DNA from: Dictyostelium discoideum
Lineage: Eukaryota
DNA length: 64,000 nt
NCBI GenBank assembly: GCA_000004695.1
Contig: CM000155.2
Span: 2,112,001-2,176,000 of the forward strand
Direction of reading: 5' to 3'
Below the pieces are notes generated by a model. It ran no database searches. It worked only from the letters and a program-made list of their open reading frames with translations, and had not been told where the DNA came from. Position numbers and translations under genes: made by a program. Shown one piece after another: positions 1 to 64,000 of the stretch. The stretch's first letter is position 1. Each line of letters begins with the position of its first letter.

Positions 1-1591
1 AGCAACCTCACTTCTAGTATAACCCAATAAAATGAGATCTGGCCATTGATTCTTTTTAGCTACAGAGGAAATATCTTGAGCAGGATCAGTGGAATTAATA
101 AAGATTGGTTTAAATGGTAAACCAACTTCTTGTGAATCGTTTTGAATTGCTTCAACTGCTTCTCTCTTTTGAGCTGGTAAATTCTTGATATTATTTGAAG
201 TGCTATAGAAATAGGATGATGGTCTATCAGAGATTGGATGTAAGAACAATGATTTTACTCTATATTTCTTTTTGGATTCCTCATCGGATGGAGTGATAGC
301 TGCAGCGATATTTGTAAGAGCTGTACCAACTCTTGTGTTTGAAATGTATAATAAAATATTGAAACGACCTTTTTGTCTTGTCTCCATTGGAACTGTATTT
401 TGTCTTTCTTCCCATTTGGTCCAAAGGAAATGTACGATTGGTGTGGTCATAAATGTGGTGACCAAAGCCATAATGACAAACATGGTGAATGTGGTTTTAT
501 CCAATACATGAATATCCAAACCAATGTTTAATACGATTAACTCTACCAAACCTTTAGTGTTCATAAGGAAACCAATGGTTAAAGATTCTCTCCATGATTT
601 CTTTGTGAATCTACTTGCGAGTGTTGCACCACCAATTTTACCAAGACATGCAATGAAAATGATGAAAACTGTTAAACCACCAGCAGCACCACTATCAATT
701 GAACTGAGATCTGTACGGAGACCAGAGTAAGTGAAATACAATGGCAATAAGATGATTGTAACGAAATCTTCAATACTTTCTGTGACATGGATGTGGAAAC
801 CGTTGTGTCTTGGTGTGATGATACCCATTACGAATGCACCGAAAATTGAATGGACACCAATTACTTGAGTAAAGAAAGCGCAAACTAATGTGAGAATAAG
901 GATAACGACCAACATGTTATGTTTTTGTGCTTCGGTTCTAACAAAACGTTTGTAAAGAAAATCAATTCCAAATCTACCAACGGTACCCATGAATATTAAG
1001 AACCCAATTAACATGAGGAATGTCCAAAGGGCTGAAAGATTTACACCTTCATCACTACCGGATTTGATATTGTTACCCCATGAAACTACAATAGCCAACA
1101 AGATCCATGCAATTACATCATCAACTGAAGCAGCGGCAATTGAACTAATACCGACTCTTGTACCCATTAAATTACGTTCATTTAAAATACGAGCCAACAC
1201 TGGAAAAGCGGTAATGGAAATGGCAACACCAACGAAAACACAAAATAACCCGAAATTTGGTACAGTAACTGTGTCCTCATGGAATGGCATAAATTGATAT
1301 AATGTAGCGGCAAGACCAATACCCATTGCAAATGGAAGAATAATCGATGACAAAGAAATGATCATTGAGGCTTTAAGATTCTTTTTAAGAATGGATGCAT
1401 CAACTTCTAAACCAATCATAAACATAAAGAAAATTAAACCAATATTGGCAATAACATTCAATGTTGTGATTGATGAACCTGATGGGAAAACATTTACTGA
1501 AAAAGCAGTTGCTTTACTTAATACTGAAGGACCTAATAAAATACCAGTAATAACTTCAGAAATTACTGGTGGTTCTGTTTATAGGAGAGAG

Positions 1592-1640
<49 letters not shown>

Positions 1641-1864
1641 GTGGAACAGGGGGATAAGAATAAAAAAAAAAAAATAATAATAAACAGTTAATAAATTTTA
1701 TTATTTAAAAAAAAAAAAAAAAAAATTAACTTACGTTTTACAAAATTTAAAAGATAGCCTAATGCTCTTGAAATAATAACAATTAAAAGTACTTGTACAA
1801 TAAATAAACACACTGGATCTGTTAATGGATTTAAACCAGTTGCAATTGAAACACCTTCAGCCAT
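1..1864 (-). CDS. CPA2-family monovalent cation/H+ antiporter (Kha1/KefB/CHX-like); 5' part only, gene runs off window start
   Basis: Minus-strand ATG at 1864. Exon 1 is 1735..1864 (MAEGVSIATGLNPLTDPVCLFIVQVLLIVIISRALGYLLNFVK) with a GTAAGT donor. The 160-nt intron holds a ~55-nt poly(A) run; acceptor tataaacag ends at 1575. Exon 2 (1..1574) stays open to the window edge. Translation shows CPA2 signatures KQPPVISEVITGILLGPSVL and AFPVLARILNERNLMGTRVG. Plus-strand ORFs 272..1657 in the track are antisense artefacts. Confidence 0.85.
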
Positions 1865-2084
1865 GATTATTTATTTAATTTTTTTTTTTTTTTTTTTTTT
1901 TTTAACTCTTTTTCTTTATTTTATTTTATTTTTTTTTTTTTTAATCGGATTTGTGATTTACAAATTTAGTTTTTTTTTTTTATTTTGTTTTATTATATTT
2001 ATTTAAAAAAAAAAAAAAGTAGAAATAATATATATATATGTGTGTATTTATTAAACAAATAGTGATTTATTGTTTTAAATAATT

Positions 2085-2115
<31 letters not shown>

Positions 2116-2425
2116 GAATACTTCTTGTGGTGAATAATACACTTTAAAAAGGGGAATACACTAAAAAAAAAAAAAAAAAAATTTGGTGCGGCGGGTGAAA
2201 ATTTATATTCAAAAATTATTTTTAAAAAAAAAAAAATAAAAAAATAAAATAAAAAAATAAAAATTAAATAAAATTTTTTTTTAGAACACCCAACATGTGA
2301 TAGGGGAGCCTTACACGTTAACCCCTAACATTTTTTTAAAAAAAGATTTTCCAACCGACAATTTTTTTTTTTTGTACACCCCTGGTTTAAAAACAAAAGT
2401 TATCGACGGAATAATTTTTTTTTTG

Positions 2426-2479
<54 letters not shown>

Positions 2480-3874
2480 ATGAACAAACTCATCGCAAAT
2501 AAAATTATTTTATATTTATATATATATATATTTATATTCAATTTTAATAATACACCCCCCCCCCCTAAAAACCACAAAAAAATATTAATATTAAAATTAC
2601 CGGGCCATTTGTTATTTTTAATTTTTTTTTATATGACTATTAATAGTTTTATTTTATTTTTTTTATTTTTTTTATTTTTTTTTTTTTTTTGGGAACATCT
2701 ATTTTTAAAAATGTCCAAGTGAGAAAAATGATAAATACCTATTATTTTTTTTAATTCACAAAAGAAAATAATAATAATAATAATAAATAAAAAAAAAATA
2801 GATTATCTCAAAAAATAATTTAATTAATTTAATTAATACAAAATGAATTCATATAAAATTTTTTATTTATTTTTATTTCTTTTTTTTTTTTTTCTAAAAA
2901 AAATAAAACAAATACGCTCATAAAGCTATCACCCCACCAGAGTGTTTAATTTTTTCACCAGTCGCACTTAGTGTCTGGTGGGAAAGGTGTGAAAAACTGA
3001 AAGTTTGAAAGTTTTTTGGGGGCGAGAAAGAAATCAAAAAAAAAAAAATCAAAAAAAAAAAAAATCTAATCAAAAATACTAAAGTGCACCAAAAATCCAA
3101 TCAAAAACGAAAAGTTACACTAAAAAACACCAATAATCCAATAAAATTAAGTTCTAGAATAAAAGAATTTATTTTTAATTTTTATTTTTATTTTTCCTAA
3201 ATTTTATTTTTAACTTACACACATTATTTTTTCCCACCCTTTTCTATAATTAAATTATTAATAAATCTATGAAAACTAAATAAAATAAGGTTTGTGATCT
3301 TACTATTTCTATTCATTTTATTTACTTTCGAATTTTCATAGTTTGAGTTAAATAAACTATTTTACCACTATTTAATAATTGTTGATTTCTTTTTTTTTTT
3401 TTTTTTTTTAACTCATGGGTAACTTTAAAAAATAATTATCGGGATTGTGTTAGGAAGGATTATTGAATTTTATTTTTTTTATTTTTTTTTTTATTTTTTT
3501 ATTTTTTTTTTTCTTCACAAATTTTAAAATAAGGTCAAATTTTTTCATGCTCAGTATCATGTAAATTATCATTGTGTAGGATTAATTAAACCAGATTAGA
3601 AACTTCAATTCAATATGTTTAAAAAAAAAAAAAAAAATATAAAATAAAATAAAATAAAATCAAACCAAATAAATTAAATCAAAAATAGTGTCTTGTGGAA
3701 AAAAAAATAAAAAAAAAAATAAAAAAAAAAATAAAAAATTTATTAAATTAATCAGAAATTTCAGTTTGACATGGGGTTGAAATTGAATACTATGAATTAA
3801 ATAATTAATTGCTATTTTAGGTATCGTTTTAAAACTCATTCGTTTTATATAATTTCCAAAAAAAGGTATGAAAA

Positions 3875-3907
<33 letters not shown>

Positions 3908-4152
3908 AAAATTTTTAAAAAAAAAATAAAATAAAAAATGAATTGCCATATAAAATTAAACAAATGCATAAACATCCAAAGCCAATAAAAAAAAAAAAAA
4001 AAAATGAAAAATTCCATTTTTATAATTCATTATTATTATTTTTAATTGTTTTGTTAAAGTAAGACAAAAAAAAAAAACAAAACTAAATAAAATAAATTAT
4101 ATGAAAAAAAATTTTCTGTAGCCATTTTTTTTGGGTTTTAAAATTTTTCTAA

Positions 4153-4187
<35 letters not shown>

Positions 4188-4341
4188 TTTTTTTTAATTT
4201 TTTTTTTTTAAATTTTTTTTTTTTTTTTTTTATTGAACAAATTGATCAATAGATTTTTTGTATTTTATATTTTTTTTTTTTCATATATTTTCTTTATTAA
4301 ATTTTATTTATTTGTATAATTATTAATAACCAAATCATAAA

Positions 4342-5076
4342 ATGGTTTATCACTCACAATTCAACGACGAAAGTGCTGGTTTCAGATTAGTTGGTAATGT
4401 TCCAATTTTACCACTCAAAACTACACACAAAGGTCCAGCACCAAAAGGAGGTATGTTCATTTTAATTTAATTAAATATAATAAAAAAAAAAAAAAATAAA
4501 AAAAACAATAAAGAAAAGAAAAAAACGAAAATAAAAATTAAACTACAATATCCAAAAATTATATATTAACTCTTTTTTTTTTTTTTATTTTTTTAATTTA
4601 ATTATTGTCTTTTGATATTTTTTTTTTTTTTTTAATTTTTTTAATAATCAAAAACTTTCAAATAATGAAAATAAAATTATAATTGAAATAATCAAATTTA
4701 TTTATAGATGCCAACTCAGTTGATATTATCGATGAAGCACTCGATCTATTCAAAGCTAACATTTTATTCAGAAATTTTGAAGTTCAAGGTAATGGTGATC
4801 GTGTTTTAATTTATCTTACTCTTTACATTACCAAATGTCTTTTAAAGATTGCACCAATGAACAAAGCTGATGCTGAAAAAGCATTATTTTTAATTGCTCA
4901 AGAACAATTCTCAATTCCAGGTGAATCTGCTTTCCCATTAGGTGGTTTAGTAACTGTACCAAATACTCGTGATGGTAAGTTTAATCAAATATTCATTATT
5001 AATACAAGCAATAAGTGGTGTAATATGGAAGAGTATTTGTGCCATTGGATGTTTAGGAATAAGTTATATATTAAGG

Positions 5077-5137
<61 letters not shown>

Positions 5138-5180
5138 GCAATCACATGCAACATATTGGGATCCAGCAGTTTATTAAAAA

Positions 5181-5211
<31 letters not shown>

Positions 5212-5495
5212 AAGAAAAAGAGAGGATAGTGATAACAAGTACTTAATTATAACGCATTCACACCACTCTTACTTTAGATTTTTTACAACTTTGATATTTT
5301 TCATTCACTAACCTTTTTATCATCATCATTATTAATATTATTTTAGCTGCTGATACATTACGTCAATACTTCACCCAATTAAGATTGGAGCTCGGTGTTC
5401 GTCTCTGCCAACGTGTATATGCTGTTGACCCATCAAAAGCCAACAAATGGTGGATTTGCTTCTCAAAGAGAAAATTCTTAAACAAAGCCTTATAA
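4342..5495 (+). CDS. arcC: Arp2/3 complex subunit 3 (ARPC3, p21-Arc)
   Basis: Three exons: 4342..4450, 4708..4974, 5347..5495; donors GTATGT and GTAAGT, acceptors tatag and ttttag; phases are consistent. Product: MVYHSQFNDESAGFRLVGNVPILPLKTTHKGPAPKGDANSVDIIDEALDLFKANILFRNFEVQGNGDRVLIYLTLYITKCLLK...WWICFSKRKFLNKAL. This aligns along its length with metazoan ARPC3 (MPAYHS...LIGNMALLP...KGPAP...RTLIYITLYISECLKK...KWWTCFVKRQFMNKSL). Confidence 0.9.
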
Positions 5496-5924
5496 AAAAT
5501 CAAACACCATTAGTAAGATAGACTGAAATTAGTGATCGATCATCACTATTTTTTTAAAAAAAAAACAAAAAAAAAAAAAAAAAAAAACCAAACAAAACCC
5601 AAAATAAACTTGCAACAATAATAAAACAACTATTTAATTAATCATTAACCTTTGTACTTGTTCATAAAAAAGAAAATAAAATAAAAAAAAAACAAAACTG
5701 TTTTAAAACATATTGTTTGATAAAATTTTATTTTTTTGAGAATCAACTGGCCATTAAAAATATCCATTCAAATAAAAAAAAAAAAACTGATAATAAAAAA
5801 ATTCAAACAGTTTGAATGGATTTTTTTGATGGCTTTTTTTTTTTTTTGAATTGGATAACGCAATTATTATTTGCTTCTCCTTGAGATGCTAGATCTCATT
5901 TTATTTTTTTTTTTTTTTTTACAG

Positions 5925-6160
5925 GGTCTTTTTGATTAAAACATCTTTTTTGTCCAAACTTTTTTCTAAATCTTTTTTTATTTTATCGTCTGGTTCGTGA
6001 TTGATGTTTATGACGTATTTGAATTGTTTTTTTTTTAATTGAGTTTTATCCACAATTTCGCTTATTTTTTGTAGGCATTTGTGTTGCTTAATATTTGTGG
6101 TGTTGTTTGTGATTTTCATTTTATTTTCTTTCTATCTTTTTTATTTTTCTGATTAACTTG

Positions 6161-6216
<56 letters not shown>

Positions 6217-6226
6217 TTATAGAAAG
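5925..6226. repeat. Segmental duplicate of 7662..7976 (ORF1 start plus upstream B-module-like sequence including a poly(T) run)
   Basis: 5929..6150 is near-identical to 7662..7905 (tttgattaaaacatcttttttgtccaaacttttttctaaatc...gattttcattttattttctttctatcttttttatttttc). Both copies end in taacttggg followed by 50-57 T. The copy yields the truncated ORF 5919..6119 (MKITNNT...DVLIKKTL*). Confidence 0.75.
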
Positions 6227-6512
6227 TACTGAGTGAATTATTGTATTTTTTGAGATGTTTAGGAAGTTCTATTGCGGGTGTTGATGATGATTTGTGACAC
6301 CCCTTGTCCTGTTTTATCAATTGGTGCGTGGTGTGTTATTTTGTTTTTATATTGTTGATTTATTGAGTAAATTTTATTTGTTTTTATATTTGTTTCAGTT
6401 AGAAGTGCTGCGTCCAGCTTGTTGTTGTCTAAAACGGTGTTTATTATGCTGGCAGATTGGATGGTGTTGGATCCTTGGACGTTCCAAACACCTATTCTTA
6501 TTGTGTTTTTCT

Positions 6513-7847
6513 TTATAGTTTTATTTGGGGTAGATTTTTATCTACCTTTTGAAGTTTCTGGTTTATTTTGTCTTCTAACTGATCTTTACTTTGTTCGTTG
6601 TGTTGTTGGTCTTGTGTGTTTGTGGGGTTTTTTGATTTATTGATTTGTTTTAGAATTTCCTTGTTGAAGTTGTCTATATCTTCATCCATTTTTGTTTTTA
6701 TGCTTTTTTGTCCATATTCACCCAATTTTGGTTTGACTGGTGTTTTGTTGGTCTTGTTTGTTTTGTCTTGTTGTTTCTTTTTTGGTGTGTTTAACAATTT
6801 ACTTGGTGAATCGATAATTTTCGATGGTGTACCATAGGTTGGGCTGAAACTCATGATATGTTTTATTGGAGAGGAGAAGAACCATTGATTTGAAGGGATT
6901 GAAAGTGGGAATTCTATTTTTCTTATTGCATCAGTGTTTGGGCTGGTGAAGTCGAAGATATCATTTGCCTCTCTAAGTTTTTCTTCCGTTGTTAGTCCCT
7001 TTGTTTCGCCGTGTTGTTTTATTGGTGTATTGTATGGAGATGGTGGTTCGATAGGTTTTTCTGATTTTGTTTTAATTTCTTGATTGTTTATCGATTGTGT
7101 ATTGATCTCATTCTCTATTCTTGTTAGTTCATCTACGTTTTCTAGTGATGCTTCTATTACCTTTTGAGCTGTATCATCTAGGGCCATAAATGTTTTATCA
7201 TTAGATGAGGATGTGATTGGTGGGATAATGATTGTTCTTTTTCCTTGTTTTGGTATTTGTTCTGATGTAGATTGTGGTTGTTGTTCATCTGATTGTTTTT
7301 TATTTTTGTTTTCTTCTTGATTTTCTGGTAATGAGGTTTGATCTCTCCATCCTTTGTTGGAGTGTCCAATTAATGTTAGATTGTCTAGTTCAATGATAGT
7401 GTCAAATTCTTCTACGACTCTTTTCACTGTTTTGATAATTAGAGTTTCGCCTTTAATTTCTGATTTAATTAGTTTACATCCTTCATTTTCTATTACCCAT
7501 TCTATTTCTGTGAGTGATTTATACCAATCAAAATCTGTATACATATTTTTTGGTCTTATAGTGGTTATAAATTGTCCTTTTAATTCTGCATCAAACATAT
7601 TTACAAAATAGATTACTGTACTAATACTGTCTGTGAGAATTTTGAATGTATTATTACTTTTGATTAAAACATCTTTTTTGTCCAAACTTTTTTCTAAATC
7701 TTTTTTTATTTTATCGTCTGGTTCGTGATTGATGTTTATGACGTATTTGAATTGTTTTTTTTTTAATTGAGTTTTATCCACAATTTCGCTTATTTTTTGT
7801 AGGCATTTGTGTTGCTTAATATTTGTGGTGTTGTTTGTGATTTTCAT
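6513..7847 (-). CDS. ORF1-like protein of the TRE5-type element (444 aa, Lys/Gln/Thr/Pro-rich, no recognisable enzymatic motifs)
   Basis: Uninterrupted 444-aa ORF (MKITNNTTNIKQHKCLQKISEIVDKTQLKKKQFKYVININHEPDDKIKKD...). Its first 63 codons and upstream UTR recur at 5919..6119. No RT/APE (ORF2) sequence follows, so the element appears deleted for ORF2. Confidence 0.5.
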   Translation of the reverse strand: MKITNNTTNIKQHKCLQKISEIVDKTQLKKKQFKYVININHEPDDKIKKDLEKSLDKKDVLIKSNNTFKILTDSISTVIYFVNMFDAELKGQFITTIRPKNMYTDFDWYKSLTEIEWVIENEGCKLIKSEIKGETLIIKTVKRVVEEFDTIIELDNLTLIGHSNKGWRDQTSLPENQEENKNKKQSDEQQPQSTSEQIPKQGKRTIIIPPITSSSNDKTFMALDDTAQKVIEASLENVDELTRIENEINTQSINNQEIKTKSEKPIEPPSPYNTPIKQHGETKGLTTEEKLREANDIFDFTSPNTDAIRKIEFPLSIPSNQWFFSSPIKHIMSFSPTYGTPSKIIDSPSKLLNTPKKKQQDKTNKTNKTPVKPKLGEYGQKSIKTKMDEDIDNFNKEILKQINKSKNPTNTQDQQHNEQSKDQLEDKINQKLQKVDKNLPQIKL

Positions 7848-7925
7848 TTTATTTTCTTTCTATCTTTTTTATTTTTCTTTAAAAAGTTAAAAATCTGGAA
7901 ATTTTCTAATTAACTTGGGTCCCCG

Positions 7926-7976
<51 letters not shown>

Positions 7977-7979
<3 letters not shown>

Positions 7980-8460
7980 TCTTTTTTATATGAAAAATGA
8001 AATAATCAAAAAAAGAGATTGTTGTTGTTGTTTGTTTTTTTCGATCTGATTATTTTTTGCTTTTTTTTTGAAAATTTTGCTACGCAAAATTCTCAAAACG
8101 AAACAAATAATAAATTACAATAAAGTAAAAAGATGGCTTTTTAAAATAGTTTATTTATTTATTTATTTGTTTTTTAAGTCTTTTTTATATGAAAAATGAA
8201 ATAATCAAAAAAAGAGATTGTTGTTGTTGTTTGTTTTTTTCGATCTGATTATTTTTTGCTTTTTTTTTGAAAATTTTGCTACGCAAAATTCTCAAAACGA
8301 AACAAATAATAAATTACAATAAAGTAAAAAGATGGCTTTTTAAAATAGTTTATTTATTTATTTATTTGTTTTTTAAGTCTTTTTTATATGAAAAATGAAA
8401 TAATCAAAAAAAGAGATTGTTGTTGTTGTTTGTTTTTTTCGATCTCATTTTTTTTTTTTT
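7977..8460. repeat. Tandem repeat, 199-bp unit x about 2.4 (unit starts 7977, 8176, 8375); putative TRE5 A-module array
   Basis: Near-identical units beginning aagtcttttttatatgaaaaatgaaataatcaaaaaaagagattgttgttgttg...gctacgcaaaattctcaaaacgaaacaaataataaattacaataaagtaaaaagatggc. The third unit is truncated near 8445. A 50-nt poly(T) (7927..7976) precedes the array. Confidence 0.7.
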
Positions 8461-8505
8461 TTTTTGATGGCCAGTTACTTCTAAAAAAAAATAATTTTAT
8501 CCAAT

Positions 8506-8577
8506 TCCTCATTGGTGTAGTCGGTAACACTCTAGTCTTTCACACTGGTACCTCGGGTTCGATTCCCGAATGGGGAG
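8506..8577 (+). tRNA. tRNA-Glu(UUC): tRNA-Glu (anticodon UUC)
   Basis: TCCTCATTGGTGTAGTCGGTAACACTCTAGTCTTTCACACTGGTACCTCGGGTTCGATTCCCGAATGGGGAG. The 7-bp acceptor stem, D-arm (GTAGTCGGTAAC), anticodon loop cTTTCAc giving TTC, and T-arm GGTTCGATTCC are all canonical. Confidence 0.9.
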
Positions 8578-8879
8578 CTTTTACAACGATTCCCCAAAGA
8601 TCAATGGATCGATTCCCATGGGCTCTTTAATTGAATAAGAGATACCGAATTAGTATACTATATTTTTTAAAAAGTGTAAAAATCAGCCACACAAGATTAC
8701 ACATATAAAATCAAAAATTTAAAAAATCTTTGGTGAAAGACCCTCAGTTTATTCACAATATAAATGACTAGATAATAAAAATAGTAATTGTATTACTACA
8801 ATAATTCAACAGATCAGAGCACCAACCAATGAAACCACACGAAATCCACCAAGGTCCAAACGATTTCCCTAATAATATA

Positions 8880-9300
8880 AATAAATTAAGAAAATTAACT
8901 CTCAAATAAGCTTATTGTATTCCAGAATCATTCCTAACAATTATCTTTCCACCAATTCATTTAGCTGATTCCAATTCTATTATTTTGTTTCTTTAAATAC
9001 AAGCATATTTTAAAATGGATATCTTTAAAAAAAAATATAATTATAACTATAATTAAAATTGTTTATTTGATATTTTAAATTTTAAAAAAATAATTTCCTT
9101 TAACGGATAAACACTGATTAATATTACTTTAAATTTGTTTCTATTCAATTCCAACAATCCATTTTTCAATTTTTTCTATCCAACTAAGTTTTCATTCCTA
9201 ACAAAGATAATTCACAACTGGAAAAAAAAAAGTTGGATGCCATAACCTATAACTTATAGGTTAAAAATTCTGTCAGACTAATATCAAAAATAAAATAATA
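8880..9300. repeat. Copy of an uncharacterised interspersed repeat (also at 62790..64000)
   Basis: Shared blocks: ttgtattccagaatca(t/g)t(c/g)ct (8926; 62797; 63914), aattcctttaacgga(t/a)aaaca(c/t)tg(a/g)ttaata (9097; 63262), and taacctat...ataggtt-like segments. Similarity is about 70-80% with indels. It lies 0.3-0.8 kb downstream of the tRNA gene, where TRE3-type or other tRNA-associated element relics occur in this genome. Confidence 0.5.
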
Positions 9301-9499
9301 CAAATTAACCTATGGTCCAAGAAAATCTGAAATAAAAAATCCAAGAATAAAAAAAAAAAAAAAAACAAATAATATGTATCATACAAATAAAATAAAACTA
9401 ATCCAACAAACTTGAAATTTAAACATTATAAAAAAAAAAAAAAATTCAATAATTAAATTAATAATTATTGGTATTTTATTATTTTTATTATTTTTATTT

Positions 9500-11946
9500 T
9501 TATTGTTTTCTAAATAAAGTTCTTTTTTGATTTCTAAATTCAAATTCATCTCTACCAACTAAAATATCGACAGCCTTTAAAATTGTAAAATGATCTAAAC
9601 CAGAACGAGATAATTGAAAACGAACATCTTTAATTCTAATACTTGAACCAATGGGTACTCTATCTTTAAGGTATTTTTCAGCGGTTCTAATATTTTCTAA
9701 ACGTTCAGGTGTTAAAGTTTCATTTACAGTATTATTGGTAGTGATTGCATCAAATGTTGAGATATCGAATAAACGAATTGCCTCTTTTGCATGTTCATTC
9801 GTAGCAATTGGAGATAAGGACATTTTTGCCAATGATTCAGAGATACGAATGATAGCTTCTAATTGACGAACAGTGATTGGAATTGCATTTTTTCTTTTCT
9901 TTCTTTCAGTTTCAACTGAGTTTTTTGAACCACCACCACCATAACTACCATTATTAATCATTTCTTGTTCTTTTGATTTTGCACGTACTGAAACGTAATG
10001 ATTTTTTAAAGTTGTAACGGCATCTTCAGATAAACGAGGACTAATTCTTGAACGAGCATATGCAATATATTTTTTCAAGTATTGAATTGTAACTTCATTC
10101 TCACCGATGTGACTATCATCAACGACAGTATTTGAAAGGTCATAAGTATTATTACCAACACTACCACTACCACCACTACGACTTGATTTCTCGTGAATAT
10201 TAATGACATGTTTTGAGATGATGAAATCACGTTTCTCATTCTTTGGATCTTTTACAATGAAAATTAAATCAAAACGTGAAAGAATAGTAGATTGAAAGTT
10301 AATATTGTCATCTGCAGCATCATTATAACGACCATAGACGGGATTTGCAGCGGCCAATACTGAGGTTCTACTATTTAAAATGGTGGTAATACCTGCTTTT
10401 GCAATTGATATGGTTTGTTGTTCCATAGCTTCATGAATTGCAACACGATCATCAACATTCATTTTATCAAATTCATCAATACATACTACGCCACCATCAG
10501 CAACCACCATTGCACCACCCTCCAAATAGTACTCACCAGTGGAGGGTTCACGAATTACCGATGCTGTTAAACCCGCAGCACTACTACCTTTACCACTTGT
10601 ATAGACTGAAATGGGTGCAACCTTCTCTACGAATTTCAATAGTTGTGATTTAGCAGTACCAGGATCACCCAATAACAAGAGATTAATATCACCTCTTAAT
10701 CTCATTTTATCGGGTAGTTTCTTTGAACTTCCACCAAATAGTTGACAACTAATTGCACGTTTAATATCTTCATGACCATAGATTGAAGGTGCAATTGAAC
10801 TTGCTATAATATTTCTTAGATCTTGTCTTCTTGAGAATACCTTGAAAGATTGTTCCTCAGAAGGTGTGAAATGCATTGAATCACGACCTGCATTATCAGA
10901 GGTAATACCCAACACTCTTAGATAATTGGTACGAATTGTACCACCTGCAATCTCTCTTCTTTTACCTCCACCCTCAAATATACCTAAAACACCCAACACC
11001 TTTATACGTGTACCTGGTGTAATTTTATCTGCTAAACTTTTATCCAATGATAATATAATATGACGTGGCATTTCACCGGTTGGAATTGTTTCAGGTGATT
11101 CTTGAAGTTTTAAAATCTGTTGATTTACAAATGTAGATTGATCCGATAATACCACATATGGATTGTTTGGACATGGTTTACCTGCATCATTTGATCCTCT
11201 CTCACATTGTTGTGGAAGTACAGATGATACAATGCCCGGTCTAATATGTAAGGTTTGGGTATGTTGACAATTTTTACATTTTACTACCATCGTCGATGGT
11301 TTTGGTTGAGTTCTACTCGCTGAAATAACTATACCTTGAACTTTTACCAATTTACTAATTAATCCTGCCCTTAAATATCTAATTGGTTCAGGATTAGCTG
11401 AACTCTTAAATAATATTTGAATATCTTCATCAACTTGTTCTTTATTATAATTCATTTCTTTAATAATATCTTTAATTGCATCTTCAAACTTTTTTTTTTA
11501 ATTAATAATATAAAAAAAAAAAAAAAAAAAATTAGTAAAATAAAACTTAAACATATAATTAAGGAGTAATTATTATTATTTATTTATTATTATTATTTAT
11601 TTATTATTATTATTTATTATTATTACTATTATTATTATTATTTTTATTGAATATACTTTACTGATGGCATTAATTCATTTGGTGAAGAAATAAAACGACC
11701 TGATAATTCTTGATTAAAATCTGTTAAATGATCAATACTAACTTCAATATAATGCCATCCTAAATTATAATGTTGTCTTAATTGTTCTTTATATATAAAT
11801 ACATTATCTTGATCCTTCCATTCATTTATAAATCTTTTAAATAAATCTCGAACGCTTGTATCTTCAACGAATCCATTGTTTTTTTTAAATCCACCTTTAC
11901 CTCCACCACCACTAACTGTTACATTTCCTTCATCAAATCCTGACAT
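9500..11946 (-). CDS. mcm5: DNA replication licensing factor MCM5
   Basis: Two exons: 11662..11946 (MSGFDEGNVTV...KEQLRQHYNLGWHYIEVSIDHLTDFNQELSGRFISSPNELMPS; donor GTAAAG) and 9500..11488 (acceptor aaaaaaag; FEDAIKDIIKEMNYNK...). MCM box IYGHEDIKRAISCQLFGGS, Walker A GDPGTAKSQLLKF, and the DEFDKM/SRFDLIF motifs are present. It is collinear with human MCM5 throughout. Confidence 0.95.
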
Positions 11947-12128
11947 TCCTCTATATATATATATTTTATTTATTTTTTATTTAAAAAAAAAAAAAAATAA
12001 TAAAAAAAATAAAAATAAAAAAAAAAGAGAGATATTATTTGCGCCTTTTCTTTTTATTTAAAAAAAAAAAAAAATTAAAAAAAAAAAAAAATAAAAAAAA
12101 AAAAAAAAAAAAAGCGGCAAGTGTTTAG

Positions 12129-12166
<38 letters not shown>

Positions 12167-12227
12167 TTTTTTTTTATAAACTTAATAATCCCAAATTTGT
12201 TAATTTGTTAATCAAGAAAAAAAAAGG

Positions 12228-12280
<53 letters not shown>

Positions 12281-12293
12281 TTATAATTTTAAA

Positions 12294-12325
<32 letters not shown>

Positions 12326-12834
12326 TTATAATTTAAATAAATTATATTTTAGTTGTATATATTATTTTTCATCCCTAGTTTTAATTTGAATTCTTGTAAA
12401 CAAATATTGATCTTTAAAAAACTAAAATGGTAACCATATTGGTATATTATTTTTAAAAAAAAAAAAAAAGAAATCCGTTGTAAATTTTTTTTCAAAATTA
12501 AAAATATCTGAAAAATTGCCAGTTTCTTAGAAAGAAAAATTTTTATTTTTTTTTTTTTTTTTATTTTTTTTTATTTTTTTTTACACAATTTTTTTTTGTT
12601 TAGAAAGAAAACTATTTTTTTTTATTTTTTTTTATTTTTTTTTTTTATTTTTTTTTCTTTCGTTTATTCACTAAAACAAATTTAATTGTAAGTTTATACT
12701 TATTTTATATATATATATTTATTTTTTTGTTTGTTTTTTTTTATCTCCACACTAACATCTCTTAACTTTTTTTTTTTTTATTCAACTTTTTTTTTTTTTT
12801 TTTTTCAATTTTAGAAACTCAATTTTTAAAAAAG

Positions 12835-15096
12835 ATGCCACCAAAGAAAAGACAATTATCACAAAGTGATGAAGATGTAAAAACCACTACAACCACTACT
12901 ACTTCAACATCAACAAAACCACTCACTGAAATTTTCGATGGAATTGTATTTTGTTTTTCAGGTACATTTTCAGTAACACAAACTGAATTAACAAAAAAAG
13001 TTGAAGGTTGTGGCGCATCAACCTCAAAAACATGCACTGCTAAAGTTACACATTTAGTATCAACTGTAGATGATTTTAAAAAGAATGGTACAGCAGTTTC
13101 AAAAGCTCTCAAATCTGGTATTCCAATTGTAACCGAAGGTTTCATTACTAAATCAATTGAAGCATCAAAGAAATTGGAAGAAAAAGATTATTCACTTTCA
13201 TCTTCAAACGATGACGAAGAGGAAGAAGAAGAAGAGGAAGAAGAAGAGGAAGAGGAAGAAGAAGAAGAAGTTGCCAAACCAACTAGAAGATCATCAAAGA
13301 AAGCACCAGCTAAATCTGAAGAAAAAGGAGAAGATAAAAATAAACTTACAACTCGTCCAACTAAAAAAACTAAAACCAATACAAGTGAAGCTGAAACCAA
13401 AACAGCTGCATCAGATCTTGATGATAGCAGTAGTGAATCTGAAGATGAAAAAAATCAAATCAGTGTTAAAATTAAAGGAAGAGCTGCAAATGATCCACAT
13501 TTCCCAGATTCAAGAGTAAGTTTTTAAACTATAGTATAGTAAAAAAACACTATTTTAAAACTATTTTAATTAACTAATTTTCTTTTTATTAATAACAGTT
13601 TCATGTTTATGAAAATGGTAAAGATGTTTATGATGCAACATTAAATCAAACAGAAATTTCACAAAACAATAATAAATTTTATATTATTCAACTTTTGGAA
13701 GCAGATGATGGTAGTTCATATTCAGTTTGGAATCGTTGGGGTAGAGAAGGTTTAAAGGGACAAAGTTCAAGAAAAGATTTTGGTAAAGGTGGATTAAATC
13801 AAGCCATTTCATTGTTTTGTAGCAAATTTTATGAAAAAACCAAAAATACCTTTACTGATAGAGCCAACTTTAAAAAGGTTGCTGGTAAATATGATATGAT
13901 TGAATTAGATTATAGTACTGATTCAAAGCCAAAGAATGGTGCCTCCACCACTGCTACCACCACCACCACCAAAAAAGTTGTTGAACATAAGAAAGAATGT
14001 TCATTGGATGAAAGAGTACAAGAATTGGTTAAATTAATATTCGATGTTAAAATGATGGAGAGAACAATGACTGAAGCCAAATATGATCTCAAGAAAATGC
14101 CATTAGGTAAACTTTCAAAGAATCAAATCACCAAAGGTTATTTGGTATTGAAACAAATTGAAGATGTTATGGGTGGTAAAAGTGGTGAAAGTTTATCAAC
14201 TCTCTCAAGTAGATTCTACACAATCATTCCACACGCATTTGGTATGTCTGTTCCACCAGTAATCAATACCAATCAAATGTTGATTGAAAAAATGAATATG
14301 CTTCAAAATCTTGCCGATATCGAAATCGCTACCAACATTATCAAGGATAGTGAATCTGATGAATCAAACATTTTGGAATTACATTATGCAAAATTAAAAA
14401 CAGATATTCAACCACTCGATGAAAACTCTTGTGAATATAAAAATATTTTATTATATGTTAAAAACACTTATCAAGGTGGAAAGAAACCAACCATTGTAAA
14501 CATTTTCAAGATTGATCGTGATGGTGAAGCAGATCGTTATAAAACTAAAAAACATCTTGGTAATAGAAAACTCTTATGGCATGGTTCTCGTTTAACAAAT
14601 TATGCTTCCATCATTTCACAAGGTTTAAGAATTGCTCCACCTGAAGCTCCAGTTTCTGGTTATAGATTTGGAAAAGGTGTTTATTTTGCTGGTAAGTATT
14701 AAATTATAATAATAATAATATTAATATTTATATAAATTTATACTAATTTAATTTATTTATTTTATAGATTGTATGTCACTTTCTGCAAATTATTGTAGAA
14801 CAGTTGGATCTAATGATTTTTGTATGTTATTAGGTGATGTTGCATTGGGTAAAACTGCAGATTTGGCTAGAGATACTTATATGGAGAAACCACAACCAAA
14901 TTCTCATTCAACTTGGGCTTTAGGTACTGTTGAACCAGATCCAAAAGTATTTTTCCAAGATACTGAAGGTTGTATCACTCCATACGGCCAAATGATTCCA
15001 TCTCAACATAAAGGTGTTTCTTGTTATGAACATCAATATGTCGTTTATGATGTTGCTCAAGTTCATTTGAAATATCTTTTGCAATTAAGAAATTAA
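12835..15096 (+). CDS. Poly(ADP-ribose) polymerase with BRCT-WGR-regulatory-catalytic architecture
   Basis: Three exons: 12835..13515, 13599..14691, 14768..15096 (GTAAGT donors; acceptors aacag and tttatag). BRCT-like FDGIVFCFSGTFSVTQTEL...VTHLVST, a poly-Glu linker, WGR YDATLNQTEISQNNNKFYIIQLLEADDGSSYSVWNRWGREG, and the catalytic [50 protein letters not shown]...YVVYDVAQVHLKYLLQL. Confidence 0.9.
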
Positions 15097-15295
15097 TAAA
15101 CTATATTTAATTGTATAATAATAATAATAATAATAAAATAAAAAAAATAAAAAAATAAAATAAAAAAAATAATAAAAAAAATAATAAAAAAATAATAGAA
15201 AAAAAAAATTAAATAATTATTAATTTATTTAAAACATATATTTAAATAGTTTATTATTTTATTAAATTTAATAATAAATTATTTTAATTTTTATT

Positions 15296-16523
15296 TTAAA
15301 CTTTAATTTCTTCTTGTCTACTTGATTCAGTTTCTTCGGTTGAAGATACTAATGTATTTGAAGAAGCAGCTGCAGTATTATTACTATCTTTATTTTCAAT
15401 ATTAATAGTTGTTGTTAAAGTTGTAGCAGTTTGTGTTGATACTACTGCTGAACTTGAGCTATTTGCATTATTTTCAATATTAATTGAAGTTGTTGTTGAA
15501 ATTGCAGTTTCAGTTGTGGTTGTTGTTGTGGTTTGTTCTTGTTGTTGTTTCTTTACTTCTTGCTCTTTAAGAATTTCTTCTCTATATAATTCAATCATTT
15601 TTTTATCTAACTCACGTGACTAAACATTATTAAAATTAATTATTTTTATTTTTTTTTAATTCCAAATGAATAAATAGTTAGTAAAAAAATCATAGAAATA
15701 ATTTAAAATTTTTGAAAAAAAAAAAAAAAAACAAGTATGAACTCAATAATATGATTTTCAAATAAAAAAAAAAGAAAAAAAAAAAGAAAAAAAGATATTT
15801 TTTTTTTGAAATTTTTTTTGAATTTTTCCTTGAAAATATCTTTTTTTACACCCATGAAAAAATTGTGTTGATCAAAAAAAAAAAAAAAATAATAATAATA
15901 ATAATAATAATAAAAAGATAGGGTTTAAACTTACTTCATCATATCTACTCTTATATAAATCTAAAACATATTTTTCAATTTTCTTTTGGAAACCTAATAC
16001 TGATACCAATAGTTCAACAGTACCAGTTTGAGTGAATTGACACCAATTTGGGTTCTCTGGATGAACTTCATAAACTGTAATATCAATCATCTTTGCTTTG
16101 CTACTTAATGTTTCATTAGTTGTTTTAATAGTAATTTTTCTATTAGCTTTATCATGATATGATTCTTCAATAAATACTGAATGTTTAATATCAAAAAGCT
16201 ATATAATATTATTTATTAAAAAAATATAAAAAAAATAAAAATATGTAAGAATGTAATGAGTTTATTTTTTTATTTTTATTTTTATTTATAATAAAATTTT
16301 ATTAAATAATTACAGTTTTAAACCAACCTGGTGCATCAACTTCTAATTTTGTTTTTCTAATTCTTTTTTCATTGCCATTTTCTTCTGTAATTTGTTCAAC
16401 AATTTCAGAATCTATGATGAATGGAAATAACGGATGATTTGGAAATCTTTTATTATAAACTTCCCAATAGAATTCTAATGGGCATTCGTATGTATAGGCT
16501 GGAAATGTATGGGATGCTGGCAT
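15296..16523 (-). CDS. PRELI/MSF1 (slowmo/Ups-like) domain protein
   Basis: Three exons: 16314..16523, 15935..16198, 15296..15619 (donors GTAATT and GTAAGT; acceptors tatag and gtttag; all phase 0). The N-terminus MPASHTFPAYTYECPLEFYWEVYNKRFPNHPLF matches the PRELI consensus (M..F....Y.Y.W..V..A.W.KYPNP). The middle exon (HSVFIEESYHDKANRKITIKTTNETLS...YEVHPENPNWCQFTQ) fits the fold. The C-terminus is Thr/Gln-rich. Confidence 0.75.
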
Positions 16524-17206
16524 TTTATTTATTATTTATTTAAATATCTAGATTTTTTTTTTTTTTTTTTTCTATGGGGGGGTTTTTTTATTTTTATTTT
16601 ATTTTATTTACAAATTATAATTTATACAAAGTATTTTATATTTAAAAAATTATTATTTTAAAGAAAAAAAAAAAAAAAGTGAAAATAATGATAATAATAA
16701 AATTATATATAAAATATGGTAATAATAGAAAGGTAATAAATAATTAATGGTTTGGTTATGGTGGTGAAAATAAAAAATTATTTTGAATTTTTTTTTTATT
16801 TTTTGTTTTTTTTTTTTTTTTAAATTTTTTTTTTTTTTATTTTAAAATAATTTTAATTTTTTTTTTTTTTTTTTACCATGATTTTTTTTTTTTTTTTTTT
16901 TTTTTTATTTTCGTTTTTGTCAGATTCCATAATTTCCCCCAACATTTTTGTATAGATATTTTTTTTAACTTTTGATTTTTTTTTTTTTTTTTTTTTAGAT
17001 TACAAATTTGTTTACTATTTAGGAAATAGATAATATAGAAAATAAAAAATATATAATAAAATATTATAAAATATAATAAAATATTATAAAATATAATAAA
17101 ATATAATAAAATAATAAAATACAATAAAATATAATGAAATATAATAAAATATAATAAAATAAATAAAATAAAATAAAAATAATTAATATTAAAAACATAA
17201 TACACA

Positions 17207-17278
17207 ATGACAAATACTAAAAAATCAAAACAAAAGAATACTGTTGGAAATAAAGTAAAAAAAACAAATACAAATAAA

Positions 17279-17313
<35 letters not shown>

Positions 17314-18379
17314 TAAACAAAATAAAATCAATAATAAAAATAATAAAAATAATAAAAACAATGATTCAAATAATAAAAATAATAATACAAATAATAAAAA
17401 TAATATAAATATTAAAAATAAAAATTTAAAAAAAGTTGAAAATAATAAATCATTAAAAGTTATTTCATCAAATAAAAATAAAAATATATTAAATAATTTA
17501 AAAAAAGAAGAAAAAGTAAATAGTAATGATATTTTAATTCAACAACAACAAAATAGAGAAAAAGAAGATATAACAAACGAAGATGATGATGAAAAATATA
17601 ATTTATGGAATCCAAAACCAACTTCTTCAGTATCAGTATCATCATCAAAATCATCAAAATCATTAAAAACAACAGATTTACAAAATGAAATGAGTGAAAA
17701 ACTTAAAGGAAGTAGATTTAGGTGGTTAAATGAAACATTATATACAACACATAGTAAGGAAGCATTTAAAGAGTTTTCAGAAGATAGATCATTATTCGAT
17801 CAGTATCATAGCGGATTTAAATCACAAGTTGAATCATGGCCAATCAATCCATTGGATTTAATCATTGACGATTTGTCATCGATTAAACAAAGAAAGAGAA
17901 TTGCAGATTTAGGTTGTGGTGAAGCAAAATTAGCCGAACGTTTACAACATAAACATACAATTCAATCATTTGATTTGGTTGCTGTCAACGAGCGTGTAAC
18001 AGCTTGTGATATCTCAAATCTACCATTAAAGAATGAGTCAATTGATATCGCTGTATTCTGTCTAAGTTTAATGGGTACCAATTTCATTGATTTCATCATT
18101 GAAGCAGAACGTGTTTTAGTTAAAGGTGGTTTATTAAAAATCGCTGAAATCGAATCAAGAATCACCGATATCAATGCTTTTACAAATGAAATTCAACAAC
18201 ATGGTTTCAATTTAATTAAAAAGAATGAACAAAATCAATATTTCACTTTATTTGAATTTTCAAAATTACAAAAAAAAGATCAACAATTTATGAGAAGTTT
18301 AAAACAATATCAAAAATTAAAAAAACAACAAGCTACAAATGAACCAGTTTTAAAACCATGTTTATATAAAAAAAGATAA
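17207..18379 (+). CDS. rrp8: rRNA-processing protein 8 (Rrp8/nucleomethylin) SAM-dependent methyltransferase
   Basis: Single exon. Asn/Lys-rich N-terminus, then LKGSRFRWLNETLYTTHSKEAFKEFSEDRSLFDQYHSGF, the SAM motif IADLGCGEAKLA, SFDLVAVNERVTACDISNLPL, and DIAVFCLSLMGTNFIDFIIEAERVLVKGGLLKIAEIESR. These are all diagnostic Rrp8 blocks. Confidence 0.85.
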
Positions 18380-18561
18380 ATAAAAAAAAAAATTAAAAAA
18401 AAAAATAAAAATTAAAATAAAAATTAAAATAATATATATTTTCCTAAAAAAAATAAAAAACTATTAATAGTAATTGTTTTATTTATTTTTTAAATTATAT
18501 TTTAAATATATATATATACAATAGTGGTTATTTTTATTATTATTATTTTTTTAAATTTTAT

Positions 18562-20271
18562 CTAATAAAATTTATTAATTTGAACTTTTGAATCTGATAA
18601 ACCACACATTAAAATTGAATTTGTAAATTGTAAACAACTAATTGAACTATTGAAAGAGAATAATTCTTTACTTTGATCAGAATCATAATTTAAATTCCAC
18701 CAACGTACTGATTGATCATTTGAACCAGTGATTAAGGTAGTGCCATCCCATTGAAGGCAACGTACTGAACCATTATGACCACGAAGTGTTGAAATATTTG
18801 AATTCTTTGAACGAAGATCCCAAACTCTAACAGTTGTATCATCAGAACCAGTTACTAAAACATTTCCATTGAATTGTAAAGCTCTAATACCTTCATTATG
18901 ACCAGAGAGTATTTGGATAGGTTGAGATGTATTTAAATCCCAAACTCTAACAACACGATCACTACCGCCACTCATTAAAATATTACCATAAACTTGAAGA
19001 CATGTTACACATGATTGATGCTTGAATGTATGAGTCGATGAGAGATTATGGTTTCTATAACGTGTTGAAGTCTTATCATTTACCGATACAATATTGGTAT
19101 GAACATGATCGGGTTCATTAATATCTGGTAAACTTGTGAATGAATTATTTACAGCGAATGGATCATTCATAACATTATCTTGAAGTGCTTCCTCTTCCTC
19201 CTCTTCAGTATCGGGGATTTCAATGCTATCATTAATTATCTCTGCAATATTCCAAACTTTAACAGTTGAATCGGAACTTCCGGAAATAATTTGGTCACCA
19301 ATTTGTTGTAAACAGAAAACATCGAAATTATGAGCACGAGTTGTAAGTATACCTTTTGATTTACCTTTCTCCAAATCCCAAATTCTAATTGAATTATCTA
19401 AACTACCAGTTGCCATAATGTTATTGTTTACATCCAAACATTGAATTGGATAATAGTGACCGGCCAAAGTGAAACGACATTTCTTGGTTTTCGTATCCCA
19501 AACTTTAGCGGTTTTATCGAATGAACCAGTGTAAACTCTTTCATCATCTAAATGCAATGCCCAGACAGTACCAGTGTGACCAATCAAATGGGCCTCTTTA
19601 AATCTATCACCTTTCCATCTTGATTCTCTTTCATGTTGTTGTTTGAAAATTTCTCTCCAATGTAATTGACATGATTTCTCGGATTTCTTTAATAATAATT
19701 CACGATTTGGATAAACCTGGAAATAATTTTGATAAATTGATTTCCATAAAATCTCTTCACATGTAATTAAAAACCATTCGGAACAAACATATTGAATTGA
19801 TAAAACATCTTGAAATGGTAAATATGATATGATCTTCATTGTAATTTCAATTGGTAAAATACTAATAAATGTAATTCTTTTCATTGGATTAAATTTATTT
19901 GGTAATAATAAATTCTTTATAATTTCTTTTAACTTTTTTGAATCTTTCTTTTTATGTTGATAATGATTAATATTTTGATTATTATTATTTTTACAATTTG
20001 ATGATGATGATGATGATGATGACGATGATGAATATAATGTTGGTGATGATAATGGTGACCCAATCTTTTTTGAAACATTTCTTTTATTTGGTGCATAAAC
20101 TTGTTGTTGTTGTTGTTGTTGAATTGCATATTTTGGTCCCCATTTATCTCTAAACACAATTTCTTTATATTTATCTTGATATTCTTCCTCTTCGTATGAA
20201 TTTTCATATGGAAAACTATCAAAATGATAATTTGATTGATTTGAATATTTTTGGAAATCTGGACCTAACAT
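18562..20271 (-). CDS. F-box/WD40-repeat protein (SCF substrate adaptor, Cdc4/FBXW family-like)
   Basis: 569-aa ORF. F-box ITFISILPIEITMKIISYLPFQDVLSIQYVCSEWFLITCEEILWKSIY, followed by about 7 WD repeats (GHTGTVWALHLDDERVYTGSFDKTAKVWD; GHYYPIQCLDVNNNIMATGSLDNSIRIWD; GHNEGIRALQFNGNVLVTGSDDTTVRVWD; GHNGSVRCLQWDGTTLITGSNDQSVRWWN). Confidence 0.8.
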   Translation of the reverse strand: MLGPDFQKYSNQSNYHFDSFPYENSYEEEEYQDKYKEIVFRDKWGPKYAIQQQQQQQVYAPNKRNVSKKIGSPLSSPTLYSSSSSSSSSSSNCKNNNNQNINHYQHKKKDSKKLKEIIKNLLLPNKFNPMKRITFISILPIEITMKIISYLPFQDVLSIQYVCSEWFLITCEEILWKSIYQNYFQVYPNRELLLKKSEKSCQLHWREIFKQQHERESRWKGDRFKEAHLIGHTGTVWALHLDDERVYTGSFDKTAKVWDTKTKKCRFTLAGHYYPIQCLDVNNNIMATGSLDNSIRIWDLEKGKSKGILTTRAHNFDVFCLQQIGDQIISGSSDSTVKVWNIAEIINDSIEIPDTEEEEEEALQDNVMNDPFAVNNSFTSLPDINEPDHVHTNIVSVNDKTSTRYRNHNLSSTHTFKHQSCVTCLQVYGNILMSGGSDRVVRVWDLNTSQPIQILSGHNEGIRALQFNGNVLVTGSDDTTVRVWDLRSKNSNISTLRGHNGSVRCLQWDGTTLITGSNDQSVRWWNLNYDSDQSKELFSFNSSISCLQFTNSILMCGLSDSKVQINKFY

Positions 20272-21980
20272 TTTTATTATTTTTTTTTTTTTTTATAAAT
20301 AATAATATATATATATATATATAAAAGGTAATAAAATTTGTTTTATAGTAATAAATAAAATTGATATATAGGTTTTTTTTATAGTACAGGAATTAAAAAA
20401 CAAAAAAAAAAAAAATAATTAAATGTTTTTTTTTATTTTTTTTTTTTATTTTTTTTTTTTTATTGTAATAATATAAAATTTATAATTATAAAATGAATGA
20501 AATAAAATATACTGAAATGAAATGAAATGAAAAAATAAAATAAAAAACAAATATCTGGGTTTTTAAATTATTATTTTTTTTTTTTTTTAAATTATTTTTT
20601 TTTTTTTTTTTTATTACTTGGAATTTTATTTGTTGGTTTTTTTTTAAAAAAACAATTGGTATACCGCTATGATGGAATACTGAAATTTTAAATTATGGTA
20701 GTTTAATTTTACTGTTTTTTAAATTAAAAAAAAAATAAAATAAAATAAAACCTTTTTTGCTCAAATAAAACAATTGTTTATTATATATGAGTAGGCACAG
20801 ATGTAAGGACGAGAATTGTGGTGTGTGGTTAAAAAAAAAAAAATAAATGTTTTTTTTTATAGATCTATTTTTTGTACTTTTTTTTTTTTTGAAAATGAAT
20901 AAAAATTGGAATAATTTAATAAATAATTGAAAATGAAATTTAAAAATCGTTATGTTGTTATAAAATTAATTATTTTTTTTTTTTTTTTTTTTTAAAATGT
21001 GTAGAGTTATTAATTAATAATGATAAAACAAAAATAAAAAAATAATTTTTTTAAATGGTTTTTATTTTAATAAAAAAAAAAAATATATTGAAATTTTGTT
21101 GGAAATTTCAAAGTAATAAATAGATTTAAACAAAAAATATATATTTTTTTTTTTAAAATAATTCTTTAACTGGTAAAAAAAAGATGAAATATTTTAATTT
21201 AAAAATATTTATTATTATTATAATTTTTTAAGTAAATAATTAAAAATGGTTAATCTTGTTTTGATTTTTTTTTTTTTTATTGTTTGGGTAATATTGTAAA
21301 AATTAATTTTAAAACACATTATAAAAAAAAAAAATTTTATTTTAATTTAAAGATACTTGAGAATAGTAAAATAAATACTCTTTTCTTTTAAAATGATGCT
21401 ATATTGAAATAATTAAATTAATTAATAAATAAATAAACAAATAAATAAATAAATAAATAAATAAATAGATAATATTCGGAAATGGAATAAATAAAAAAAA
21501 AGATGATTTTAATAAATTAAAAGAATTGAAAAAATTAATTATCCGAATTTTAAAAGTTTGTTTAATTCTTCGTTTTTTCACACTATTAGTAATCATAATA
21601 CCTTCGTTGGATTTTTTTTTTTTTTTTAACACACCTAATTAGTAATTTCCTTTTATTTTATTTTATTTTATTTTTTTTTTTTTTTTTTTTTCAAAAAGGG
21701 TTAAAATAAAAGATTACGTAAAAATAAATTGTTTGGATGCATATTAATCTTTAAAAATACTTTTTACTTTAGTTTTCAAACAATATTGTTTTTTTTCATT
21801 TTAAGGAAAGTACTTAATATTCCCTAATTGAAAAACATTTTTTTTTTTTTTTTTTTTCTCGAAATAAAGAATCATACTCTTTATATTACTCTTTTTGGGT
21901 TTTTTTTTTTTTTTTGTTTTTTTTTTAAAATTTATTTTATTATATTTATTATAACAATTTTTTTTTTTTTTTTTCCTTCT

Positions 21981-23530
<1,550 letters not shown>

Positions 23531-24059
23531 TTTATTTATTTTTAATACAAATATATAGAATTTTCAAATTAAAAATTTTGAAAATCACAAAAAATTAAAA
23601 AAAGAAAAAAAAAAATTAAAAATAAAAAAATAAAAAAATTAAAAAAAAAAGGATGAGCTGTTTTAAAAAAAAAAAAAATAAAAAAAAAAAATGAAAAAAA
23701 AAAAATAAAAAAATTAAATTGTCATGACGCACCAAGACTTTTTACATACACCCAGATTTTACCATTATTTTTCTCATCTGTTTTATAATTTTTATTATTT
23801 TTTTATTTTGTTTTTAATTATTTTTATTATAGGTCTATTTTTATTTTACAATCTTTAATATTTTATTTTATTGGATATTTTTAGTAATTTTTCATTTGTT
23901 GGATATTTTTAGTAATTTTTTTTTTTTTTCCCTAATTTTTAAATGGAAAAAAGAAAAAAAACTTGGACGGAAAGTTCACTTTTTTTTTTTTTTTTTTTTT
24001 TGAAAATTTATGTACATATTCTTTATTATCATTATTTTATCTTTTTTTTTTTTTTTTTT

Positions 24060-24513
24060 TTAAACATTTTCTTCCTCTTCAACATTAGTTTCATCAAAAG
24101 CTTTCTTTGCTTTCTTCAACTCTTCATTCATTCTTAATAATTCAATAACTCTGTAATATTTCTTTGGATCTTTTCTTACAAGAAAAACTAAATCCTCTGT
24201 TTGAAATTTACCTCTTTTATTTGAAACTTGAGCTGCTTTTAATGTCATTTCTTGTATAAATTCGAAAACTAACTCTTCTAACAAATCTATTGATTCATGT
24301 AATGGTTCTCTAACATCTCCAAAACCATACATCATATGTTTTACTTTATAAATATAATTTTTTTTTTTTTTTTATAAAAAATAAATTATTAGCTTTTTTA
24401 TAAATAAATAATAAAGAGTAAAAAAAAAAAAAAAACGTTTTCAATATATATAAATATATATATAAATATAACATACATTCTTTTGAAAACATTCTTTTCC
24501 TTTTTGTTGACAT
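24060..24513 (-). CDS. taf13: TFIID subunit TAF13
   Basis: Two exons: 24477..24513 (MSTKRKRMFSKE; donor GTATGT, phase 1) and 24060..24343 (acceptor tataaag). Product MSTKRKRMFSKELKHMMYGFGDVREPLHESIDLLEELVFEFIQEMTLKAA...EDLVFLVRKDPKKYYRVIELLRMNEELKKAKKAFDE aligns with human TAF13 (KRKRLFSKELRCMMYGFGDD...VEDIVFLIRKDPRKFARVKDLLTMNEELKRARKAFDE). Confidence 0.85.
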
Positions 24514-24816
24514 TTTATAGTTTTTTTAATCTTTTCAATAACCACTAATTTCGTTATTTGGATAATTTTATAAAAAAAAAAAAAAAAAAAAAAATGAAAA
24601 TAAAAAAAAAAATTGGGAAATGAATTAAAAAAGAAAAAAAAAAAATTAAAAAAAAAAAAAAAAAAAATTAAAAAAAAAAGGTTTTTTAATTTAAAAATAA
24701 TTATTTTCACCCCTATTTTAACGAAAACGAAGAAACAAATAAATAAATAAAAATAAATAAATAAATAAACAAATAAATTAATTAATTAATAAATAAAAAA
24801 TAAATATATAAATAAA

Positions 24817-34987: not shown

Positions 34988-36603
34988 TTAAATAAATAAA
35001 ATTATTAAATTAAAAATTAAAGTTATCAATGATAAATTGAAACAAGTTGTAGAATAAATAATTGAAAAACCAAAACTACTATCTTCAGCTTCATGGAAAG
35101 GTGGTACAAAATGAGCAGCCATAATTTTACCAATATAAAGTGAACCTTGATGTTCAGGAACATTGGTTTTAAAAGATAAACTTGTGATCATGGCATTTTT
35201 AAAAGCAAATAAATCAGGGAAAGGAATTTGTAATTCAATCCAACGATTTGCAGGGAATTCACCACCAACATATTGAGTGATACCCATGCATGGTAGCTGG
35301 GCATTGATAGTTTCTTCACCTAAACAAATTGCAGCATTCAATTGCTTTGGAGGTATATTCCTTAGAATGTCTTCATTGGATTCAGTATTTTCTAAACCTG
35401 GGAATTGGTAATTTGGATCTGGCTCAAAGTAAAGATCAAATACAATACCGTCGTATAGGTTAGTATCCAATGTACCATTTTCTAGAGAGATCAATAGATT
35501 GTTAAAACTTGATACTTGGTATTCAATCGTTGGATAACCTTTGTAAAAGTTTGCACGACTTTTAAAATTAATATTACCACTACTATAGGTATTATTTGCA
35601 CCACCTTCAAATTCACCCTTATCATAGTAGATTATATTGGTTTTATTCTTTAAATCCATACAAACTGAACCATTTGAGAATTGAATATCATCCAAATAAA
35701 CCATATCCATAAATAAACTATTGGTACCCTGAATCATGAATCCATCGATTTTGGTGATGTTTGATGGATTAATTGGAATTTGGAGTAGTGGTATAATAAC
35801 TTTATACCAAACACCAGCTTCAATACCACCCAAAAGGTAATCACCAATATTGGCAATACCAACTCTCAATGAATTATAGGTTAGATAAAGTACCAATGAT
35901 TGTTTACCACTATTACCACCATTTAACCAAAACGATAGATATTTATGTCTTTTAATTGGTACGGTTTCATTAATATGAAGACGGAAATAATCAGAACCAC
36001 GATTCAATGCAAAACCAATACTATTACCAGTTCTAACAAATTGTGAACTTGGATTAATTACCAATGTATTTGATTTATCTTTCCAAAAGCCTTGAAAGGT
36101 ATCATTATAGATATCAACTGGTCTATAGCTTGTACAATTTGATGTGAAATATCCAATTGGTGAAGTTTTCCAATTAGTATAGAGTTCAGAATTTGTATCC
36201 TCTGATGATCCATTCAAACATGGTGCTGAAACATAGTTAAACAATGAAAGCTCTGCAAAAGTTGGTAATTTGGTTGATGAAATACTCTTTTCTTGATTAT
36301 TTGTTAATGATACATAATAGTTCATTGGTGGTACTGGAATTCTCGCACCACTACTTGCATAGGTTGCATCAATTTTATTCTTTAATAAAAGTTTATCAAA
36401 ATACCAAGAAATACCAGTTGTTGTATAAATAAATGTATAATTATGGAATAATGTAAAATCTGCACCTGGTAATGGTTCTATAAATTGTACTAATACTCCA
36501 AAATATGTATATCCATAATATAAATTGGTTGAATTACCATTAATTTTAAAAAATATATCAGAATATTGACCTTTACCACCTGATGCGATATATGCTTTTG
36601 TAA

Positions 36604-36637
<34 letters not shown>

Positions 36638-38004
36638 AACCATTAATATTTTAAATTATAATAAATAGTTTTTTTTTTTTTTAAAAAAAAAAAAAACTTA
36701 CTTGAATTTGTTGCAGGAGAAGGAACTAAATTAAAAGTATAAGTACCATATGACAATTTTTGGGTTGATTCAACTTCAGCGCAAGTATAACTATTATTAA
36801 GACATTTTGAAGGGCAACCTTTATTATCAAGAGTGAGTCTCATTACATTTTTAGTACCAGATTGTGTATATTGAACATTTTCACTTAATAAAGTACAAGA
36901 ATATGGATTATTTGCAATTGATGAAATTGAACCAATGAAATTACCATCAGTTGACATTGTATCAGTTACATCTTCAGAACAAGTTATTTTACCAGATGTT
37001 GCAAGTGATGATGATGATGATGAAAGTAAAGGATCAACTTCATCTGATAATTCTTGGGTTGTGATACTCTCTGAAATTTCATTTTCATCAGATGATGACG
37101 ATGTTGATTTCTTTGGTGGTTTTATTTTTGTTTTTTCATCACCTGAAACACTAAATGAATCTAAAGAATCCAATGGTAATGTTGATGATGAATCTTGGTC
37201 CAATGATGAATCTTTAATCTTTGGGATTGAAGAAATTGTTGCTGTAGTTTTTGTTGGTGTTAAAGTTTTCTTTGGTACTAATGTAGCTTTTCCAGTTGTT
37301 GTAGATGATAAAGTAGTTGGTAATTTTGATTTTGATGTTGTTGCAACTCCAGTGGTGGTTGTTGACTTTGCCTTTGAAGTTGTGCCAGTGGTAGAGGCTG
37401 TAGAAGTAGTAGTGGCAGTAGTAGTGGTTGCTGTTGACTTTACCTTGGAAGTTGTTGTATCAGTTAAAGTTGTTTCAGGAACTACTTTTGAAGTTAAAGA
37501 TTTGGTAGTTGTAAGTTTAGTTGCTGGTTTACTAATTGATGGTTCTTTAGTTGTTGAAGTTGTACTGAATTTAATTGTTGGTGGTAATTCAGTTGGAGCT
37601 TTAGTTGAAATTTTTGTTACCTTTGTTGGTGGTGGTGGTGTTGTTAGTTTTGGTTTTGTTGTAGTCTTGGGTTTAGTAGTTATTGATGGCTTTGTGGTTG
37701 TGGTTTTTGGTTTAGTTGTCACTTTAGGTTTTGGTGATGGTTTTTGAGTCGGCTTTGGCTCAGAAGTATCAATTGAAGGAATAATTTTTGGATCCATTGT
37801 ATCTGGTGGTGGTGGTAACGAATCTGAATGTTGTTCAATCTCTTCTCCAACCCCTTCACCAAATAAATTGTCACCAACCGGTGGTGATATATTTTCATTT
37901 GTATCATATAATTCTAATTCATAAGATTTTACATTACCATTTGATGATAATAATAAAAATATTAATAAATAATATATTATAAATATTCTAAATTTTATTT
38001 TCAT
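34988..38004 (-). CDS. Secreted Thr/Pro/Ser-rich mucin-like glycoprotein with about 550-aa conserved C-terminal domain and hydrophobic C-terminal (GPI-like) tail; paralogue 1
   Basis: Exons 36702..38004 (signal peptide MKIKFRIFIIYYLLIFLLLSSNG; TTKPK/TTTAT repeats; Cys module GKITCSEDV..CPSKCLNNSYTCAEVESTQKLSYGTYTFNLVPSPATNS; donor GTAAGT, phase 1) and 34988..36603 (acceptor tttttag; ITKAYIASGGKGQYSDIFFKINGN...; many N-glycosylation sequons; ends ..CFNLSLITLIFNLIILFI). Track ORFs 36643..38004 and 34988..36643 are the two exons read through the intron. Confidence 0.7.
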
Positions 38005-39109
38005 TTTTTTTTTTTTTTTTTTTCTTCTTTCTTTTTTTTTTTTTTCAATTGTTTATCTTTATTTTATCTATCTATATTCTAATAATAATAAAAAAATAGT
38101 TAAACAAAGTGAATAAAAAAAAATGTAGATTCAAAAATATTATATATACCTTAACAATTTATATTTTATCGGAATTTTATATTTATTAAAATTATAATTA
38201 TAAAAGATATAATTTATTTCTATGATATTTATAAAATAAAAAATTTTTTTTTTTTTTTTTTTTATTTAATTTATTTAAAAATTTTATTTTTAACATAAAA
38301 TAGAATTCAACTAATTATTTTTTTTTATTTATTATTATTATTTGTTTTAATAATAATAATATTAATAATAATTATAAAAAAACTAATAATCATAATCTGA
38401 AATGTAATTTACAAATTTTCAATAAATAAAGTAAAAAAAAAAAAGGACAACATGTTGTTAATAATAAAATGTTAAAATGCTTGGGGTAAGGATTTTAAAA
38501 ATGATGGTTATTATTTTAAAACATTAATTTTATTATTAATTTTTAAATTTAATAGTTAAAATAAATTTTTTTTTTTTTCCAATTTGTTGATTTACTAATT
38601 ACTTTTTATAACTACCAAAAAAATTCTTTAAAAGTTTATAACAATAAAACTAATTTTTAAAATGATGTTACAAATTGATTATTCCAAATAAATTTAAAGA
38701 TTTATTCAAAAAACAATAAAGTGTGGTTTTTTTTTTTTTATTTATTATTTTTATTTATATTTATATAGTATTTTATAAAAAAAACAATGCCCACAGATTT
38801 ACTTTTTACATGTTTTTTTAAAAAAAAAGAAAAATAATCATATATTTAATTTTTATTTTGAAAAAAATTATTTCTTGAAAAATATTAATAGATTTTTAAA
38901 GGGTGATTAAAATAAATTAAATTTTTATCTTTTTTTTATTTTATTTTTTTTTTCTACAAATTTCTTATGGTTTTTAATTAATTTAAAATACTATAAAATA
39001 ATATAAAATAATTTAATATAAAATAAAATAAAATAAAATAAAATAATTTTTTTAATTAAAAAAAATAATACAAATATATATGTTTTTTATTTATTTGTTT
39101 TTTTTTTGT

Positions 39110-41468
39110 TTAGATAAATAATAAAGAAATTATAAAAATTAATAATAATAAATAAATATTTGATAATAATTTGAAAGCGTTTGAACCATCCTCTAGTACT
39201 TTATATGGTGGTACAAAATTACCAGCAGAAATATCACCAATAAAGAAAACACCTTGGTGATCTTGTACTTGAGTTTGGAAAGTGATACTACTGATAAGAG
39301 CATTTGGATAAACTTGAAGATCAGAGAAAGGAATTAAAAGTTCAACCCATACTGCATTTGGAACTTGACCACCCAAGTATGGTGATAAACCAACACAAGG
39401 TAAATTACCAACCACTTGAACGGTAATACAAATTTGAAGATCTAAAAAGAAAGAGTTTGCAACTTCACTAGAGTCAATACTTGGATTTGGATTATTATAA
39501 GATTGATCATGAAGGAAGAAGAAATTCAATCTCAAAAGATCATATTGAGATGTATCGATTGTACCATTCATCATTGAGATGATTGCTTTGTAATTATTGT
39601 ATAATTGATACTCGATAGTTGGAAAACCTCTAAAAAGTTTACTAACGGATTTGAAATTTACATTACCAGTGTTATACTGATCGGAAGCACCATTTAATAA
39701 TTGACCAAGTTGATAGTATGGATATTCCGATGACTCTTCCATACAAACCGTACCATTTGAAAAGTAAAGATCATCCATATAGATTAGATCATAAAATTCA
39801 TTAGAGGCACCAGTGATTAAAATCCCATTGAATGTTTTAGTGGTTGATGGAGTGATAGTGATCTTTGAAAATGGTATAATCACTTTATACCAAGTTTGTG
39901 GTAATAAACTACCATGAATATATTCTCCAATATTTACTGAACCAATCTTTTTACCGGCAAGTGTTAAATAAACCACAAGATTTTGGTTACCCAATTGACC
40001 ACCATTGATCCAAAACATAATATATTTATTTTGTTTAATTGGTATAGCGGTTTGGTTATATTGAATCAATAGGTATTCAGCACCGGAATTCAAAGAGAAA
40101 CTAAATGCAGTACCAATTCTAGCATATTGACTTTGAGTACTTGAACTATTGATAAATTTAATGAGTGTATTACCACCAGCGTTCCAACCATCGTTAAAAC
40201 TATCATTAAAGATTGGTATTGGTCTATAGTTTGTGCAATTGGATGTAAAGAAATATAATAATGAATTCTCGTCATGCCAATTATTACCACCATCAGACGA
40301 ATCGGTACAAACACCAGCAGTATAATTAAATGAAATTATATCAGAATAAGTTGGTAAACTTGATGGAGAGATCTTTGTTTGTGGATTTGATGTAATTGAT
40401 GTATAATAAGTAAGTGGTGGAACTGGGAAAACTACACCATTATAAGCTGAACTATCAAATTTACCCAATAAAATACCATTGAAATAGAAACTAAGTTGAG
40501 TTTTACTAAAATCAAAAGAGTAGGTATTGGTACTACTAATTACAACACCTGTTAAATCTTTATAATAATTAACCTTTTGACCAAAATATGTATAACCATA
40601 ATTTACTCTTGTTGTATTACCAAAAATTTGGAAATAAATATCAGAATATTGACTATTGCCACCTGTACTTGCATATAATTTTGTAACTTTTAAAAAAAAA
40701 TAAAAAAAAAATTAATTAAATTAAAATTTGTTTTTTTTTTTTTTTTTTTTTTTTTTTATTAAAAATTAAATACTTACTAACATTTTTAATTGGTGAAACC
40801 TTTGCTATAAATGTGTAGGTACCATAATTTAAAGATGATTGTGCTTGAATTTCAGCACAAGAGTAAGAATGTGTCAAACAAGATGTTGGACAACCTGCAC
40901 TATCTAATATTAATCTTGCAACATTTGTTGTACCAGTACCAGATTTTGTGAATTTTACATTTGAACTTTGAAGATAACAATCATATGGATCATTTGATGA
41001 TGATGAAACTGATTCTTGGAAATTACCAGAATTACTCATACTATCAAAAACATCAGTTGCACATGGATGTTCACCAGCTGATGATTCGGATGAGGATGAT
41101 GTTACTTCAGATGATGATGATGATGATGATGTTGATGATGGTGTTGGTGTTACAGGTTTTTTAGTTGGTGTTGCAGTTGGAGTTGTTTCATTCGATGAAG
41201 ATGATGATGATGGTGCTCCTGTAGTTGATGTTGATGCTCCTGTAGTTGATGTTGGTGCTCCTGTAGTTGTGGTTGATGCTGGTGATCCTGTAGTTGTGGT
41301 TGTTGTTGTTACCTTTGCTGTTGATGCTGCCGATGTCGTTGGTAGTGCAGTTGCTGTTGTTGTTGTTGTTGAAGTTGTTAAAGGGTCATCTGAAAGAGAT
41401 GGTTTTGCAAAACATAAAATTAAAAAAACTAAAAAACTATATAATATAATTTTTTTATATTCTTTCAT
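39110..41468 (-). CDS. Paralogue 2 of the mucin-like/GPI-like glycoprotein (shorter Thr/Ser-rich region)
   Basis: Exons 40778..41468 (MKEYKKIILYSFLVFLILCFAKPSLS..; Thr/Ser/Gly/Ala repeats; CATDV..CPTSCLTHSYSCAEIQAQSSLNYGTYTFIAKVSPIKNV; donor GTAAGT, phase 1) and 39110..40686 (ITKLYASTGGNSQYSDIYFQIFGN...LLLIFIISLLFI). The intron position and phase are identical to paralogue 1. The C-domains are about 45-50% identical. Confidence 0.7.
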
Positions 41469-42717
41469 TTTTATTTATTATTATATGAATATTTTTTAAA
41501 TATTCTAAAATTATTTTACAATATATTAGTTATTTTGCTATAAATAAAATTTTTAAATAATATTTATTAATATTTATTTTTTTTATTATTTTTATTATTA
41601 TTATTATTATTTTTTTTGAAAAAAATTAAATTATTATTGATAATAATAATAAATTTCCAAAAAGAATAAAAAAAAAAATAAAAAAATAAAAAATAATAAA
41701 ATTAAATAATTATTGTTTTTTTTTTTTTTAAAATAATTAACTGATCAAAATTATTAGAATAATAGAATAATAGATTAATACTTTTTTCTTTTTTAATTAA
41801 AAAAATTTTGGGTTTTTTTTTTTTTTTTTTTTTTTTTGGGGTAATGGTGGAAAAAAAAAAAAAAAAATTTTTTTTTTTTTTTTTTTTTTTTATTATTAAA
41901 ATTAAGGATAGGTTTAGGGGGTTTATTATTACTATATTATAAGGAGGGGGGTTGTTATTTAAATGATTTATAAGGCAATGATGTAATCCTTAAAACCAAT
42001 TTGAATAATTAAAAATTTCCAAGGAAAAAAAAAAAAATTAAAAAAAATAAAAATATAAAATTTTATTTAAATAAAATTAAATATTTAAATTTTAATTAAA
42101 AAAAAAAAAAAAAAAAAAAAAAAGCTGATATACATTTGAGGTTGAAATCAAATATAATGAATAAAAATAATTATATAATAAAAATAATTTTACCACTCAC
42201 AACATGGCAAATTTGTGTGTTATGTGTGTGAATTTGCATATATTTATTAGAAAAAAAAAAAAAACCTAACACACATGTTATAAAACACACCAAAGTTGGT
42301 TGGTTGGTGATAAACTATACATATTTTTTAAAAGGTTGGGGTATACATACATATATTCATCATGTGTTATATTTCCAATATAAAATTATAATTTTAAAAT
42401 AAATAAAAAAAAAATTAAAAAAAAAAAAAATTTAAAATTCTAAAAATAATTGTTTAAAAATAGAAAATATGATAGATGCTGAAAAAAAGATTTAAAAAAA
42501 AAAAAAAAAAAAAGGTGAAAAACTCACCTTTAAAACACCTTTTTTAGTTTATTCCATGATTATTGTTTTTATTTACAATTATATTTAGCATTGTTTTGTT
42601 TTGTTGTTGATTTTGTTATTGTTGTTGTGTGTTTGTGTAAATTTTTTTTTTTTGTGGTTTTTCTCTTATTTTTTTATTTTCTCTTTTTTTTTTTTTTTTC
42701 TTATTATAATAATTTTA

Positions 42718-44838
<2,121 letters not shown>

Positions 44839-45366
44839 TACTAATATATTTATATAATTTATTTGTTTGTTCTTTTATTTGTTGATATTACTTTTTTAAA
44901 AGAGAGAAAAAAAAAAAAAAAAAATGTATGATTTAATTTTGAACAATGAAATAATAAAATAAAATTTTTTTTGTTTTTATTTTTTTTTATATTTTTTTTT
45001 TCTATTTTTTTTTTTTTAAAAAAAAAAATTGTGTTTTTGGGAAATTCAAATAAAATTTAATTTTAGACGAAAAAAGAAAGAGGGAAAAGATTCAAAACGA
45101 GCCAAATCTAATTTTGAAAATTTAAATTATTTTTTTAATGTTGTTTACTTGAATTTATTTTTTTTTTTAAAAGTTTATTTTTTTTTTTTTTTTTTATGTA
45201 CATTTATACAATTTTTATTTGAAGGGAGAGAAAGAGTACATGAAAGGTAACTATTTCTTAAGTTCCTCTTGTTCTTCGTAGAATTCTTCTTCACCAGCCT
45301 GGATTTCATCGTTGATATCGCCCCAACCATATTGACCATGTCCATCTAAGAGGGAAAGAAGAGAGG

Positions 45367-45402
<36 letters not shown>

Positions 45403-45670
45403 TTAAATTTTATAATCCAAGAAAAAAAAAAAAAAAAAAAAAAATTATAATAACTTACTCTTCTTTTCAGTGCCTCTGTAAGCTGCACAAGATCTACGGT
45501 CTAATCTAACATTTTTGTCAACTTTTTCTGAAAGAACCATTTTGTATATATATTATTTATTATATTATATTATTTTATTTGTGAATATTTTCTTGTAATT
45601 GATTATATTTATTTGCTTTGCTAATTTTTTGCTGATATTTAATGAAAATGAAATTTATTGTTTTTATACC

Positions 45671-45720
<50 letters not shown>

Positions 45721-46125
45721 TGTATCAATATTAATGAAATTGTAATTAAATTTAATTTTTTTTATTTTTTTAAATATTTTAATTTTTTTTGAAATTTATA
45801 TTAAATTAATATTAATAGAAACAATTTCAATTGTATTCTTTAAATGGAAAAATGAGATTATTTTGATTTTTTGTTATTTTTTTTTAATTTTTTTTTAATT
45901 TTTTTTTTATTTTTTTTTAATTTTCATTTATTTTTTTTTTAATTTTAATTTAATTTATTTTTTTTTTCATTTTTATTTGAAAATACTCTTTTTGATAAAT
46001 ATCTATTGTATGAAATCCAAAAGAAAAAAAAAAAAAAAAAAAAAAAATCAAAAATTGCAAGTGTCTCGATTCATTTGATATTTTCTTGACAACAAATTAT
46101 TTTCACACCCCCAATTCACCTCAAA

Positions 46126-46161
<36 letters not shown>

Positions 46162-46758
46162 ACAAAAAAAAAAAAAAAAAAAAAAAAAAATTAAGGAAAA
46201 AAAAATGCAAACTTCTGTGCAACTGAACCTCATTAATTTTTTTATTTTTATATTTTTGGAAAAAAAAATATTTGGTGGTGTGGGTGTGTTAATAAAAAAA
46301 ATAAACATTTTTTGGTTGTTGGTATAATAATAACAATGATATTAGCAGTTTTAATTAATGGCTGTCAGTTACATTTATATCTTCTCAAATGCCCATTACA
46401 AGCAGATTGTTTGAATGGAGATAAATAAAAAATAATGCACAAATCATAATTTTGTCAAATTTTTTAAAAAATAAAAAATAATAAAAATAAAAAATATCAA
46501 AAATATCAAATAAAAAAATATCATTTTTTTTAAAAAAAAAAAAAAAAAAATAAATAAATAAATATAATAAAAAAAAAACAATGATGGACAAATATCAAAA
46601 TAAATTTATTTTCAATTTTTTTAAAATTTTTTTTTTTTTTATTTAAATAGTATTTATTTTTTTATTTACTAAAATTATATTTATTCAATACATATTTTTT
46701 ATGTACTATTTTTAATATAAAGATGTAATCTTTACAAAGGTTTTTCTGTTTACCAAAA

Positions 46759-46811
<53 letters not shown>

Positions 46812-46905
46812 TAGTATAAAATGTAAGTATTTATACATTAAGTAAGTAAATGTATTTTTGCTATTATTATTGTTATTGTTATTATTGTTATTGTTTTTTT
46901 TCTTT

Positions 46906-47252
46906 TTAAATATTATGTGAGGATGGAGAGGCAGAATCATTTTTAGTATCAACTTCGTTGTTGATTGGATTTGAAGTTATGGTTTTTCCTAATGAAGTTG
47001 GTAAATTGAAATATAATAAAATGGTAGTTGTTAAACCTATTCCACCAAATATCCAAAACATTGTTGATTGGCCCAAATACTCTACGACAACCAAAAAGAA
47101 GAATGATAAAATCAAATTGAAACACCACTGGAATGCATTAATAACTGGTGCACCAATACTTTTACTTTCTTCTGGTAAGATTTCATTAATTACAAACCAA
47201 AACTAAAAAATTAAAAATTAAATATATTGATATTAATAAATGTATATATATA

Positions 47253-47302
<50 letters not shown>

Positions 47303-47680
47303 TTTCAACTTACTAGTGTACCAATTGAAGCTTCAAAACCTGCAACGAAAATGAATAAGAAAACAATTGATGCCCATCCTTTTGCAGAACCATGTAATAC
47401 AACAAAGAATAATGCAATCAAAAGATCACAAACTGTCATGACAACTGAACCGGTGAATAACAAGAATCTTCTTCCAAGTCTATCAACAAATGAAATGGCA
47501 ATCAAAGTGGTTAATACATTCCAAACTTGTAATATAATGGCTGCAATTTCTGGTGCGTTTTTACCATCAATACCAGCATCAAGGAAAATTGTTGTTGAGA
47601 AATACATAAATGCATTAATACCAGTCTAATTTTTGAGAATTTATATATATATTTTTAAAAAAAAAAAAAATTTATTAGAT

Positions 47681-47724
<44 letters not shown>

Positions 47725-48137
47725 ATTTGATTTATATTTAAATAATGAATACTTACCAATTGAGCCAAAACAGCTAATAAAATACCAATCAACATTGGTT
47801 TTCTAGCGTTCTTTGCAAATATTACCGAGAAACCAGATTTTTTAACAGATCCTGAAGAAGCTGCATCACAATCTCCGCCTTTAGTAGTTAAATCTTCGTT
47901 TCCACTTGTAGATCTGACCAATTTCTTCTTTTGTTTTTCCAAGTAAACTGGTGATTCAGCAATAAATGCCCAAACAATGAATAGTAATCCTCCTGGAATA
48001 GCACCCAAGCAAAACATTAATTTCCATTCACCTGCAATTGCATATGCTAATATATTTGCAATTAAAATACCAACAGTAATAGAAATCTTTATGAAATGTA
48101 AATATAAATTATTATTATTAGTATGGTTAATAAAATA

Positions 48138-48169
<32 letters not shown>

Positions 48170-48623
48170 ATAAATAATAATTATACTTTACTTGAAAGAA
48201 TGAACCAAAGAAACCTCTTCTTTTTTCAGACACCATTTCAGAGACCATTAATGGACAAACTGATGAAGACGAACCAACACCTAAACCATGTATAAATCTA
48301 AGTATACAAATGGTTGCAACATTTGGACCGAATCCAGAACCAATGGCACCAGCAATAGTTGTAATGGCAGTGAATAAAAGTAATGGCTTTCTTCCGAATC
48401 TATCAGCAGCGAAACCACCAGCAAATGAACCAATCAATGCACCTAATAATATACTACATACAATTACACCTTGTAACGGAATTGATGCTCCAAATTTATC
48501 TGCAATTGGACCTCTTGCACCAACAATAATACCTGTTGCGTACCCAAATATTAAACCACCTAAACAACTTTGTGTTACAACTAACCAAGTTTTAGTTGAA
48601 ATACTATTTAATATTTCTGGCAT
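46906..48623 (-). CDS. MFS sugar (hexose/inositol) transporter, sugar-porter family
   Basis: Four exons: 48192..48623, 47757..48086, 47314..47625, 46906..47202 (donors GTAAAG, GTAAGT, GTAAGT; all phase 0). Motifs: GRKPLLLFTAI, PLMVSEMVSEKRRG (PESPR/PETKG region ESPVYLEKQ), AQLTGINAFMYFSTTIF, ILPEESKSIGAPVINAFQWCFNLILSFFF. The last intron carries a (TA)n run. Confidence 0.85.
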
Positions 48624-49070
48624 TCTAATTTATTATTATTATTATTATTATTATTGTTGATGTTGTGTTTGTAGTTTATTAATGATTTTTATTATTATTA
48701 ATATTATTATTATACTTGGGGTTTTTAAAATAAATAATAAAAAAAATTCTATAATATTTTTTTTCAGAATAAAAAAATAAAAAATAAATAAATAAATAAA
48801 TAAATAAAATATTAAAAAAAAAAAAAAAAAAAAAATTTTAAACTATCCTTTTTTTAATTTTTAATTTTTTTAATTATTATAATAAAAATAAAATTTGTTA
48901 ATTAATATATAGTAAATTTTAATTTTAATTTTTATTATGATTTAAAATTGAATGGAAATGTTTAAAAAAGTTAATTTTATTTTGGTTTTTATAACTATTT
49001 TTTAAAAAAATTAAAAATAAAAATAAAAATTAAAATATAATAAAATTTCTAAACAGATTGATTTTTTTTT

Positions 49071-49101
<31 letters not shown>

Positions 49102-50834
49102 GTTTTTAGGAATAAGTTAAAAATGCAAATGATATCATTGCTTTTACAAATATATACATATTATTATTAAATTATCCGTGGACGCAATATTTTGAAATAT
49201 ATCATAAACAAATAGTAAATAAGTTTTATTTAAAAAAAATCCAATGAATTATTTAAATATGATGGAATTGGAAAAAACAATTATTTTTGTGAATAAATAA
49301 AATTATAATAATACCCACACAAATCTAGTACCTAAAAATAATTAATAATTAGTTTTTTTTTTTTTTTTTAAAGATGATGATGATGAAAATAAATAATTAG
49401 TTTCTATTTTTAATTTTTTTTTTTTATTTTTATATTAAATTTTTTTTTTTTTTTTTTTTTTTTTTATTTTTATTTTTATTTTTATTTTTATTTTAATTTA
49501 AAAATTATTTTTAAAACAATTCAATTGAATGATTGAAATTTTACTCGTGTGTAAATAATTCGATTATAAAACTAAAAAAGAAAAAAATAATTTTGATCAC
49601 ACACTCTTTCAATAATGAATGATTACTTTTAATAATAAAAATAAAAAATAATCAATACTTTTTATAAAAACAAATCAATATTTAATTGTTGTAATTTTTT
49701 TTTTCAATGTAAAATAAAAAATAATAATGATATATATTATTTGTATATTAGAAGTTTATGAATAATTTATTTTTTTATTGATTAGTTGTATGTAATTATT
49801 TTTATTTTTTTATTTTTTTATTTTTTTTGGTTTTATTTGTGGGTGTTGGAGTGTGTGTGTGTGTGTGTAAAAATAAAGTGTGGGTGTTTTTTGTTTAATA
49901 TATATTTTGTTATACCCTAGGGTATAGTATGTATTTTTTTCGTATTAAATCTATAAATGATTGTGTTTTTTATCACTATGTTTGTATATAATTTGTGGTA
50001 AAGAGATAGTATGTAAATTTGGAAAAAAGGTGAGATAATATAAATTTAAATATATTTATATAAACAAGGGTGTGTATGTGTGTGTAAATTTAAAAACCAT
50101 TAAAGAAATTTAAAAATTTCTAAATTTCCCACCCTCCCCACATCCAAATGAAAAAAAAAAAAAAAAAATCAAATGTCATCATAACCCCATTTGAATATGT
50201 AATTGCCATTTAAATTTTATTATTATAATTTTATTTTATTATCATTATTTTTAAATTTAAATTTTTATACCTTTTATTAGAATTTTATTTTATTAAATAT
50301 AAAATCAATTTTATTTTTATTTCTATTAAGTATTTTAACTGTTTATATTTTTATTATTTTTAATTAAGAATAAGGAAAAAAAAAAAAGTTAAATTTATAG
50401 TTAAATATAATAATTATTTTTATTTTAATTTTTATTTTTTTTTTATTTTTTTTATTTTTATAAATAAAATTGATACATTTAGATTTGTGGTTATTTTTAT
50501 ATTTAAAATTTAAATATTCAATGGTTTTTACAAATAAAAAAAAAAAACCAATTATGATATTAAAAAAAAAAAAGATTTGAAGATTATATCTAATTATTAT
50601 AAAAGCTTATTATTAATATTTTTTTTTTAATTTTTTTCATTAATAGGTTAAATCCAATAATTATTTAATTTATTTCAAAATCTCAAATTTGACATTTGTA
50701 CACCTTTTTCAAGTAACTAATTATCGAATTTGAAAATATTGGTTTAATTTATTTTATAAAATCTAATGTCGGTAGTATTTTCTAATTTTTTTTTAAATTT
50801 TTATAATTAGATAAAATTATTTCAAAATAAATAG

Positions 50835-50883
<49 letters not shown>

Positions 50884-50938
50884 TACCGCCAAAACTATTT
50901 ATAATTTTTATTTTTTAAATGAAAAAAAGTCAGAAAAA

Positions 50939-50974
<36 letters not shown>

Positions 50975-50982
50975 AAACGGAA

Positions 50983-64000: not shown

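Follow-up and report, generated by a model that had tools for sequence, protein, structure and literature searches.

An insertion 47 bp upstream of a tRNA-Glu(UUC) gene of Dictyostelium discoideum has the structure of the non-autonomous retrotransposon TRE5-A.2

Upstream of a tRNA-Glu(UUC) gene in a 64,000-nucleotide stretch of the Dictyostelium discoideum genome (contig CM000155.2, positions 2,112,001 to 2,176,000; referred to as the window), a retroelement lacking most of its second reading frame is found, which raises the question of its identity and of whether the reading frame was lost at this locus or beforehand. The segment 5834..8458 (minus strand, 2625 bp) is almost certainly a complete copy of the D. 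discoideum non-LTR retrotransposon TRE5-A.2, a name that is based here on primers and structural measurements from the literature and on full-length genomic copies (L002, L003) and not on an alignment to the type sequence. TRE5-A.2 is an already known non-autonomous, ORF2-deleted derivative of TRE5-A, and the element is not new. Its structure, A(2.4x)-B-ORF1-[ORF2 stub]-B-C-A14, follows the TRE5-A order A - B - ORF1 (- ORF2) - B - C - oligo(A), described as AB-ORF1-BC (PMC3159450, PMC5391098). Since this module order, the 47-bp spacing from the tRNA gene and the 5'-to-5' orientation match these descriptions, the element is assigned to TRE5-A. The preliminary description, made from the letters of the window, had already recognized a TRE5-A-like element with A-like repeats, a B segment containing the ORF1 start codon, ORF1, a second B-copy and a distal segment; each of these parts was located, and the TRE5-A ORF1 primers agree with structure, spacing and orientation.

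The element (8467..5834) aligns end to end with ORF2-less copies at six other loci (L001-L006) at 98-99% identity in a BLAST search, which was filtered because homopolymer matches swamp an unfiltered run. Compared to these six copies, 0-2 substitutions were found in 2053 bp, while all other differences are gaps. Because the match extends over the whole length at six other loci, chance similarity does not account for the element.

The tRNA-Glu(UUC) gene, the integration target, was found by ARAGORN at 8506..8578 on the plus strand, and the published primer Glu(UUC)rev matches it exactly at 8551-8573. The ends of the element (5834 and 8458) are fixed by an empty site in another assembly (L008). 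The 13-bp sequence TTTTTTTGATGGC is present once in this empty site (L008 11476-11488) and twice in the window, within the spacer on the tRNA side (8459..8471) and on the distal side of the element (5821..5833), which defines a 13-bp target-site duplication and a spacer of 47 bp (8459..8505). One L008 flank is 100% identical to window 9700..8459 over 1242 bp, the other is identical save for a 24-nt difference in poly(A) length, and the two flank alignments overlap by 13 bp. The element lies on the minus strand and its 5' end faces the 5' end of the tRNA gene. For TRE5-A, a spacing of 47 ± 3 bp with 5' end facing 5' end is given in the literature, and target-site duplications are 10-16 bp long (PMC9012585), a range that includes the 13 bp found here. 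In five of the other copies, the spacer measures 45-50 bp and the duplication 13-15 bp. The boundaries proposed in the preliminary description (5790-8577) contain the element, but 5790 takes in 44 bp of flanking sequence and 8577 takes in the spacer and the tRNA gene; likewise, its placement of the element upstream of tRNA-Glu and facing away from it is correct, with a spacer of 47 instead of about 46 bp. The target-site duplication of 12-16 bp for which it proposed a search was thus found. The insertion point lies within a palindrome of approximately 94 nt upstream of the tRNA gene, 7 nt in from its foot.

The 5' untranslated region on the minus strand is formed by an array of 2.4 A-modules of 199 bp each (7977..8458), delimited by Tandem Repeats Finder (TRF) and the alignment to L001-L006. 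TRF reported a period of 199, 97% matches and 2.6 copies for the span 7951..8467, and the array is 98% identical to the arrays of the six other copies. The A-module is described as the promoter driving plus-strand transcription (PMC3159450). [quoted passage not shown] A weak A-module-like match elsewhere in the window (44940-45011) was AT-rich, low-complexity sequence on inspection and was rejected as a chance match. Between the A-array and the B-module, an internal oligo(A) of 49 A on the sense strand was found (7928..7976, minus strand; reported by TRF as a T-run, 100% T). The following 5' B-module (7637..7927, minus strand), delimited by alignment to TRE5-A.1, holds the ORF1 start codon (7847..7845) and shares 97.6% identity with the 3' B-module in a full-length TRE5-A.1 (L003 4955-5294). 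Its length of 291 bp compares with a published 290 bp (PMC3159450), and the 199-bp A-unit, the B-module and the second B-copy in the 3' UTR correspond to the TRE5-A pattern of A-modules of about 200 bp and duplicated B-modules of about 290 bp.

According to the ORF listing, ORF1 (6513..7847, minus strand) is intact and encodes 444 amino acids. The protein is 99% identical to AX4 proteins, and the exact ORF1 sequence is found on at least 12 other contigs (14 in the cluster table). No Pfam family was matched by ORF1, in agreement with the literature, where the ORF1 protein is reported to contact TFIIIB and to select the target (PMC3159450, PMC5391098). From the primer list in PMC4559204, TRE5-A ORF1 Rep-109 matches exactly at 7375-7403 and TRE5-A ORF1 Rep-108 matches the element with one indel. 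All database source names of the ORF1 and ORF2 clusters are "hypothetical protein" and none is TRE5-A, and a full-text literature search with six oligonucleotides from the element found none of them.

The 294 bp between the ORF1 stop codon and the 3' A-run consist of 237 nt of the 5' end of ORF2, followed by its last 63 nt. The ORF2 stub (6259..6537, minus strand), recognized by translation and alignment to the L003 ORF2 frame, begins 25 nt ahead of the end of ORF1 and comprises 87 N-terminal ORF2 codons (start of the endonuclease domain, IRIGVWNVQG...LLTETN), after which the deletion junction is followed by five out-of-frame codons and a stop. The assignment of the ORF2 N-terminus to an endonuclease is based on the literature and on a weak, sub-threshold Pfam match of Exo_endo_phos to residues 18-195 of the full-length ORF2 (E 0.0012; score 19.1 bits, cut-off 24.5). 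The 92-residue stub, which is too short, gave nothing meaningful in Pfam, the ORF2 N-terminus returned chance matches only when searched against PDB sequences, and a homologue search with the stub yielded just two short "hypothetical" Dictyostelium proteins. Compared to full-length copies with an ORF2 of 1047 amino acids containing RVT_1, homology stops at window position 6276 (L003 1763) and picks up at L003 4897. The junction (sense ACACCC|GCAATAG, 6275..6276, minus strand), placed at the BLAST break against L003 and showing a 1-nt microhomology, thus removes 3133 bp of ORF2 compared to TRE5-A.1. The remaining 63 nt (6213..6275, minus strand; L003 4898-4960) comprise 20 codons and the original stop, now out of frame. 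The primers TRE5-A ORF2 Rep-75 and Rep-176 match L003 but nothing in the window. The preliminary description had expected about 3 kb of endonuclease and reverse transcriptase sequence at this place, had noted its absence and had suggested a non-autonomous deletion derivative, a reading now mapped to the base against full-length copies and identified with TRE5-A.2, in which a large ORF2 deletion leaves AB-ORF1-BC. Its CA-rich stretch 6227..6512 (47% A and 23% C on the sense strand), considered there as a possible ORF2 3' end, is mostly the 5' end, and only the last 63 nt of ORF2 are of 3' origin.

The ORF2 remnant is followed by an oligo(A) run (6163..6212, minus strand; TRF and TRE5-A.1 alignment) and the 3' B-module (5930..6162, minus strand; repeat family D4 and TRE5-A.1 alignment), which has a 29-bp internal deletion and a shortened 3' end. 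The two B-copies form a direct repeat of 221 nt (5930-6150 and 7658-7878) with 100% identity. At the B/C junction, approximately 70 bp are absent compared to TRE5-A.1, and a C-module remnant of 82 nt is left (5848..5929, minus strand; TRE5-A.1 alignment). A 72-bp deletion in the BC region, leaving the 3'-terminal 87 bp (approximately) of the C-module, is described for TRE5-A.2 (PMC3159450); the difference between 82 and 87 resides in the length of the A-run. The end of the C-module is identical in sequence to that of the full-length copy and is predicted to fold into two stems at the RNA level (-11.3 kcal/mol, z -2.6). The remnant would carry the predicted 3' hairpins, which are required for retrotransposition and, in TRE5-A, lie in the last 54 nt or so of the C-module RNA. 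The T-run at 5834..5847, the oligo(A) tail of 14 A on the minus strand, is evident from sequence and alignment and completes the second B-copy and the distal segment ending in oligo(T)/(A) noted in the preliminary description.

In all these properties the element resembles TRE5-A.2 (formerly the deletion form of DRE), which likewise has AB-ORF1-BC after loss of a large part of ORF2, lacks about 70 bp where B and C meet but keeps the 3' part of the C-module, and shows an intact ORF1, a position 47 bp upstream of a tRNA gene in 5'-to-5' orientation, a 13-bp duplication and an oligo(A) tail. Nothing substantial differs, and the 2.4 A-modules are particular to this copy. TRE5-A.2 is said to lack "the entire ORF2" (PMC5391098), whereas 87 5' codons and 63 nt of the 3' end are kept here and in the six relatives, in agreement with the "large deletion in ORF2" of PMC3159450. 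The full-length TRE5-A.1 copies (L003 1..5443; L002 8002 onwards) share A, B, ORF1 and C at 97-98% identity as well as the target preference; in contrast to the element, they possess an ORF2 annotated with 1047 amino acids, including endonuclease and RVT_1, a complete 3' B-module and a full C-module of about 137 bp.

Both ends of ORF2 are kept around one clean junction with a 1-nt microhomology, which would by itself be compatible with a full-length TRE5-A.1 that was inserted here and lost ORF2 afterwards by deletion at this locus. This is extremely improbable, since a 30-mer spanning the junction occurs once in each of L001-L006, which are independent copies with target-site duplications of their own, five of them at different tRNA genes, and since the alignments to these six copies also run without a break across the second deletion, at the B/C junction. 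A segmental duplication of this locus as the source of the six copies is excluded by their different flanks and duplications. The ORF2 deletion therefore predates this insertion, was spread by retrotransposition and was inherited with the TRE5-A.2 lineage. An assignment to another element of the same family, TRE5-B or TRE5-C, has a negligible probability: insertion approximately 50 bp upstream of tRNA genes is common to all TRE5 elements and a terminal C-module is found in TRE5-C too, but both TRE5-B and TRE5-C are without the 3' B-module (PMC3159450) present here. In addition, primers published for TRE5-A ORF1 match the element, and the TRE5-A ORF2 primers match the ORF2 of elements that share 97-98% identity with it, whereas a truly different TRE5-like ORF2 fragment (L010) shares just 42% of its amino acids.

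The L008 assembly, which lacks the element between otherwise identical flanks, could also indicate that the true locus is empty and that a repeat was misplaced during assembly, as is possible in principle with near-identical TRE5-A copies. This explanation is highly improbable as well, since a 13-bp sequence present once in the empty site flanks the insert as a perfect duplication, and the canonical distance of 47 bp from the tRNA, the canonical orientation and the oligo(A) end are hallmarks that a misassembly would not make. The insertion of TRE5-A.2 at this site is recent, because a near-identical genome has no element there. From the L008 flanks, identical save for one homopolymer length, and the near-identity to the six other copies, it is rather likely that the insertion of this copy is lineage-specific and very young, perhaps dating from the time of laboratory strains, and that the occupied and empty alleles are a natural before-and-after record of TRE5-A.2 integration. 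The element has no reverse transcriptase of its own, yet it shows this insertion polymorphism together with so few substitutions, an indirect indication that it may be mobilized in trans by ORF2 protein from TRE5-A.1.

A mechanism for such an integration can be proposed from the literature (PMC3159450, PMC5391098). The A-module would drive plus-strand transcription of the element, and the ORF1 protein made by the element may contact DNA-bound TFIIIB at the tRNA gene and thereby set the position. The ORF2 protein with endonuclease and reverse transcriptase would be supplied in trans by autonomous TRE5-A.1 copies, recognize the C-module RNA hairpin, nick the target and make a copy of the RNA (target-primed reverse transcription). 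An insertion made in this way would have a ragged 5' end and an oligo(A) tail and would be flanked by a target-site duplication. An ORF2 protein acting in trans, target-primed reverse transcription and target-site duplications are shared with non-autonomous LINE partners of other organisms, for instance Alu and SVA, which depend on L1, and ORF2-deleted copies of L1 and I-factor. Unlike those LINE partners, TRE5-A.2 has retained an ORF1 of its own and the 3' hairpin of its parent, requires both, and targets RNA polymerase III genes.

Beyond annotation, the locus is of little importance, as descriptions and experimental tests of TRE5-A.2 and of the way it integrates go back decades. What is gained are base-exact boundaries of the element, the mapping of both deletion junctions and the assignment of the leftover sequence mostly to the 5' end of ORF2 rather than to its 3' end. 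The pair of occupied and empty alleles with identical flanks marks this copy as a recent insertion, in agreement with reports that TRE5-A is still active in D. discoideum.

The window is AT-rich, and the sole tRNA gene found in the ARAGORN scan is a tRNA-Glu(UUC) on the plus strand (8506..8578); it contains an exact match (8551-8573) to the Glu(UUC)rev primer published for D. discoideum. Upstream of it, on the minus strand, tandem-repeat detection revealed a 199-bp unit in 2.6 copies (7951..8467; A-module), and a repeat search two copies of a 221-nt direct repeat with 100% identity (7658-7878 and 5930-6150; B-module). The ORF listing contains an intact ORF of 444 aa (6513..7847, minus strand; ORF1), whose start ATG sits within the first B-copy, and the homopolymer scan a T-run (5834..5847), which is an oligo(A) on the element strand. 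The module order proposed in the preliminary description is thus real.

The neighbouring genes encode Mcm5 (mcm5, 9500 onwards, minus strand) and a p21-Arc subunit (end at 5495). Orthologous intervals from other assemblies were fetched via the mcm5 protein. One of them, L008 (GCA_054883475.1), is 100% identical to 9700..8459 and differs from 5833..4800 solely by 24 nt of poly(A) length. The run concerned (5079-5102) belongs to the p21-Arc intron and exceeds its L008 counterpart by 24 nt; apart from it and the insertion, the flanks are identical over about 2.3 kb. In L008 the two flank alignments share 13 bp (11476-11488); the site there is empty and a single copy of TTTTTTTGATGGC is found. The empty site therefore defines the element as 5834..8458 (2625 bp), with target-site duplications at 5821-5833 and 8459-8471 and a spacer of 47 bp to the tRNA gene. 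These boundaries replace the earlier 5790-8577, while adjacency to tRNA-Glu is borne out; the spacing given as about 46 bp was near the exact value, and the duplication, sought at 12-16 bp, is 13 bp long. For TRE5-A, the literature (including PMC5391098 and PMC9012585) describes a main integration window of 47 ± 3 bp, a strict orientation in which the 5' ends of element and tRNA gene face each other, and additional nucleotides often present at the 5' junction; duplications of 10-16 bp are reported as well (PMC9012585). The window element starts with A11-T-GAGATCG, and several other copies begin at GAGATCG; the 12 nt preceding this motif here may derive from a mismatched A-module or be non-templated.

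Before the insertion, a near-perfect palindrome of about 94 nt, CAACTGGCCATTAAAAATATCCATTCAAA ... TTTGAATGGATTTTTTTGATGGCCAGTT (5745-5833 plus 8472-8478; uninterrupted in L008 at about 11400-11560, the empty site), lay upstream of tRNA-Glu; its predicted DNA fold is -22.7 kcal/mol (z -6.9). The insertion point lies 7 nt inside its right foot. In L007, the interval of another D. discoideum strain, the palindrome did not align.

The ORF1 product shares 99% identity with several D. discoideum AX4 proteins in the homologue search, and at least 12 contigs encode exactly this sequence (14 in the protein cluster table). A Pfam search of the product returned no family, and the database sources for it and its AX4 matches give no protein name, in keeping with the published description of TRE5-A ORF1 as unlike any other ORF1 (PMC5391098). 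The name TRE5-A is linked to the element by published primers (PMC4559204) rather than by alignment to a curated consensus. Primer "TRE5-A ORF1 Rep-109" matches exactly (7375-7403), and "TRE5-A ORF1 Rep-108" with one indel (7716-7742), with a second match in the 3' B-copy. The two "TRE5-A ORF2" primers were not found across the window; both are present in the full-length relatives at loci L002 and L003.

Six loci (L001-L006), chosen by identical ORF1, were compared. All six contain an ORF2-less element aligning end to end to 8467..5834 at 98-99%; the 2053 bp from B-module to C-module show 0-2 substitutions, other differences being gaps. In five of these copies the distance to a tRNA gene is 45-50 bp; the tRNA genes differ (one His, one Ser, one Ala, two Val), and each copy has its own duplication of 13-15 bp. 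The full-length elements at L003 and L002 encode ORF1 followed by an ORF2 of 1047 aa with RVT_1. Homology to the full-length copy extends from the 5' end through 6276 (L003 1763) and picks up again at L003 4897 (BLAST). At this junction, between 6276 and 6275, ACACCC is joined to GCAATAG on the sense strand; 3133 bp are deleted with 1 nt microhomology, which breaks the reading frame. Primer matches and this gap uphold the assignment as a TRE5-A-like, ORF2-deleted, non-autonomous element. Through a second gap, of about 70 bp, the 3' B-module has lost its end and the C-module its start, so that 82 nt of C remain; a further 29 bp are missing inside the 3' B-module. This closely matches published TRE5-A.2, an AB-ORF1-BC element in which a large part of ORF2 and 72 bp of the BC region are deleted and the C-module is reduced to its 3'-terminal 87 bp (PMC3159450); the difference in the C-remnant is one of A-run length. 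The window element is a textbook copy of this already known form.

A-array lengths differ greatly among otherwise near-identical TRE5-A.2 copies, from about 2.4 units in the window (7977-8458) to about 8.5 in L001 (4226-5915) and about 21.5 in L006 (1627-5915), giving a 6.4-kb element in the latter. At several loci TRE5-A copies stand in tandem, head to tail, with TRE5-A.2 directly before or after TRE5-A.1 (L002 5440-8017 and 8002 onwards; L003 1-5443 and 5473-8002), consistent with more than one integration upstream of a single tRNA gene.

The ORF2 frame begins at 6537 and shares 25 nt with the end of ORF1 (6513-6537; L003 1502-1526). Its translation, KSTPNKTIKKNTIRIGVWNVQG...LLTETN...GVSQIIINT, is identical to the full-length ORF2 frame as far as the junction; beyond it come five codons out of frame and a stop, which closes the frame at 6259. 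The CA-rich stretch beyond the ORF1 stop, previously guessed to be the ORF2 3' end, is by frame and alignment the ORF2 5' end (6276..6512) followed by its last 63 nt (6213..6275). In the full-length ORF2 protein, Exo_endo_phos was placed weakly on residues 18-195 (Pfam, 19.1 bits, cut-off 24.5), in agreement with the published order endonuclease-RT-zinc finger (PMC5391098). Since no ATG occurs in the ORF2 frame before the start of the endonuclease region (first Met in L003 at 1817), the sequence implies that translation must use another mode of initiation than a simple AUG start.

Insertion of a full-length element followed by loss of ORF2 at this locus is excluded by the junction common to other copies: a 30-mer spanning it occurs once per locus in L001-L006, and the deletion is therefore inherited. 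Likewise excluded is an assignment to TRE5-B or TRE5-C, given the 3' B-module (PMC3159450) and the matching TRE5-A primers (PMC4559204). A misassembled insert is unlikely because the duplication is perfect, the spacing canonical and an oligo(A) tail present. With boundaries and residual ORF2 corrected, the preliminary observation and its interpretation as a TRE5-A-like, ORF2-deleted element both hold.

Anatomy, inherited deletions, canonical target position and orientation, target-site duplication and a polymorphic site are seen here. According to published work (PMC3159450, PMC5391098), the A-module would act as plus-strand promoter, the ORF1 protein would contact TFIIIB bound at the tRNA gene, and ORF2 protein supplied in trans by TRE5-A.1 would carry out target-primed reverse transcription. 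The 58 nt at the C-module end are identical to those of a full-length copy and are predicted to form two stems (-11.3 kcal/mol, z -2.6).

The element is absent from all three more divergent strains searched (L007, L009, L010), and the structure of the interval from mcm5 to p21-Arc varies among strains. L009 (10630-13965) has no tRNA-Glu in this interval, and in L007 (10486-12939) mcm5 and the tRNA gene are separated by about 2.4 kb of unrelated sequence, against 0.8 kb in the window; no similarity to TRE5-A ORF1 or ORF2 was found in either. In L010 (11332-13200; Dictyostelium cf. discoideum, GCA_054859205.1) a different element lies upstream of the orthologous tRNA-Glu(UUC), a fragment that points away from the tRNA gene and whose encoded amino acids are 42% identical to the C-terminal part of TRE5-A ORF2. 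Because this upstream element differs, the same tRNA-Glu(UUC) gene has been targeted independently in the L010 lineage. What is mildly interesting about the window copy is only that it inserted recently and is polymorphic.
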